Source: an uncultured Burkholderiales bacterium (GTDB lineage Bacteria; Pseudomonadota; Gammaproteobacteria; Burkholderiales; Burkholderiaceae_C). Taken from it: 64,000 nt of DNA. Below are positions 1 to 64,000 of this stretch, piece by piece. Below the pieces are notes generated by a model that was given only the letters and a program-made list of their open reading frames with translations, did no database searches and had not been told where the DNA came from. Location of the stretch: the NCBI GenBank assembly GCA_903949285.1, contig CAJAYT010000015.1, positions 15,843-79,842 of the forward strand, in the 5' to 3' direction. A program made the position numbers and the translations under genes. Numbering within the stretch: the stretch's first letter is position 1; each line of letters opens with the position of its first letter.

Positions 1-128
1 TGGTGGGCAGTACGGTGAAAGATGAGAGCGTGAACGCCGGGATAGCAGGTCAAAACCTCGAGCCAACTCCTGGCCGCGGGGTCTCGGTCCAAAATGCACT
101 GGATATCGGATCTCAATCTCTTAAACAT
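1..128 (-). CDS. cysE: Serine O-acetyltransferase, N-terminal part (runs off the window edge)
   Basis: Not in the ORF track. Manual minus-strand translation from ATG at 128 gives [39 protein letters not shown], the typical CysE N-terminus (DPAARS..EV..CYPG.HA). It lies 2 nt after the trmJ stop, matching the usual trmJ-cysE order. Confidence 0.93.
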
Positions 129-130
129 CT

Positions 131-1090
131 TTAGAGTCTATCTTCTTTTGGTTCCAACGTTTGCCCAACGGTCTTTGGTTTGGATTCAAGTGGGCTGTTT
201 AACTGTCCAGACGCCCGAATCATGGCTTTGGCTACGCCGCGAAAGATATGAATCTCCTCAATTGTCATGCGAGCCCTGTTGAAAAATTGGTTCAACCGGG
301 GCATGAGTTTCTTGGGCGCCTCGGGGTCTAGATACCCGATCGCCTCCAATGCACTTTGCCAGTGCGACAACAGCCCGCCGATCTGACCAGCGTCGGCGAG
401 GGTGTCAACAGCTTTGGATTGCTCTGCAGTAGGTACGTCAAATCCTCCCAAACAAATTCTCCACTCATAGGCAATCAACTGCACTGCGGCTGCAATATTC
501 AAAGAGCCAAACTGGGGATTAGACGGGATTTGTAGCGCAACGTGGCACCGGTAGACATCCTCATTGGTCATACCAAAGCGTTCGGAGCCAAATAAGAAAG
601 CAACTCCAGTTTGCTGAGCAGGCCTAATGATAAGGCTGGGGCTGGGGCTGGGGCTGGGGCTAGCTCTACTTTCACTTTCAGCCTGAGAACCATGCGGATT
701 CTGGGGTGAGTTGTCCCCATCTCGGACCAAAGCATCGGTTGTCCGAATTTCTTCAATAAACGACTCAAGGTGTGTTCTGGGGGTAAGCGTTGGCGGACCG
801 AAATCTCGGGCTGTCATAGCCGTTGCGCAAAGGTGGGTCATCCCCTCCAAGGCCTCATCCAAGGTGCCCACGATGCGAGCATTGTTAAGAACATCCAGAG
901 CACCACTTGCACGTTGAATTGTCTCCTCTCGTCTGAGCACATTGGCCCAACGGGGTCGCACCAGAACCAAATCACCAAAGCCCATCACTTTGATTGCACG
1001 GGCAACTGCTCCAACGTTGCCGGCGTGGGAGGTTTCAATCAATATAAATCGGGTTTGAATCACTGAGGGGCACACTAAAAAAGGTTCCAT
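131..1090 (-). CDS. trmJ: SPOUT-family tRNA (32-2'-O)-methyltransferase TrmJ/LasT, with an internal low-complexity insertion
   Basis: [30 protein letters not shown] and [19 protein letters not shown] motifs; divergent from suhB as in many proteobacteria. Confidence 0.92.
634..661 (+). repeat. Hexanucleotide microsatellite (GGCTGG)x4.7 inside trmJ, encoding SPSPSPSPS
   Basis: Read directly: ggctgg ggctgg ggctgg ggctgg ggct. The plus strand has four GGGG runs separated by CT. Confidence 0.95.
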
Positions 1091-1267
1091 TATCGATCAG
1101 TCGATGACAAAAAAGAAAGCAAAGTCATTAACTTTGTAGATGACATTTATTTGGTACCGCTGCAAAAACAAGTCTGAGTGTTTCACGTGGGTCACTGGAG
1201 CGGGGGTAAAATAAGGGTTTAAAGCTTTTCTGCCCTCACCACTTGCATTGTTCGAGTGTGTGTTTTT

Positions 1268-1279
1268 TGTTCTTCACGA
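1268..1279 (+). promoter_or_regulatory. Possible degenerate Nus-factor boxA element in the suhB leader
   Basis: TGTTCTTCACGA against the boxA consensus (T)GYTCTTTAANA; about 105 nt upstream of the suhB start. Confidence 0.35.
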
Positions 1280-1383
1280 TGTCAGTTGCCGCATGAAGCG
1301 CAGTATGCTCTGGACCTGTTCAAACAGTTGAGACTAGACCCAGAGCCTAACAAGTGGTCTCGTTGCAACGCATCTCAAAATCT

Positions 1384-2268
1384 ATGATCACCACCTTACA
1401 CCCCATGCTTAACGTAGCCATTAAGGCTGCACGCGCAGCAGGCGCCATCATCAACAGAGCCGCTCTTGATGTGGAGTCTGTTCGTATTTCACAAAAACAG
1501 GTAAATGACTTTGTTACCGAAGTTGATCAAGCCAGTGAACAGGTGATCATAGAGACCTTGCTGACTGCTTATCCGGATCACGGCATATTGGCTGAAGAAT
1601 CAGGGACTACACACGGCAACCCGAACTCCGAACATGTATGGTGCATTGATCCACTAGACGGCACGACCAACTTTATTCACGGATTTCCCTTTTACTGTGT
1701 GAGCATTGCCCTCATCAGTCACGGCAAAATCGAGCAAGCTGTTGTTTACGACCCAACCCGCAATGACTTGTTTACAGCCACCAAAGGGCGCGGTGCTTTT
1801 GTCAACGACCGACGTCTAAGAGTGAGTAAACGCATTCGTTTAAATGAGTGTTTGGTCTCTACTGGATTCCCTTTTAGGCCCGGCGACGACTTTCCCACCT
1901 ACCTACAAATGATGTCTGAGGTGATGCAACGCACTGCGGGGATCCGCCGCCCAGGTGCTGCTGCGCTGGACTTGGCTTACGTTGCAGCGGGTTATACGGA
2001 TGCTTTCTTTGAGACTGGTCTGCACCCATGGGATATGGCAGCAGGTGCACTCCTTGTCACAGAGGCTGGGGGCTTGATAGGCAACTTTACGGGCGAATCC
2101 AAATTCTTAGAGCACAGGGAGTGTCTCGCTGGCAATCCCAAAGTCTACGCTCAACTTGTGCCGCTGTTGCAAAGGTTCTCCAAGTTCGCAAGTACCTCTG
2201 AGAAGGCCACTGTGCGACCATCTGTTTTAACGCTGCACTCTGAAAAAGAGAATAAACCTTCAGCCTAA
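1384..2268 (+). CDS. suhB: Inositol monophosphatase family protein / Nus complex subunit SuhB
   Basis: [36 protein letters not shown] and WDMAAG motifs. Start set at ATG 1384 rather than the track's GTG at 1354. Confidence 0.95.
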
Positions 2269-2403
2269 AGGGAGGTGCTCTCGTTTTGTTCAGTCTTGGT
2301 TGATGGACAAACGAAGCTAACCTGTTAAATGCGGCGATCAGTAAAAAAACGCATCAATGAGTTGGTTTTGAGCCCCTTACTAAAACACCCCCAATCTTGA
2401 TTC

Positions 2404-5142
2404 ATGACCTCCACCCCAGCCCCCCCCGTAAGCCCAGCTCTTGAAGCCGTGCCCACCAAGGGCACAGGCAAATCAACGGGCTCGTCTCAACACACCCCCA
2501 TGATGGCTCAATACTTAGCCATCAAGGCGGAGTTTGCGAACACATTGGTTTTTTACAGGATGGGGGACTTTTATGAGATGTTTTACGCAGACGCAGAAAA
2601 GGCTGCGGAACTGCTAGACATTACCCTCACCCAAAGGGGCCAATCCGGGGGGCAACCTGTGGTGATGGCGGGCGTTCCCTTTCACTCGGTTGAGGGCTAC
2701 TTAGCGCGACTGATCAAGGCTGGCGAGTCCGTGGCCATTTGTGAGCAAGTGGGCGAGGTGAACAACAAAGGCCCCGTTGAGCGACGAGTTGTTCGGGTGA
2801 TCACGCCTGGAACGCTTACAGATAGTGAGTTGCTGAGCGATAAAAGTGAGTCCATACTTCTGTGCATTCACGCAGGAGAGCGGGCAGGCTCAGCAACTGG
2901 GTGCGGATTGTCTTGGCTCTCGATCACCCGGGGTGAGATTCACATCGCCCAGTGCTCTGCACAGGAGTTACCCAGTTGGGTGCAGCGGATCTCACCCAGT
3001 GAGCTGATTTACAGCCAAGAACTCACACCCAGCCTTTTAAAGCAAGTGCAGTCGAGTTTACAACTCGCTGGACTCAACTGCACCATGACTCCAAGAGGGG
3101 ATTGGCAATTTGACTCATCATTGGGTGCAAAAAAACTCATCCAACTCCTGGGTTCATCAAGCTTAGAGCCTTGGCACGCACAGGACCTGGAAAGCGCTCA
3201 CGCCGCCAGCGCTGCGCTGCTCACATTTGCTGAGCATACCCAAGGCACTTCACTCACGCACATTCAAAATCTGATCGTCGAGCGCGATGACAAAGTCATA
3301 GACCTGCCCATCACGACGCGACGCAATTTAGAGCTGATTCAAACGTTAAAGGGCGAGGATAAGCCAACCCTATTCTCACTCCTAGACACTTGCATGACCG
3401 GCATGGGCTCAAGGGAGTTGAAGTCTTGGATTCTGAACTTACCCAGAGACCGCTCAGTCGCGAAGGACAGACTTACAGCGATAGCAACGCTCAAAGGCGA
3501 ACACGCAGACGGTGCGTGGAAGATGATTCGAAGTACTCTAAAAGGTAGCGGAGACATTCAACGGATCACAGCGCGCATCGCCTTGGGCCAGGTTCGCCCA
3601 AGAGAGCTCATCACGCTCGCAAGAGGAATTGCTAAGGCTTTTGAGGTCTCTCAACTACTCCCCGTTCAGGGTTTGAAAAATGATTCGAACAAGGGCACTG
3701 GGACCGAGTCGGGCACGCAGACGACCATCCACTCACCCTGGCTTAACCAGATTAGCTCCAACTTGGTGATGAACCCCAAATGCCGCGAACTCATAGAGTC
3801 TGCAATACTGCCCGAGCCTCAGGCGCTGATTCGCGACGGCGGAGTGATCAACGACGGCTACGACTCAGAACTCGATGAGCTTCGAGCTATACAAAATAAT
3901 TGTGATGCCTTCTTACTTGATCTTGAATCACGTGAGCGCACTCGCACAGGTATTGCCAATTTAAGGGTGCAATTTAACAAAGTTCACGGCTTTTTTATCG
4001 AAGTCACTCAGGGTCAAGTTGATAAGGTACCTGATGACTACAGGCGAAGACAAACGCTTAAGAACGCAGAGCGCTTCATCACCCCAGAGCTCAAAGCTTT
4101 TGAGGATAAGGCGTTATCTGCCCAAGACCGAGCACTTGCAAGGGAGAAACTTCTTTACGAATCACTCATTCAAAACCTGACTCAGTTCATCAATGAACTC
4201 AGCACTCTCGCTAACGCTTTAGCGACCCTTGACGCTTTGTGCGCTCTTACGGAGCGCGCTTTAACGCTTGACTGGTGTGCGCCCGAATTCACAAATGTTC
4301 CAGGCATTCATATTGAGAGCGGCAGACACCCCGTTGTGCAGGCTCGCTTACAAGAGAGTGGGATCAGTTTTATTGCCAACCACACAGAGCTTGGAGCGAC
4401 GTGTCGTATGCAAGTCATCACCGGCCCCAATATGGGCGGTAAATCAACTTACATGCGCCAAGTTGCATTGATCGTTATCTTAGCCAGTATGGGATCTTAT
4501 GTGCCTGCATCCCTTTGCCGCTTAGGGCCCATTGATGCTATTTACACCCGCATCGGATCCTCAGATGATTTAGCCAACGCTCAGTCTACATTTATGCTGG
4601 AGATGACCGAGGGCGCTCAAATATTAAACCGAGCGACGGCGCAAAGTTTGGTTTTAATGGATGAGATTGGCCGGGGGACCTCTACCTTTGACGGACTGGC
4701 TTTGGCCAGTGCAATCGCAACTCACCTGCACGACAAATCTCAGTCATTTGCACTTTTTGCAACGCACTACTTTGAGCTGACCGAGTTTCCTGCCAAACAC
4801 AAAAACGCTGTCAACGTCCATGTGAGCGCCGCGGAGAGTGGGCGTGATATTGTCTTCTTACATGAAATTAAAAGCGGACCGGCAAGTCGCAGTTACGGAA
4901 TTCAAGTGGCACGCCTAGCCGGCATGCCCACACCCGTCGTTAACCATGCGAAACAAACGCTTTTAGCCCTTGAAACCCAGGCCCAAAACAATCAACAGCA
5001 AGTTGATTTGTTCACTGTTGCTCCAGAGCCCATTGAGGACGGTCCCAGTCCCTTACAAATCAAGCTCGAGTCATTAGACCCTGATGCGATGAGCCCACGA
5101 GAGGCCCTTGATGCGCTGTACGCGCTTAAGAAATTAGTTTAA
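2404..5142 (+). CDS. mutS: DNA mismatch repair protein MutS
   Basis: [17 protein letters not shown] mismatch-binding motif, Walker [29 protein letters not shown] and a C-terminal clamp-binding-like QVDLF. Confidence 0.98.
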
Positions 5143-5185
5143 AGTCAAGCCCAGGTAAGTCTCTTGATTGCGAAGCGCTTTGGGT

Positions 5186-6043
5186 TTATACCCCATCGGC
5201 CCAGTTCACCCATCCCGCATAAGAGCTGAGTAAGACCAGTAACCCAAATGCAATGCGGTACCAAGCAAACACAACAAAGCTGTGTGTGGATATATATTTA
5301 AGTAACCAGCGTACACAAATCCAAGCGCTGATAAAGGACATCACCGTCCCCACCGCAAAGAGAGGAGCATCGCTCATGCTTAGGAGCGCCCGCTCTTTAA
5401 ACAAACTATAGGCTCCCGCACCAATCAAAGTGGGAATGGCCAAGTAAAAAGAGAAATCAGTGGCTACTTTGCGTGACAAGCCAAAGAGCATTCCACCTAT
5501 GATGGTTGCACCCGAGCGGGAGGTACCCGGAATCATGGCCAAACACTGGGCCAGCCCAACCTTCAGGGCATCCACTGGAGCCATTGTTTCGACGTTTAAG
5601 ATTCTTGCTTTGTCGTTGGGATGTTCGTTCTCAGGTCGCTGTCTGCCCCACCCCTCAACCCACAAAATAATCATGCCACCTAATATAAAAGTGCTTGCAA
5701 CCACCTGCGGCGTAAAGAGGTACTGTTTAATGGTGTGCCCCAACACAAGCCCTAAAACAACTGCGGGTAAGAACGCTATCAATACATTGACCGCAAAACG
5801 CCGAGCTAGTCTTTGAGTGGGCAAGGCTAAAACAGTAGAAGATATCTTGGCCCAAAACACAATCACAACAGCCAAAATCGCACCCGTTTGTATGGCGATG
5901 TCGAAAACCTTTGCCTTTGCGTCATCAAATTCGATCAAAGAACCTACCAAAATCAAATGCCCAGTTGAGGAGATTGGCAAAAACTCCGTCAGGCCTTCAA
6001 CAATGCCCATGACAGCTGCTTTAATCAATAAGACAATATCCAC
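5186..6043 (-). CDS. uppP: Undecaprenyl-diphosphate phosphatase (BacA)
   Basis: [18 protein letters not shown] and [10 protein letters not shown] motifs; multi-TM hydrophobic pattern. Confidence 0.96.
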
Positions 6044-6072
6044 AAAGACTCCTTAGATGGCAAAACCGGGTT

Positions 6073-6106
6073 AACTCACAGGGCACTTGGTTAGAGCCTG
6101 TGAGTT
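6073..6106. other. Perfect 10-bp intergenic hairpin without a U-tract
   Basis: AACTCACAGG (6073-6082) and CCTGTGAGTT (6097-6106) with a 14-nt loop, between the GlcG-family gene and uppP. Confidence 0.6.
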
Positions 6107-6119
6107 TATGATCAAACTC

Positions 6120-6560
6120 TTAATGTTTAAACCCTGCTGCGAGCACGCCTGCTATGCAGATCTCCTCATCCTCATCGCCGGTTCCACCGGAGGCGCCCAC
6201 AGCGCCCAAAATCTCCCCCGCCGCGTCCTTAATTAGCACTGCACCCGTTTGGGGTAAGAATTTACCGTGGGCTGTGGAGGCTAGTGTGACGAAAAAATTG
6301 GGATTGTCTTTGGCACGCTCCGCTAAGGTTCGACTGGAGGCGCTCATTGCGACCGATCCCCAGGCTTTACCCGTTGCAATATCGATGCGAAACATGCTCG
6401 CTCCGTCCTCACGCTGAGCGCTGCGCACGTTGCCGTGTGCGTCTAAAACGACTACGGCCATGGGCTTAAAGCCTGACTTCTTGGATGCAGCCAGTGCTTG
6501 AGCGATGATGGAGTTGGCCTGGGCAAGGCTTAGTGAGGTTGATGTGGATTGGGTTGACAT
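6120..6560 (-). CDS. GlcG/HbpS-family heme-binding protein (DUF336)
   Basis: VVVLDAHG, REDGA, KAW and GAVGASGGTGDEDE motifs. Start moved to M26 of the track ORF (ATG 6560). Confidence 0.85.
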   Translation of the reverse strand: MSTQSTSTSLSLAQANSIIAQALAASKKSGFKPMAVVVLDAHGNVRSAQREDGASMFRIDIATGKAWGSVAMSASSRTLAERAKDNPNFFVTLASTAHGKFLPQTGAVLIKDAAGEILGAVGASGGTGDEDEEICIAGVLAAGFKH

Positions 6561-6691
6561 AGGGTACGCCTCTAAAATTGTGAACAATAAACCAAACAAA
6601 CGCCGCGAACGTATGGGTTCGAGCGTCTTAAACATTCAAGCTTATTGTCTCAAAAAAAGACCCCTGTAGGGGGAGAGTTAAAATCTTCTTT

Positions 6692-8488
6692 ATGACCAAT
6701 AGCTCATCTCCATCCAAAGATCAAAATCAGTCCACAAAGCCCAGTAATTTTCTGCGGCAAATCATTGAACATGATTTGTCAGCGGGCACCTATGCCACAA
6801 GGCATTGGGGGGGAACCCCCGGAGACGCAGACCATCACAACCGCGGCGCACCCGACACTGCAAGGGTGAGACTGCGCTTTCCACCTGAGCCCAATGGCTA
6901 TCTACACATTGGACATGCAAAGAGCATTTGTATCAATTTTGGTCTTGCCAAGGAGTACGGCGGCGTATGCCACATGCGCTTTGATGACACGAATCCTGAA
7001 AAAGAAGATACTGAATACGTCAACTCCATTCTTGACGCCGTGCAGTGGCTTGGATTTGATTGGCAATTCGACAACACCAATCATCTGTATCAGGCCAGTG
7101 ATTATTTTGAATACATGTACAAGGCTGCAGTGATACTCATTGAGTCAGGCAACGCCTATGTGGACGAGCAAAGTGCTCAAGAGATCAAAGACAACAGGGG
7201 TGACTTTAGTCGCCCCGGAACCGACAGCCCCTTTAGGTCGCGCAGCGTACAAGATAACCTCAAGCGTTTTCAAGAGATGCGGGACGGCAAGCTCAGTGAC
7301 GCAAGCGCAGTCCTGAGAGCAAAGATAGATATGGCGCACCCCAACATCAATATGCGAGATCCTGCGATTTACAGAATCCGTCACGCCACCCACCATCACA
7401 CGGGCGACAAATGGTGCATTTACCCCATGTACACCTTTGCTCACCCCATTGAAGATGCGCTCGAGCAAATCACGCACAGCATTTGTACGTTGGAATTTGA
7501 GGATCAAAGGCCTTTTTACGATTGGTTACTTGAGCGTTTAACGCAGGGCAAGATGCTTCAATCCCCGCCGCCGCGTCAATACGAATTTGCACGGTTAAAT
7601 TTAACTTATGTCTTGACCTCTAAAAGAAAACTCAGACAGCTCATTGAAGAACATTACGTCACAGGCTGGGATGATCCTCGCATGCCAACCATTGTGGGCC
7701 TGCGTCGCCGGGGGTACACGCCCGAGAGTCTTAGGCTCTTTGCTGAGCGCATTGGTGTGAGTAAGTCAGATAGTTGGATTGACTACAGCACACTTGAGAT
7801 AGCGCTAAGAGATGATCTGGACCCCAAAGCGTCCCGGGCCAGTGTGGTGTTAGATCCACTGCGCCTTACTATCACCAATTGGGATGAGCTTATGGGGGCT
7901 GGACATTTAGAGCCCTGCAAAGCACCTGTTCACCCGCACCTACCAGAGCGCGGACTGAGGCATTTCAATCTCGGATCGCAAGTCTGGATTGAGCGAGCAG
8001 ATTACCAAGAGATTCCCGCAAAAGGATTTTTTAGGCTCTTCCCCGGCAACAAAGTACGCCTCAAATACGGCTACGTTATAGAGTGCACTGGCGCCCATAA
8101 GAACGCGAGCGGCGAGGTTGTTGAAGTTTTAGCGCGCCTAATCCCAGACACCAAGAGCGGAACTCCTGGTTCGGATTCAGTCAAAGTAAAGGGCGTTATA
8201 ACTTGGGTTGGGGTTCAAGAGGCGGCAAGTATTGAAGTCCGCTTGTATGACCGCTTATTCACTGAAGCACAACCCGACGCAGGCGGACGAGACCCGATCA
8301 CAACGTTAAACCCCAACAGCTTAAAAGTCATCACAGCTTACGCCGAACCCAGCCTCATCACCAGCGCACCCGATGAGCGCTTCCAGTTTGAGCGACACGG
8401 CTATTTTGTTGCTGATCGTGTTGATCACAGCAAAACAAACCCAGTCTTTAATAAGATAACGGGACTGAAGGATCAGTGGACAAGTTGA
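6692..8488 (+). CDS. glnS: Glutaminyl-tRNA synthetase
   Basis: RFPPEPNGYLHIGHAK (HIGH), RFDDTNP, HSICTLEF, TSKRKL (KMSKS-like), WDDPRMPT and FQFERHGYF. Confidence 0.97.
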   Translation: MTNSSSPSKDQNQSTKPSNFLRQIIEHDLSAGTYATRHWGGTPGDADHHNRGAPDTARVRLRFPPEPNGYLHIGHAKSICINFGLAKEYGGVCHMRFDDTNPEKEDTEYVNSILDAVQWLGFDWQFDNTNHLYQASDYFEYMYKAAVILIESGNAYVDEQSAQEIKDNRGDFSRPGTDSPFRSRSVQDNLKRFQEMRDGKLSDASAVLRAKIDMAHPNINMRDPAIYRIRHATHHHTGDKWCIYPMYTFAHPIEDALEQITHSICTLEFEDQRPFYDWLLERLTQGKMLQSPPPRQYEFARLNLTYVLTSKRKLRQLIEEHYVTGWDDPRMPTIVGLRRRGYTPESLRLFAERIGVSKSDSWIDYSTLEIALRDDLDPKASRASVVLDPLRLTITNWDELMGAGHLEPCKAPVHPHLPERGLRHFNLGSQVWIERADYQEIPAKGFFRLFPGNKVRLKYGYVIECTGAHKNASGEVVEVLARLIPDTKSGTPGSDSVKVKGVITWVGVQEAASIEVRLYDRLFTEAQPDAGGRDPITTLNPNSLKVITAYAEPSLITSAPDERFQFERHGYFVADRVDHSKTNPVFNKITGLKDQWTS

Positions 8489-8542
8489 TGCGAAGTTGAG
8501 CTCGTGCAACAGCACTGCTCATCTTACGCTCTAATAGTATTT

Positions 8543-9097
8543 TTACTGAATGGTGCCCTTGATGGCAGAGGGTATCGGCAGTGGCAACACGGATAGGCCC
8601 TCCTCTAAGAGTTCCTGGGTTTCATCGGCCGTCGCCTGTCCTCGGATACTTCGCTCCTGGGTCTCTCCGTAATGCATTTTGCGTGCCTCAGAGACAAATT
8701 GCGTTCCTACATCCTCCGTGTTGGCAATGACGTGTTGGACCATTTGAAGCCACGCTTTTTGAAGTTGCTTGGAGTCTAAATTTGCGAAGTCCACGTTTGA
8801 TGGGCCAAGGCTGTTACCCGCTAAGTTTTGCTCTGCATTTTTTAGTGCAACGGGGTGCTCCTGCCCTGGCAGTGTCGGAGTTGTAACTTTGTTTTGACTC
8901 TCAGGATCTGACTCGCTTTGAGGTGCACTGGCGCCTAGATTCAAGCGAGGTGCGGATAACATCTTCGTAATCTCACGACTGGCGCAAATGGGGCACTCAA
9001 TCATCTCCTTGGACAATTGATTCTGGAAATCAGCTTCTGAGCCGAACCAACCTTCAAAATCGTGTTTGAAGTGGCACTGTAGATTTAAAACTTTCAT
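8543..9097 (-). CDS. DUF1178 family protein (putative zinc ribbon)
   Basis: LQCHFKHDFEGWFGS, CPICAS, APRL, EARKMHYGE and LLEEG pattern. Confidence 0.88.
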   Translation of the reverse strand: MKVLNLQCHFKHDFEGWFGSEADFQNQLSKEMIECPICASREITKMLSAPRLNLGASAPQSESDPESQNKVTTPTLPGQEHPVALKNAEQNLAGNSLGPSNVDFANLDSKQLQKAWLQMVQHVIANTEDVGTQFVSEARKMHYGETQERSIRGQATADETQELLEEGLSVLPLPIPSAIKGTIQ

Positions 9098-9208
9098 GAA
9101 ATGATTATGCAGAACGACTTGGTTCAGGTCAATACCAATGTTTAAACTATTTTCTAAACGGTGTGGGGTAGTCGGTGTAGTTGGATGCCCAAGTCCGCGT
9201 AATTTAGC

Positions 9209-9799
9209 TTACTCTTGCCATTTCAGAGGCCAAGAGCCGTTCAGCCAATTTTGCAGCCAAAGGGCGCCAGTGAGAGTTTTTGCATCTGTGATGACACCGT
9301 CTTTGCACCATTCAAAAAAAGTTGAACAACTCGTGTGGATCACCTCCACAAATTCACCCTCATCTAAAGAGGTCTCCCCTTGCTTAAGCCCCTTAGCAAA
9401 CCAAATCTCTATGAACTCGGTCGAGTAACTGATGACAGGATGACAAACACCTGCCCGAGCCCAGTGAGTGGCACTATACCCAGTTTCCTTCAGCAGTTCA
9501 CGTTTAGCGCAGCTCAAACGGTCCTCTTTAGGTTCCAACTTTCCGGCTGGAAACTCTATCATCACCGAACACATGGGGTACCTGTATTGGCGCTCTAAAA
9601 CCAAGTCTCCGTTGTCTAAGAGAGGAATGATCATGACTGCGCCTGGATGCACGACGTATTCACGGGTTGTTTGGGCACCGTTGGGTAGCTCTACAGTGTC
9701 ACGAAAGGCGTGGAGGAATTTGCCCTTCAAGAGCTCTTCGCTTGAAAGTGCTTTTTCAACCAAATGTTGATCAGTTTTGCTGTTAGCGGGTGGTTGCAT
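9209..9799 (-). CDS. NUDIX hydrolase, ADP-ribose pyrophosphatase-like
   Basis: HPGAVMIIP, QYRYP, EFPAGK and Nudix box [23 protein letters not shown] (K at a normally acidic position). Confidence 0.9.
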   Translation of the reverse strand: MQPPANSKTDQHLVEKALSSEELLKGKFLHAFRDTVELPNGAQTTREYVVHPGAVMIIPLLDNGDLVLERQYRYPMCSVMIEFPAGKLEPKEDRLSCAKRELLKETGYSATHWARAGVCHPVISYSTEFIEIWFAKGLKQGETSLDEGEFVEVIHTSCSTFFEWCKDGVITDAKTLTGALWLQNWLNGSWPLKWQE

Positions 9800-9905
9800 T
9801 TGAAGTTATCAAATATGATGAATGCAAACTCATTCAACGAATACGCCCGATCTTAGAGCCAAAAATGTAGAGCCTTCAGGGTTGGGGTTAGGTAAAGCGG
9901 GAGTT

Positions 9906-11402
9906 TTAATTGCCTAAAGAGTGCAAAATAGCATCCGAGCAAAGACTCATTAAACCTTGCGGCAACAGCCCAAGGATCAAAACAACACCGGCATTGAGGC
10001 TGAGCACCAAGCGGACATCCAGTGTTGCCGTCACTGCAGAGGCAGTTATAGGGGCATCAAAGTACATGACTTTAATGACTCGCAGGTAATAAAAGGCACC
10101 GATCAACGACATCGCTACCGCAAAAATAGCAATGCCGATTCCACCAGGCAAACCAGAGGCAATAAGAGACTGCAACACGGAGAGCTTTGCATAAAAACCA
10201 ACCAAAGGCGGAACACCTGCAAGGGAGAACAGACAGATAGTCATAACGCCTGCATAAAGTGGACTACGTTCATTGAGTCCTGCCAAATCAGCGATTTCCT
10301 CACTCTCAAAACCCTCGCGTGAGAGGAGCATGATCACCCCGAACGTTGCAAGTGTCGTTAAGACGTAAGTGGTGATGTAAAACATCGAGGAGCTATACGC
10401 GTTGGCAGCACCTGCAGTGTTGCTCTCGACCACGCCACTAAAAATACCAATCAACATAAACCCCATATGAGAGATTGTCGAATAGGCAAGCATCCTCTTT
10501 AAATTGGTTTGCATGATCGCGGCAAAGTTACCAACCAACAGTGAACAAATACTTAACACCATCAACATTTGTTGCCACTCAAGCGCAAGTGGCATCAAAC
10601 CATCTACTAATAAACGGATAGCTATTGCAAATGCTGCTAACTTGGGAGCTCCTGCAATCAAAAGGGTAACACTCGTGGGGGCTCCTTGGTAAACATCTGG
10701 TACCCACATGTGAAAGGGAACTGCACCGAGCTTGAAAGCCAGGCCGCAAACGACAAACACAACCCCAAGGACCAAAACCTGGTGCTTGATCTGCCCTGTC
10801 ATAATTGCTTTGAAGACATTGGTAATATCAAGTGAGCCGGTTGCGCCGTATAGCATGGACATACCGTAAAGCAAGAAACCACTGGCCATAGCACCAAGTA
10901 CAAAGTACTTGATTGCGGCCTCAGTCGCAATCCCGTTATCGCGCCTCAAAGCGACGAGCGCGTAAGAGGCGAGCGTTGTAAGCTCAAGTCCCAAATAAAT
11001 CAAGAGAAAGTTATTACTCGAGATCATCACGAACATTCCCAGCATCGCAAATAAACTTAAGATAAAGAATTCGCCCCCTCTTAGCATTCCGCGATCAGCG
11101 CAGTAAGGCCTACCGTAGACAAAGGTTGCCATCATCGCAATACTTGCGAAACATTTAAGCCAATTACCCAACGGATCAAACACCACCATGTTATTAAATC
11201 CGAATACGACTTCCGTACTTTGAGCGTTAAAGGCTGCAATGACTGCAACAGCGCCCAGTGTCATTAAAGACAAGACATAGGTTAAGGTGCGAGTAGGACT
11301 CTTTAGTGAATCGATACTCAGATCGGCCAGCGATATAAAACAAGCCATTATGAGCAACAAGATCTCTGGGTAAATTAAAGCCCAGTTAAAGGATTCAGTC
11401 AT
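9906..11402 (-). CDS. nuoN: NADH-quinone oxidoreductase subunit N
   Basis: EAAIKYFVLG, FKLGAVPFHMWVPDVYQGAP and LKRMLAYSTISH; last gene of the nuo operon. Confidence 0.97.
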   Translation of the reverse strand: MTESFNWALIYPEILLLIMACFISLADLSIDSLKSPTRTLTYVLSLMTLGAVAVIAAFNAQSTEVVFGFNNMVVFDPLGNWLKCFASIAMMATFVYGRPYCADRGMLRGGEFFILSLFAMLGMFVMISSNNFLLIYLGLELTTLASYALVALRRDNGIATEAAIKYFVLGAMASGFLLYGMSMLYGATGSLDITNVFKAIMTGQIKHQVLVLGVVFVVCGLAFKLGAVPFHMWVPDVYQGAPTSVTLLIAGAPKLAAFAIAIRLLVDGLMPLALEWQQMLMVLSICSLLVGNFAAIMQTNLKRMLAYSTISHMGFMLIGIFSGVVESNTAGAANAYSSSMFYITTYVLTTLATFGVIMLLSREGFESEEIADLAGLNERSPLYAGVMTICLFSLAGVPPLVGFYAKLSVLQSLIASGLPGGIGIAIFAVAMSLIGAFYYLRVIKVMYFDAPITASAVTATLDVRLVLSLNAGVVLILGLLPQGLMSLCSDAILHSLGN

Positions 11403-11451
11403 TTTGTATCATCCGCATTAGGGTAGCTGGTGTCTGTTGTCTTTAGGGGTA

Positions 11452-12933
11452 TTAAAGATTGGGGACTTTGGAGTGTGAAACTTGCTCAAGCAGGTTGGCC
11501 ACGGACGGACCCATCACGTCTGTCAAAGGTTTGGGATCAATACCCATCACGAGGACTGATATTGCAAGGAGTGCTAGCACCAAAAACTCTCTCGAGTTGA
11601 TATCTTTTAAGCTACGCACATCATCATTTGCGATGGGACCAAAATAAACACGCTTAACCATCCAAAGTGAATAAGCTGCGCCCAAAATGAGAGCCGTTGC
11701 GGCCAATAGGCCCAGTACAAAATTAAATTTGACAGTTGCAAGTATCACCATCCACTCGCCCACAAAACCAGCAGTTCCTGGCAAACCACTGTTGGCCATG
11801 GCAAATAAAACTGCAAAGGCTACGAATTTAGGTGCTGTATTGGCAACGCCTCCGTAGCTTGATATTTGTCTGGAATGCACTCTGTCGTACAACACTCCAA
11901 TACACAAGAACATGGCAGCTGAGACGAAACCATGAGCCACCATTTGCACTATGCCTCCGCTCATTCCTAGGTCATTAAAGATAAAGAAACCTAAGGTGAC
12001 AAAGCCCATATGAGCAACAGATGAATAGGCAACCAGCTTTTTCATGTCTTGTTGGACAATTGCAACCAACCCAACATAAACCACAGCGGTAATGGACAAA
12101 GCAATCATGAGCCAAGCCCATTGATGTGAGGCGTCTGGCAAGATCGGTAGCGAAAAGCGCAAGAACCCGTACGCGCCAAGCTTCAACATGATGGCGGCCA
12201 ACACGGCTGAGCCCCCTGTCGGCGCCTCAACGTGAACGTCGGGCAACCAAGTATGAACGGGCCACATCGGGACCTTCACTGCGAAGGCAGCAAAGAAAGC
12301 AAAAAATAGCATCGTCTGAACAAACCCACTCAGTGGTAATTTGTACCACTCTTGGAGATCAAAACTGCCGCCCGAGCTACTGTAAAGATAGATCAACGCA
12401 ATCAGCATCAACAACGAGCCAAGGAGCGTGTACAAGAAGAACTTGAAGGCAGCGTAAATCTTATTGGGTCCACCCCAAACACCAATAATCAGATACATCG
12501 GTATGAGCGTTGCTTCAAAGAAAACATAAAACAGCATACCGTCGAGTGCACAAAAAACACCCGTCATGACACCGCTGAGCACCAAGAATGCACCCATGTA
12601 CTGATTAACACGCTCTGTGATCACTTCCCAACCTGCAATCACCACAATCACGGTGATAAATGCAGTCAGCACGACAAACGCAACAGAGATACCGTCTACA
12701 CCCAAGTGGTAAAAAACATTAAAACGCTCGATCCAGGAAATGTTTTCTACAAGCTGCATGTCGGCCGTACCCAACACAAAGCGGTTGAGTACTGCAAGGG
12801 ATGCTCCCAAACTAAAAAGTGAGCCTAAGAGAGCCATCCAACGAACAGAGTTAGCGTGCGCGTCCCGCCCGAGCACCAACAGCAGTACCCCAAAGCATAT
12901 TGGCGCCCAAATACAAAGGCTCAACAATCCCAT
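11452..12933 (-). CDS. nuoM: NADH-quinone oxidoreductase subunit M
   Basis: FYVFFEATLIPM, KVPMWPVHTWLPDVHVEAPT, LKLGAYG and KKLVAYSSVAHMG. Confidence 0.97.
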   Translation of the reverse strand: MGLLSLCIWAPICFGVLLLVLGRDAHANSVRWMALLGSLFSLGASLAVLNRFVLGTADMQLVENISWIERFNVFYHLGVDGISVAFVVLTAFITVIVVIAGWEVITERVNQYMGAFLVLSGVMTGVFCALDGMLFYVFFEATLIPMYLIIGVWGGPNKIYAAFKFFLYTLLGSLLMLIALIYLYSSSGGSFDLQEWYKLPLSGFVQTMLFFAFFAAFAVKVPMWPVHTWLPDVHVEAPTGGSAVLAAIMLKLGAYGFLRFSLPILPDASHQWAWLMIALSITAVVYVGLVAIVQQDMKKLVAYSSVAHMGFVTLGFFIFNDLGMSGGIVQMVAHGFVSAAMFLCIGVLYDRVHSRQISSYGGVANTAPKFVAFAVLFAMANSGLPGTAGFVGEWMVILATVKFNFVLGLLAATALILGAAYSLWMVKRVYFGPIANDDVRSLKDINSREFLVLALLAISVLVMGIDPKPLTDVMGPSVANLLEQVSHSKVPNL

Positions 12934-13031
12934 AATGCGCTCGCAATCAACTGGTTTAAATATCTAACTGAATTATTCAACACTGAATACATACTCTTAA
13001 AACACTTCTTATTCAATCTGGCTTTGAGAGC

Positions 13032-15059
13032 CTACACCTTTAACCACAAGAACCAAGACATCAACAAAAAGACGCCGAAGATCATGGACAAAGCATAGTG
13101 AAACAAAAAGCCTGACTGAAATTTTCTAATGACCGCTGCACAAGCACCGACTAATTTCCAAGAACCATTAACAATGAAGCCGTCAATCACATTTTGATCT
13201 CCACCCTTCCAAAGCCCGGTTCCAAGCGCACGAGTTGCTCGGGCTATGACATTTTCGTTGAACCAGTCCATGTAATATTTATTGTCAAGGAGGGTGTACA
13301 AAGGCTGAGCAATGCGCTTTATGGCCGCGGGCAGTGCTGGATTGATCATGTACATGTAGTAAGACAAAACAACCCCAAATAGCGCCAATCCAAAAGGCAA
13401 CGATGTGAATGCTTCTTTGGCCATCTCAACAGGACCTACAAAAGCTTCTGTTAGCTCTTTCATAGCTGGATGAGCCATTGCGTTGATCACTATGGAGTCG
13501 CCAAAGAAATCGCCAAAGAGCATTGGACCTATCGCAATGAAGCCCAGACCCACAGAGGGGATCGCCAACAAAATAAGCGGCAAAGTCACAACCCAAGGTG
13601 ACTCGTGGGGGCTGTGGTGGTCGTGATGGTCATGGTCTGCACTAGCCGCGTGATCGTGATGGGCATCAGGATTTTGATCGTAACGCTCCTCGCCGTGAAA
13701 GACCAAGAAATACATTCTGAATGAGTAAAAGGCGGTCACAAAAACACCTGCCAATACTGCGAAATAAGCAAATCCAGCCCCGTACAAGTGACTCTCGCCT
13801 ACCGCCTCAATGATGCTGTCTTTTGAATAAAAGCCCGAAAAGAAAGGGGTGCCGATAAGTGCCAATGATCCTATTAAGGAGGTAATCCAAGTGATTGGCA
13901 TGTACTTTCTAACGCCTCCCATCCAACGAATATCTTGGTTATGGTGCATGCCCATAATGACCGAGCCTGCTCCGAGGAATAAAAGAGCTTTAAAGAAAGC
14001 GTGTGTCAGCAAGTGAAATACAGCGACCGAATAAGCCGATACACCCAGCGCCACAGTCATATACCCTAGCTGCGATAGAGTTGAATATGCCACAACGCGC
14101 TTGATATCGTTTTGAATAATACCCAAAAAGCCCATAAATAAAGCCGTGATTGAACCAACAATCAGCACCACGCTCAATGCAGTATCGGAGCACTCAAAGA
14201 GGGGGGACATGCGGGCCACCATAAAAATACCTGCAGTAACCATGGTCGCTGCGTGGATCAAAGCTGAAATTGGTGTTGGGCCCTCCATGGAGTCTGGCAA
14301 CCAAACGTGAAGTGGGAATTGAGCACTCTTACCCATCGCCCCGATGAAAAGACAGATACAAATGACAGTGATCAAGGACCACTCAGTCCCAGGCAATAAG
14401 AGCGCAGTTAGCGCATGGGTCTTTTGAAAAATTTCTGAATAATCAAGTGTGCCCGTAAAGGCTGCAATCAATCCAATACCCAAGATGAAACCAAAGTCAC
14501 CAACCCTATTGACCAAGAAAGCCTTCATATTGGCAAACACTGCAGTAGGACGGGTGAACCAAAAGCCAATCAATAGATAAGAAACTAAACCAACCGCTTC
14601 CCAACCGAAAAAGAGTTGCAACAGGTTATTACTCATCACCAACATTAACATGGAGAATGTGAACAAAGAGATGTACGAGAAAAAGCGGTTATAGCCCTCA
14701 TCCTCTTCCATGTAGCCAATGGTATAGATATGAACCATCAAAGAAACAAACGTTACGACACACATCATCATGCTGGTCAAAGAGTCGATTAAGAATCCGA
14801 CCTGCATATTCAAAGACCCCACCACCATCCACGTATAAAGCGTCTCGTTCAAGTGAGCACCATCCGCTACTACTGAATACAGTGTCATTGCGGATACGAC
14901 AAAGGAGATGAATACACCCAAAATAGTAATACTGTGGACAGCTCTCCTACCAAGGTGGTTGCCGCCCAATTGGGTGCCAAATATCCCTGCCAACACGGCT
15001 CCCACGAGTGGTGCCATGGGGACCAGCAGCAGGGTTGAGACTTGAAGTGATTGGCTCAT
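13032..15059 (-). CDS. nuoL: NADH-quinone oxidoreductase subunit L
   Basis: GWEAVGLVSYLLIGFW, GKSAQFPLHVWLPDSMEGPTP and HAFFKALLFL. Confidence 0.97.
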   Translation of the reverse strand: MSQSLQVSTLLLVPMAPLVGAVLAGIFGTQLGGNHLGRRAVHSITILGVFISFVVSAMTLYSVVADGAHLNETLYTWMVVGSLNMQVGFLIDSLTSMMMCVVTFVSLMVHIYTIGYMEEDEGYNRFFSYISLFTFSMLMLVMSNNLLQLFFGWEAVGLVSYLLIGFWFTRPTAVFANMKAFLVNRVGDFGFILGIGLIAAFTGTLDYSEIFQKTHALTALLLPGTEWSLITVICICLFIGAMGKSAQFPLHVWLPDSMEGPTPISALIHAATMVTAGIFMVARMSPLFECSDTALSVVLIVGSITALFMGFLGIIQNDIKRVVAYSTLSQLGYMTVALGVSAYSVAVFHLLTHAFFKALLFLGAGSVIMGMHHNQDIRWMGGVRKYMPITWITSLIGSLALIGTPFFSGFYSKDSIIEAVGESHLYGAGFAYFAVLAGVFVTAFYSFRMYFLVFHGEERYDQNPDAHHDHAASADHDHHDHHSPHESPWVVTLPLILLAIPSVGLGFIAIGPMLFGDFFGDSIVINAMAHPAMKELTEAFVGPVEMAKEAFTSLPFGLALFGVVLSYYMYMINPALPAAIKRIAQPLYTLLDNKYYMDWFNENVIARATRALGTGLWKGGDQNVIDGFIVNGSWKLVGACAAVIRKFQSGFLFHYALSMIFGVFLLMSWFLWLKV

Positions 15060-15145
15060 ATGAAGATCAATGCTATGTAATCAATGTGAATAGGGGGTAG
15101 TGAAATGCTTTGGCTGTGATAATGTTTTGCTCTGCGCGCTGTACA

Positions 15146-15454
15146 TCAGCCCTTTAAAGTGTTGAGTGCATCAATACTAATATTGGACCTGTTTCTAAAT
15201 AACAGCACCAAAATAGCCAAACCAATCGCGGACTCTGCAGCGGCAACGGTCAAAATGAAGAACACAAAAAGTTGCCCTTGCATGTCACCCAAATAATGTG
15301 AAAACGCAACAAAATTCATATTCACTGACAGCAACTCGAGTTCGATAGCCATCAAAATTACAATTAAGTTTTTTCGGTTTAAGAAAATACCAACAATCGA
15401 TAACGCAAAAAGCATTGAACCAAGCGTTAAATAGTGTGCCAAAGTTACATTCAT
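15146..15454 (-). CDS. nuoK: NADH-quinone oxidoreductase subunit K
   Basis: [13 protein letters not shown] and [12 protein letters not shown]; operon position. Confidence 0.97.
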
Positions 15455-16149
15455 GATTTAGGTTTCTCCGCTACTGCCCCACCCTCAGCGACGCCTGCCT
15501 GGACGGGAAGGCTAGGCTCATCTATAACAGCTGCCATCTTCACGATCTTCAAACGGTCTGAAGCCTTAACTTTAATTTGCTCACCAGGATCTTGGTATTT
15601 GCTGTCTTTCCTGGAGCGAAGCGTTAAAGCAATTGCAGCAACAATAGCGACCAGCAAAATAACAGCAGCTATTTCGACAGGAAATAAATAGTTGCTGTAA
15701 AGCAATATTCCTAGCGCCTTGGTATTGCTCAAATTACCAAGACTCTCTATGCCTTGGGGTGTAGGTAGTCCCTCAGGAAGGGCCATGGGGCGAGCAACAC
15801 CAATTCTAAATCCGCCCATCAATACACCAGCAAGCTCTAGTGAAACTACAGCGCCTAGAGTCGCTGCCAAGGGGAAATGCTTCCAAAATCCGACTCGAAT
15901 CGCATCAACACTGACATCCAACATCATCACGACAAATAGAAACAAAACCATGACAGCGCCAACGTATACCAATACCAGGGTAATGGATAAAAACTCTGCA
16001 TCCAACAGCATCCAAAGTCCTGAGGCTTGGAAAAACGCAAGCACCAAAAACAGCGATGCATGAACTGTATTGCGAACAGTAATGACGCGAAATGCCGAAA
16101 ATAGCAGTACGCTTGCAAATATGTAAAAGAGGGCTGAGCGAATGTCCAT
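15451..16149 (-). CDS. nuoJ: NADH-quinone oxidoreductase subunit J
   Basis: [18 protein letters not shown]; 4-nt overlap with nuoK. Confidence 0.96.
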
Positions 16150-16181
16150 GTTTTGACTTTTTTCTTTTTTTTAATCAGCGT

Positions 16182-16745
16182 TTATCTGTAAGCTGCATCT
16201 GCTGCTTTGTTGGCAGCAATTTGTTTTTCGTAACGGTCACCCACTGCTAACAGCATATCTTTGGTGAAATACAAATCACCACGCTTTTCACCGTGGTATT
16301 CGAAAATATGCGTCTCAACAATGGAGTCTACGGGGCAACTTTCCTCGCAAAATCCACAAAAAATACATTTGGTTAAATCAATGTCGTAACGACTTGTTCT
16401 GCGTGAGCCGTCCTCTCGCACATCAGACTCAATAGTGATTGCTAAGGCCGGACAAACTGCCTCACACAATTTACAAGCGATACAACGCTCTTCTCCGTTT
16501 TCATACCGACGCAGCGCATGCAGACCTCTAAAACGGGGACTTTGAGGCGTGCGCTCCTCAGGGAATTGAACCGTCACCTTTCGAGCAAACATGTATTTAC
16601 CCGTCAAGGCCATTCCCTTGAACAGCTCAACCAGTAAGAAGCTAGATAAAAAGTCTTTCCAAGAAAACACACTCTCGCTGCCTTCAAGGGGAAAGCGATT
16701 TGGTGCTGCGTGCAAACTTGCACTGGGATTGGACATAGTTGTCAT
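16182..16745 (-). CDS. nuoI: NADH-quinone oxidoreductase subunit I
   Basis: Two 4Fe-4S motifs, [12 protein letters not shown] and [12 protein letters not shown]. Confidence 0.97.
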
Positions 16746-16758
16746 TAATTATTTCCCA

Positions 16759-17841
16759 TTATTTCCAGATATTCCAAGGACTCACAATCCACAATCCCAC
16801 CACAATGAGCCAAATCAAGGTTATGGGAATAAAAATCTTCCATCCCAAGCGCATAATTTGGTCGTAGCGATAACGAGGGAACGTAGCTCTCACCCATAAA
16901 AACATCGTGACCATTACAAAAGTCTTAATAAAGAGCCAAACCCCGCCAGGAACTGCGTTGAAGACTTCGTTATCAAAGGGTGGCAACCAACCACCCAAGA
17001 ACATAACAACACTGGTGATAGCGATCAAAATCATATTGGCATATTCAGCCAAAAAGAACATCGCAAATGACATTCCTGAATACTCAATCATGTGGCCCGC
17101 CACAATTTCAGACTCCCCCTCAACCACGTCAAAGGGGTGGCGATTGGTCTCAGCGAGTCCAGCGATAAAGTAAACCACAAAAATAGGTAGCAACGGCAAC
17201 CAGTTCCAAGAGAGGAAGTTGACTCCCATACTGGCAAACGTGCCTCTATTTTGAGCCAACACAATTTGAGCCATATTCAAGGTGCCGGAGACCATGAGAA
17301 TGATGACCAAACAAAAGCCCATCGCTATTTCATAACTCACCATTTGCGCTGATGCACGCATCGCACCTAAGAAAGCGTATTTAGAATTTGAGGACCATCC
17401 AGCAATGATGACACCATAAACTTCTAGGGAAGTAATCGCCATCAAAAAGAGTAAGCCCGCATTGATATTGGACAGCACTACTTCTGGCCCAAATGGGATA
17501 ACCGCCCACGCCGCAAGGGCAGGCATGATGGTCATAACAGGTCCGATGAAGAATAGTTTGTTATCGGCCTTGGTAGGAAGGATGATCTCCTTCGTGAGTA
17601 ACTTCAAAGCATCCGCAATCGGTTGCAACAAACCCAGTGGGCCCGTACGGTTAGGGCCGACGCGGATTTGTGTAAATCCAATAGCCTTACGCTCCCAAAG
17701 CGTCAGGTAGGCAACGCCGAGAAGCAAAGGAATGAGAACGGCTACGATTTTGATAAGAGCCCATATTACAGGCCAAATCACCGTGGTCCAAAGAGCGTAA
17801 TTGGATACGTTAAGACCTGAAAGATAGAGAGTGTCAAACAT
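16759..17841 (-). CDS. nuoH: NADH-quinone oxidoreductase subunit H
   Basis: [26 protein letters not shown] and RYRYDQ. Start moved to ATG 17841, overlapping the nuoG stop. Confidence 0.96.
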
Positions 17842-20131
17842 GTGCATTGACCTCTTTGAGGGTGTGACTTGGAGTAACGGCGTGTCCAGAATGATGCGCC
17901 GAGTGATCATGATGGCTTGAGGCCTGATTGTTTATTGCGGCGTAGGCCTGGGCGCGGGGATCTAACTGTGCATCAATTGTGTGCTGCAAAGCGTGCGATC
18001 TTCTGACCAAAGAATCTAGCCCATAAATACCAACGCTTAACTCTTCTTCAGTGATACTCTGAAATGGGTTGAGGTCAATACTTGAGAGATTCTTGATACT
18101 CGCGTTGCTTAAGTGTGAGGCTATGTCCTTGGGTAATGCATCAGCCCTCAACTCCTCAATCGTTTCATACTCAAACCCGCTCAGCCCCAATACATTAGCC
18201 AACACACGCAGGACTTTCCAGGCTGGTCGTGTGTCTGCTAAAGGTCTAACCACTGCGTGAAAGCTCTGTGCTAAGCCCTGTGCGTTCACAAATGTACCAG
18301 GCGTCTCAGTAAACGGAGCAATAGGAAGCAGCACATCACTGAACTCCATATTGGCTTTGAACGCGTTCATCGAGATGACCATGTCTTTTTTGGCCAAATG
18401 CGCTGTTGTTTTTGCTCCATCTGCGCAGTCAAATACCGGTTCATTGCCGAGAATAAACAATGCTTTGACTTTGTCAGATTCAATCATAGAACGCGTATTC
18501 AAACCAGACGCGGTTGGTACTGCCCCAACCAGTTGAGCGCCAACTGTGTTGGCTGCTTCTGATAAAAATCCGACCGAAGCACCAGTTTGTTCACCAATCC
18601 AATTAGCCAGGGCCAACAAACTTGAGGCCTGCGGATGGTGCGCGCAGGCATTCCCAAGCAGAACCGCCTTTTGATCGCCGCCCAACAACGACTCAGCGAT
18701 GTGAGTCGCCTGAATCAATGCTTGGGGATTGATACCCAATAGCTCGTTCATCACCGCATTGGAACTCAATACTGCGACTGGGGACTGAACTCCTTTAGCC
18801 TTAGCAACGCTCTCCGCGATCAAACCAAGCGCAGAAACCCAAGTGGAAGCCAAAGCATTAAAACTATTCTTTAAAGGCATTGCCCAATCTTGTTGGTGGG
18901 CATTAAGCGTATTCACCTGAGCGCCGCGTCTTGTCGCTTGACGAATTCGCAGCGCAAGTAATGGGTGGTCTTTTCGCAAATTAGATCCAACGACCAATAC
19001 GCGCTGTAGCTGAGATAAGGACTCAATGGAGCGTCCCAACCAATGCGCTTGAGGCGTAGAGGATCGGTCTTTATCAGAACTGAAATCGCGTTGCCTGAGC
19101 CTTGAATCAATATTCTCAGACCCAAGCGCTCGGATGAGCTTGCCGCTCAGATACAGCTCTTCTAAAGTACTGTGTGGGCTAGCCAGTAAACCGATGCTTT
19201 GCTGACCATGATCTTTTTGGATGTGTTTAATGCCGTGAGCGATGTACTCAAGCGCAGTTTGCCAGTCGACTGAGCGCCATACATTGTCTTGCTTGATCAT
19301 TGGCGTAGTTAACCGCTGATCACTACTCAATGCCTCATAGGAAAAACGGTCTCTATCTGCTATCCAGCACTCATTGATCGCCTCGTTTTCCAGGGGAACA
19401 ACACGCAGTACTTGGTTGTTCTTGACCTGGGCGATTAAATTAGCACCCGTAGAGTCGTGGGGGCTGATCGTTTTACGCCTAGATAACTCCCAGGTACGCG
19501 CTTGATATCTGAAAGGCTTGCTGGTCAAAGCGCCAACGGGGCAAACATCAATCATGTTGCCAGAGAGTTCTGAGTCAACCGTTTGCCCTACAAACGCTTC
19601 AATCTCAGCGTGCTCGCCGCGGTGAGACATGCCGAGCTCCATTTGACCCGCAATTTCTTGACCGAACCGCACACAACGTGTGCAGTGAATACAGCGACTC
19701 ATCTCCTGCATGCTGATCAGGGGGCCGATGTCTTTATGAAATACAACACGTTTTTCTTCCTCGTATCGAGAGGAGCTACCACCATATCCAACGGCCAAGT
19801 CTTGGAGTTGGCACTCTCCGCCTTGGTCGCAAATCGGACAATCTAGTGGATGGTTGATCAGCAAAAACTCCATCACAGACTTTTGTGCTTTGGTGGCTTT
19901 TTCGCTTTTGGTTCTAACGATCATGCCCTGTGTGACTGGTGTGGCGCATGCAGGCATTGCCTTGGGGGCTTTCTCCACGTCGACCAAACACATCCGGCAG
20001 TTGGCCGCAATGGAGAGTTTTTTGTGATAGCAAAAGTGAGGAATGTAAGTGCCCAGTTTTTCAGCGGCATGCATAACCATGCTGCCCTCTAGGACCTCTA
20101 CTTTTTTGCCGTCGATCTCTAATTCAACCAT
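17834..20131 (-). CDS. nuoG: NADH-quinone oxidoreductase subunit G, with a His-rich C-terminal tail
   Basis: [33 protein letters not shown] and [11 protein letters not shown]. Confidence 0.97.
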
Positions 20132-20147
20132 ATGTGCTAATCCCTGA

Positions 20148-21506
20148 TCAAACTGTCGCCGAGACCAAGCAGGTCTTGTGCGTGATGTGATGTTCGAACT
20201 CGTGACGGAAATGCTTGATCATGCCGCGTACGGGCATGGCTGCAGCGTCTCCAAGTGCACAAATAGTGCGTCCCATAATGTTTTCTGCTACGTTATCCAG
20301 CAAAGCCAGATCGCTTTCACGACCCTCGCCCCGCTCAATTCTGTCCACCACCCTCCAAAGCCAACCCGTACCCTCTCTGCAAGGCGTACATTGTCCGCAA
20401 GACTCATGCATATAAAAGTAAGACAGCCTCAGAAGACTCTTCACCATACATCTAGAGTCATCTAAGACGATCACAGCGCCGGACCCGAGCATGGATCCCG
20501 CCTTTGCAATGCTGTCGTAATCCATGGTCACATCATTCATGATGGAAGCAGGCAATACAGGGGCTGAGGATCCGCCAGGGATCACCGCCTTTAAGGTACG
20601 ACCCGCTTTAACACCCCCTGCAAGCTCTAGCAATACTGGGAAAGGCGTGCCCATGGGTACTTCGTAGTTTCCTGGACGCTCAACATCGCCACTGACTGAG
20701 AAGATCTTGGTGCCACCGTTATTGGGTTTGCCGCATTCCAAGTAAGCTTGCCCGCCGTTTCTGATGATCCACGGCACCGCAGCAAACGTCTCGGTATTGT
20801 TAATCGTTGTGGGCTTGCCGTACAAGCCGTAACTTGCGGGAAACGGTGGCTTGAACCTAGGTTGCCCTTTCTTTCCTTCTAAGGACTCAAGCAGCGCTGT
20901 CTCCTCGCCGCAAATATAAGCTCCAAAACCATGGGCAGCGTGCAACTGAAAGCTAAAACTACTTCCCATGATGTTGTCGCCCAACAGGCCCGCCGCTCTT
21001 GCTTGATCTAGTGCTTCTTCGAAACGCTCATAAGTTTGGAAAATTTCGCCGTGAATATAGTTATACCCGACTGAAATCCCCATTGCATAAGCTGCAATAG
21101 CCATGCCCTCAATCACCGAGTGGGGATTGAACTGCATGATGTCTCTGTCCTTGCATGTTCCAGGCTCGCCTTCGTCCGAATTACAAACCAAGTACTTTTG
21201 GCCAGGGAACTGGCGCGGCATGAAACTCCACTTAAGTCCAGTAGGAAAGCCGGCTCCACCACGCCCCCTGAGTCCAGACTCTTTAACGGTTGCGATTACT
21301 TGATCCTGGGTTAAGCCTTCACCCCCATCTTTACCAAGTATTTTGCGAAGCGCCTGGTATCCACCCCTACTCTCATAGTCTTGCAAGGACCAATTAGATC
21401 CATTCAATCCATCCAAAATCTGGGGCTTAATGTGACGACCATGGAAACAAGTTTGATCACCACTGGCACGAAACCCAGATAGAACCTCGTTCAAATCAAT
21501 GCTCAT
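20148..21506 (-). CDS. nuoF: NADH-quinone oxidoreductase subunit F
   Basis: [32 protein letters not shown] and [10 protein letters not shown]. Confidence 0.97.
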
Positions 21507-22060
21507 GAATGAACTCCATCGTCTTTTAGAGCTCTTAGGCTGTCTATCATTTGATCCATTTTCTCAGTGCTCATGAAGCTGCACATCGTGCGGTCATTGA
21601 CCAGCATCACAGGCGCATCAGCACAAGCACCCATGCACTCACCAGGCTGCAAAGTAAACATACCGTCTTTAGTTGTACCGCCTACTGATACACCCAATTT
21701 TTGACTTAGGTATTCAAGTGCTGTCTGCCCCTGCCTTAACTGGCAGGGCAAATTAGTGCACACATTGATCTTGAACCGCCCCACTGGTGCCAAGTTGTAC
21801 ATGTTGTAGAAGGTACTCACCTCATGCACTGCCATCGGGGGCATCTCTAGATAGTTGGCCAAGTACAGTTCATCACTTGGATTTACATGCCCTTTAATTT
21901 GCTGAACGATGGACAGACATGCCATTACAGCTGATTGCTTTTGATCGCCAGGGTATTTAGCAACTTCTTTAGCAAATCGAGCAACAACATCGGCAGCAAA
22001 TTCACTAGCCTTAGGCTCAAGCGCGTGCGCGTCTACATTATTCATTTGAGTTGTACTCAT
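21503..22060 (-). CDS. nuoE: NADH-quinone oxidoreductase subunit E
   Basis: VCTNLPC and ECMGAC 2Fe-2S motifs. Confidence 0.96.
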
Positions 22061-23310
22061 CGGTCGATCTCCCCAAACACAATGTCCATCGTGCCGATGA
22101 CAGCAACTGTGTCCGCAATCATGTGCCCTTTAGCCATTTCATCCATTGCTGCTAAATGAGGAAAGCCAGGCGCTCTAATCTTCAAACGGTAAGGCTTGTT
22201 GGCACCATCGCTAACAATATAGATACCAAACTCACCCTTAGGATGCTCCACAGCAGCGTAGGCCTCGCCCTCAGGCACATGGAACCCTTCTGTGAATAGT
22301 TTAAAGTGGTGGATTAACTCCTCCATATGCTCTTTCATGCTCTCTCTGTGAGGAGCAGCAACTTTATGGTTATCCGTGATCACGGGCCCAGGATTGTTGC
22401 GTAACCATGAAACACATTGCTTGATGATGCGATTGGATTGACGCATTTCCTCAACCCGAACCAAATAGCGGTCATAGCAGTCACCCGTTTTACCAACTGG
22501 GATATCAAAATCGAGTTCACTATACACATCGTAGGGCTGGAATTTGCGCAAATCCCAAGCTATTCCTGAGCCTCTGAGCATCGCTCCAGTGAAGCCCAAA
22601 CTCTTCGCGCGCTCTGGACTTACCACTCCAATGCCCACAGTGCGTTGCTTCCAAATACGGTTATCAGTTAACAGCGTCTCATACTCATCCACAAACCCTG
22701 GAAAGCGATTTGTGAAGTCCTCAATAAAGTCCAGTAACGAGCCGCTTCTGTTTTCGTTTAACTTAGAAATAGCGCGTGCATTTTTAATCTTACTCACCTG
22801 ATACTGCGGCATATGGTCTGGCAAGTCGCGGTAGACCCCGCCTGGACGAAAATAGGCGGCGTGCATGCGAGCACCAGAAACTGCTTCATACATATCAAAG
22901 AGATCCTCACGCTCTCTGAAGCAGTAAATAAGAATGTTCATTGCGCCGCAGTCAAACCCATGGCAACCCAACCATAACAAATGATTCAAAAGACGCGTGA
23001 TCTCAGCAAACATCACTCGGATGTACTGAGCTCGCTTAGGAACTTCAAGCCCAAGAAGCTTCTCTATTGCAAGGCAATAAGCGTGCTCATTGCACATCAT
23101 TGAGACATAATCCAAACGGTCCATGTAAGGTAGTGACTGGATGTAAGTCTTGTGCTCAGCCAGCTTTTCGGTAGCTCGGTGCAAGAGTCCAATGTGCGGG
23201 TCAGCGCGTTGCACGACCTCCCCGTCAAGCTCCAAGACAAGCCTAAGAACGCCGTGAGCCGCAGGATGTTGAGGTCCTAAATTGAGGGTGTAATTTTTAA
23301 TATCAGGCAT
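22057..23310 (-). CDS. nuoD: NADH-quinone oxidoreductase subunit D
   Basis: [18 protein letters not shown] and VFGEIDR C-terminus. Confidence 0.97.
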
Positions 23311-23374
23311 GGTGTGTGCGGTGCATTCGCTTGCAGAATAATTGAGTCAAATCTCAAAAATTTATAACGCGTAA

Positions 23375-23986
23375 TTAGTGCAATCCCCCGTAGTTTTCTT
23401 CACGAATAATCCGGGGAGTAACCTCTCTAGGCTCAATGGAGACGGGTTGGTAAATAACGCGCTTTTGCTCAGCGTCATAACGCATCTCGACATGACCTGA
23501 CAATGGAAAATCTTTTCTAAAGGGATGCCCGATAAATCCGTAATCTGTAAGCAAGCGACGCAGATCTTCGTGACCATCGAAGATCACACCGTACAAATCG
23601 AAAGCCTCTCGCTCATACCAATTTGCAGAACTCCAAATCGCATTGACAGATGGGATACGGGGCAATTCACTTGACTCAGCAAAGACTTTAACCCGCAACC
23701 TAAAGTTGTGGACGATGGATAGCAAGTGGTTAACCACAGCGAAACGTGGGCCATCGGTGAACTCACTGTGAGCTCCGTCCTTGTAACTTGAGTAATCCAC
23801 AGCACACAGGTCAATTAACTGCTCGAATGCAAGACGAGGATGAGTGGATAGAGTTTCACAGACCTCAAGGTAATTTAAAGCGCTTACCGTAAGCGTTAGT
23901 TCACCAAGCGAAGAGTTGAGTGATTTGATTTTGTCACCCAAAACCTCATGTAGTGTTTTTTGCAGATTATCTAAAGACAGACTCAT
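23375..23986 (-). CDS. nuoC: NADH-quinone oxidoreductase subunit C
   Basis: [21 protein letters not shown] and GHPFRKDFP. Confidence 0.96.
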
Positions 23987-24003
23987 GTGTTGGACCTTCA
24001 GAC

Positions 24004-24480
24004 TTATCTCGCAATCGTGTTTTCACGGCGAATTTTGGTTTGTAATTGAAGAATGCCGTATAAAAGAGCTTCTGCAGTCGGGGGACAACCCGGGACATAC
24101 ACATCCACAGGAACTATACGGTCGCATCCGCGAACTACTGAATAGCTGTAGTGATAATAACCACCACCGTTAGCACAAGAGCCCATCGATAACACCCACC
24201 TAGGCTCTGACATTTGATCGTAAACCTTACGAAGCGCTGGCGCCATTTTGTTACAAAGCGTACCCGCTACGATCATCAAATCCGACTGACGGGGACTGGG
24301 GCGAAAGAGCATTCCAAAACGGTCAATATCATATCTTGAAGCCCCTGCATGCATCATCTCCACTGCACAACAGGCTAGACCAAAGGTCATAGGCCATAAA
24401 GAACCCGTTTTTGCCCAGTTCACCACCGAATCATATGAGGTGGTGATGAAGCCTTCTTTAAATACGCCGTCAAGAGACAT
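24004..24480 (-). CDS. nuoB: NADH-quinone oxidoreductase subunit B
   Basis: [19 protein letters not shown] and VPGCPPTAE. Confidence 0.97.
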
Positions 24481-24483
24481 GAT

Positions 24484-24843
24484 TTATTCCCAGTCAAGGG
24501 CCCCTTTTTTCCATTCGTATGCAAATCCAACAACCAGTATGCCCAAGAAGATCATCATGGACCAAAAGCCAACAAAGCCAACTTCCTTCAAGGCAATTGC
24601 CCAGGGAAAGAGGAAAGCAATTTCTAGATCGAATAGGATGAAGAGAATAGCCACCAAGTAGTAGCGCACATCAAATTGCATTCTGGCGTCCTCAAACGCC
24701 TCGAAACCGCATTCGTAAGGGGAATTCTTTTGCTCGTCGGGTTTATTGGGCCCCAGAAAGTGGCCTATAACTTGTGGTGCGACTCCGACAAGAAGTCCAA
24801 TTAATATAAAGAGAAGGACGGGTAGGTATTGAACTAAACTCAT
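24484..24843 (-). CDS. nuoA: NADH-quinone oxidoreductase subunit A
   Basis: [16 protein letters not shown] and [10 protein letters not shown]. Confidence 0.97.
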
Positions 24844-24895
24844 TCCAATTTCACAAAGTATTGTGTGTCCAATTTAGATTCATGTTTAACAAGTT

Positions 24896-24980
24896 TGGTG
24901 CCGTCGGCGAGACTCGAACTCGCACAGCTTTCGCCACTACCCCCTCAAGATAGCGTGTCTACCAATTTCACCACGACGGC
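24896..24980 (-). tRNA. tRNA-Leu(GAG), 85 nt with encoded CCA
   Basis: GCCGTCGTGGTGAAATTGGTAGACACGCTATCTTGAGGGGGTAGTGGCGAAAGCTGTGCGAGTTCGAGTCTCGCCGACGGCACCA: 7-bp acceptor stem, GAG anticodon, long variable arm, TTCGA loop; usual position between secG and nuoA. Confidence 0.97.
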
Positions 24981-25103
24981 ATGAACCATTTATGAAAAGC
25001 ATCTCAAACTTTGAGTTGCTTCTCATTGAAGTCCTAGAGTTTACCCCAAATGCCTATGTAAAGGCATAAAGTGACTCGATCAAGACTCTAATTTTTCTAA
25101 CTT

Positions 25104-25529
25104 TTACTTAGCAGGTATTTTATTGACCCCCTCAGAACTTGTTGGTGTTGGCACTGAACCAACAGACCCAGAGGCGCCACCCTGCGCGGGGGGGGTTGCA
25201 CCAGGGATTTGGTTGCTGATATCGTTATTAGCCGGAGCCGTTTTGACGGGCACATTAACCCCCTCCAACACACTTCCTGAGCGAGCTGCGTGTGGTTGAC
25301 CAAAAAAGGCAAGCCCCAGTGTCGACGCGAAAAAGATAGCCGCTAACACCGCTGTGGATCGGGATAAGAAGTTAGCTCCCCCACTTGCCCCAAAAAGACT
25401 TCCGGAGCTTCCACTCCCAAAAGCAGCGCCCATATCTGCGCCTTTGCCGTGCTGGAGCAAGATGAGACCGATCATGGCTAGAGCAGACAAGATTTGAATT
25501 AACAAAATAATATTTAAAACCACATTCAT
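25104..25529 (-). CDS. secG: Preprotein translocase subunit SecG
   Basis: ILLQHGKGADMGAAFGSG and NFLSRSTAVLA. Confidence 0.95.
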   Translation of the reverse strand: MNVVLNIILLIQILSALAMIGLILLQHGKGADMGAAFGSGSSGSLFGASGGANFLSRSTAVLAAIFFASTLGLAFFGQPHAARSGSVLEGVNVPVKTAPANNDISNQIPGATPPAQGGASGSVGSVPTPTSSEGVNKIPAK

Positions 25530-25594
25530 TTCACTTACTCCGAAAGATATTTCTTACTTAATTAAATTCAAATTGATTCAAAAATTTACTTGCA

Positions 25595-26356
25595 CTAGGC
25601 CGAAGCAATGATCGCCAAGAAATCAGCCACCTTCAAGGCAGCCCCGCCTATTAATCCACCATCAATATCGGGCTGAGAGAGCAAGGACTTTGCGTTTGCT
25701 GCGTTCATGCTCCCACCATATAAGATACGGATTTTCTCTGCGCCTTCGCCTGCTGCAGCTCGAAGCTGCGCTCTTAGGACAGCGTGTACTGATTGAGCTT
25801 GCTCGGGGGTTGCAGTGAGCCCTGTACCGATTGCCCAAACAGGCTCATAGGCCACAACAATTTCAGTGATGCAGTGGCCCACAAGATGAATCACCGCAGC
25901 AAGTTGGCGCTTAACAATGACCTCTGTTAGCCCTGCCTCTCTTTCTTGCTGGGTTTCACCGACACAAACGATTGGTGTGATGCCAGCACTAAGAGCTCGC
26001 TCTGCCTTTATAGCGACCAATTGGTCCGATTCATGGTGAAACTGCCTTCTCTCAGAATGCCCCACGATTGCGTATGAGACCCCAAACTCTTTCAGCATGG
26101 ATACTGAAATTTCACCGGTGTAAGCACCCTTCTCATGAGCAGAGATATCTTGGGCGCCCAAATGAATCGGGCTTGAACCTGCACTGAGCAACAACGCATG
26201 AATTTGAGCCAAGTAAACGCTAGGCGCACAAACTGCTACATCACAAACATTAGCGTGCAAATCCCCGCCCAACAATGAGCGCATCAAAGTTGAGTTGAAC
26301 TCTAGTGAGCCGTTCATTTTCCAATTACCGGCAATGAGTTTTTTAGGGCTTTGCAT
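25595..26356 (-). CDS. tpiA: Triosephosphate isomerase
   Basis: [29 protein letters not shown] and GGAAL. Confidence 0.98.
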
Positions 26357-26487
26357 GTCAAACTTTAAAAGTAAGGCTCAATCTATAAAGGGGGGCTGGG
26401 GAACATGCTCTCAAGTTAGAGTTTGAAACTCAAAACTCTTTGAAAGTTCATTGTCCTTTCCCCCACCTTTACTTAATTGATATGGGT

Positions 26488-28656
26488 TTACTCTTGGTGA
26501 GGTGAGTGCTCATGAGCTGAGTGTGAGTCATGCGCAGGTGAGTCCGCTTGAGCAGCAGGCGCAGGGCGCTCTGTCAACGCTTTCATGGACAACTTAACGC
26601 GACCTTTCTCATCCGTTTCCAATACTTTAACTCGAACAATTTGGCCTTCAGCTAAAACATCGCTCACCTTAGCGATTCTTTCGTGACTGATTTGGCTGAT
26701 GTGCAATAGCCCATCTTTTCCGGGCAATAAGTTAATCAGTGCACCGAAGTCCAAAATCTTAGTCACAGGACCTTCATAAATCTTGCCAATTTCGACCTCA
26801 GCCGTGATCTCCTCAATGCGGCGCTTGGCTTCCTCAGCTTTGGATCCTTCACTGGATGCGATGGTGATGACGCCGTCCTCAGAGATATCAATCTGAGTTC
26901 CAGTCTCTTCTGTCAATGCACGAATAGTTGCACCGCCCTTACCGATCACATCTCTGATCTTCTCTGGATTGATCTTCATGGTGTACAAGCGTGGCGCAAA
27001 ATCACTGATCTCAGTGTTTGCAGAACCCATTGTTGATTGCATGATGCCCAAAATGTGAAGTCTTGCTTCCTTAGCCTGCGCCAAAGCGACCTGCATGATT
27101 TCTTGGGTAATCCCTTGAATTTTGATGTCCATTTGAAGTGCGGTAATTCCGTTTGGAGTACCTGCAACTTTAAAGTCCATATCGCCCAGGTGATCTTCAT
27201 CACCCAAAATGTCAGTCAAAACAGCGAAACGGTTTTCCTCTTTGATCAAACCCATTGCAATTCCTGCAACGTGAGCTTTCATTGGAACACCGGCATCCAT
27301 TAGCGACAAACATCCACCACATACTGAGGCCATGGAAGATGATCCGTTAGATTCTGTAATCTCAGACACAACACGCACAGTGTAAGGAAACTCTTCTTTG
27401 GTGGGCAAGCAAGCAACGAGGGCTCTTTTGGCCAAACGCCCGTGACCAATCTCACGACGCTTTGTGCTACCCATGCGACCGACTTCGCCAGTGGCAAAGG
27501 GAGGCATGTTGTAGTGGAACATGAAGCGGTCTTCAAACTCACCGCTCAAGGCGTCGATACGCTGTGCATCGCGGTCTGTACCTAAAGTAGAAATCACCAA
27601 TGCCTGTGTCTCACCCCTAGTGAACAGTGCAGACCCGTGAGTACGCGGTAACACACCAGTGCGAATCTCAATGGGGCGAACAGTACGAGTGTCGCGACCA
27701 TCAATTCGTGGTTCGCCGGAGAGAATTTGGCCGCGCACAATGCGGGCTTCAATTTCAAACAAAAGGTTGTCTACTTTGATTGCATCAAATTCGACGCCTG
27801 CCTCAGTCAGACCGGCTTTAACGGCTGCATAAGCTTCGCGACAAGCCTGAGTTCTGGACTGCTTGTTGCGGATTTGATAAGCTGCGTTAAGCGCATCTTG
27901 AGCAAGTGCCTTGACCTTTGATTCAAAAGCCTCATCGCGTGCAGGTGCACTCCACTCCCAAGCAGGCTTGCCCGCTTCCTTAACCAACTCATGGATAGCG
28001 TCAATGACGATACGACCCTGGGTATGGCCAAACATCACAGCTCCAAGCATTACTTCCTCGGACAATTGCTGCGCCTCAGACTCAACCATTAAAACGGCTG
28101 TCTCAGTACCTGCAACCACGAGGTCCATGATGCTGTCTTTGCGCTGAGTTTGACCAGGATTCAAAACGTATTCACCGTTGATATAGCCCACGCGCGCGGC
28201 GCCAATTGGGCCATTAAACGGTACACCGGAGATAGACAAAGCAGCAGAGGCTCCAATCATCGCAGCCATATCTGCGTCCACCTCGGGATTCAAGGACATG
28301 GTGTGAATGACCACATGTACTTCGTTGTAAAAGCCTTCGGGGAAAAGAGGACGAATAGGACGGTCGATCAAACGACTTGTCAAAGTCTCTAATTCGCTAG
28401 GTTTTGCTTCGCGCTTGAAGAAGCTACCAGGGATCTTGCCCGCAGCATAAGTTTTCTCAATGTAATCAACCGTAAGCGGAAAGAAATCTTGCCCTGGCTT
28501 AGATGACTTAGATGCAACGACTGTTGCCAAAATAACAGTTCCTTCAATATCAACAACGACTGCACCCGTGGCTTGTCGAGCAATTTCACCGGTCTCCATC
28601 GTGACCTTGTGTTGTCCCCATTGAAAGGTTTTGGTAACTTTATTAAAAAGTGACAT
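26488..28656 (-). CDS. pnp: Polyribonucleotide nucleotidyltransferase, with a His-rich C-terminal tail
   Basis: [34 protein letters not shown] and GDMDFKVAG, followed by KH and S1 domains. Confidence 0.98.
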
Positions 28657-28744
28657 ATGTTTTTCTCCAATTTCTCTATAACTACAAGGCTTTAAAAAAG
28701 GGCAGCCTTAAATGCCTGGAGAGGAAAAGGATTATCAGAACACG

Positions 28745-28821
28745 ATGCCATTCCAAAAAAACACAATCCTAGGAGTCATTGATATACGCTCCTTAGTTGC
28801 GCTAGTCTTTTGGAATGACAC
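28745..28821 (-). promoter_or_regulatory. Structured pnp 5' leader (long hairpin, candidate RNase III site)
   Basis: On the mRNA strand GUGUCAUUCCAAAA pairs with UUUUGGAAUGGCAU (14 bp, two G-U) and encloses a GGAG/CUCC inner stem. Confidence 0.65.
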
Positions 28822-28879
28822 AGCTTCAGCCCTGCTAATCTCCAACCTACTCCAACGATTTGATAATGCTTGAAACACA

Positions 28880-28912
28880 AAACGCCTGAGCTATGAATTA
28901 ACTCAGGCGTTT
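28880..28912 (-). terminator. Intrinsic terminator downstream of rpsO
   Basis: Inverted repeat AAACGCCTGAG / CTCAGGCGTTT (11 bp) followed on the minus strand by a U-rich run. Confidence 0.8.
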
Positions 28913-28959
28913 GCTTCTAAAACATAATCAAGATTTGATACTCGATCAAACTTAAGTTG

Positions 28960-29223
28960 TTACTTACGTAAACCTAATTTAGCGATCAACTGAGTGTAGC
29001 GATCTGCATCTTTAGATTTCAAATAATCGAGCAATTTACGACGACGACTTACCATGCGCAGGAGTCCACGACGACCGTGGTGATCTTTAGCATGAGTCTT
29101 AAAATGGGGGGTCAACTCATTGATACGAGCTGTTAAAAGAGCTACCTGAACCTCAGGACTCCCAGTATCGTTTGCACTGCGTGCGTTAGCCTTAACGACT
29201 TCAGACGTTTGTTGAATATTCAT
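28960..29223 (-). CDS. rpsO: 30S ribosomal protein S15
   Basis: [26 protein letters not shown] and LGLRK. Start moved to ATG 29223. Confidence 0.98.
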
Positions 29224-29495
29224 TGTTTTTCCAAAAAGTTTTACATGCGCCAACAGCCGGAAATGCCAGATGGCGTGATTAATTGCGAAGTCCCAAAGCA
29301 TTCACCATGGTCCCAGACAACGATAGATTATAACTGACTTAGATCAAATTTGGCTAATCTATGGCCAACCAACAGCATAGGTTCCTAGCCAGTCAGAGGA
29401 AAAACAAATGCTTGAGACCAGGAGTCACAATAATATATCTTGAAGAAATAGCGAGCATGGATATATTTTAGTATAAAAGTATTAATAAATAGCTT

Positions 29496-30659
29496 TTAAT
29501 TTTTGCGTATCCAGTTGCCTAGCCTATCCGCCCCATCTAAGAGCCTGTTGAGGTCTTTGGAGGCGAAGCACCATCTGAACCAATCTCGAGATTCAGGGGC
29601 AAATGCCTCTCCAGGCGCAATGCCCAGTCCTGCCTCGCTGACCAGCCTTTTTGCAATTTGAAGAGAGTCAGTATGTCCGCTAATTTTAAAGAAAGCGTAC
29701 ATCCCTCCCTTGGGACTAGACAACTCTAGGCGCTCCATGGTTTTTAATTGCCCGATGAGTGTATCGCGACACATTTTGAGGTGCGCAACCACTTTTGGCG
29801 TAATTTCTTGTATCCGGGAAAGTGCCGCAACACCGCCGCGCTGGGTAAACAAACTAGCGCAGGAGGTATTAAATTCGATCAATTTACCCACCGAGCCTAA
29901 AATTTCCTCGGGCACTACCATCCAGCCTAGGCGCCAACCCGTCATCAGAAAACTTTTAGAGAAGCTATGGACCACTATCAATCGATCTCCTGGTGTAGCT
30001 AAATCTAAAAAGCTTGGAGCACACCCATTTGAGGTCGGTTCATAGTACAAATTCTCATAGACCTCATCAGCCAAAATCCAAATTCCGTTCAAGCGGCAAT
30101 GGTTCAAGATAAGTTGATGCTCTTCAGCGCTCAGGGTCCACCCCGTTGGATTATTGGGCGCATTGACGATCAGCATCCTGACTTTTGGTGTCAATGCCCC
30201 CAAAAGCATTTGCATATCCAACGTCCAAGCGCCGCCCAAGGGCTTCAAAGGAACACTGGTGAGTTTTGCACCCATAATGACCGCCTGAGCACACAAGTTT
30301 GGCCACAAAGGTGTAATCACAACCACCTCATCTCCAGGCGAGATGATTGCTTGAGAAGCGATCATAAGCGCATTCACTCCGCCAGAGGTTACGGCAATGT
30401 TTTGTGAACCAAACCTGCCCAGGCCGTGGCGTTTACTCATCTCCTTTGCAATTGAATCGCGCAACTCAGGCAGGCCTAAGTTGTGGGTATAAAAAGTCTC
30501 CCCCTTCCTCAAGGACTCAACCGCTGCGTCACAGATAAATTCAGGCGTGGCTTCGTCGCTTTCTCCAAACCAAAAAGCAAGAACATCGGTGCTCCCCATT
30601 GCAGCGTTTGCAACCTCTCGTATTTTTGACTCTTCAAGGTTTTGTATCAGTGGGCGCAT
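29496..30659 (-). CDS. PLP-dependent class I/II aminotransferase (aspartate aminotransferase-like)
   Basis: NAPNNPTG, LADEVY and SFSKSFLMTGWRLGW with the Schiff-base Lys. Confidence 0.92.
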   Translation of the reverse strand: MRPLIQNLEESKIREVANAAMGSTDVLAFWFGESDEATPEFICDAAVESLRKGETFYTHNLGLPELRDSIAKEMSKRHGLGRFGSQNIAVTSGGVNALMIASQAIISPGDEVVVITPLWPNLCAQAVIMGAKLTSVPLKPLGGAWTLDMQMLLGALTPKVRMLIVNAPNNPTGWTLSAEEHQLILNHCRLNGIWILADEVYENLYYEPTSNGCAPSFLDLATPGDRLIVVHSFSKSFLMTGWRLGWMVVPEEILGSVGKLIEFNTSCASLFTQRGGVAALSRIQEITPKVVAHLKMCRDTLIGQLKTMERLELSSPKGGMYAFFKISGHTDSLQIAKRLVSEAGLGIAPGEAFAPESRDWFRWCFASKDLNRLLDGADRLGNWIRKN

Positions 30660-30797
30660 AGTTCGGAAATAATATCAAAATTATTAATAAATGAAGATAA
30701 GGTAAGTCTCACGCGCCACATTGGAGCGAGGGACCAAATAGGGCATTATTCCCCAAATTCAAGACCACCGCCGCAAAAAAATAACCCAGCTTTTTCA

Positions 30798-30826
30798 CTT
30801 GAAATTACGTGTAGGTATACCCATTT
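30798..30826 (+). promoter_or_regulatory. Sigma32 (RpoH) heat-shock promoter of the Hsp20 gene
   Basis: CTTGAAA (30798-30804), 14-nt spacer, ACCCATTT (30819-30826); consensus is CTTGAAA-N13-17-CCCCATnT. Confidence 0.75.
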
Positions 30827-30914
30827 GAAATTCATAGAACAAGAACTCAAAACGATTCAGATTTGAGCTTAAGTTTATTTCGGGTTTAAGGCCCACAAAC
30901 AACAGGAGTTTTAC

Positions 30915-31277
30915 ATGTTTTTATCCACAATCGCACCTCCCTCTTATCGCAGGGCAAACACAGCTTCATTTGACCGCTTTATTGAGGGCGTTCTTAAGAC
31001 CAGTAGTGCCCCTACTATCGAACAAGACGAGAAAAGTTACAAACTTCAAATTGATGTACCCGGCGTTTCTCGCGATCAACTCAATATCTCAATTGAGGGA
31101 CAAGTAGTTCGTATCAAAACCACTGAGCAAGCTAAACGCAATTACAGCGGCGGCTACGAACTGCCTGAGGAGATTGACGCCGCGTTGAGTTCGGCGAAGC
31201 TAGAGGACGGCGTTTTGTACCTTACATTGACCAAGAAAGTTCCAGTGAGTCAGGCAACAACATTACCTATTCTTTGA
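30915..31277 (+). CDS. Small heat-shock protein, Hsp20/alpha-crystallin family
   Basis: DVPGV and AKLEDGVLYLTL alpha-crystallin motifs; AGGAG RBS; upstream sigma32 promoter. Confidence 0.9.
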   Translation: MFLSTIAPPSYRRANTASFDRFIEGVLKTSSAPTIEQDEKSYKLQIDVPGVSRDQLNISIEGQVVRIKTTEQAKRNYSGGYELPEEIDAALSSAKLEDGVLYLTLTKKVPVSQATTLPIL

Positions 31278-31320
31278 ATTTGATGGTCAACCAAGGCGCT
31301 ATTTCTTTGTATCGTTTGAT

Positions 31321-32370
31321 TTAATTAATCTGGTCTAATGGCCAGCGCGGACTCACCTCAAAGGAGTAATCTTTTGTGGGTGTGCTGCGCTTGGCCTGTA
31401 TTCTCATCGCGGCGGCCATTGCGATCATTGCCCCGTTGTCCGTACAAAACTCAAGCTCTGGGTAATGCACACGGCTGTTCAATTTGCGACACTCTGAATT
31501 AAGTGACATTCGAAGTGCGCTGTTAGCCCCTACCCCACCAGCGACAACCAAGGTTTTTAGCCCTGTTTGCGCCAAGGCTTTAATAGATTTTTTAACCAAC
31601 ACCTCAACGATGGCCGCCTGTGTAGAAGCGGCTAAATTGGCGCGCTCATTCATAAGCTCGCCGCCCAGCTTTTTGCACTGCGTTAGCACTGCAGTTTTAA
31701 GACCAGCAAATGAGAAATTTAAATCCTTACTATGAAGTAAGGGGCGAGGAAAAGCATATGCAAGTGGGTTACCGTGGATGGAGAGTTCCGAGAGCTCTTT
31801 ACCACCCGGATAATCAATCCCGAGTAACTTTGCAGATTTGTCAAACGCCTCCCCTGCAGCGTCATCAATCGACTCTCCGAGAATTTCATATTCTCCAACC
31901 CCCTGAACCCGCATTAGCTGAGTGTGTCCGCCAGAGACCAAGAGAGCGACAAAGGGAAAGCTTGGTGCATCTTCGCTTAAAAACGGGGAAAGCAAATGCC
32001 CCTCCAAGTGGTGTACCCCTAGAACTGGAATATCCAAAGAGGCCCCTAGCGCGCAGGCAACCCCGGCCCCAACCAACAATGCCCCTGCTAATCCAGGCCC
32101 TTTTGTAAAAGCAACCGCATCAATGTCCTCTAACTTGTAATTGGACCCTTGCATCACAGCACGCGTGAGAGGAACTACTCTTTGTATGTGGTCTCGGCTT
32201 GCAAGTTCTGGAACTACTCCGCCGTAGGGAGTGTGCAGCGCAATTTGGGAGTGCAGCGCTTGTGATATCAGTTTGGGCCAGGTCGCTTGGGACGCACCTA
32301 AGCCCGGCGAGATCTCAACCAATGCCACGCCCGTTTCATCGCACGAGGATTCGATTCCTAAAATTAACAT
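31321..32370 (-). CDS. tsaD: tRNA N6-adenosine threonylcarbamoyltransferase
   Basis: [37 protein letters not shown] and TDNGAMIA. Start moved to ATG 32370. Confidence 0.96.
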
Positions 32371-32454
32371 TCGCTCAACTTCTTTTGTAATTGCCTGTAT
32401 TATCGTAGCTCGACTAAGCCCCCCACCCAGAAAGCCTTTTTTCAACGTATAGAA

Positions 32455-33387
32455 ATGAGTATTCAACCCTTCATCCGCGAAATTGGTCGAGGTAAAGACG
32501 GTGCTAAAGCCCTAAACCGCGAGCAAGCAAGTGAATTAATGGGTTTAATTCTTGACGGCCAAGTCAGCGACCTACAGCTGGGGGCCTTTTGTCTAGCAAT
32601 GCGAATCAAAGGCGAGACAGAGCAGGAGATGAGTGGATTCTTAGACGCCGCGCAAGCTAGACTTACTTACTTTACAGCCCCTGATAGCGCACTCCCCGCC
32701 ATCGTCATACCTTCATATAACGGTGCTCGGCGCCTGCCCGTTTTAACGCCTCTTCTTGGGTTGTTACTGGCAAGACAGGGTTTCGCAGTTTTGATTCACG
32801 GCAGCACTACCGAGAGCAAAAGAGTCCCAAGCCAAGACGTTTTACAAGAACTTGGGATATTCAAAGCAAATTCTGCTAGCGTCCTAAAGCAAGGCGAGCT
32901 TGTTTTCGCGCCCACAAACTTAATAAGTCCAGCGCTGCAAAAGTTACTCGATGCAAGGCGCACGATTGGTCTGAGGAACTCAGGACACAGTATGGTAAAA
33001 CTCCTTCAACCAGTCTTGCCTAGCCTCCACAACCCAGGCTCAAAGCCATTTCTAATCACAAGTTACACACATCCTGAATACGCTATCTCGATGCGTAAAA
33101 CTCTAGAGCTCACTCACGGCAATGCCGTGCTGCTAAGAGGCTGCGAGGGTGAGGCGGTAGCAGATGCAAGGCGATCACCCGCTTACACGGTGATTAAAGA
33201 TGGGACCGTTCTACACGAGAGAGAAGCGGAAAAGGGAAGCATCTTGCCTACTGAACTTTTCAACGCAGAATTGAATGCAAAAAGTATTGCCAACTACACC
33301 CAAAAAATATTAGATGGCTTATTTCCCACTCCTCAACCAATTTTGGATCAAATTAACCTTATTCAAAAAGCCTGCGCTGGAATGTAA
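32455..33387 (+). CDS. ybiB: YbiB-family DNA-binding protein (TrpD-like fold)
   Basis: [40 protein letters not shown] and LRGCEGE. Confidence 0.88.
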
Positions 33388-33521
33388 ATTTCGCGACTTC
33401 TGGCTTGACCGCAGACGTACAGACTAAGAAATTAGATTGACTAAGGTGTTCAGATAAAAATTGCTATTGATAACTTCAAATTTGGGCTCCCACACTATAA
33501 GGCAGCCCTACAATCGAGGAT

Positions 33522-34355
33522 ATGAACAAGTTGCCTATCACTCCCCTCGTCTCCCTCGTGGGTGCGGGACCTGGAGACCCTGAACTCTTAACTCTCAAAG
33601 CACTTAAAGTGTTGCAAAGTGCTGACGTCGTGCTTGTGGACGACTTGGTCAGTGAGGAGATTTGTGCTTTGATAAACGCACAAGCTAGAACTTTGTATGT
33701 GGGTAAGCGTGGGGGGTGCAAATCAACACCACAAGCTTTTATTGAAAAACTAATGATCCAAGAAGCTTTGAGCGGCAAACGGGTCGTTCGCCTCAAAGGC
33801 GGAGACCCATTTATCTTTGGTAGAGGTGGGGAAGAGGTCGAGAGTCTAAAACGCGCTGGCATTCAGGTGCAGGTCATCAACGGCATCACCTCTGGCTTAG
33901 CAGCAGTCAGCTCGCTTGGAGTAAGTTTGACCCATAGAGATCATGCTCACGGCGTAATCTTCTTGACTGGTCACCAACAATCCCAAAAAGTCCCCAAAGA
34001 CCCCGGCGCGCCACAACCCAAACAAAGGATGGACTGGTCTTTAATAGGAAAAACGGCGCATGCCACCAAATTGACCCTTGTTATTTACATGGGCATTAGG
34101 GGATCAAAAGAAATTGAACTAGGCCTACTAGAAAGTATGGACCCAAACACACCGGTCAGCATCATCCAAAATGCAACCCTACAAACACAGCGCAATACGC
34201 TCACAACCCTAAACCGTTTACACGCAACTATTGAGCTTGAGGCTATGGCCAGCCCCAGCGTCATAGTGATTGGTGATATTTTGAGAGGCCTAAGCGCTTA
34301 CCAACTTAACCAGGCCAGTCCATGCGAAAATAGCGGGCTAGTCGCAAACAAGTAA
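33522..34355 (+). CDS. cobA: Uroporphyrinogen-III C-methyltransferase (SUMT)
   Basis: LVGAGPGDPELLTLKA, YVGKRGG, RLKGGDPFIFGRGGEE and NGITS. Confidence 0.93.
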   Translation: MNKLPITPLVSLVGAGPGDPELLTLKALKVLQSADVVLVDDLVSEEICALINAQARTLYVGKRGGCKSTPQAFIEKLMIQEALSGKRVVRLKGGDPFIFGRGGEEVESLKRAGIQVQVINGITSGLAAVSSLGVSLTHRDHAHGVIFLTGHQQSQKVPKDPGAPQPKQRMDWSLIGKTAHATKLTLVIYMGIRGSKEIELGLLESMDPNTPVSIIQNATLQTQRNTLTTLNRLHATIELEAMASPSVIVIGDILRGLSAYQLNQASPCENSGLVANK

Positions 34356-34416
34356 GATGCGAGATGTGCATCTTTTATGTTAATTTGTGACAACAGGTAA
34401 TAAATAAGGATTAATA

Positions 34417-35521
34417 ATGGAAGTTGAAAGATTAAATCAAATCGGCACTAGCTTGGCTGATCTCACGCAAAGAACGCAAGAACTTCGGAGGTATCTTTGA
34501 CTTCGATGCTAAATCTGAACGTCTAAGAACTGTCAACGCGTCCCTTGAAGATCCAACTGTTTGGAACGATCCTAAGAAAGCCCAAGAGCTGGGTCGGGAG
34601 AAAAAAAGTTTAGAGGAAATAGTTTTAACCATCTCTCGCCTTGAGAGCGAGCTGAGCGATAACTCCGAGCTCTTTGAAATGTCTAAATCCGAGGATGACC
34701 AAGAGGGATTACTGACCATTGAAACTGAGACTAAGGTCCTCCAAGCCGATATCGAACGTCTTGAGTTCAGGCGGATGTTTAACAATCCCGCAGATCCAAG
34801 TCATGCGTTTTTAGACTTGCAAGCGGGTGCTGGAGGCACGGAAGCTTGTGATTGGGCGAGCATGCTTCTTCGTCAATATTTAAAGTACGCAGAACGAAAA
34901 GGCTTTAAAGCAACTGTTGAAGACGAAACCCCAGGAGATGTTGCAGGCATAAAGGGCGCAACGATCAAAATTGAAGGGGACTATGCGTTTGGACTACTCA
35001 GGACTGAGACAGGGGTGCACCGTCTTGTCCGCAAATCGCCCTTTGACTCTGCAGGTGGAAGACACACCAGCTTTGCGAGTGTATTTGTATACCCAGAAAT
35101 TGATGATTCAGTCGAAATTGATATCAACCCGGCGGATGTTCGCGTTGATACCTACCGTGCCAGTGGCGCAGGTGGGCAGCACATCAACAAAACAGACTCT
35201 GCTGTGCGCTTGACTCACATCCCAACCAACATTGTTGTGCAGTGCCAAGACAGTCGTAGTCAGCACTCAAACCGTGACGTGGCATGGAAACGCCTTCGCT
35301 CTAGGCTCTATGACTTTGAAATGCGTAAGCGTCTAGAAGTTCAACAAAAGCTAGAGGACACAAAAACAGATGTCGGCTGGGGCCATCAAATACGAAGCTA
35401 CGTGCTTGACCAAAGTCGCATTAAGGACTTAAGAACTAATGTAGAGATGTCAAACACTCAGCGCGTACTCGACGGCGACTTGGATGTCTTCATTGAAGCT
35501 TCGCTAAAACAAGGCGTTTAA
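34417..35521 (+). CDS. prfB: Peptide chain release factor 2, with a programmed +1 frameshift
   Basis: ATG 34417 (after AAGGA) reads [10 protein letters not shown]...RRYL to CTT TGA C at 34495-34501, preceded by the internal SD GGAGGT. The +1 frame continues with SPF and GGQ motifs. The ORF track shows only the distal part. Confidence 0.97.
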
Positions 35522-35586
35522 AGTTAAATCACTTTATTTGAAAATTTCAAATAAATTAAGCAAAAAATTATGGACGGAGTTTAGAA

Positions 35587-38259
35587 ATGTATCGTGAAGG
35601 CGCCTCACCTCTCATCAAAAGAGAGAATTACACAGCACCCGCATTTTGGATAGATACGGTTGAGTTGACTTTTGACTTAGATTCGCAAAAAACGCGTGTT
35701 TTAAACAAAATGCGGGTCAGAAAAAATCCAGATTCGAAAGATTCAACCTTACGTCTTGACGGTCAAGAATTGAGCCTATCGCGTGTCTTGGTTAACGGTG
35801 CGGGTAGCAGTTTCAAGAACGAAGGAAACCAACTCATACTGGAGAATCTGCCCGAGGATGCGAGTGGATTTGATCTTGAAATCTTCACCATCTGCAACCC
35901 TATTAAAAACACGCAACTCTCGGGTCTGTACGTTAGCAACGAGTCATTTTTTACACAGTGCGAGGCCGAGGGCTTCAGGCGCATTACCTACTTTCAGGAT
36001 CGCCCTGATGTGATGGCTAGTTTTACCGTGACTTTAAAGGCCGATAAAAAAGCATATCCAGTTCTCCTCTCCAACGGCAATCTGGTTGAAAGTGGCGCAC
36101 TCGAGGATGGACGTCATTTTGCAAAGTGGGTAGACCCCCATAAAAAACCGTGTTATTTATTCGCACTCGTAGCGGGAAGACTGGTTGCGCGAGAGCAATC
36201 GATTGTCTCGCGCGCAGGCAATAAGCATCTACTACAAATTTATGTTCGACCTGGCGACCTAGATAAAACAGAGCATGCTATGAAATCCCTCATGGCGAGT
36301 ATCGCTTGGGATGAGGCTCGCTTTGGACTCACGCTTGATTTGGAACGTTTCATGATCGTCGCCACATCCGACTTTAATATGGGCGCGATGGAAAATAAAG
36401 GGCTAAACATCTTTAACACAAAGTATGTACTGGCGTCACAAGCAACTGCTACGGATTCGGATTTCTCAAATATTGAGAGCGTTGTTGGACACGAATATTT
36501 TCACAACTGGACAGGTAACAGAATTACTTGTCGCGACTGGTTCCAGCTTTCACTAAAAGAAGGACTTACCGTTTTTAGGGACCAAGAATTTAGTCAAGAC
36601 TTGGCTGGTAATGTTTCCGCTAAAGCGGTAAAGAGAATTGAGGATGTAAGACTTCTAAGGACCTTGCAGTTTGCGGAGGATGCAGGTCCTATGGCGCATC
36701 CCGTTAGACCCGATAGTTATGTGGAGATTAACAATTTTTACACTGTCACCGTTTACGAAAAAGGTGCTGAAGTTGTTCGTATGATGCAAACTTTAGTAGG
36801 TCGTGAGGGATTTACTAAAGGCATGGAGCTTTATTTCAAACGTCACGATGGTCAAGCAGTGACCTGCGATGATTTTGCAAATGCAATTGCAGATGCATCG
36901 CCAAGTTCTGCACTCAAAGAGCACCTGGAACAGTTTAAGCGCTGGTACTCGCAAGCAGGAACACCTGTTGTGAAGGCCACTTCGAGCTATGACAGCGCGT
37001 CACAAAAGTACTCACTCACTCTATCCCAGTCCTGCCCAGCTACAGCTGGTCAACCTCACAAAGAACCTTTTGTTATTCCAGTCTCCGTCGGCTTGATCAG
37101 CGCTGAGGGACTTCAGCTCAAGGACACTCAGTTATGTGTTTTGACACAATCCGAACAAACCTTCGAGTTTGAAGGGATTACAAGCGATCCGGTGCCCTCT
37201 TTATTCAGGAATTTTAGTGCGCCCGTTATTTTGAGTAATGATTTGAGCCCCAAACAACTGCTCACTTTGTTGGCGCATGACACAGACCCATTTAACCAGT
37301 GGGACGCGGCTCAAAGGCTTTGCGTTGACACGGCTCTAAGCGCAATTCAAGCCCATGATTTACCAAGGCAAATCGTCAGCCATGACTTAATAGAAGGACT
37401 TAGATCCGTATTACGCAGTGATCATTTAGACGCGGCTTTTAAGGAGGTTGTACTCACTCTTCCTAGCGAGAGTTACTTAGCCGAACAACTGAACGAACTC
37501 GATCCCGTAAAAGTTCATTCAGTGAGAGAAAAGATGCGCGAGGAAATTGCGCTCGCTTTGTTTGCTGACTGGGAGTGGGCGTATCACTCCAACCGTCAGA
37601 CGGGCGCATATTCACCAGACCCTTTGAGTAGCGGCAAACGAGCTCTCAGCGGATTGGCGTTATCACAGCTTTGCTTAGCCGTGAGTTTGGACACCAACGG
37701 TTCAACCGCACAACGTGATAACTGGGCGAAGATAGCTTTGGATGATTTTGAGCACGCTGACAATATGACACAGCGCATGAACGCGCTCAATGCGCTGATA
37801 AGTTGTGGTCACCCGCAAGCCAAATACGCACTCGAGGTGTTCTACAAACTCTTCAAGAACGACCCATTGGTGATGGATAAATGGTTTGCAATCCAAGCAA
37901 GCGCTAACTCTCGGGGCGGTGACTTGCTGGCTAAAGTTCGCACCCTCATGCTACATAGCGATTTTGAGATCAAAAACCCTAACAGGGCACGCGCTCTCAT
38001 ATTTAGTTACTGTATTGCAAACCCCTCTGCTTTTCACAGAACCGATGCATCAGGGTACGTTTTTTGGAGCGAACGGGTTTTAGAAATTGATGCGTTTAAT
38101 TCGCAAGTTGCAGCGAGACTTGCTAGAGCACTGGACCGTTGGAAAAAACTAGTTGAGCCCTATAGGACTGCTGCATACGAAGCTTTAAAGCGTGTCTCAG
38201 CCAAGCCCGATCTAAGTAACGATGTGCGCGAAGTATTGACTCGTGCACTAGCAGATTAA
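35587..38259 (+). CDS. pepN: Aminopeptidase N (M1 family)
   Basis: TQCEAEGFRRIT, GAMENKG, HEYFH..LKE zinc motif and YTVTVYEKG. Confidence 0.96.
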   Translation: MYREGASPLIKRENYTAPAFWIDTVELTFDLDSQKTRVLNKMRVRKNPDSKDSTLRLDGQELSLSRVLVNGAGSSFKNEGNQLILENLPEDASGFDLEIFTICNPIKNTQLSGLYVSNESFFTQCEAEGFRRITYFQDRPDVMASFTVTLKADKKAYPVLLSNGNLVESGALEDGRHFAKWVDPHKKPCYLFALVAGRLVAREQSIVSRAGNKHLLQIYVRPGDLDKTEHAMKSLMASIAWDEARFGLTLDLERFMIVATSDFNMGAMENKGLNIFNTKYVLASQATATDSDFSNIESVVGHEYFHNWTGNRITCRDWFQLSLKEGLTVFRDQEFSQDLAGNVSAKAVKRIEDVRLLRTLQFAEDAGPMAHPVRPDSYVEINNFYTVTVYEKGAEVVRMMQTLVGREGFTKGMELYFKRHDGQAVTCDDFANAIADASPSSALKEHLEQFKRWYSQAGTPVVKATSSYDSASQKYSLTLSQSCPATAGQPHKEPFVIPVSVGLISAEGLQLKDTQLCVLTQSEQTFEFEGITSDPVPSLFRNFSAPVILSNDLSPKQLLTLLAHDTDPFNQWDAAQRLCVDTALSAIQAHDLPRQIVSHDLIEGLRSVLRSDHLDAAFKEVVLTLPSESYLAEQLNELDPVKVHSVREKMREEIALALFADWEWAYHSNRQTGAYSPDPLSSGKRALSGLALSQLCLAVSLDTNGSTAQRDNWAKIALDDFEHADNMTQRMNALNALISCGHPQAKYALEVFYKLFKNDPLVMDKWFAIQASANSRGGDLLAKVRTLMLHSDFEIKNPNRARALIFSYCIANPSAFHRTDASGYVFWSERVLEIDAFNSQVAARLARALDRWKKLVEPYRTAAYEALKRVSAKPDLSNDVREVLTRALAD

Positions 38260-38345
38260 GCATGGATTGGTAACACCTATTATTTTGCTTAACAAATTCA
38301 AGACTTTACCGAATACTTACCCCATTTAAACGGAGCCCCAGCAAT

Positions 38346-39347
38346 ATGACAATTTCTTTATCCCGCTTTCTTGTCGAGCAACAACGTGAAAAGGGGCACA
38401 TTCCTCCAGAGCTTAGACTTCTTTTAGAAGTGGTTGCCAGGGCATGCAAAAGCATCAGCCACGCCGTTAACAAGGGTGCGTTGGGCGGAGTTCTTGGGAG
38501 CGCTGGGAGCGAGAACGTTCAAGGAGAAGTTCAAAAGAAACTAGACATTATTGCTAACGAGGTGTTGATTGAAGCCAATGAATGGGGTGGTCATTTGGCA
38601 GCCATGGCCTCAGAGGAGATGGAGACTATTTATCTCGTGCCCAATCGTTACCCTAAAGGTGAATATCTCTTAACGTTTGATCCACTGGATGGATCCAGCA
38701 ACATTGATGTGAACGTGAGTATTGGAACCATCTTCAGTGTGCTCAAAAAACCAGAGGGAAGCTCAGGGGTTAGTGAGGCTGATTTTCTTCAAAAAGGAAG
38801 TGCTCAAGTCGCAGCAGGTTACTGCGTTTACGGTCCTCAAACAACACTTGTATTGACTGTTGGGGACGGGGTGAATATGTTTACACTTGACCGTGAACAA
38901 GGATCCTTTGTGTTGACCCATGAAAACGTTCAAATTCCTGCAGACACAAAAGAGTTTGCAATCAACATGAGCAATATGCGTCACTGGGATACTCCAGTGA
39001 AACGTTATATTGATGAATGCTTGGAAGGTAAGGAAGGCGTTCGCGGCAAGGATTTCAATATGCGTTGGATTGCCAGTATGGTCGCCGATGTTCACCGCAT
39101 CCTGACTCGCGGTGGTGTTTTCATGTACCCATGGGATAAGAGAGAACCCAACAAGCCAGGCAAGCTGCGCTTGATGTATGAGGCCAATCCCATGAGTTGG
39201 ATTGTTGAGCAGGCCGGTGGTGCATCCACCAATGGTCACCAAAGAATTCTAGACCTTCAGCCTAAAACTCTGCATGAACGAGTGAGTGTTGTACTAGGTT
39301 CAAAGAATGAAGTTGATTTAATTACCAAGTATCACCATACGTCGTAA
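38346..39347 (+). CDS. fbp: Class 1 fructose-1,6-bisphosphatase
   Basis: [23 protein letters not shown] and [11 protein letters not shown]. Confidence 0.96.
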
Positions 39348-39545
39348 ATTTTTACAAACTCTCACCAATCCAATTCAAATTTCACCTTTTACCCAGTCGA
39401 CGCGCTGAGTCAAAACGGTGTTTGTTCAATTAATGGACTTGGCAGTCAAACTACTAATGTAGCTTGATTGACAAAAGTCTTAGCACCCCATCAGAGATCA
39501 AACCACTAGGTTTTGATTTTATTGTGCAAATATGGAAACCTATTA

Positions 39546-39857
39546 ATGGTAACTAGCAAGAAAAAATTTGACTCTCACCTCAAAGAATTCGAAGAGGCAC
39601 TGCGTATTTCAATTGAGCAAAATTTGCGCGGTAAGTTTGAAAGCTTACAAGCGCCCAATGAACTACTAACTCGGCGAAGAGGCAGGCCACAAGGTACTAC
39701 CAAGCAAAATCCCAAAGTCTCAACAACAATTAGGTTATCACCGGAAGTTATTTCAGCATTCAAATCTACTGGTACTGGATGGCAAACTCGTATTGATGCC
39801 GCCCTCAAGGATTGGTTGATACAACATCCACCCAAAAAATCGCTATCTAAAATTTGA
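39546..39857 (+). CDS. BrnA-like antitoxin (C-terminal ribbon-helix-helix), no cognate toxin upstream
   Basis: RRGRPQGTTK..KVSTTIRLSPEVISAFKSTGTGWQTRIDAAL matches the BrnA/DUF4415 pattern. Start moved to ATG 39546. Confidence 0.85.
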   Translation: MVTSKKKFDSHLKEFEEALRISIEQNLRGKFESLQAPNELLTRRRGRPQGTTKQNPKVSTTIRLSPEVISAFKSTGTGWQTRIDAALKDWLIQHPPKKSLSKI

Positions 39858-40226
39858 ATTACTTGCGCACTACTTTTTAATAGCGTATCGTCAATAGATA
39901 GAACAAATGACTGGGTTTTAGTAAAACTACAATGCCTAGATCTTATTAAAGATTTTTTGAGTTCAGCAGTCTACTATGGTAATCTAACGAGCTAATCAAC
40001 TGAACCAAGGAAAGTTACGGCAGCTAAAGGTTCGATCGTGATTTTCAAATCAAAATAAGAATACTTCTCCGAACAAGACTTCACAAAAATTAACTGCTGC
40101 GAACATGCTGACCAAGTAACATCAAATAAAGTCAACTACAGCGTTTTACGCCGCACTTAATTTAACAAATTAAACTAAATCTTGAAACGGAAAAGGCAAG
40201 GGCTATTGTCGATTATTGAATAACTT

Positions 40227-40568
40227 TCAAGCATTACCGGCTGCTTTTTTGAGCGCTTTTTCTAATTGGTTGTAGTACTTATCGGCTTTTGCCGTAAGGC
40301 TTACGTACTTAGTTCGCCTGTTATCACCATGGTGGCTTGTTTCAATGAAACCCAATTTTATTAAATTCAAAAACTTTTTATGCAAAGTCACATGAGAACC
40401 AATGCTATCGAGCACTAATAGGTCACCAACTGTAATTGTAAGATTTTGGGAGGTGCGTATAGCTATTTCATCCAATAATTGCTTACTGGTTTGATCTAAT
40501 TCAGGGTAGTCCAAAGCTTGCAACGCATGTTTGGCTCGAATTATGAAGTTAACGTATGAATTTGTCAT
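40227..40568 (-). CDS. Winged helix-turn-helix protein, MarR-like
   Basis: 113 aa with a predicted HTH (TVGDLL..SHVTLHKKFLNLIKLGFI) and a wing GDNRRTKYVSLT like the MarR D-x-R..LT motif. Confidence 0.7.
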   Translation of the reverse strand: MTNSYVNFIIRAKHALQALDYPELDQTSKQLLDEIAIRTSQNLTITVGDLLVLDSIGSHVTLHKKFLNLIKLGFIETSHHGDNRRTKYVSLTAKADKYYNQLEKALKKAAGNA

Positions 40569-41137
40569 TCATTTCTAAAGTAGGTTTTATACATAATTAT
40601 AAGGAAATGCGCAATGGCCACAACCAAAAAACAACCCGTAAAGTCTCCTACGACCATAGCCATGCTTTTAGCCCAATATTCATTCGGTTGAGTTATGCCA
40701 AGGGCTATATAAAACAAGTTGTGAACAAATCCATTCACCATACTCGCAGTCAAGCTCAAAACCACAATATGTATATATTTTAGATTAGCCAGATCCGCCT
40801 GTATACGAAGCAATGGAGCAATCACATAAACTGCGAACATATAGCTACCAACACTGGGTATTGTGAATAACACAAATTCTAGTGTATGAAGAGTAGTTAC
40901 ACTATCCCAAGCATCATAAGCTAGCAGGACACTTGCTAAAAAGATACCTAAAACCGCTGGTAATCGACCTACCAAAATACACAAAAGCTTAACTCCCGCG
41001 GGTAAAAATACCATGCTGACTCCGGCACTAAATAGAACCCAGGAGTTAAAAAACTCATTCACCTTGAATGATAAAGCGAATGCAATATAGCTAACAATCG
41101 CAATAACAACATCAAAAGAATCTAATTTATAAGGCAT
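40565..41137 (-). CDS. Stand-alone MASE1-like integral membrane protein
   Basis: 190 aa with about 5-6 hydrophobic segments; FLPAG and GDFTG resemble MASE1 motifs; ATGA overlap with the wHTH gene. Confidence 0.6.
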   Translation of the reverse strand: MPYKLDSFDVVIAIVSYIAFALSFKVNEFFNSWVLFSAGVSMVFLPAGVKLLCILVGRLPAVLGIFLASVLLAYDAWDSVTTLHTLEFVLFTIPSVGSYMFAVYVIAPLLRIQADLANLKYIHIVVLSLTASMVNGFVHNLFYIALGITQPNEYWAKSMAMVVGDFTGCFLVVAIAHFLIIMYKTYFRNE

Positions 41138-41141
41138 AAAA

Positions 41142-41182
41142 AAGTTGTATTTTTTAGTAATTAATTAATTTTAATACAACTT
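41142..41182. promoter_or_regulatory. Candidate operator: perfect 10-bp inverted repeat in a divergent promoter
   Basis: AAGTTGTATT (41142-41151), 21-nt spacer containing AATTAATTAATT, AATACAACTT (41173-41182). Confidence 0.5.
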
Positions 41183-41232
41183 ATATTAATAGTTATATAA
41201 TTTTTAATTATTAAACAATAAAGAACTAATAA

Positions 41233-42993
41233 ATGAAAAGAATACTAATAGCCATTATTCTGATAACAACATCGATTGCATTCGTAGCATGCGGTGGTGG
41301 TGGAGGCGGTGGCGGTTCGCCTAGTCAGAGTACGACTATTGGTGGAACTGCCGCCACAGGGGCACCCATTGCAACGGGCACGATTACGGTGACTGATATT
41401 CATGGAGTAACAACCACCGGAACAGTTGGTGTTTCCGGCTCATTTTCCATAGATCCTAGTGGACTCACCGCTCCTTTGTTAATAAAATTAGATGGGGTTA
41501 CCGCGGTTGGTTCACCTATAACCTTATATTCAACTGTTGCAAGTTTTTCAACTGGTTCGATAAATACCTCAAACATTACTCCGCTTACTGATGCAATAGT
41601 AAGACTAATTGCAGGAACAGGAAATTCAGTTAGTCCAGCATCCGTATTACCACTTGTAACGCAATCTACAATTAATCAAGCCAATAATGTCCTTACAGGT
41701 GTCCTTAGTAATGCACTTAGTCAAGCCGGCGTTTCCTCAAACTCCAATTTTATTACGACATCGTTTGCACCAAATGGAACTGGAATCGACTTCCTTTTAG
41801 ATGGAACAAAAGTAGTTCAAAATGTTCAACTAAGTAGCCTAGAAATTCAAAATGCCTTTACAAGTGGAAGTGCATCCATTAGCGCATCACAAGGAGGACT
41901 AAGTCAAGGACCAACTATTACTGGTTCCTTGCAAGCTGTTGCTAACCTATCAAGCACCCAATTAGCTCAAATCACACAAGTTACAAATGCTTTTGATATA
42001 GATTTTAGTAACGGTGATCTTCAAAGTATTTTGAGTATTTCTTCGCCTAATTTTTTGCAGGACGGAATGAATGCACATGATTTTTGGAGTAATTTACTCC
42101 AAACAACTGGCTGGGGAACTGCTGTAATTAATACTGTAGCAAACATAGAGTCGTGCTCTTCAAATTTAACTTGTAATGTCTCTTTTAGATTTACATCCAC
42201 CACGCACGAGCCATTCAGTATGTACTCGTACTCAGGCATGCCTTATTATTTTTTCACCCAAATTGTTTGGGATGCCACAACAAATAAATGGCTACTGTAT
42301 GGTCGACAAAACCACGTTCAATCCACTGTCACTTACCTCATTAATCAGACAAATCAATACCTTCAGTCCAGCATTGCTTATGGTACACCGACGGCGTCTT
42401 ATTTAATTGATATTAACCAAACTGGATCAGTCGCAGGAATCACCAGCGTTGATGTATTTGTAAATAATATAAATATCGGAACCTTAAATGGTTCATCCTT
42501 TTCGTCAAATCTATCGATAAGCGATACCACTGTAGCTTCGTTATTAAACGTATCGCAGGTTGGCGCAAACACCGTTGTACTCAAGATTTACAAGGGCTCG
42601 ACTTTATTCGAAACTCAAACACATTACGGAGTTGGCCTCCCTCTCACTTCAGGCTATGTTTCAAATACACCCATCATGACTCTAACTTCAGACAGTTTAA
42701 ATGCACTCAGATCGTATAACGGGGCTACGTCACACTTAAATTTATTTCTAACACCTAATGGTACAACTACATTTGGATTTAGATCCTACAATTACCTAGG
42801 TACAACTGGCATCCCTTTTGTTCCTAGCAGTGGATACACTCAAATTAACGTTGACTTCATAATGTCGCAACTATCAAGCATCCTACCATCTCAAGCACAA
42901 GCCTCACGCAGTTATGGTATTTGGGGATTTGATCCAAACGGACGATTTGAATATGTTCAGTACAACGGGTGTAATTTTTCTGTTTGCCAGTAA
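41233..42993 (+). CDS. Large Ser/Thr/Gly/Asn-rich predicted outer-membrane lipoprotein (adhesin-like, function unknown)
   Basis: Signal MKRILIAIILITTSIA, lipobox FVAC, Gly8 linker and beta-rich GTAATGAPIA..ITVTD module; few charged residues. Confidence 0.75.
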   Translation: MKRILIAIILITTSIAFVACGGGGGGGGSPSQSTTIGGTAATGAPIATGTITVTDIHGVTTTGTVGVSGSFSIDPSGLTAPLLIKLDGVTAVGSPITLYSTVASFSTGSINTSNITPLTDAIVRLIAGTGNSVSPASVLPLVTQSTINQANNVLTGVLSNALSQAGVSSNSNFITTSFAPNGTGIDFLLDGTKVVQNVQLSSLEIQNAFTSGSASISASQGGLSQGPTITGSLQAVANLSSTQLAQITQVTNAFDIDFSNGDLQSILSISSPNFLQDGMNAHDFWSNLLQTTGWGTAVINTVANIESCSSNLTCNVSFRFTSTTHEPFSMYSYSGMPYYFFTQIVWDATTNKWLLYGRQNHVQSTVTYLINQTNQYLQSSIAYGTPTASYLIDINQTGSVAGITSVDVFVNNINIGTLNGSSFSSNLSISDTTVASLLNVSQVGANTVVLKIYKGSTLFETQTHYGVGLPLTSGYVSNTPIMTLTSDSLNALRSYNGATSHLNLFLTPNGTTTFGFRSYNYLGTTGIPFVPSSGYTQINVDFIMSQLSSILPSQAQASRSYGIWGFDPNGRFEYVQYNGCNFSVCQ

Positions 42994-43429
42994 AAGCAAT
43001 GTTTACAAAAATTTATCTTCACTTTAGAAATTCATTCATGTGATTTTTTTCATGAAGATAAGTTGATTTACACCTGAACTACAAAGCACTCTGTCAATTC
43101 AGATTTACTCACGTGCTTATTCTTGCCGTATAGATTTTCGTAACTATTCTCGCAAATAATCGAATACACAAGCTAGTAGTAACGTTTCAAATATTCTATT
43201 TTCTAAGCACTGTTTTTAATGATGCTGGCTCATCCAGCAAAATGAATTCATGGCTTTCATGAAATTTTCGGCTTAATAGCCACTTCTTATTAGCGCAAGA
43301 AATTCTAGGGCAATCGGAACAATTTAGGATCCGTATTAGCTTTCAAAGCTTAAACAATGTCCCGTAAAGCCACTGCTCAAGCAACTGTTAGACATATTTA
43401 GACTACCTTATACTTGGAGCAACCAGAAC

Positions 43430-43455
43430 TGCGGTAGAAATGCGGTAGAAATGCG
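43430..43455 (+). repeat. Tandem 11-mer TGCGGTAGAAA x2.4 just beyond the tRNA-Thr 3' end
   Basis: Read directly: tgcggtagaaa tgcggtagaaa tgcg, ending 22 nt from the tRNA CCA. Confidence 0.85.
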
Positions 43456-43477
43456 CTTGGATATTGGGAAACCAATT

Positions 43478-43551
43478 TGGTGCCGCTTGCGAGAATCGAA
43501 CTTGCGATTGATGATTACGAATCAACTGTTATACCACTTAACTAAAGCGGC
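43478..43551 (-). tRNA. tRNA-Thr(CGT), 74 nt with encoded CCA, atypical
   Basis: GCCGCTTTAGTTAAGTGGTATAACAGTTGATTCGTAATCATCAATCGCAAGTTCGATTCTCGCAAGCGGCACCA: perfect 7-bp acceptor stem, 4-bp D stem, CGT anticodon, TTCGA loop. One mismatch each in the anticodon and T stems. TATAAT at 43568-43573 upstream. Confidence 0.88.
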
Positions 43552-43780
43552 GCACCTGATTTTCTTAATTATATCTGTACCACTCAAATGCTACATTCGC
43601 TTAGACTATTTACGGCTATTGAAGCTCGTTCTTTATATGTTTATCCTTCAAGTTATATTGTTAACGCACCGTCTACGATCACCACGTAGGATCGGCTCAT
43701 ATGCAAAGCACTTGGCTATCTGAATCCACGCTTTGCTCATGTTGATTTTTTCAATTTTCACTCTTCTATTTTTATAAATA

Positions 43781-44332
43781 ATGCGTACTCAACTGATGAA
43801 GCTATTTTTGAATGTAATTGGTTTTCAAGCAGTTTGGTTCACATGTGCGTTCACAGTCAACTTAACCCCACCGTTTAATGTGATTTGGATAACTCTGGTT
43901 ACCTTTGGATTTATGGCTCAGCATATTTGCCTAAGTCATGAATGGCGCGTGGAATCTGACCTGATATTCAAAGTGTCCTTAATTGGATTTATTTTTGATA
44001 CCCTTCTTATACAAAACCACTTTATTTATTTTGAGGGATCCTATCCAGGCTACCTATCAGGAGTTCAGCCCTTTTGGATGACTTGCCTGTGGTTAAGCCT
44101 TGGGGCTTGCCTTAATCATTCTTTGGGATGGCTAAAGTCACTCATCAAATGGAGCAGTCTCATTGGTGCAGTAATGGGAACATTTTCTTACCTGGCAGGA
44201 GCCAAACTTGGCGTGCTTAGTTTCGGCTCCTCCCAAGCCGTCATGGCTACCGCGCTTGGCTGGGCGCTGACTCTACCAATCCTGACACTGCTGAGCAGGA
44301 ATCCTCCTCCAAAAGCTGAAATCCAACAATAG
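43781..44332 (+). CDS. DUF2878-family membrane protein
   Basis: NVIGFQAVW, GFIFDTLL, PFWMTCLW, LNHSLGWL and GTFSYLAG pattern. Confidence 0.8.
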   Translation: MRTQLMKLFLNVIGFQAVWFTCAFTVNLTPPFNVIWITLVTFGFMAQHICLSHEWRVESDLIFKVSLIGFIFDTLLIQNHFIYFEGSYPGYLSGVQPFWMTCLWLSLGACLNHSLGWLKSLIKWSSLIGAVMGTFSYLAGAKLGVLSFGSSQAVMATALGWALTLPILTLLSRNPPPKAEIQQ

Positions 44333-44366
44333 ATCAGCGCCTCACTCATGGTATTAACCCTATTTA

Positions 44367-44383
44367 CGATCGATGATCGATCG
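44367..44383. promoter_or_regulatory. Perfect 8-1-8 palindrome upstream of the first ABC cluster (possible operator)
   Basis: CGATCGAT-G-ATCGATCG. Confidence 0.4.
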
Positions 44384-44547
44384 CTATCTCTTGAATTCTC
44401 AGCTTAGTCTCTAAAATCACTTATTCAGCATCCTTAAAGCGCCTGTCATATACATATTGGACGCCCAATAACAATGAAAGTTTTTTTGGAAACCTCACCC
44501 TCTTTGCACCCCTGGTTTGAATACACGAATAAGATGGAGAAATACGC

Positions 44548-45423
44548 ATGAGTGACTTCCTACAACTACTGATGAGTGGCCTAGCAACGGGGAGTATTTA
44601 CGCCCTCGCTGCTTTGGGTTTTACGCTCCTCTGGCAAGCCTCTGGAACCATCAATTTCGCTCAAGGCGAGTTTGTGATGTTGCCAGCTTTCATCATGATC
44701 GTCCTCATGCAGATGGATGTTTCTTTTGTCGCAAGCGTTGCACTCACCTGCGCTTTATCTGTTTTTCTTCTTGGATGGCTTTTTAAACGCGGCCTAGTAG
44801 ACCCTTTGTTTAAATACGGCATGATGCCAATTGTTGTTGCAACGATCGGTTTATCGATTGCAATGCGAAACGGGGTGCGTGCAGGTTACAGCGCGCAGCC
44901 GCTGAATTTTCCTTCTCTATTTCCTGAAAATTTATACCATATCGCAGGAGTCACGATCTCTAATTCGGATATTGGGACCTTTGTGATGGCACTTGTGCTG
45001 GTTCTGCTGACTCAGGGATTCATCACAAAAACAGTCACAGGTCGGGCCATGCAAGCTGTGGCCCAAAACACTGAGAGCGCTGCAGTGTTGGGAATCAATG
45101 TTCCGCGAATGATTTTCTATACCTTTGCAATCAATGCTCTATTGGCTGTTGCTGCTGCGCTCTTGATCACACCCACCTACCTTGCCAAGTTTGATATGGG
45201 GGAGTCATTGGGCAACAAAGCCTTTTTTGCTGCAATCATTGGTGGCTTTAACAACTCCAACGGCGCGCTCTTAGGAGGCCTCTTAGTAGGGGTATGCGAG
45301 AACTTGGCTGCCGCCTATATCTCCCCGGCTTATAAAGACGCTGTCGCACTGCTTATTTTTATGGTCGTTATTCTCTTTAAACCGCAAGGTCTTTTGGGCC
45401 GCAAAGAGGAGCGCAAGGTATGA
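44548..45423 (+). CDS. LivH-like ABC transporter permease
   Basis: GLATGSIYALAALG, INFAQGEF, GRAMQAVAQN and AAIIGG. Confidence 0.92.
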   Translation: MSDFLQLLMSGLATGSIYALAALGFTLLWQASGTINFAQGEFVMLPAFIMIVLMQMDVSFVASVALTCALSVFLLGWLFKRGLVDPLFKYGMMPIVVATIGLSIAMRNGVRAGYSAQPLNFPSLFPENLYHIAGVTISNSDIGTFVMALVLVLLTQGFITKTVTGRAMQAVAQNTESAAVLGINVPRMIFYTFAINALLAVAAALLITPTYLAKFDMGESLGNKAFFAAIIGGFNNSNGALLGGLLVGVCENLAAAYISPAYKDAVALLIFMVVILFKPQGLLGRKEERKV

Positions 45424-46430
45424 AGAAACTTACACTTTTATTTATTTCTGCATGTATTGTTGCCCTCTTGATAGTACCCTTCTTCCTTAAAACCTATGGT
45501 GTACATCTCTTAACAACGTGGCTCATCTTTATCATCGCCACGATGGGGTTGAATCTAACAACGGGCTACGCGGGTCAAAAATCCCTGGGACAGGCGGCGT
45601 TCTTTGGGATCGGTGCCTACACAGTTGCTATCTTCTTAAAGATGGGTATCAGCTTTTGGCTAGGCCTACCTGTTGGCGCTTTGATTTGCTTCCTTGTTGG
45701 AGTGCTCCTTGGATTTCCAGCACTGCGTGTACAGACCATTTATTTGGCCTTTGCCACCCTTGGCTTTAATACTGCCATTTGGCTTGTCATGCGCAACGAA
45801 GAGTGGTTGACAGGAGGAACGTTTGGGATGAACAACATCGCGAGACCATCACTCTTAGATTTCAACTTGGACAATAACCGCAATTTTTATTTCCTGGTAC
45901 TTTTCGTCACGCTTGTCATGGCACTCCTCCTTTGGAAACTGATAGAGTCTCCGTGGGGTAAATCCTTCACCGCGCTCAGGGACAATCCGATCCGAGCTGA
46001 GAGTCTGGGCATACATATTCGCAAGTACACCTTAATGAGTTTTGCGATTGGTGCGGCCTACGCGGGTGTCGCAGGTGGCCTGTACGCTTGTTTGGTTCAG
46101 TTCATTGACCCAGCCCTCTTCACGGTCGGTGCCTCCATCATGATGTACTTGATGGTAGTGGTGGGTGGACCTGGCTACTTCTTTGGCCCCGTGCTCGGAA
46201 GTGCAGTCGGTGTAGTACTCCCCGAATGGCTTCGGTTTGCACAGGCTTGGTACCTCTTCATCTTTGGCACCGCAGTTATTTTATTGATGATTTGGCTACC
46301 CGATGGTCTGCTCAGCATACCGGAGCGACTGCGCTCCAAAAAACTAGCCAAAGAAGCCTCAAACGCACGTTCCTTGAAAGCCATTCATGCGCAACAAAGT
46401 TCAAACCAAGAAGGCGGTGTATCCCTATGA
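45420..46430 (+). CDS. LivM-like ABC transporter permease
   Basis: GYAGQKSLGQAAFFGIGAY, YLAFATL and ALRDNPIRAESLG. Confidence 0.92.
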   Translation: MKKLTLLFISACIVALLIVPFFLKTYGVHLLTTWLIFIIATMGLNLTTGYAGQKSLGQAAFFGIGAYTVAIFLKMGISFWLGLPVGALICFLVGVLLGFPALRVQTIYLAFATLGFNTAIWLVMRNEEWLTGGTFGMNNIARPSLLDFNLDNNRNFYFLVLFVTLVMALLLWKLIESPWGKSFTALRDNPIRAESLGIHIRKYTLMSFAIGAAYAGVAGGLYACLVQFIDPALFTVGASIMMYLMVVVGGPGYFFGPVLGSAVGVVLPEWLRFAQAWYLFIFGTAVILLMIWLPDGLLSIPERLRSKKLAKEASNARSLKAIHAQQSSNQEGGVSL

Positions 46431-47191
46431 ACGCCTACGATAAAAAAATGCACCCACTCCTAAAGGTAACTGATTTACACAAATCCTACGGCGCTATTCA
46501 AGCCGTAGCAGGCGTTTCTTTTGAAGTCACAGCGGGCGAGATCTTTGGAGTGATAGGGCCCAACGGTTCTGGTAAGACCACGCTCTTTAACAGCATGCTT
46601 GGACAAATCACACCCAACTCTGGACGCATAGAGCTAAACGGAAAAGATGTCACGAGTCTTTCCCCTTTAGAGCTCAATCACTTGGGGGTTGGGCGCACCT
46701 TTCAAACTCTGCAAGTGTTTGGGAAGATGAGTGTCAAAGATAACCTAATAGTCGCAGCCCAAGAGCATAAAGGGAGCATGCTCAGCAGAATATTTGCCCC
46801 CTCAGACTCAGGACTAGGAGAGCGCGCAGATGAGCTGATCCAACTCTTTAATCTGGGGCATGTTGCGCACAAAAGAGCCGGCGAGCTATCGTATGGTCAA
46901 CAAAAGTTAGTAGATATCGCAATGGCTTTTATGAGCGAGCCTGAGCTGGTGTTACTGGATGAACCCTGCGCGGGGGTCAACCCCTCCCTTGTCGGTGGAA
47001 TCAGCAAACTCCTGAAAGAGCTCAACCAAAGGCAAGGAGGCAGTTTCGTAGTCATTGAGCACAACATGGACTTTGTGATGGATCTGTGTCACAAAGTAAT
47101 GGTGATGGTTGAGGGGCGTGTACTTGCCGTTGGTACTCCGAGTGAAATCAGAGCAAACAAGCAAGTCCTTGATGCTTACTTGGGAAATTGA
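46427..47191 (+). CDS. LivG-like ABC transporter ATP-binding protein
   Basis: Walker A GPNGSGKT, LSYGQQK, LLDEP and IEHNM. Start moved to the ATGA overlap at 46427. Confidence 0.93.
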   Translation: MNAYDKKMHPLLKVTDLHKSYGAIQAVAGVSFEVTAGEIFGVIGPNGSGKTTLFNSMLGQITPNSGRIELNGKDVTSLSPLELNHLGVGRTFQTLQVFGKMSVKDNLIVAAQEHKGSMLSRIFAPSDSGLGERADELIQLFNLGHVAHKRAGELSYGQQKLVDIAMAFMSEPELVLLDEPCAGVNPSLVGGISKLLKELNQRQGGSFVVIEHNMDFVMDLCHKVMVMVEGRVLAVGTPSEIRANKQVLDAYLGN

Positions 47192-47194
47192 TCT

Positions 47195-47926
47195 ATGAAC
47201 AACAACTCTTGCATCGAATTCAATGATGTTTTGGCGGGCTACAAGGATTTCATGATCCTTAATAACCTGTCCTTTCAAGCCAAGCGAGGCTGCATTACTT
47301 TGCTGCTGGGTCCAAACGGAGCAGGCAAATCAACCGTACTGAAAACCCTTTTTGGATTGTTAAAACCCAGGACCGGACACATCTACTTGGACGGCGAAGA
47401 TATCACAGGCCTCAACCAAAAGGATCTGCTCGCCAAAGGGATTGCCTTTGTTCCACAGGGCAGAAACCTCTTTGGACAACTGAGTGTTTTTGAGAATTTA
47501 GAATTGGGCGGGATAACGCTTGGGATGAAGACCACCCATGAACGGATCCCTGAAGTGCTGGCGTTCTTTCCCCGTCTCAAAGAACGCCTGAACTCAATGG
47601 CAAGCTCTCTATCCGGAGGTGAGCAAAAGCAACTTGAGATTGGACGTGCACTACTTTTGCGCCCCAAAGTCATATTGATCGACGAGCCCTCCATTGGCCT
47701 GTCCCCGCTTGTGGTTCAAGATGTATTTAAACTCCTACGCCAACTCGCCGACCAAGGTACGACAGTTTTGATGGTTGAGCAAAATGTAAAAAGTGCGCTA
47801 AAGTACGCAGATGAAGCGATTGCCTTGGAATCAGGTCAAAAAGTGCTTCAAAAAGATGCCGCTGATTTACTCTCTGATCCCCACCTTGAGCGTCTATTCC
47901 TGGGCGCAGTGCAAGTCAACCCTTAA
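47195..47926 (+). CDS. LivF-like ABC transporter ATP-binding protein
   Basis: GPNGAGKS, LSGGEQKQLEIGRAL, IDEPSIGLSP and VEQN. Confidence 0.93.
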   Translation: MNNNSCIEFNDVLAGYKDFMILNNLSFQAKRGCITLLLGPNGAGKSTVLKTLFGLLKPRTGHIYLDGEDITGLNQKDLLAKGIAFVPQGRNLFGQLSVFENLELGGITLGMKTTHERIPEVLAFFPRLKERLNSMASSLSGGEQKQLEIGRALLLRPKVILIDEPSIGLSPLVVQDVFKLLRQLADQGTTVLMVEQNVKSALKYADEAIALESGQKVLQKDAADLLSDPHLERLFLGAVQVNP

Positions 47927-47985
47927 AGATTAATTCAAACTAATTATTCCCAATTCGCCCCCTTTTCCACCCGGAGTATCCCACC

Positions 47986-48864
47986 ATGTCAGACGCAGCA
48001 ACAAGTGCCCGCGAAGCGATTCCAGATAATTTAAATCCACTTGGAATGGAGGGCATTGAGTTCATCGAATACGCTACCTCCAAACCCCAAGCACTCGGAC
48101 AAGTGCTTGAGATGATGGGATTTAAACCCATCGCAAGACACCGCTCAAGGGAGGTAACGCTATACCGCCAAGGGGATATAAATATTATTATCAATGCGCA
48201 TGACGCAGGCCTCTCCCACCGCTCTAGCCCGACTGAGACGCCTGTTCTCGCAGCTATTGCACTGCGAGTTAGGGACGCCTCAACCGCTTACCAACGAGCC
48301 CTTGACTTAGGGGCTTGGGCTGTGCCTACGCAGGTCGAAGTCATGGAGCTGAACATACCCGCCGTTCACGGTGTTGGGTCTAGTCGCATTTATTTTGTGG
48401 ACCGCTACAAAGAGTTCTCGATCTACGATGTGGACTTCACCCCTATTCCCACTGTGGATCAACATCCCAGTGCGTTACACGATATCAAGCTCTTTGGAAT
48501 TGTTCAGTACATTGGTAACGACAGGGCTGAAGACTGGAGCGAGTTTTACTGCTCGCTCTTTGGCTTTGAAGTCCTCCCCGCTCAGACAAAGTTTGGCATC
48601 TTGCCCAAAGGCACTATCCTTCGCAGTCCCTGCCACCAATTCTTCTTGCAACTCATTGAGCCCGAGGCTGGGCTGCTAAGCGTGGATGAGGATGAGCGTT
48701 TTCAGCGTGTTGCCTTTAGCACGCCTAGCGTTTTCGAAGCAGTCAAAGACCTCAGAACCAAGGGGGTTGAATTCATTGAGTCTCCCACCGTTCACACAGA
48801 GGACAAAGGTGCACTGACGCGAACCTGGCTGGGTGCCATTAGCTTTGAGCTCGTTAAGCGTTAA
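47986..48864 (+). CDS. HPPD-like VOC-fold protein lacking the iron-binding histidines (QuiC1 C-terminal-domain-like)
   Basis: NPLGMEGIEFIEYA and RHRSREVTLYRQGDINIIINA are HPPD N-domain motifs. The expected IDH and QH ligand sites read LFG and QRV. Confidence 0.8.
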   Translation: MSDAATSAREAIPDNLNPLGMEGIEFIEYATSKPQALGQVLEMMGFKPIARHRSREVTLYRQGDINIIINAHDAGLSHRSSPTETPVLAAIALRVRDASTAYQRALDLGAWAVPTQVEVMELNIPAVHGVGSSRIYFVDRYKEFSIYDVDFTPIPTVDQHPSALHDIKLFGIVQYIGNDRAEDWSEFYCSLFGFEVLPAQTKFGILPKGTILRSPCHQFFLQLIEPEAGLLSVDEDERFQRVAFSTPSVFEAVKDLRTKGVEFIESPTVHTEDKGALTRTWLGAISFELVKR

Positions 48865-49811
48865 TGAAGGAATTATTTATGAACCCGATTATCGGAAACC
48901 TGTCAGACTTTGGGATGGATACCATCTCACTGGCAGGCACCCTAGAGTCAAAATTAAAAGCGATCAAGCAAGCTGGATTTAACCAGGTCATGCTGAACGC
49001 AAAAGACGTTGTGGGTCATGCACAAGGTTTAGATGCCGCCATTGAGGCCGTACAAAGCAGTGGCCTTCGTGTCACAGGCTTTCAGGTTTTAAGAGACTTT
49101 GAGGGTCTCAGTGGACACTTGCACGACTACAAGATCGATATAGCCAAGTCAATGCTGGAGATGTGTTCAGCACTCAACTCTAAAGTCTTACTGGTCTGCT
49201 CGTCAACCTCTACCCACGCAGCGCAGGACATCGATAGCTTGGCCAAGGACTTGAGGAAGCTTGCCATGCTAGCCGTCCCCAAAGGTATTAAAGTAGCCTA
49301 CGAGGGTCTCTCGTGGGGCAGAACGATCAATGAGTTTGCACAGGCCTGGGACGTAATTGAGAGAGCCGATATGCCAAACCTAGGCATTGGCATTGACTCC
49401 TTTCATATCCTAGCGACCAAGTCCTCCTTAGACGACCTGGAGATCATTGATCCAGAGAAAATTTTCTTAGTCCAACTCGCTGACTTTATGTGGCAAGAGA
49501 TACGCTCCGTAGAGGAGCGCATCACCACTGCCAGGCACTTTCGAGTATTTCCGGGAGAGGGCGTACACAGTGAATTTTTAGCCGACTTGGTGACCCGTTT
49601 GTACAAATTAGGGTACAGAGGGGACTATAGTTTTGAGGTCTTCAACGATGACTATCAACAGCTACCCCTCAACACCGTTGCTGCTCGAGCAATGCGGTGT
49701 GCACAGTGGCTGGGAGAGGACGTGCTCAAGCGCTCTGTTCCGCTTCCCAATAAAATCAGGTTGCACCCGAGCCAACGAATCCTAGCAAAACAAGGCGTTG
49801 CGCCTTCCTAA
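48864..49811 (+). CDS. Sugar-phosphate isomerase/epimerase-type TIM barrel, 3-dehydroshikimate dehydratase-like (QuiC1 N-terminal-domain-like)
   Basis: FQVLRDFEG, YEGLSWG, DSFH, FLVQLAD, RHFRVFPGEG and SFEVFND; TAATG overlap with the upstream gene. Confidence 0.8.
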   Translation: MKELFMNPIIGNLSDFGMDTISLAGTLESKLKAIKQAGFNQVMLNAKDVVGHAQGLDAAIEAVQSSGLRVTGFQVLRDFEGLSGHLHDYKIDIAKSMLEMCSALNSKVLLVCSSTSTHAAQDIDSLAKDLRKLAMLAVPKGIKVAYEGLSWGRTINEFAQAWDVIERADMPNLGIGIDSFHILATKSSLDDLEIIDPEKIFLVQLADFMWQEIRSVEERITTARHFRVFPGEGVHSEFLADLVTRLYKLGYRGDYSFEVFNDDYQQLPLNTVAARAMRCAQWLGEDVLKRSVPLPNKIRLHPSQRILAKQGVAPS

Positions 49812-50242
49812 CTTTTCTCAATAAACCCGTCCAATCTCTGAGGGTTCTCGCGTGTTTATATTCACATCCTCTTGATGGATCAAAGCATCTGCGCTTTTTT
49901 AGTTGGTTATCACGGTATTTAGACCCAGACCTACTGCGGGGGCTACAGCTCCTGGAAGGAATCTGTATTTTTGTGAAGAGCAAGCATAAAAGAGGAGCAG
50001 ACGCACAAAAATTACTGCTTAACTTTAAGGTGAATACTTAAGAATCCAGTCAATTTTTACGAACTCGCCAGTCCTAAAAACATACATTCTTTGGGTCAAA
50101 TTTCGGTAGATTCCCTCACCAGAAGATACACTTGAGGTCCATGTCTCCCAGAGTAGGATTTCAAGAAGGCTTAGGTAAAACGTACATTAAGTCTTTATTC
50201 AACATATACCTCCTCGGTCAAGCTCAAGGACACTGTTTAATT

Positions 50243-51505
50243 ATGACAACACCCTATTTCCAATTCGTTAAATCATTAACTCAGCGTATTTCTGTACTTT
50301 TGAGTTTTGCAGTGATCGGAGCCATTTCACTGGTAGCCTGGGGGGATGCGTTGGCGCAGTCACCCCAGAGCGCCCAACCCACCATCAAAATTGGAGAAAT
50401 CAACAGCTATAAAGCGCAACCTGCGTTTTTAACGCCTTACAAAAAGGGAATGGAGTTGGCAGTTGAAGAAATTAACGCTGCGGGGGGTATAAACGCAAGG
50501 AAATTAGAGCTATTCACGCGCGACGACAACGCCAATCCGGGGGACGCTGTGCGTGCTGCGCAGGAGCTCCTCGCGCACGAGCACGTTGACTTGATTGCAG
50601 GCGCTTACCTCTCCAATATTGGATTGGCTCTCGCAGATTTTGCGAAACAAAATAAAGTCTTCTATTTAGCTGGCGAGCCGTTGACAGACAAAATAGTTTG
50701 GGAAAACGGTAATCACTTCACCTTTCGCCTTCGTGCAAGCACGTACATGCAAGCTTCAATGCTTGTACCTGAGGCTGCTAAATTGAACAAAAAACGGTGG
50801 GCTATTGTTTATCCAAATTATGAATATGGACAATCAGCGGCTGCGACCTTTAAAGAGTTACTCAAGGCCGTACAACCTGGCGTAGAGTTCGTCACCGAAC
50901 AGGCTCCACCCCTTGGAAAGATAGATGCAGGCGCGGTGACGCAGGCTTTGGCAGATGCAAAACCCGACGCTATTTTTAACGTTCTCTTTGGTACCGATTT
51001 AACAAAGTTTGTCCGTGAAGGCAATACACGAAAGCTCTTCGAAGGCAAAGGTGTGGTGAGCCTGTTGACTGGTGAGCCCGAGTATTTGGACGCGCTGAAA
51101 GAGGAGACCCCAAACGGCTGGATAGTAACTGGTTATCCCTGGAGTGCGATCACAACGCCCGAGCATAAAGCGTTCCTCAAACTTTATAAAGACAAATACA
51201 ACGAATCTCCCCGCCTAGGATCAGTGGTTGGCTACACCTTGATTAAATCAATTGCAGAAGGGGCCAAAATTGCAGGGGGTGCTGATACCGAAAAACTCAT
51301 CACCGCTTTCTCAGGCATGAATGTGAGTACTCCGTTTGGGAAAATACTTTTTAGATCTGAAGACCATCAATCGACCATGGGAGCGTATGTCGGTCGACTG
51401 AGAAACGATAATGGACAAGGAATCATGGTGGACGCCAAGTACATGGATGGCGTAAATTTCTTGCCAACACCCTTTGAAGCTAAAAAACTAAGGCCCCAGA
51501 ACTAA
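50243..51505 (+). CDS. LivJ-type periplasmic substrate-binding protein
   Basis: N-terminal hydrophobic signal ending ALA, GMELAVEEINAAGG, RDDNANP and YPNYEYGQS. Start moved to ATG 50243. Confidence 0.9.
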   Translation: MTTPYFQFVKSLTQRISVLLSFAVIGAISLVAWGDALAQSPQSAQPTIKIGEINSYKAQPAFLTPYKKGMELAVEEINAAGGINARKLELFTRDDNANPGDAVRAAQELLAHEHVDLIAGAYLSNIGLALADFAKQNKVFYLAGEPLTDKIVWENGNHFTFRLRASTYMQASMLVPEAAKLNKKRWAIVYPNYEYGQSAAATFKELLKAVQPGVEFVTEQAPPLGKIDAGAVTQALADAKPDAIFNVLFGTDLTKFVREGNTRKLFEGKGVVSLLTGEPEYLDALKEETPNGWIVTGYPWSAITTPEHKAFLKLYKDKYNESPRLGSVVGYTLIKSIAEGAKIAGGADTEKLITAFSGMNVSTPFGKILFRSEDHQSTMGAYVGRLRNDNGQGIMVDAKYMDGVNFLPTPFEAKKLRPQN

Positions 51506-51627
51506 AACCGATGAGAGACGTTGGTGCTAAGCGCGCAATCTAAGGGGCGAGTAAGTGTGAACGTTGATCAGATCATTCACCTGCGTGACCTATGCTGCAC
51601 TCCAGTGACGTCTGACTCCTACACCCT

Positions 51628-53601
51628 ATGAATCTGTCCGCACTTCTCGTTCAACTGATCAATGGGTGGGCGAGTGCCTCTAGTCTTTTCTTAAGCGCTG
51701 CTGGGTTGACCCTTATCTTTGGGGTCACGCGCATCATTAACTTTGCACACGGCTCCTTCTTTATGTTGGGGATGTATATTGCCTACACGCTCATCCATGC
51801 TTTAGGCCCCTACCTACTCCTGACACTGGGTCTCCCCCTTGGTGTGGGGTACTGGGTTGCGGTGTTGGCAAGCGGCCCCTTGGTCGGATTGATCGGACTT
51901 ACTACGGAGCTCCTCATACTTAGGCGCATCTACAAAGCACCTGAGTTAGTTCAACTGTTGGCTACGTTTGCAGTCTTGCTCATCATCAACGATACCGCAC
52001 TCTACGCCTTTGGTCCAGAGGATTTACTGGGGCCTAGAGCAGCCGGTCTTGGCGGGTCCTTAGATCTTCTTGGTAGGTCAGTTCCCAGTTATGACCTATT
52101 CCTAATTGCACTTGGTCCCTTAGTGCTTGCAGGCATTTGGTGGACTTTAAAGCGCACTCGTATTGGGCTGTACATCCGCGCAGCCAGCACTGACAAAGAG
52201 ACCCTGCAGGCGCTGGGCGTGAACTCAAGCAGCCTCTTTACTTTTGTATTCACCTTTGGATGTGCTCTAGCGGGATGGGCTGGTGCGTTAGAGCTTGTAA
52301 GAACACCAGCTAATCTGGGGGCAGATTTATCCGTTGTGACAGATTGTTTTGTGGTGGTGGTCATCGCAGGCATGGGCTCTATCACCGGAGCATACGTCTG
52401 CGCATTACTACTAGGGGTAATAAAGGCGGTATGTATCACCCTAGGATCTCAAACGCTACTAGGGTTCACCATTGAGTTCTCCAAACTCACCCTCATTTCA
52501 GAATTTGTTTTGATGGCAGTCATACTCATTTTTCGCCCTACTGGACTCTTTAACGCAGGCAACAGCGACTCGGATACGAGCACCAATAAATCAGCATACG
52601 CACCGCCCTCATATGTGAGAGCTGATTCAGGTGGATTCTCCCTCACGCAAAAGCTCAGGCAAAACTACAACGCCAAAGTCCTAGGCTTTTTGGTTTTTAC
52701 GGCTCTATGCACTTTACCAGCCCTGGTGCAGGACAACAGTTACTTGCTGGTACTTGCAATAGATATTTTGATTGCAGCATTGTTTGCAGCCAGTCTCCAT
52801 TTTCTGATCAGTTGCGGGGGCTTGATCTCATTTGGTCATGCAGCCTATTTTGGTATTGGAGCCTATGCAAGTGCACTTTTGGTTAAAACCGCGCACCTGA
52901 GCATGGAGGAGTGCCTCCTACTGAGCCCCCTTATTTGCATGGTGTTTGGATCATTGCTAGGTTGGCTTTGCACACGGTTGTCGGGTATTTACCTGGGGAT
53001 GTTGACTCTTGCCTTGGCGCAACTTTTATGGGCCATTTGCTTTCAGTGGGACGGACTCACGGGAGGCTCTAACGGGATCACGGGGATATGGCCTAGCGAC
53101 ATGTGGAGTGCACATGCCAATTTTTATACACTCACTCTCGCGCTTGTGACGCTGTCGCTTTTGTTACTTCAACGGATCATTCAATCTCCCTACGGGTTGA
53201 CACTAAAAGCGTCTAGGGATAGCGCGAGAAGAGCACTCTCACTGGGTGTTAATGTAAAACGTGTTCAACACATCGCCTTCATCATCAGCTCCGCCTTTGC
53301 TGGGCTAGCTGGCGCTCTCTTTGCCTTCTCTAAGGGAAATATCTCACCCGATGTTTTAGGACTCTCACGTTCGGTAGACGCCCTTGTAATGGTGCTCCTG
53401 GGAGGGATCAACTCAAGTCTTGGCCCCTTGCTCGGAGCGCTAGCCTACACCTCCCTACAAGACCTGGTGGCCCGCGATACGCAGTACTGGAGGGCGTGTC
53501 TAGGTGCGCTGATTTTGGTGTTACTTTTTGTGTTGCCAAGTGGCTTGGCGAGTCTGATGTACCCCCTTCGCAGAACTGTAAGAACGCAGGCCCAACGCTA
53601 A
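51628..53601 (+). CDS. Fused LivH-LivM ABC transporter permease
   Basis: 657 aa: LivH half (INFAHGSF, GLYIRAAS), polar linker, LivM half (ISFGHAAYFGIGAY, GIYLGMLTLA). Confidence 0.9.
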   Translation: MNLSALLVQLINGWASASSLFLSAAGLTLIFGVTRIINFAHGSFFMLGMYIAYTLIHALGPYLLLTLGLPLGVGYWVAVLASGPLVGLIGLTTELLILRRIYKAPELVQLLATFAVLLIINDTALYAFGPEDLLGPRAAGLGGSLDLLGRSVPSYDLFLIALGPLVLAGIWWTLKRTRIGLYIRAASTDKETLQALGVNSSSLFTFVFTFGCALAGWAGALELVRTPANLGADLSVVTDCFVVVVIAGMGSITGAYVCALLLGVIKAVCITLGSQTLLGFTIEFSKLTLISEFVLMAVILIFRPTGLFNAGNSDSDTSTNKSAYAPPSYVRADSGGFSLTQKLRQNYNAKVLGFLVFTALCTLPALVQDNSYLLVLAIDILIAALFAASLHFLISCGGLISFGHAAYFGIGAYASALLVKTAHLSMEECLLLSPLICMVFGSLLGWLCTRLSGIYLGMLTLALAQLLWAICFQWDGLTGGSNGITGIWPSDMWSAHANFYTLTLALVTLSLLLLQRIIQSPYGLTLKASRDSARRALSLGVNVKRVQHIAFIISSAFAGLAGALFAFSKGNISPDVLGLSRSVDALVMVLLGGINSSLGPLLGALAYTSLQDLVARDTQYWRACLGALILVLLFVLPSGLASLMYPLRRTVRTQAQR

Positions 53602-53706
53602 AGACGCGTGAGATAGGTAAGCAAAAGAGTGATCACTGGGGCCACGGAGCCTTTGCTCGCAAATGCAGTCTCACAAAAACTACTCTTGCTCACTCGAATC
53701 AAAAGA

Positions 53707-55146
53707 TCAGCTCGACTTCCTTCTCGCAATAACGCTCTGTATTCGACGTTCATCGAGTTCTTGCACCTCAAATTGCCAATGACCGCAAATTGCAACATCG
53801 CCCTTTTGCGGCATCCGCCCCAACACGGCCATGATCAACCCAGCCAAGGTGTTGTAGACCTTCTTGTCCTCCAAGGGAAGCTCCTCAATCTCCAGCCTAC
53901 TCTTTAATTCTTGAATAGGCATAAGCCCATCCAGCAACCATGAATGATCACTCCTTTGTGTCGCCCAAACTTGACCCGAGCTACTGGACTGTAACAACTC
54001 CCCCGTGATTGCCTCTAAAACATCGATGGGCGTAATCAGTCCGTGCAAGACACCGTACTCATCCACCACCAGCACCAAACGCCCTGATACACCTTGCAAA
54101 GAGGGTTTTTTAAGTACAAGGGCAGGCGGGTTAGAGGACGCACTATGGTCCACATCACGGCTTTGCTTGCCCAGTTTATTCAGTTCAGCTTCATCATTTT
54201 CTTTTTTGAGGCTCGCACTCGTAGCTGTCAGTCGAGGATTTTGAAATTGCTCGAGTAAATCTAGACCCGTTAGGGTCTCGGGCACAAATGCAACCGGGAG
54301 CACAAACTCCTCAATCGCAGTCTGCGAGTCCAAATGCTGAATCAGCTGAGTCACCCCAATCACCCCGATCACATCATCCAGGGAGTTTCTGCAAACCGGG
54401 TACCATGAGTGTTGCTGCTCTCCCCTTAAAACCTCTATAGCCTCTTGGGCGTTTAGTTTGGCCTCCAGCCAAACAATATCTGCGCGGGGAACCATCATCG
54501 AAGTCAGTTGACGCTCATCCAAGTGAAAAACGTTTTTGACCATCTGATGCTCTTGATCTTCTATAAGACCCGCGCTGACTCCTTCATCTAAACTTGCGTT
54601 GATCTCGGCCTCTGTCACCGAACCGCTGCCCGCTAAATTTACACCGAGTAGCTTTAATACAAGGGATGTACTGCCAGATAACAAACGAACGAGGGGCCTG
54701 CACAGAACCAAGATCACGCGCATGAGTCCTGCGACTAAGGAGGCAACACGCTCGGGGTTTAACTGCGCAATTCGTTTGGGCACCAACTCACCAAAGAGGA
54801 TCGTTGCAAGCGTAATAGCGGTGACGACGGTGACTGTGGACAGGGCATGTGCTAGCGCCTCGCTTAACCCTAAACTCACAAGCTCAAGCGTGAACCTCTC
54901 GCTAAACGCAGCTTCGCCTACGATACCGTTTAAGACACCAATGGAGGTAATACCGATTTGAATCGTTGACAAAAACTCTGTCGGAGTAGCCATCAAAGCC
55001 AGTGCGGTTTTAGCCCCCTTGGCACCACTCTCACTGGACTCCACCATCGCTTTAAGGCGGACTTTTCTGCTCGCAGCCAAGGCCATTTCTGACATAGCAA
55101 AAATGCCGTTGACCAGAATCAACAAAATAATGATGAGAAAATCCAT
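53707..55146 (-). CDS. HlyC/CorC-family (DUF21-CBS-CorC) transporter-associated protein with an insertion in the CBS region
   Basis: NGIFAMSEMAL, FGELVPK, MVPRADI, VVDEYG, DVLEAITGEL and TLAGLI. Confidence 0.9.
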   Translation of the reverse strand: MDFLIIILLILVNGIFAMSEMALAASRKVRLKAMVESSESGAKGAKTALALMATPTEFLSTIQIGITSIGVLNGIVGEAAFSERFTLELVSLGLSEALAHALSTVTVVTAITLATILFGELVPKRIAQLNPERVASLVAGLMRVILVLCRPLVRLLSGSTSLVLKLLGVNLAGSGSVTEAEINASLDEGVSAGLIEDQEHQMVKNVFHLDERQLTSMMVPRADIVWLEAKLNAQEAIEVLRGEQQHSWYPVCRNSLDDVIGVIGVTQLIQHLDSQTAIEEFVLPVAFVPETLTGLDLLEQFQNPRLTATSASLKKENDEAELNKLGKQSRDVDHSASSNPPALVLKKPSLQGVSGRLVLVVDEYGVLHGLITPIDVLEAITGELLQSSSSGQVWATQRSDHSWLLDGLMPIQELKSRLEIEELPLEDKKVYNTLAGLIMAVLGRMPQKGDVAICGHWQFEVQELDERRIQSVIARRKSS

Positions 55147-55258
55147 ATTTACTAAGCGTACAGTTTAAGTTGCGATACCCAAATTTTGTGTTTGAAGCAC
55201 AATGGTATGGCTTTTGATGCTAAAAGTTGTGACAAAACACTAATCTACTGAATATTTT

Positions 55259-56182
55259 ATGCCAAGCTATATGATTGGGGACGTACAAGGCTGTGATGCT
55301 CCGTTGTCCCAGCTCCTTGAGTTAATTGACTTCTCACCGAGTAGGGACACATTGTACTTTTTGGGTGATTTGATCAATCGTGGCCCAAACAACTTGGCCA
55401 CCTTAAACCGACTCTTGAATTACGGATCAAGTGCAGTTTGTTTGTTGGGTAACCATGATCTGCATTTTTTGGGAATTGAGCGGGGACTTAGGACTCAAAA
55501 AAGGGGAGATACCTTAAATGATATCTTGAGTGCTCCAAATAAAGATGAACTCGTTACTTGGCTTCGCACACGCCCACTGGCTATTTATGAGAAAAACTGT
55601 CTCATGGTTCATGCAGGTGTTTACCCGTCTTGGACTTTGCACTCAACACTTGGCTTAGCAAAAGAGCTGGAAGCTGAACTGAGTGGTCCGAGTTGGGGGG
55701 AGTTTTTGCGTACCCTCTTTGGGAACACTCCCAACCGTTGGAGCGACTCCCTCAAGGGGGAGGATCGAGCGCGTGCAATTGTTAACGCCCTCACGCGGAT
55801 GCGCTTTTGCTCCGAAAGCGAGGAGATGGAATTTGGTACCAAAGGGCCTGCAGAAAACGCACCTCCTGGATACTATCCTTGGTTTGCGGTTCCCAACAGA
55901 AAAACAATCGATGTCACCACCGCTTTTGGTCATTGGTCCGCCTTAAATCCAAGAGATGCAAAAGACACAGCAACGTCTCTCACCACTTTGGATCAATACA
56001 ACGTGATTAGCCTAGATACTGGATGCGTTTGGGGGGGATGTTTATCTGCCGTTGAGCTTCCCGCGCTAAGCGAAGGCCCCTTGATCCCTCATCACAGATT
56101 CGAGCACATTCAAATCAAATGTCCAACAAGCGATCCAACGATCAGCAGGAACAACGCGCTAGTGCCTCCATCCGATCAGTAA
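55259..56182 (+). CDS. apaH: Symmetrical bis(5'-nucleosyl)-tetraphosphatase
   Basis: IGDVQGC, GDLINRG, LGNHDLH, TRMRFC, FGHWSAL and DTGCVWGG. Confidence 0.94.
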   Translation: MPSYMIGDVQGCDAPLSQLLELIDFSPSRDTLYFLGDLINRGPNNLATLNRLLNYGSSAVCLLGNHDLHFLGIERGLRTQKRGDTLNDILSAPNKDELVTWLRTRPLAIYEKNCLMVHAGVYPSWTLHSTLGLAKELEAELSGPSWGEFLRTLFGNTPNRWSDSLKGEDRARAIVNALTRMRFCSESEEMEFGTKGPAENAPPGYYPWFAVPNRKTIDVTTAFGHWSALNPRDAKDTATSLTTLDQYNVISLDTGCVWGGCLSAVELPALSEGPLIPHHRFEHIQIKCPTSDPTISRNNALVPPSDQ

Positions 56183-56192
56183 GATTGCGACA

Positions 56193-56220
56193 CAAGCCTT
56201 GCTGCGAGTGTCAAGGCTTG
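56193..56220. terminator. Hairpin between convergent apaH and the helicase gene (possible bidirectional terminator, no U-tract)
   Basis: CAAGCCTTG / CAAGGCTTG 9-bp stem with a 10-nt loop. Confidence 0.45.
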
Positions 56221-56229
56221 AGAGTAGCT

Positions 56230-57627
56230 CTAGCCTTTGAATAAAGCGGCAACTTTGCGCTTGGATTTAATATTGGCGGAAATATTCCTAGAACCCGTTC
56301 TTGGGGTACTTTCCCAGGAAGGTTTTGCGTCCTCTGCCTGAGGGCTGGGCTCATAAGGCTTGTCGAAAAAAGGGTCCTTAGAGAGTTTAGGCACAGCATA
56401 TGATGGGTTGGAATTCCTACTCTCACGCGCAACACGCTCTTCATCCCATGTTCTACGCCCTGTGTTGATTCGCTCTCTAGGTCTCTCAGACTCAAACTCG
56501 ACAGCCTCTAACTCGATCTTTTGTTTGGTAAGCTTTTCGATGTCTGAGATTAAACGGACATCGCTGGGGGATGCAAAGCTTACGGCCAACCCTGTAGCTC
56601 CTGCTCGGCCGGTGCGTCCAATGCGGTGAATGTAATCTTCAGCGTTAAAGGGAACATCAAAGTTAAACACAGCCGGAACGTCTTTGATATCCAAACCCCT
56701 TGCAGCTACGTCAGTGCAAATGAGTAAATCAACGGCACCTGCCTTGAAGGCCTCCAAGGCTTTCAAGCGCTCATCTTGACTTTTGTCGCCGTGAAGGGCT
56801 GTAGTCTTAAGACCATCGTGCTCCAAAGATCTTGCGAGCCTGGCGCAGCCAAGTTTACTGTTCACAAAGACAAAAGCCTGAGTGATGTTTTTTTCTTTCA
56901 AGATTTGTTTAAGCGCTCTTCTTTTATCGTCATCTGCGACGCTGTAAAAGTGCTGAGACACTGTAGAAGCGGTTTGATTGGGTCTGGCCACTTCAATCGT
57001 AACGGGGTCTTGCAAATAACTGGAAGCTAAGCGCTTGATTTCAGGCGAGAAAGTAGCAGAAAAAAGAAGCGTTGTCCGTTGCTTGGGAAGGAAACTCAAA
57101 ATACGCTGCAGATCGGGTAAGAATCCGATATCAAGCATTCTGTCTGCCTCATCAAGCACCACATACTCAACCTGGTTGAGGACCACGTTCTTCGCCTCAA
57201 TGTGGTCTAGTAAGCGCCCAGGTGTTGCAACTAAAATTTCTACCCCCCCGCGTAACTCTAAGCTTTGGGGTTTCATGTCCATACCGCCAAAAACAACTGC
57301 GGTGCGCATTTGTGTGAATTTCGCGTAAAGCTTTAGTTGCTGTGCAACTTGGTCAGCGAGTTCACGAGTCGGCAATAGTACCAAAGCTCGCACAGGGTGA
57401 CGTGCGGGTGAGGTGGATGTGTTTTCGTGCTTTAAGAGTATTTGTAAAAGCGGTAAACAAAAGGCTGCCGTTTTACCTGTTCCGGTCTGGGCTGCGCCCA
57501 TGACGTCTCGACCACTCAAAACGACTGGAATGGCTTGGGCCTGGATGGGGGTCATCTCAGCGTAACCCATCTCTGCGACTGCGCGCGAGAGCGGCTGTGC
57601 TAACTGTAATTGTGCGAAAGAATTCAT
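56230..57627 (-). CDS. DEAD-box RNA helicase (RhlE-like)
   Basis: AQTGTGKT, PTRELA, TPGRLLDH, LDEADRM, SAT, ARGLD and HRIGRTGRAG. Confidence 0.95.
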   Translation of the reverse strand: MNSFAQLQLAQPLSRAVAEMGYAEMTPIQAQAIPVVLSGRDVMGAAQTGTGKTAAFCLPLLQILLKHENTSTSPARHPVRALVLLPTRELADQVAQQLKLYAKFTQMRTAVVFGGMDMKPQSLELRGGVEILVATPGRLLDHIEAKNVVLNQVEYVVLDEADRMLDIGFLPDLQRILSFLPKQRTTLLFSATFSPEIKRLASSYLQDPVTIEVARPNQTASTVSQHFYSVADDDKRRALKQILKEKNITQAFVFVNSKLGCARLARSLEHDGLKTTALHGDKSQDERLKALEAFKAGAVDLLICTDVAARGLDIKDVPAVFNFDVPFNAEDYIHRIGRTGRAGATGLAVSFASPSDVRLISDIEKLTKQKIELEAVEFESERPRERINTGRRTWDEERVARESRNSNPSYAVPKLSKDPFFDKPYEPSPQAEDAKPSWESTPRTGSRNISANIKSKRKVAALFKG

Positions 57628-57764
57628 ATATCCCCCATTGTCTCACTCAGTGCACTCTTATTAGCGTAAAAGAGATAAAAAGTGTGCAAACTAGGGGGCA
57701 TTTGAGCCCAAAAAAACACTAAAGTCGCTGAAATAAGAGGATTAGGACCCAACCTTTGCACCCA

Positions 57765-58334
57765 TTATGTTTTGGGCAGCGTGACCCCAATTTGCCCTTG
57801 GTACTTGCCGCCCCGGTCTTTGTAGCTGGTCTCACATACCTCATCGCTCTCAAAGAAGAGAACCTGCGCACACCCTTCACCGGCGTAAATCTTTGCGGGC
57901 AAAGGGGTGGTGTTTGAGAACTCCAAAGTCACATACCCCTCCCACTCCGGCTCAAAGGGGGTTACGTTCACAATAATTCCGCATCGCGCGTAGGTACTTT
58001 TACCCAAACAAACAGTCAACACGTTTCTGGGAATACGGAAGTATTCCATCGTCCTGGCTAGCGCAAAACTATTGGGCGGGATGATACAAACATCCGATTC
58101 AATATCCACAAAACTTCGCTCATCAAAGTTCTTAGGGTCTACCACGGTACTATAGATGTTCGTGAAAACCTTGAACTCCGGCGCGCAGCGTATATCGTAA
58201 CCATAACTGCTAGTCCCGTAGCTAACGATTTTCTCGCCTGCTGCATTTTTTCTGACCTGTCCGGGCTCAAAGGGCTCAATCATGCCGTGCTCTTTTGCCA
58301 TTTTGCGAATCCAGGTATCCGATTTGATCGACAT
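57765..58334 (-). CDS. dcd: dCTP deaminase
   Basis: [27 protein letters not shown] and YQGQ. Confidence 0.96.
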
Positions 58335-58369
58335 AGTTGTTACTCTTTAAAAGTTATCACTTGAGAAAA

Positions 58370-59221
58370 TTATTCCAGAACCAAATCTAGTTTGACTTCC
58401 AAAAGATGGTCATGATCCTTGTACCTTTTCAAAAGCTCTGGATCAACGACTGGCTTGTACTGTGCAACCAAAACCTCACGCACACCAAATACTGCGTCTG
58501 TATCCAAGTAGGGATCTTCTTCATCAAATATCTCTGTGACAAGCGTTCTGTGTCCAGGGGCCTCAACGATCAAGTGCAAATGCGCAGGCCGCCAAGGCGA
58601 GCGCTTGGACTGAACAAACATGGCACCTACTGGGCCATCCATGGGTATGGTGTAGGGCTTGGGTCGAATGGTTGCAATCTCAAAGGATCCGTCTTCTTGT
58701 GCATGTAGCATGCAGCGAAGATTATCCTGAGGCTGCTCGGGATCTTGTTGCCAGTAGAGGCCGTTGTCAGCATTTTGCCAAAAATCCACTGTCGCACCTG
58801 CAATGGGCTTACCCTTGAGATCCAGTACTTTACCCCTAAAAATGGCTGCTTGACCCGGATTATTTCTGAGCAAATTGGCTGGGCTTTGCATGACCGGTGA
58901 GCCGCGCGAGTGAAAGGGCCCCAGGTTACTCCCCGGTGTTGCTTTCTCAGATCCCATCGCAAGTAAATCGATCAAAGATGAGAGGCCAAATACATCGGAC
59001 ATTAAGGAGAATTCACTCCTTGACTCATCTGTAATGGCAGCAGCTTGATGCAAAAAATGCAGCCCTGCTCTCCACTCCTCGTGCGTTAATTTGGTGTCTC
59101 TAGCAAAGTCGTGAAGGTGGGCGACAAAAGTTTTTAAAATAAACTGAAGCCGTTGGTCAGGCAATTGATCAAAACTGCTCTGAGTGAGTGCCGTGAGGTT
59201 GTCGGATGATGTGTTGCGCAT
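58370..59221 (-). CDS. Intradiol ring-cleavage dioxygenase, hydroxyquinol/catechol 1,2-dioxygenase type
   Basis: N-terminal helical dimerisation region (LHDFAR..LTHEEW), LGPF, two Tyr (GLYWQQ, PKPY) and RPAHLH iron ligands, DAVFGV. Confidence 0.88.
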   Translation of the reverse strand: MRNTSSDNLTALTQSSFDQLPDQRLQFILKTFVAHLHDFARDTKLTHEEWRAGLHFLHQAAAITDESRSEFSLMSDVFGLSSLIDLLAMGSEKATPGSNLGPFHSRGSPVMQSPANLLRNNPGQAAIFRGKVLDLKGKPIAGATVDFWQNADNGLYWQQDPEQPQDNLRCMLHAQEDGSFEIATIRPKPYTIPMDGPVGAMFVQSKRSPWRPAHLHLIVEAPGHRTLVTEIFDEEDPYLDTDAVFGVREVLVAQYKPVVDPELLKRYKDHDHLLEVKLDLVLE

Positions 59222-59595
59222 AAAGAGGCTTAGCCAGAAAATAATGGACAGGTAAGCATTCTACTGAGTCCTGGTTAAGGCTCTTGAGCACTTCAAAAGT
59301 TGATATCCAACTCCAAAAGCACAACCCAAGGGGGCCATTATTTTGTCCCTACACCTTCGTACCACCACCCAAACGTCAAAAATCAGTAGAACTCACAATA
59401 CTCCCACCGTATTCTTGAGGGTATATTCATTCTTAGTATCCTAATTTTTTTGAAATCCAGTTTCCTCTCCCCTCATTAGCTACATCTGCGAATTTGATCA
59501 GCCCCGCTGATGAGCTTTGATGTTTTGACCGTAACCCTCCACTCCCCAACGCCTCTAATTTGTACTCGAACTCCACTATTTAAGACTCAATAAAC

Positions 59596-60177
59596 ATGCC
59601 TTTCACACTCAACGTTAACGGTCAACTCAGGACCACACCAGCAGACCCCACAACACCCCTACTCTATGTACTCAGAAATGATTTGGAGTTAAACGGAGCA
59701 AAATTCGGCTGCGGTGCAGGTCAATGCGGTGCGTGTACCGTTCTCCTAAACGGCACACCTATTCGTTCATGCGTGACTCCTATTCAAAATCTACCTGTAA
59801 ACGCAAAAATCACAACTATTGAGGGTCTCGCCTCTGCCAAGCCCGCGCAGACAGCGACCTCGGTGTCAACGCCCTCTGAGCTGAGTATTTTGCAAAATGC
59901 ATTCATTGAGGAGCAAGCCGCGCAGTGCGGCTACTGTATCAACGGCATGATCATGACTGCAAAAAGCTTTCTTGATAAAAACCCCAATCCAAGTGAAGAC
60001 CAAATTCGCAAAGCATTGTCAGGAAATCTTTGCCGCTGCGGAACGCACACCCGAATCATCAAAGCGGTGCAACGTGCAGCTCAACAAATGAGACTGTCAT
60101 TTGTAAAAGAACACAAAACAACACTGGACACAACTCAAACTGCCCCTCAAACTGCGGCTCAAGGGGCATCGGTATGA
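59596..60177 (+). CDS. Molybdoenzyme small 2Fe-2S subunit (IorA/NicA-like)
   Basis: KFGCGAGQCGACTV, RSC, QCGYC and NLCRCGT. Confidence 0.92.
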   Translation: MPFTLNVNGQLRTTPADPTTPLLYVLRNDLELNGAKFGCGAGQCGACTVLLNGTPIRSCVTPIQNLPVNAKITTIEGLASAKPAQTATSVSTPSELSILQNAFIEEQAAQCGYCINGMIMTAKSFLDKNPNPSEDQIRKALSGNLCRCGTHTRIIKAVQRAAQQMRLSFVKEHKTTLDTTQTAPQTAAQGASV

Positions 60178-62537
60178 GTAGCACAATCAAGTTAAACGCT
60201 AACAGCGAGATCAATGGCGTTCTAAACAGCAACCTGTCTAGGCGCGCTCTTTTACGCACTGGGGTGCTTTGTTACGGCTTTAACTGGCTTAGCGTTCAAG
60301 CCGCAGATGATAAGCCTCAAGCACTCCCAGGCAGTCTTAGAAACAACCCCAAACTCGATGCTTGGCTTAACCTGCATCCAGACGGGACAGTAACGATGCT
60401 TACGGGCAAAGTGGAGTTAGGCCAGGGTATTTTGACTGCTCTGACCCAAATCGTTGCAGATGAGCTTGATGTGAGCCTTAGTGTGATTAAAGTCATCTCT
60501 GGCGACACCTCCCTTACGCCTGATGAGGGAGTGACCTCAGGGAGTTTATCCATACAAGACAGTGGCACTGCGCTTAGATTCGCCTGTGCAGAGGTGCGCT
60601 CCATGCTCTTGGACGCAGCCGCCCAAAGACTTGGGACCCCCGTAAGTACCTTGATTACAGAAAACGGTATTATTAAATCCAATAATGCCAATACAGTGAC
60701 GCCCATCAAGTACAGCGATTTATTAGAAGACGTTAATTACGCTAAACCCGCAACTGCTCGTATCCCGCCAAAGACAAGTGTTGCCCATAAGTTGATCGGT
60801 AGTGATTTGCAACGCCGTGATATTCCTGGCAAGGTAAGTGGCAAACCAATGTTTGTCCAGGATTTAAGACTCCCGAACATGGTGCACGCACGCGTCATCA
60901 GACCCCCAGCGCCTAGGGCCGTACTCCTGTCGGTTAACGCGGACAAAACTCTAAAGCTACCCGGTGTTTTGAAAGTGGTTCAAGACGGTAACTTTATTGG
61001 CGTAGTTGCACTCCGAGAAGAGCAAGCTGTGCAGGCCTCCAAGGCACTCCAAGATTCCTGTCAATGGCAAATACCCAAAGACCTTCCCCCCAGTGGTGCA
61101 TCGCTTTTTGAGTACATGGTCAAACAAAAAACTCAGGACGATGTGGTCAGTCAAAAATCAAATCCAGCTCTTCCCCTGAATTCGGATAAGCTGATTAAAC
61201 GCCGTTACACAAGACCTTACATAGCGCATGCATCGATCGGACCATCCTGCGCCGTTGCAGTCTGGAGCAGTGAGAGCGATCCCACCAATAGCCTCTCTCA
61301 TCTTAGAGTCTGGTGTCACTCCCAAGGGGTATTTCCTCTCAGAGGCGATTTGGCAAAAGCCCTTCGGTTTCCAGCTGAGCAGATCACCGTATCCCATATG
61401 GACGGATCAGGGTGCTACGGACACAACGGCGCAGATGATGTTGCCCTAGACGCGGCGCTTATTGCACGCGCAGTACCGGGAACACCAGTTCGTGTCCAGT
61501 GGATGCGCGGGGATGAGTTTGCATGGGAACCCATGGGCAGTCCTATGGTTGTTGAGTTAAGCGCACAACTCAGTGAGAGTGGTGAGATCACCTACTGGCA
61601 ACACGAGTTGTGGAGTTACACCCACAGTACGCGTCCCTATGATCCAGATGGTTGTAATTTATTGGCTTCATGGTATTTGGACAAACCACTCAAAGCTGGA
61701 CCCTCACGAAACATCCCCCAACCCTCGGGTGGCAGCGATAGAAACGCACTCCCCCTGTATGAGTTTCCCAACCAAAAGGTGACGAATCATTTGATTCAAA
61801 ACATGCCCATTCGTACCTCAGCACTGAGGACCTTAGGTGCGTTTTGTAATGTCTTGGCGATCGAATCTTTTATGGATGAATTGGCTCTGCTAAGTAAGCA
61901 AGATCCGTTGACCTTTAGGTTAAAACATTTAAGGGATCCACGTGCTGTTGCAGTTTTGGAGCGAGTTGCTGAGATATCCAATTGGAGAGCAACTCCGGTT
62001 AGCCCGCTGCAACAAAGAGGCCACCAAGCTAACCCTAGGGTAGTTCAGCCTTCAACGCCCCCTCAGCTCAAAAATCACGAGCGAAGTGGTCGAGGTATTG
62101 GATTCGCAAAATATAAAAACATGGCCGTTTACTGCGCTGTTGTTGCTGACGTCGTAGTCAACACCCAAACTGGCAAAGTACGTGTGGACCAAGCGTTTGC
62201 AGTTGCGGACGCGGGACTCATCATCAACCCCAATGGGCTAAAAAATCAAATTGAAGGTGGATTGATTCAAGCAACGAGTTGGAGCCTAATGGAGCAAGTT
62301 GCTTATAGTACTGAGCGCATTAGCACCCAGCAGTGGAGTGACTATCCTATCCTTCGTTTCCCAGAGGTACCCCGTCTACAGGTCGACTTAATCAATCGAC
62401 CCAACGAAAAATCTCTAGGTGTCGGCGAGGGAGCCCATGGGCCCATGGCTGCAGCTATTGCTAACGCGATTTACTCTGCATGTGGACAGCGTTTAAGGGA
62501 GACTCCTTTTAAGCCTTCCCTTAATTTCAAGGCTTGA
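60174..62537 (+). CDS. Molybdopterin-binding large subunit (IorB/NicB-like) with a twin-Arg motif
   Basis: GKVELGQGI, GSGCYGHNG, LRTLGAF, NQIEGG and GVGEGA; SRRALL at the N-terminus. Start moved to the ATGA overlap at 60174. Confidence 0.9.
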   Translation: MSSTIKLNANSEINGVLNSNLSRRALLRTGVLCYGFNWLSVQAADDKPQALPGSLRNNPKLDAWLNLHPDGTVTMLTGKVELGQGILTALTQIVADELDVSLSVIKVISGDTSLTPDEGVTSGSLSIQDSGTALRFACAEVRSMLLDAAAQRLGTPVSTLITENGIIKSNNANTVTPIKYSDLLEDVNYAKPATARIPPKTSVAHKLIGSDLQRRDIPGKVSGKPMFVQDLRLPNMVHARVIRPPAPRAVLLSVNADKTLKLPGVLKVVQDGNFIGVVALREEQAVQASKALQDSCQWQIPKDLPPSGASLFEYMVKQKTQDDVVSQKSNPALPLNSDKLIKRRYTRPYIAHASIGPSCAVAVWSSESDPTNSLSHLRVWCHSQGVFPLRGDLAKALRFPAEQITVSHMDGSGCYGHNGADDVALDAALIARAVPGTPVRVQWMRGDEFAWEPMGSPMVVELSAQLSESGEITYWQHELWSYTHSTRPYDPDGCNLLASWYLDKPLKAGPSRNIPQPSGGSDRNALPLYEFPNQKVTNHLIQNMPIRTSALRTLGAFCNVLAIESFMDELALLSKQDPLTFRLKHLRDPRAVAVLERVAEISNWRATPVSPLQQRGHQANPRVVQPSTPPQLKNHERSGRGIGFAKYKNMAVYCAVVADVVVNTQTGKVRVDQAFAVADAGLIINPNGLKNQIEGGLIQATSWSLMEQVAYSTERISTQQWSDYPILRFPEVPRLQVDLINRPNEKSLGVGEGAHGPMAAAIANAIYSACGQRLRETPFKPSLNFKA

Positions 62538-62550
62538 GAATTCTGAATTC

Positions 62551-63783
62551 TTAAGGAGCGATCAGTGACTGCGGGTTTGATAAGAGTTTGATTTGGTTTG
62601 ATCGCTGCGCCGTTTGAGCACCCATCAATAAAAATCCTTTTATCTCTCCACCCACTGCCCAAAAATTCCATATACCCGCCTCAACACTTCGCCACTCTCC
62701 AGGTGTACCTGGTGCGGGCGTAACAATAATCAGCGGCAGTGCGGGTGTTTTAATGACGATGGGCATAACGGGAAATGAGACCGGAGTTGGATGACCGGTT
62801 AGTGTTTGAGCAAGGGCTTTAGCCGCGTTCATGATGGGCATCACATAGGGCAAAGTTCTCGCACCGCCAGCTCCCAAAGACTGCGACGCGTACTGTGTGT
62901 TGTCACCCAAGGCGTATACATTTTGAAGGCTGGTCTGCAAGAAAGCGTTGACCAGTATTCCTCGATCACACTGTGCACCGGATTTTGCTGCCAACTCGCA
63001 ATCGGCTTTGAGACCTACAGCGCTGAGGACCACATCCACTCTTAAGCTTTCACCGTCACTGAGGTTGACGCTCAACTCAGCCTGTCCTTGTCGCGAAATA
63101 GAGTGCACACTTGCGCCTAAGTGCCACACAACACCAAGGCCTGCCAATGCGCTGCGCATTTCCTCGCTTGCACTCTGGGGTAATAAGTTAATAAGGGGGC
63201 CCTGGTTGGGATCGATCACGTGAACTTGGTAACCGCTGCTTGCTAAATCATTTGCAAACTCGCACCCAATTAGACCAGCGCCCATAATCAGCACGCGCGC
63301 TCCCTCAAATAAAAGTCCACGAAATCGCGAGTAATCCCTCAGTGAATTGACCGATATGATCTCATTTGCTGCGTTGCCACTAATAGGTAATTTGATAGCA
63401 CTTGCGCCGTTGGCAAGTACGAGTTGGCTGTACCCAAATCTACCCTTAGACGTCACGACCTCTTGAGTCGCTGCATCGATGGATGTGACTTCAGTGTTTT
63501 GCAACAAAGTCACGCCCGTGGCGCTGACCATCTTTTCTGCAGTAGTTGTAATCAGCTGATCTGCATCCTTTTTCTGAGCAAAGGCATTTGAAAGCGCAGG
63601 TTTTGCGTAAAAGTCTCCACTCTCTCGGGTGAACATCAGCACGGGAGTATGGGGGTCTAGCTTTCTGAACTCTTTGATAGCGCTCCATCCCGCTAATCCA
63701 GACCCTATGATGACAAGGGGTCGTGCAGCAATGTCTGCATTTTGTGAGCTTGATTGCTGATTCTCAGTTGCGCGTTGCGTCAT
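62551..63783 (-). CDS. Rubredoxin-NAD(+) reductase-like FAD-dependent oxidoreductase
   Basis: IGSGLAG, YAKPALS, MGAGLIGCEFANDL and ALGD; directly downstream of rubredoxin. Confidence 0.88.
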   Translation of the reverse strand: MTQRATENQQSSSQNADIAARPLVIIGSGLAGWSAIKEFRKLDPHTPVLMFTRESGDFYAKPALSNAFAQKKDADQLITTTAEKMVSATGVTLLQNTEVTSIDAATQEVVTSKGRFGYSQLVLANGASAIKLPISGNAANEIISVNSLRDYSRFRGLLFEGARVLIMGAGLIGCEFANDLASSGYQVHVIDPNQGPLINLLPQSASEEMRSALAGLGVVWHLGASVHSISRQGQAELSVNLSDGESLRVDVVLSAVGLKADCELAAKSGAQCDRGILVNAFLQTSLQNVYALGDNTQYASQSLGAGGARTLPYVMPIMNAAKALAQTLTGHPTPVSFPVMPIVIKTPALPLIIVTPAPGTPGEWRSVEAGIWNFWAVGGEIKGFLLMGAQTAQRSNQIKLLSNPQSLIAP

Positions 63784-63791
63784 CTCAATCC

Positions 63792-63971
63792 TTAAATCTC
63801 AACGACTTCAAAGTCAGCCTTAGCAACTCCGCAATCCGGACAAGTCCAGTCTTCGGGTACATCAGCCCAAGGTGTTCCAGGGGCGATGGCATCCTCTGGT
63901 CGACCAGTTGCTTCGTCGTAGATGAAGCCGCAAACAATACACATGTAAGTTTTAAATGTTGAATTAGTCAT
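63792..63971 (-). CDS. Rubredoxin (59 aa)
   Basis: Not in the ORF track. Manual translation [59 protein letters not shown] has two CxxC motifs. Confidence 0.96.
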
Positions 63972-64000
63972 GATTTTTCCTTTAATAATGAGTTAAGTTA

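Follow-up and report, generated by a model that had tools for sequence, protein, structure and literature searches.

Sequestration of a regulator at the membrane is known from Mlc and PtsG. A similar case is SdpI/SdpR of Bacillus subtilis, in which the polytopic membrane protein SdpI sequesters the winged-helix (wHTH) repressor SdpR without a kinase or a second messenger (PMC2910880). SdpR is an ArsR-type autorepressor that is captured at the membrane on signal, and SdpI provides immunity to a known peptide toxin. Membrane sensors are also encoded beside small wHTH repressors in BlaR1/BlaI and MecR1/MecI, where BlaR1, a protein of about 600 aa, combines a penicillin-binding sensor with a repressor-cleaving zinc protease. 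Another membrane module, MASE1 (PF05231), is to our knowledge known solely as a signalling input domain, and it forms the input domain of UhpB. MASE1 is also the membrane input domain of Escherichia coli DgcE, PdeA and PdeF, measures about 300 aa at full length, and is among the commonest membrane input domains of c-di-GMP enzymes and kinases, with signal and mechanism largely unknown (PMC6510439). The MASE1 domain of DgcE serves as a docking site for the cytoplasmic protein RdcA, and is toxic in E. coli when overproduced alone (PMC6510439).

The locus described here lies in a window of 64,000 nucleotides from an uncultured Burkholderiales bacterium (contig CAJAYT010000015.1, positions 15,843 to 79,842). 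Like SdpI/SdpR, it joins a small wHTH gene and the gene of a polytopic membrane protein of roughly 200 aa into a two-gene unit, and we propose that the two products also share the SdpI/SdpR mechanism. The initial annotation of the window knew of no characterised system of this kind, but SdpI/SdpR is a precedent. The two systems nevertheless belong to unrelated protein families: the wHTH protein of the window is MarR-like whereas SdpR is of the ArsR type, no peptide toxin like that countered by SdpI is linked to the pair, and SdpI/SdpR is found in Firmicutes while the pair is found in Betaproteobacteria. The pair also has no parts comparable to the penicillin-binding sensor and the protease of BlaR1. 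Unlike MASE1 sensors, the membrane protein has no fused GGDEF, EAL, PAS or kinase output and is encoded together with a separate DNA-binding protein. A literature search for MASE1 with a MarR partner did not find the two linked.

Layout of the locus

On the minus strand, the membrane protein gene (40,565 to 41,137; 190 aa) is followed by the wHTH gene (40,227 to 40,568; 113 aa). The two genes overlap at positions 40,565 to 40,568, where tcat on the plus strand reads ATGA on the minus strand, so that the TGA stop of the membrane gene is joined to the ATG of the wHTH gene. This overlap is a predicted translational coupling, with the membrane gene first and the wHTH gene second. On the other side of the membrane gene, a spacer of 95 bp (41,138 to 41,232; 9.5% G+C) separates the pair from the gene of an orphan lipoprotein, which is read in the opposite direction (41,233 to 42,993, plus strand; 586 aa), and this spacer must hold the divergent promoters of both. 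The coordinates and lengths of the ORFs, the ATGA overlap and the AT-rich spacer are exactly as given in the initial annotation.

The trio formed by the pair and the lipoprotein gene is located inside a low-GC islet defined by composition (39,350 to 43,477), with a G+C content of 35 to 40% compared with 47% genome-wide. The left edge of the islet is occupied by a gene coding for a BrnA-like antitoxin (39,513 to 39,857, plus strand; Pfam BrnA_antitoxin, 9.9e-19). At the right end, the islet adjoins a tRNA-Thr(CGT) gene detected with ARAGORN (43,478 to 43,551, minus strand), the 3' end of which points towards the islet. The ORF list contained no BrnT-size ORF upstream of the BrnA-like gene, and a search of the islet borders for a direct repeat of the tRNA end was negative. 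When 61 genomes of the genus were searched at the DNA level for the site without the islet, the only matches were to other tRNAs.

The half-MASE1 and MarR-like families

Searches of Pfam, NCBIfam and PDB sequences with the membrane protein returned no family match. Pfam MASE1 was not matched even at E ≤ 1, the sole Pfam match at that level was a weak one to DUF6476, and no SdpI-type model was matched in the Pfam scan. Kinship with MASE1, which the initial annotation had proposed, was borne out at the profile level. Three of 22 relatives gave sub-threshold matches to Pfam MASE1 at profile positions 5 to 175 of 299, the best with 26.6 bits (gathering threshold, 29.8 bits). The profile of the family alignment (A1) matched six frames of 1,016 to 1,121 aa at their N-termini, including one with the architecture MASE1 (2 to 180 of 299)-CHASE-GGDEF-EAL, and hhalign aligned A1 with the N-terminus of this protein (95%, E 3e-8). 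In this alignment, FLPAG and GDxxG (LGDTMG) of the genuine Pfam-MASE1 protein fall on the motifs of the membrane family, which are FLPAG at residues 44 to 48 and GDFTG at residues 164 to 168 of the window protein. Conservation in the family alignment peaks at these motifs, where P46, G48, G164 and G168 are invariant.

The membrane protein is therefore, at the profile level only, a stand-alone homologue of the N-terminal MASE1 core of about 180 residues. It shares with MASE1 a membrane helix bundle with very short loops, but covers only the first 180 or so of about 300 residues and has six helices instead of eight to ten, hence the term half-MASE1 used below. The A1 profile retrieved 1,017 representative proteins from a library of 1.84 billion proteins (610 at E ≤ 1e-10), and the best 150 relatives in this library were almost all 175 to 205 aa long. 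This length distribution indicates an intact stand-alone family rather than a truncated sensor, and rules out that the window holds a shortened MASE1-GGDEF or MASE1-kinase gene. The 190-aa protein contains no output domain, as first described. Fusions between wHTH and membrane protein were absent from the longer matches (218 to 359 aa), which add only hydrophobic or low-complexity N-termini.

AlphaFold2 (AF2) predicted six helices for the membrane protein (pLDDT 89, pTM 0.84), and the charge rule applied to the loops suggests an N-in/C-in topology. The conserved residues N27, K50, N135/H139/N140 and D165 are placed in predicted membrane helices, and a conserved loop (residues 108 to 121) is on the predicted cytoplasmic face. 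The best Foldseek matches in the PDB were S components of ECF transporters (5edl, ThiT 4tkr, 4huq_S and RibU 5kbw), with TM scores of 0.48 to 0.63 and weak E-values of 0.1 to 0.4; such matches would suit a small transporter. S components are likewise six-helix bundles of about 190 aa, but they have no sequence similarity to the membrane protein, and the neighbours of the pair loci are unrelated genes, with no EcfT or EcfA gene among them.

For the wHTH protein, AF2 predicted the order a1-a2-a3-a4-wing-a5 (pLDDT 89.7), with a single C-terminal helix at residues 93 to 110. Nearly all of its top Foldseek matches were MarR/SarA-family structures (TM 0.50 to 0.71), and its profile matched SlyA (5.5e-6), TcaR and AdcR in the PDB, as well as MecI weakly (E 0.0055). 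In Pfam, the MarR thresholds were missed (best MarR_2 match among 16 members, E 1.7e-4) and the match to HTH_27 was sub-threshold (18.1 bits, cut-off 22.2). These fold and profile matches agree with the MarR-like wHTH first recognised in the window, and the 113-aa protein is, as modelled, a minimal MarR-fold winged-helix protein. Its winged-helix fold, with a conserved recognition helix (SPATxHRK) and wing (NRRTKY), is that of SlyA, MarR, MepR, Rv0880 and SarX, and it is nearest in size to SarX, a single-domain SarA-type protein. MarR proteins are longer (about 140 to 150 aa) and have C-terminal helices that complete the dimer and the ligand pocket, whereas the alignments of the wHTH protein to MarR structures stop near MarR residue 113 to 133. 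Since only the DNA-binding and dimer helices are present, the protein appears to have no obvious sensor part. Its partner, in turn, has homology to an established input domain.

Linkage of the two families

We searched for both families in 301 genomes from 201 genera of the bacterial family. The membrane protein was present in 19 genomes, all of which also carried the wHTH protein, while three genomes had the wHTH protein only and none had the membrane protein only. With kinship between genomes ignored, this co-occurrence gave Fisher p-values of 2.7e-27 by genome and 9.5e-20 by genus. Such a one-sided presence, with the membrane protein always accompanied by the wHTH protein and the latter alone in some genomes such as G016 and G005, agrees with the idea of a sensor dependent on an output. 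The 25 non-redundant adjacent pairs comprised 14 in the order wHTH-membrane, three in the order membrane-wHTH, six divergent and two convergent. Overlaps of 1 to 4 nt between the pair genes were also found at five other loci (L029, L030, L031, L032 and L078), in both gene orders. Across pairs, the distances of the two proteins were correlated (Mantel r 0.55, p 2e-4), and a wHTH gene adjoined the membrane gene in four of five arbitrarily sampled distant representatives of the family. The co-occurrence survey proposed in the initial annotation thus found the genes linked well beyond this window. When the neighbours at 18 loci from other genera were clustered, no third gene recurred; because flanking genes differ between loci, conservation is confined to the pair itself.

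Both families are intact and stand-alone, and they are inherited together, with genes that mostly adjoin each other and in many cases are translationally coupled. On the evidence of sequence comparison, the mini-MarR and half-MASE1 genes constitute a previously unstudied unit of two genes that is conserved in freshwater Comamonadaceae. Copy numbers and arrangements vary. The genome to which the window belongs has seven wHTH paralogues and only two membrane genes, and most Limnohabitans copies of both families are unlinked. Membrane paralogues in Limnohabitans are translationally coupled to hemB or located downstream of terC, with no wHTH gene nearby. Among cultured Limnohabitans strains, sp. 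Jir61 encodes a homologue of the membrane protein (L059). One genome from another family of the same class (G660) encodes the membrane protein and no clear wHTH protein. One pair elsewhere adjoins a resolvase gene.

A proposed switch and its alternatives

By analogy with SdpI/SdpR, we give a probability of about 40% to the reading that the pair is a split one-component switch, with the wHTH protein as its output half and the membrane protein as its input half. A wHTH dimer would bind DNA through the recognition helix and the wing, and the operons that it represses would include at least its own. For its part, the membrane protein would perceive a small molecule, an ion or a lipid within its helix bundle, through the conserved N27, K50, N135/H139/N140 and D165. 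Its cytoplasmic face, chiefly the loop at residues 108 to 121, would then bind or release the wHTH protein in the manner of SdpI and SdpR. In this genome, the islet of low GC would be where the pair came to land, with the orphan lipoprotein gene facing it head-to-head. In favour of the switch are the strict co-occurrence of the two families, the homology of the membrane protein to an input domain, the wHTH protein with no obvious sensor part and the docking of RdcA on the MASE1 domain of DgcE. Weighing against it are the failure to find a common operator, the unlinked Limnohabitans copies, the membrane paralogues associated with hemB or terC, the surplus of wHTH paralogues in this genome, the S-component fold matches, the lack of fusions among the longer matches and the membrane protein of G660. 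More tentatively, the half-MASE1 protein may be a ligand-binding receptor built on an S-component-like six-helix bundle, which captures and releases a dedicated mini-MarR at the membrane and represents a widespread class.

The main alternative, somewhat less probable, is that the wHTH protein simply represses the adjoining membrane gene, as an ordinary regulator of the MarR type would. The ligand would then be sensed by the cytoplasmic wHTH protein, there would be no contact between the two proteins, and the membrane protein would be the effector, namely a small S-component-like transporter, a channel or an immunity protein. MarR regulators typically adjoin their targets, and regulators of this type commonly do nothing more than repress the adjoining gene. 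The fold matches to ECF S components point the same way, as do the conserved polar residues inside the membrane, which resemble a binding or transport site, and the membrane paralogues of the hemB and terC operons, where a wHTH gene is lacking. Against a transporter, the Foldseek E-values are weak and EcfT and EcfA are not encoded nearby, and the family is homologous to a signalling input domain. Moreover, a wHTH protein of 113 aa lacks the helices of the usual MarR ligand pocket, and a membrane protein that never occurs without it in 301 genomes is unexpected for a mere target.

The full model of the initial annotation is improbable. It held that an envelope or surface cue makes the pair control the divergent gene of a variable surface lipoprotein through an inverted repeat. 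The lipoprotein has a signal peptide and a lipobox (...IAFVAC/GGGG), no Pfam match, and only a weak NCBIfam match to the N-terminus of PaeY. It has no paralogue in its own genome, and nine homologues were found in 5.8 billion proteins. Those with 80% and 26 to 29% identity have neither pair gene nearby, and tblastn and phmmer detected the lipoprotein at no other fetched locus than the near-identical L049, the only one where it accompanies the pair. The model can draw on this preserved trio, and on the head-to-head arrangement over 95 bp, which forces the promoters to overlap. However, the L049 lipoprotein is 95% identical to that of the window, compared with 92% and 94% for the pair proteins, and can hardly be called variable. 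A perfect 10-nt inverted repeat is indeed present in the spacer (AAGTTGTATT at 41,142 to 41,151 and AATACAACTT at 41,173 to 41,182), but it does not rise above chance: perfect repeats of at least 10 nt arose in 384 of 2,000 dinucleotide shuffles of the spacer (19%), and in L049, where this region is 94% identical, one arm carries an uncompensated change. We rejected it as an operator. Upstream of 38 wHTH genes, a search for a common operator based on dyads and k-mers found only AT-rich dyads above shuffles, and inspection of 21 operon leaders by eye revealed none.

From these comparisons, the lipoprotein gene appears as a neighbour outside the conserved module, with a putative local tie to the pair, and not as a conserved partner or target. 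Its co-regulation with the pair is possible locally, because both promoters must fit in 95 bp, and would not be a property of the module. The claim that a sensor controls a surface lipoprotein in this window should not be carried forward.

It is very unlikely that the pair is a selfish or defensive cassette, toxin-antitoxin-like or acting by abortive infection, in which the membrane protein acts as a toxin that damages membranes, with the wHTH protein as its repressor or antitoxin. The small two-gene unit, its patchy distribution, variable insertion sites and multiple copies would be in keeping with this, and so would the low-GC islet by tRNA-Thr with its BrnA-like gene, the resolvase beside one pair elsewhere and the toxicity of the isolated DgcE MASE1 domain. 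However, divergent and convergent arrangements exist, and many membrane copies lack an adjacent wHTH gene and are coupled to the housekeeping gene hemB, which would be intolerable for a toxin. PADLOC had no match for either pair protein and PHROGs gave nothing informative, so neither pointed to a defence or phage origin. Finally, a coincidental adjacency of functionally unlinked genes, which the mostly unlinked Limnohabitans copies would suit, has next to no chance, being already contradicted by a co-occurrence p of about 1e-20 or lower, 25 adjacent pairs and repeated overlaps of 1 to 4 nt.

Because neither family has a Pfam or NCBIfam model, hundreds of these genes currently carry the label "hypothetical" or, loosely, "MarR family". 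If the pair is a split one-component switch, it would offer a very small and tractable system in which to identify what is bound by MASE1 and how the domain signals to a protein in the cytoplasm. Such a switch would, in addition, be a Gram-negative, MASE1-based newcomer to the few switches that hold a repressor at the membrane. Should the half-MASE1 protein prove to be a receptor that captures a mini-MarR, these pairs would make up a class of split one-component systems that is widespread but not yet described, and would be the simplest experimental handle on how MASE1 senses and signals.

Two proteins without a database family

The three ORFs of the initial annotation lie exactly where it placed them: a 190-aa membrane protein gene (40565-41137, minus strand), a 113-aa winged-helix (wHTH) gene (40227-40568, minus strand) and a 586-aa lipoprotein gene (41233-42993, plus strand). 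The ATGA at 40565-40568 (minus strand) contains both the TGA stop of the membrane gene and the ATG start of the wHTH gene. Neither the membrane nor the wHTH family has a Pfam or NCBIfam model.

The membrane protein had no significant match in Pfam or NCBIfam. In a 22-sequence alignment of its family, residues P46, G48, G164 and G168 were invariant, within the motifs LPAGxKLL and GDFxG. Three of the 22 members matched the Pfam MASE1 input domain (PF05231) just below threshold, always at profile positions ~5-175 of 299. The alignment profile also matched the N-terminal parts of reading frames of 1016-1121 aa from related genomes, one with the architecture MASE1(2-180)-CHASE-GGDEF-EAL, and hhalign against the N-terminus of the MASE1-CHASE-GGDEF-EAL protein aligned both motifs at 95% probability (E 3e-8), which supports the suspected MASE1 kinship. 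Against 1.84 billion representative proteins, the profile found 1017 relatives, 610 of them at E≤1e-10; the 150 best were almost all 175-205 aa long. From these motifs, profile matches and lengths, we infer that this is an intact stand-alone protein homologous to the first half of MASE1 (half-MASE1). The homology and the uniform length of the relatives rule out a truncated sensor gene. Short stand-alone "MASE1 domain-containing" proteins have been annotated elsewhere, for example from a 537-nt gene of Mycobacterium intracellulare (10.1101/2025.04.09.647911). In a 1022-aa sensor (L088:1041-4109; G119:C46), the MASE1 match ends at profile position 180 and is followed by a periplasmic CHASE domain, then GGDEF-EAL, suggesting that MASE1 contains an independent evolutionary module made up of its first ~180 residues. 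The AF2 model of the membrane protein is confident (pLDDT 89, pTM 0.84) and shows helices throughout; the charges of the loops point to six helices, a cytoplasmic location of both ends and a conserved cytoplasmic loop at residues 108-121. Its best structural matches, S components of ECF transporters, were weak (TM 0.48-0.63, E 0.1-0.4).

For the wHTH protein, Pfam gave HTH_27/MarR_2 matches only, all sub-threshold. Its MarR-like fold was borne out by the AF2 model (pLDDT 89.7; order a1-a2-a3-a4-wing-a5), by Foldseek, whose top matches were nearly all MarR/SarA-family structures, and by a family-profile match to SlyA (5.5e-6). Canonical MarR proteins have C-terminal helices, whereas this mini-MarR lacks them. 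Among paralogues, conservation is strong in the recognition helix and the wing.

Co-occurrence of the pair and its solitary copies

Among 301 genomes (201 genera) of the same GTDB family, the stand-alone membrane protein was present in 19, all of which also encoded the wHTH protein; three genomes had the wHTH protein only and none the membrane protein only (Fisher p = 2.7e-27 by genome and 9.5e-20 by genus, uncorrected for phylogeny). A class-wide sample of 350 genomes added one genome with the membrane family (G660), without a clear wHTH gene. All fetched loci together contained 25 non-redundant adjacent pairs, 14 in the order wHTH>membrane, three membrane>wHTH (as in the window), six divergent and two convergent. 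Several overlapped by 1-4 nt in both gene orders, some start codons and overlaps being uncertain, since ORFs in high-GC loci were called only roughly. Membrane-protein and wHTH distances were correlated across pairs (Mantel r 0.55, p 2e-4), the membrane protein evolving faster. Four of five arbitrarily chosen distant members from a global library also had an adjacent wHTH-family gene. Flanking genes varied (HemB, Dus, TerC, CysK-like, MFS, CrtC, AMP-ligase, TctC, EamA, resolvase), with no conserved third partner among the compared loci. Gene content and order thus show a conserved, co-inherited and often translationally coupled unit, formed by an input-domain homologue and a predicted DNA-binding protein without obvious sensor part.

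Variants of this layout were also seen. At L084 (G195:C5, 4642-6323), a single wHTH gene lies between two membrane paralogues (membrane>, <wHTH, membrane>). In G111, a wHTH-adjacent membrane gene is apparently in two fragments on different contigs (L083, C1, 7469-7735; C15:75208-75510), either a pseudogene or an assembly break.

Limnohabitans is atypical for the pair, and the wHTH family is expanded there. The window's own genome has seven wHTH copies, dispersed between housekeeping genes, and a further weak match that is more distant; one of the seven (C163:2020-2346) is interrupted by an in-frame TAG, which probably makes it a pseudogene. A profile search recovered the membrane protein in nine of 11 Limnohabitans genomes that had seemed to lack it, while G016 and G005 had the wHTH protein alone. 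Most Limnohabitans membrane copies are unlinked from wHTH, one large group being translationally coupled to hemB and another following terC. In many Limnohabitans and Comamonadaceae genomes (L036:6772-8357, L037:5035-6680, L039:5393-6978, L051-L057, L065), a membrane gene with no wHTH gene nearby shares 4 nt with the end of hemB (porphobilinogen synthase). Its products are the closest homologues of the window's membrane protein (43-48% identity); judging by this overlap, they would be co-translated with the haem-synthesis enzyme. Another subgroup has a TerC-family membrane protein gene directly upstream on the same strand (L041:4951-6348, L045:4753-6111, L046:5541-6903). In the own genome, the second membrane paralogue (C17:47484-48047; L111:3485-4048) and a kinase-regulator pair resembling NtrY/NtrX are convergently oriented, and in two metagenome loci (L001, L002) a homologue and a histidine kinase gene point away from each other. 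It may be that stand-alone half-MASE1 proteins act for kinases as well.

Mode of action and the neighbouring lipoprotein

We tentatively read the pair as a split one-component switch, with a probability of roughly 0.4. The membrane protein would perceive a signal within the bilayer, its cytoplasmic face would bind or release the wHTH protein, and this capture or release would alter the repression of, at minimum, the operon that encodes the pair. This reading is favored because the only known role of MASE1 is that of an input domain, which in DgcE docks a cytoplasmic protein (PMC6510439), because the wHTH protein is minimal and because presence is one-sided, the membrane protein never occurring without wHTH within the GTDB family. 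The main rival, itself rather unlikely, is that the wHTH protein simply represses, as MarR-type regulators do, a small membrane protein of transporter-like character; the S-component-like fold and the membrane copies working in other operons are consistent with it.

Control of the lipoprotein by the pair, as initially proposed, is improbable. The spacer (41138-41232) is indeed 95 bp long with 9.5% G+C, and its 10-nt inverted repeat (41142-41151/41173-41182) is perfect. However, 19% of dinucleotide shuffles of the spacer contained a perfect repeat of at least 10 nt, and the closest relative, L049, has an uncompensated change in one arm; the repeat therefore gives no evidence for an operator. 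The lipoprotein has a lipobox, weak matches only (the PaeY N-terminus and one PHROG of unknown function), no family assignment in Pfam, NCBIfam or PHROGs, and nine homologues in 5.8 billion proteins. L049 has the same trio, with a 95% identical lipoprotein; homologues sharing 80%, 26% and 29% identity lack both pair genes in their neighbourhood, and no similar lipoprotein was found near any other pair locus. Since pair and lipoprotein are not associated elsewhere except in L049, the head-to-head layout is, on these comparisons, a local accident of the islet that holds them. Co-regulation is possible, as two promoters must share 95 bp, but unsupported.

This islet of ~4 kb, with 35-40% G+C versus 47% for the genome (39350-43551 including the tRNA), comprises the brnA-like gene, the pair and the lipoprotein gene and adjoins the 3' end of tRNA-Thr(CGT) (43478-43551, minus strand) at 43478. 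Neither an integrase gene nor a direct repeat of the tRNA end was found. The BrnA-like antitoxin gene (39513-39857; Pfam 9.9e-19) has no BrnT-size ORF upstream, a layout identical in L049; it is either an orphan antitoxin or has lost its BrnT toxin gene. The mature lipoprotein begins with Cys and eight glycines (41260-41290, a GGT/GGA/GGC run) versus six in L049, the run length varying.

A toxin-antitoxin-like cassette is very unlikely: PADLOC gave no match, and the solitary hemB-coupled membrane copies speak against a toxin. Chance adjacency of two genes can practically be dismissed.

Mlc/PtsG and BlaR1/BlaI are themes related to the split switch. The initial annotation knew of no characterised system like it, but SdpI/SdpR of B. 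subtilis acts by the proposed mode and is a precedent (PMC2910880). None of the papers in the literature searched linked MASE1 or half-MASE1 with a MarR-type partner. The proposed mode of action thus has precedent, and what is new here is the combination of a half-MASE1 protein and a mini-MarR.

Follow-up and report, generated by a model that had tools for sequence, protein, structure and literature searches.

Two adjoining genes in a 64,000-nucleotide stretch of DNA from an uncultured Burkholderiales bacterium (the window, meaning the whole stretch analysed) probably encode a two-component 3-dehydroshikimate dehydratase (EC 4.2.1.118), a reading to which we assign a probability of about 0.7. 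The first gene encodes an HPPD-like protein with a VOC fold (HPPDL), and the second encodes a TIM barrel of the QuiC1 type. Judged from sequence comparisons, the pair is most likely a two-gene form of an enzyme that, within the literature searched, is so far known only as a fusion protein. No description of the split form was found in that literature, outside which lies the primary QuiC1 paper (Peek et al. 2017). The initial annotation of this DNA had proposed a two-subunit QuiC1-like enzyme behind an importer, and homology and gene context favour that interpretation, which overall appears well supported.

Gene layout and genomic context

The features of the locus are collected in Table 1. The HPPD-like and TIM-barrel genes adjoin, as first described, but the TAATG overlap said to couple them is probably not the real start of ORF B. 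The overlap exists in the letters (TAA 48862-48864, ATG 48864-48866) and would give a 315 aa protein (48864-49811, +). The identical database protein has 310 aa, which places the start at ATG 48879, 14 nt past the HPPDL stop. An ATG at +14/+15 is the sole start candidate for the barrel in two close relatives (L004 and L006), and in two others (L003 and L005) the only additional start is a TTG at -4; a TAATG-type start occurs in none of these four closest relatives. The comparison indicates genes that are packed closely, with a 14-nt spacer and no overlap. Across 71 relatives' loci, the barrel starts about -4 to +25 nt from the partner stop.

Table 1. Features of the pair and its surroundings in the window
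Feature	Position	Strand	Remarks
LivH-type ABC permease	44548..45423	+	first gene of same-strand run; NCBIfam LivH/UrtB below cut-off; syntenic with the pair in relatives
LivM-type ABC permease	45420..46430	+	NCBIfam; synteny in relatives
LivG-type ABC ATPase	46427..47191	+	start overlaps livM stop (ATGA); synteny
LivF-type ABC ATPase	47195..47926	+	NCBIfam, synteny; ends 59 nt before HPPDL
HPPD-like VOC-fold partner gene (HPPDL, ORF A)	47986..48864	+	292 aa; two VOC modules
Shine-Dalgarno-like site GAAGGA	48866..48871	+	7 nt 5' of ATG 48879; sequence and relatives' starts
QuiC1-type xylose-isomerase-like TIM-barrel gene (ORF B)	48879..49811	+	310 aa; conserved start
Second, incomplete Liv-type set	50132..53601	+	substrate-binding protein 50132-51505; fused LivH-LivM permease 51628-53601; no ATPases

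Lake metatranscriptome contigs match the HPPDL gene without mismatch at 48050-48200 and 48269-48419, and another such contig extends over 48862-49012 and spans the junction with the barrel gene. As these are a few 151-nt contigs for which DNA carry-over is possible, they are a thin indication that the pair is transcribed in lakes.

A livHMGF-type run lies directly 5' of HPPDL, in agreement with the predicted placement behind an importer, and a Liv-type importer also accompanies the pair in relatives. Its substrate would be quinate, shikimate or a related compound. The Liv-type transporter alone adjoins the pair in the window, with no regulator, dehydrogenase or aroQ beside it, and the operon's usual binding protein is on another contig of the same genome (C23:3792-4931). 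The binding protein of the second Liv-type set matches PDB 3I45 (E 5e-136). This set occurs in the closest relatives only and is absent 3' of the pair in L006 and most loci, and it is uncertain whether it is part of the system.

Relatives of the window barrel occur in at least 576 GTDB species. Among the best 80 of these species' loci, most carry the two-gene pair, and they include the abundant lake bacteria Limnohabitans, Polaromonas and Rhodoferax; the two-gene form is common in freshwater Burkholderiales. Cultured carriers include Polaromonas jejuensis NBRC 106434, Limnohabitans sp. JirII-31 and Sphaerotilus mobilis DSM 10617. The commonest order in these 80 loci is a PcaR/PcaU-type IclR regulator, a shikimate-dehydrogenase-like gene, a substrate-binding protein, livHMGF, HPPDL and the barrel, followed by pcaB, pcaC, pcaD, a Gfo/Idh/MocA oxidoreductase and aroQ. 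The pair in relatives is thus placed as expected for a dehydroshikimate dehydratase, in quinate/shikimate-protocatechuate clusters with a Liv-type importer. Relatives' loci were found with a narrow alignment, and genes in GC-rich loci were chosen by conservation-weighted picking. In the window the two ORFs are parted by a TAA stop and the HPPD-like gene leads, an arrangement shared by 71 of the 81 loci.

The window's genome yielded no pcaB, pcaC or pcaD (tblastn, 1e-8), no other QuiC-like gene and no true HPPD. It does contain a protocatechuate 4,5-cleavage cluster on another contig (C110), with ligB, ligA, ligK, a 4-oxalomesaconate tautomerase and LigI/J-like genes. What had looked like a 'pcaGH' cluster (c15) proved to encode peptidyl-prolyl isomerases.

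Co-occurrence of barrel and partner was counted in 301 Burkholderiales genomes. The barrel occurs in 15, the partner in the same 15 and in 0 of the 286 others (nominal Fisher p 1e-25, shared ancestry ignored). These counts, with the tight spacing in 71 loci, put the pairing far beyond chance. The carriers come from six or more GTDB families; the partner is upstream in all 15 and adjoining in 14, the exception being G253, where a shikimate dehydrogenase gene lies between the two. A fused QuiC homologue is absent from 14 of the 15 carriers. The pair and a fused QuiC elsewhere in the genome occur together in G488, and a distant pair adjoins a fused gene in G604, a hint that the two forms may differ in function. 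Related barrels whose sites are intact also stand alone, in qui clusters lacking an HPPD-like partner (G304), and a partner is therefore not required everywhere.

The barrel is of the QuiC1 type

Sequence, predicted fold and tree position agree that the barrel is of the QuiC1 type, as had been proposed. It scores 94.6 bits against the xylose-isomerase-like TIM-barrel family PF01261 (gathering threshold 31.1) and matches positions 5-268 of the NCBIfam QuiC model NF042435 at 178 bits, with IolO the next-best NCBIfam family at 30 bits. HPPDL matches positions 293-557 of the same QuiC model at 108 bits, and both proteins fall far short of its equivalog cut-off of 1200 bits. The closest solved relative by sequence is the N-domain of Pseudomonas putida QuiC1 (PDB 5HMQ, E 6.5e-45). 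IolI matches at E 5e-15, and AsbF (3DX5) gives no sequence match at E 0.01. AF2 predicts a TIM barrel (pLDDT 77.5), for which Foldseek returns 5HMQ as best (E 7e-21, TM 0.79, rmsd 2.6), IolI next (2e-15) and AsbF at rank 29 with 14% identity. The database label of the protein is 'sugar phosphate isomerase/epimerase', in line with the sugar-isomerase annotation that had been predicted.

Every motif listed in the initial annotation is present. Numbered in the 315-aa version, these are RDFEG (77-81), YEGLSWG (146-152), DSFH (178-181), VQLAD (203-207), RHFRVFPGEG (224-233) and EVFND (258-262). Ten active-site residues are reported for QuiC1/QsuB: R64, L97, E134, L136, D165, H168, Q191, S206, R210 and E239 (PMC7442255). 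Alignment to QuiC1 shows that nine are kept (R77, L110, E147, L149, D178, H181, Q204, R227 and E258), including the anticipated E/D/Q/E metal ligands along with the Arg and His residues, and none of the nine varies among the 81 members of the window barrel's clade. The position of QuiC1 Ser206 is Ala in 81/81 (A223 in the window barrel), preceded by a 4-residue insertion, so substrate contacts may differ.

In the barrel tree, which has IolI as outgroup, the standalone barrels group together (SH-aLRT 90), as do the fused QuiC1-type enzymes (94), and the two clades meet one stray standalone row in a three-way fork. The window barrel lies outside the fused-enzyme clade, in the standalone clade that is sister to the fused QuiC1/QsuB type. 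A placement with sugar epimerases or IolE, named at the outset as contrary to this assignment, is not seen, nor is one with IolI. Function varies within the standalone clade, many of whose members have lost catalytic residues.

The partner has lost the iron site of HPPD

HPPDL carries the Pfam HPPD N-terminal domain (PF14696, E 4e-49) and a Glyoxalase domain. Its best PDB matches are HPPD (E 8.5e-39) and the C-domain of 5HMQ (E 3.9e-23), and its AF2 model (pLDDT 73) retrieves Pseudomonas HPPD (E 1.5e-22) and 5HMQ (1.5e-18) in Foldseek. The score against the HPPD model TIGR01263 is 103 bits, below the cut-off of 277. The His/His/Glu iron triad of HPPD is Gly171/Arg241/Glu288 here, so that two of three ligands are gone and the 2-His-1-carboxylate Fe(II) site required of HPPD is absent. 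For this reason we regard the partner as non-catalytic. Compared with true HPPD, the protein is also missing an internal segment beyond the second ligand position, as well as the C-terminal tail, and stops directly after the FELV motif. Gly, Arg and Glu occupy the triad positions in 11 of 11 partners checked (FG.VQY, QR.G., FEL/FEI), a fixity that suggests purifying selection on a non-metal role. QuiC1 and most fused-enzyme domains have the triad intact.

A first partner tree grouped HPPDL with Burkholderiales HPPDs, apart from the fused C-domains. A tree with 37 HPPDs from across the phylum gave an unrooted three-way split between fused, partner and true HPPD sequences, with two long branches meeting. 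Independent recruitment of the partner from HPPD was dropped as a proposal, as the wider unrooted tree fits single and independent origins alike. The trees place barrel and partner each in a deep lineage distinct from the fused enzyme. The description of the locus as a split, order-reversed QuiC1 therefore stands in that there are two genes with the HPPD-like one first. It does not stand as a recent split: the sister relationship of the standalone and fused clades speaks against a recent gene break, and the partner has lost its metal site.

A proposed two-component dehydratase

With E147, D178, Q204 and E258 as ligands, the TIM barrel would hold a divalent metal, and it would dehydrate and aromatise 3-dehydroshikimate to protocatechuate in the manner of the QuiC1/QsuB N-domain. 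HPPDL, without catalysis of its own, would keep the barrel in a stable oligomer and modulate product inhibition, the role proposed for the fused C-domain. The QsuB N-domain by itself is active but monomeric and forms a third as much product in vivo, and no dioxygenase activity was found for the C-domain (PMC7442255). In the QsuB dimer modelled on QuiC1, contacts between N- and C-domains run between subunits (PMC7442255), so that separate chains could assemble likewise into a two-subunit complex and gene order would be immaterial. The 14-nt gap and a separate ribosome-binding site would favour production of both proteins from a single transcript. A Liv/HAAT-type ABC importer, shikimate/quinate dehydrogenase and AroQ may jointly supply the substrate, and protocatechuate would pass on through LigAB 4,5-cleavage in the window's genome and PcaB/C/D in many relatives.

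Retention of a partner without a metal site argues for a structural or regulatory role. Tentatively, it could be a dedicated pseudo-enzyme subunit in which the former iron pocket, where a conserved Arg has replaced one His ligand, binds protocatechuate or dehydroshikimate and tunes the barrel through product sensing or allostery; we hold this specific version to be possible rather than likely. Were it true, the two-gene system would amount to the fused enzymes taken apart by nature, and the long-unexplained HPPD-like domain of QuiC1/QsuB would work without metal chemistry.

Could the barrel instead be sufficient by itself? It might be a complete dehydroshikimate dehydratase, with HPPDL unbound to it and doing a separate job in the same pathway. 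The remodelled pocket could serve as a buffer or chaperone for protocatechuate or dehydroshikimate, or catalyse a metal-independent VOC-type isomerisation. The activity of the isolated QsuB N-domain (PMC7442255), the partnerless barrels in qui clusters and the shikimate dehydrogenase gene that parts the two genes in G253 all fit such an arrangement, and the conserved replacement residues point to a pocket under selection. Against it stand the strict 15/15 co-occurrence, the fixed gene order and a spacing typical of translational coupling, as well as the fused relatives, which carry both modules in one chain with domains touching across the dimer. We know of no VOC enzyme of the supposed independent kind in quinate catabolism, and we consider a self-sufficient barrel unlikely. 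The predicted HPPD fold, in a genome without a true HPPD, could suggest that HPPDL is a working dioxygenase with a substrate such as protocatechuate or 4-hydroxyphenylpyruvate; the His to Gly and His to Arg changes at the iron ligands in every member checked, the missing stretch and whole C-terminal tail, and the sub-threshold HPPD score make it extremely improbable.

The pair may also have the QuiC1 fold with a changed specificity, for a hydroaromatic or cyclitol compound other than 3-dehydroshikimate, or may serve a different step. The Ala and the loop insertion fixed in the clade would suit a changed substrate, as would the Gfo/Idh/MocA (IolG-like) oxidoreductase often nearby, the genomes that hold both pair and fused QuiC, and the heterogeneity of the standalone clade. 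Yet the remaining QuiC1 active-site residues are all invariant, a fused homologue is missing in nearly all carriers, inositol-enzyme families score far lower on the barrel, and the usual neighbours (shikimate dehydrogenase, aroQ, pcaBCD and PcaR) belong to the route from quinate/shikimate to protocatechuate. A different substrate is accordingly quite improbable, and the two-component dehydroshikimate dehydratase is our preferred reading.

With the barrel carrying the label 'sugar phosphate isomerase/epimerase', genome-based estimates of freshwater quinate/shikimate use miss the pair. The system also offers a handle on what the HPPD-like domain does in QuiC1/QsuB, as the parts can be made, mixed and titrated apart. 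This enzyme class is used for protocatechuate and muconate production, where a clade that is both new and diverse might be of use.

Comparison with known systems

IolI, IolE and sugar epimerases (PF01261) have the superfamily fold and a similar metal-ligand pattern in common with the barrel, but the similarity is far weaker, and the context of the pair is not inositol or sugar catabolism. AsbF of Bacillus (3DX5), fungal Qa-4 and Listeria QuiC2 are stand-alone TIM barrels that convert dehydroshikimate to protocatechuate (PMC9324987; 10.1101/2025.04.08.647683). In both sequence and fold these are far more remote, and they have no HPPD-like companion. Pseudomonas HPPD (1CJX, 9QMF) shares the two-module VOC fold with HPPDL, and the N-terminal modules align over residues 17-197 (E 8.5e-39). 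In contrast to HPPD, the partner is about 65 residues shorter, its Fe(II) site is broken and a barrel gene is its neighbour (adjoining in 14/15 carriers).

The closest parallels are QuiC1 of P. putida (5HMQ), QsuB of Corynebacterium glutamicum and AroZ of Klebsiella. They consist of the same modules, a TIM barrel and an HPPD-like VOC domain; the barrels are 35-38% identical to that of the window, and 5HMQ is the nearest predicted fold. The association with quinate/shikimate and protocatechuate catabolic genes is also shared, here as seen in relatives. Whereas QuiC1, QsuB and AroZ are one chain with the barrel N-terminal, the window has two genes in the reverse order. Its barrel belongs to a sister clade and differs by the Ala for Ser206 and the 4-residue insertion. 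Where QuiC1 keeps His/His/Glu, the partner described here has dispensed with two iron ligands and the C-terminal tail.

Results

Two ORFs share the forward strand at 47986-49811, as the initial annotation had it: an HPPD-like gene (ORF A, the partner) and a TIM-barrel gene (ORF B, the barrel). Residues 17-197 of ORF A match Pseudomonas HPPD (E 8.5e-39), and the full protein matches the C-terminal domain of Pseudomonas putida QuiC1 (PDB 5HMQ; E 3.9e-23). By far the closest solved relative of ORF B is the QuiC1 N-terminal domain (E 6.5e-45), followed by IolI (5e-15). On the NCBIfam QuiC model (NF042435), ORF A covers positions 293-557 and ORF B positions 5-268, with scores (108 and 178 bits) far under the 1200-bit equivalog cut-off.

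Features in and around the predicted two-gene dehydroshikimate dehydratase locus
Feature	Coordinates	Strand	Description
First Liv-type ABC set	44548-47926		permeases and ATPases, without binding protein
ORF A (partner)	47986-48864	+	292 aa; PF14696 (HPPD N-terminal Pfam domain), E 4e-49; second module glyoxalase/VOC
ORF B (barrel)	48879-49811	+	PF01261 TIM barrel
Second Liv-type ABC set	50132-53601		binding protein (PDB 3I45-like, E 5e-136) and fused LivH-LivM permease, without ATPases
Intradiol dioxygenase	58370-59221	-	158 bits vs catechol 1,2-dioxygenase cut-off 404

The genes had been described as coupled by a TAATG overlap. This overlap is present in the sequence, but the conserved start of ORF B is ATG 48879, because the identical database protein is 310 aa long, GAAGGA sits 7 nt upstream, and the TAATG start is missing from the closest relatives (loci L003-L006). 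The equivalent ATG is the sole start available in L004 and L006; the one further candidate in L003 and L005 is a TTG at -4. In nearly all of 71 pairs, the distance from partner stop to barrel start is roughly -4 to +25 nt; the close spacing is conserved and the precise junction is not.

The active site of QuiC1/QsuB comprises R64, L97, E134, L136, D165, H168, Q191, S206, R210 and E239 (PMC7442255). Aligned to 5HMQ, the ORF B equivalents are R77, L110, E147, L149, D178, H181, Q204, A223, R227 and E258 (numbered from ATG 48864). The barrel is QuiC1-type, as proposed, with 9/10 residues kept, and the suggested E/D/Q/E metal ligands (E147, D178, Q204, E258) align with QuiC1 active-site residues. 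Within the window's clade, 81 barrels share the nine retained residues without exception. The position of QuiC1 Ser206 is Ala in 81/81 of them, after a 4-residue insertion, and always Ser in fused-length enzymes; this change could shift barrel specificity. A fold search with the AF2 model of ORF B (pLDDT 77.5) places 5HMQ nearest (E 7e-21, TM 0.79, rmsd 2.6 Å), IolI next (2e-15) and AsbF at rank 29.

Many standalone homologues (33-50% identity) lack catalytic residues, for example the representative proteins P0129, P0144, P0148, P0172, P0177, P0181 and P0186. The metal-ligand Glu147 is often Lys or Arg, His181 becomes Asp or Gln, and Glu258 becomes Asp, Ala or Leu. A degenerate barrel (L102:3183-3986, G488:C8; Glu to Gly, Asp to Asn) lies among genes for an IclR regulator, shikimate dehydrogenase, a Liv transporter and a fused QuiC. 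Such residue-losing barrels may be pseudo-enzymes or metal-independent variants.

The partner has lost its iron site. The iron ligands of true HPPDs fall in the motifs IDH..., GIQH... and FFEF..., and the His/His/Glu triad is retained in the QuiC1 HPPD-like domain and in nearly all fused C-terminal domains examined, even though no activity is known for this domain. In 11/11 split partners checked, these positions carry Gly, Arg and Glu, and the conserved motifs around them read FG.VQY, QR.G. and FEL/FEI. Relative to true HPPDs, split partners also lack a stretch behind the second ligand position. They stop directly after the third motif, without a C-terminal tail. The AF2 model of ORF A (pLDDT 73) retains the two-module HPPD fold. 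Replacement of the ligands within a preserved fold argues that the partner is a conserved pseudo-dioxygenase. It is the only HPPD homologue in the window's genome, where a whole-genome search found no true HPPD (no TIGR01263 match at 1e-40).

Barrel relatives occur in at least 576 species (one genome per GTDB species). The best 80 of these are almost all Burkholderiales, including Limnohabitans, Polaromonas, Hydrogenophaga, Variovorax, Rhodoferax, Sphaerotilus and Methylibium. The partner precedes the barrel in 71/81 loci, and the remainder include antisense ORFs wrongly chosen by automated gene picking. In 301 evenly drawn Burkholderiales genomes (barrel counted at ≥ 55% identity, partner at ≥ 51%), the barrel occurs in 15 and the partner in exactly those 15 (nominal Fisher p 1e-25, ignoring shared ancestry). 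At least six GTDB families are represented among the carriers, and in every one the partner lies upstream of the barrel in the same orientation. Fourteen pairs are directly adjacent, and a shikimate dehydrogenase gene intervenes in the other (G253). Fourteen of the 15 carriers lack a fused QuiC homologue. Across 401 genomes of the phylum, fused-length homologues (31-38% identity) occur in about 50, and the pair is seen in Burkholderiales alone. Two MAGs labelled Acidobacteriota/Blastocatellia (L066, L071) carry a Burkholderiales-type pair, the barrel 71-73% identical to the window's, which points to horizontal transfer or binning error.

The standalone clade is functionally mixed, given the existence of partnerless barrels with intact sites, such as the one in a cluster of genome G304 (IclR, shikDH, barrel, MFS, shikDH, aroQ), and the mixed holdings of two other genomes. 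G488 combines a fused QuiC and the degenerate barrel with a window-type pair. In G604, one contig (L100, G604:C163:1-4991) carries a fused QuiC1-type gene divergent from a distant HPPD-like and barrel pair (43% identity, intact site, Ser before RH).

In the barrel tree, a fused clade (31 rows including QuiC1, SH-aLRT 94) and a standalone clade (44 rows, SH-aLRT 90) are separate. A single stray standalone row joins them at an open fork of three branches, and the window clade is nested within the standalone clade. The initial annotation of a split QuiC1 stands in that there are two separate genes. On this phylogeny the pair is not a recently broken quiC1 gene, because the window clade lies inside the standalone clade, apart from the fused one. 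The unrooted tree of the HPPD-like module splits three ways into partners, fused C-terminal domains and true HPPDs, each group well supported, and is compatible with either one or two origins of the partnership.

The commonest layout in relatives is IclR (PcaR/PcaU-type; TIGR02431, 267 bits), a shikimate-DH family gene, a Liv-type binding protein, livHMGF, the pair, pcaB (TIGR02426, 376 bits vs cut-off 356), pcaC, pcaD, a Gfo/Idh/MocA oxidoreductase and aroQ (type II dehydroquinase). The pair thus occupies the dehydroshikimate dehydratase slot of a quinate/shikimate-to-protocatechuate cluster.

Pathway genes are scattered in the window's genome (3.17 Mb, 164 contigs, 47% GC), where only livHMGF precedes the pair. 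An importer does lie upstream, as annotated; quinate, shikimate or a related cyclitol acid is its predicted substrate. Searches of this genome found no pcaB/C/D. Contig C110 encodes the protocatechuate 4,5-cleavage route, made up of ligB (581 bits), ligA (TIGR02792, 228 bits), ligK (TIGR02798, 407 bits), 4-oxalomesaconate tautomerase (499 bits), a LigI-like hydrolase and a LigJ-like gene. An operon-type binding protein, 65% identical to the protein heading the operon in relatives, lies on a separate 7.5-kb contig (C23:3792-6657 region). Behind it come aroE (349 bits) and a gene for an amidohydrolase with weak similarity to 4-sulfomuconolactone hydrolase. On C77, a second shikimate-DH-like gene and a PcaR-like regulator gene are divergently oriented.

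The second Liv set is apparently restricted to the closest relatives (in L004 and L005, two unnamed genes behind the pair) and is missing in L006. The intradiol dioxygenase, in a genome without pcaB/C/D, is possibly hydroxyquinol-type. Window DNA is present in many pond and lake metagenomes, and contigs from lake metatranscriptomes match the two genes with zero mismatches, one spanning the junction.

Discussion

The reading of the pair as a two-gene dehydroshikimate dehydratase, with predicted activity and a putative complex, is supported by homology, conserved residues, tree position, gene linkage and genomic context. The barrel would be the catalyst. The QsuB N-terminal domain by itself is active and monomeric and performs more poorly in vivo, and dioxygenase activity was not found for the C-terminal domain (PMC7442255). 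In the QsuB dimer, as modelled on QuiC1, the N-terminal domain of one chain contacts the C-terminal domain of the other, and these contacts hold the dimer together (PMC7442255). A separate, metal-free HPPD-like chain could form these same contacts, which would explain both the strict retention of the partner and the irrelevance of gene order. The two-gene form is absent from the four enzyme classes named in the accessible literature (PMC9324987, PMC7442255); QuiC2 of Listeria has a single domain.
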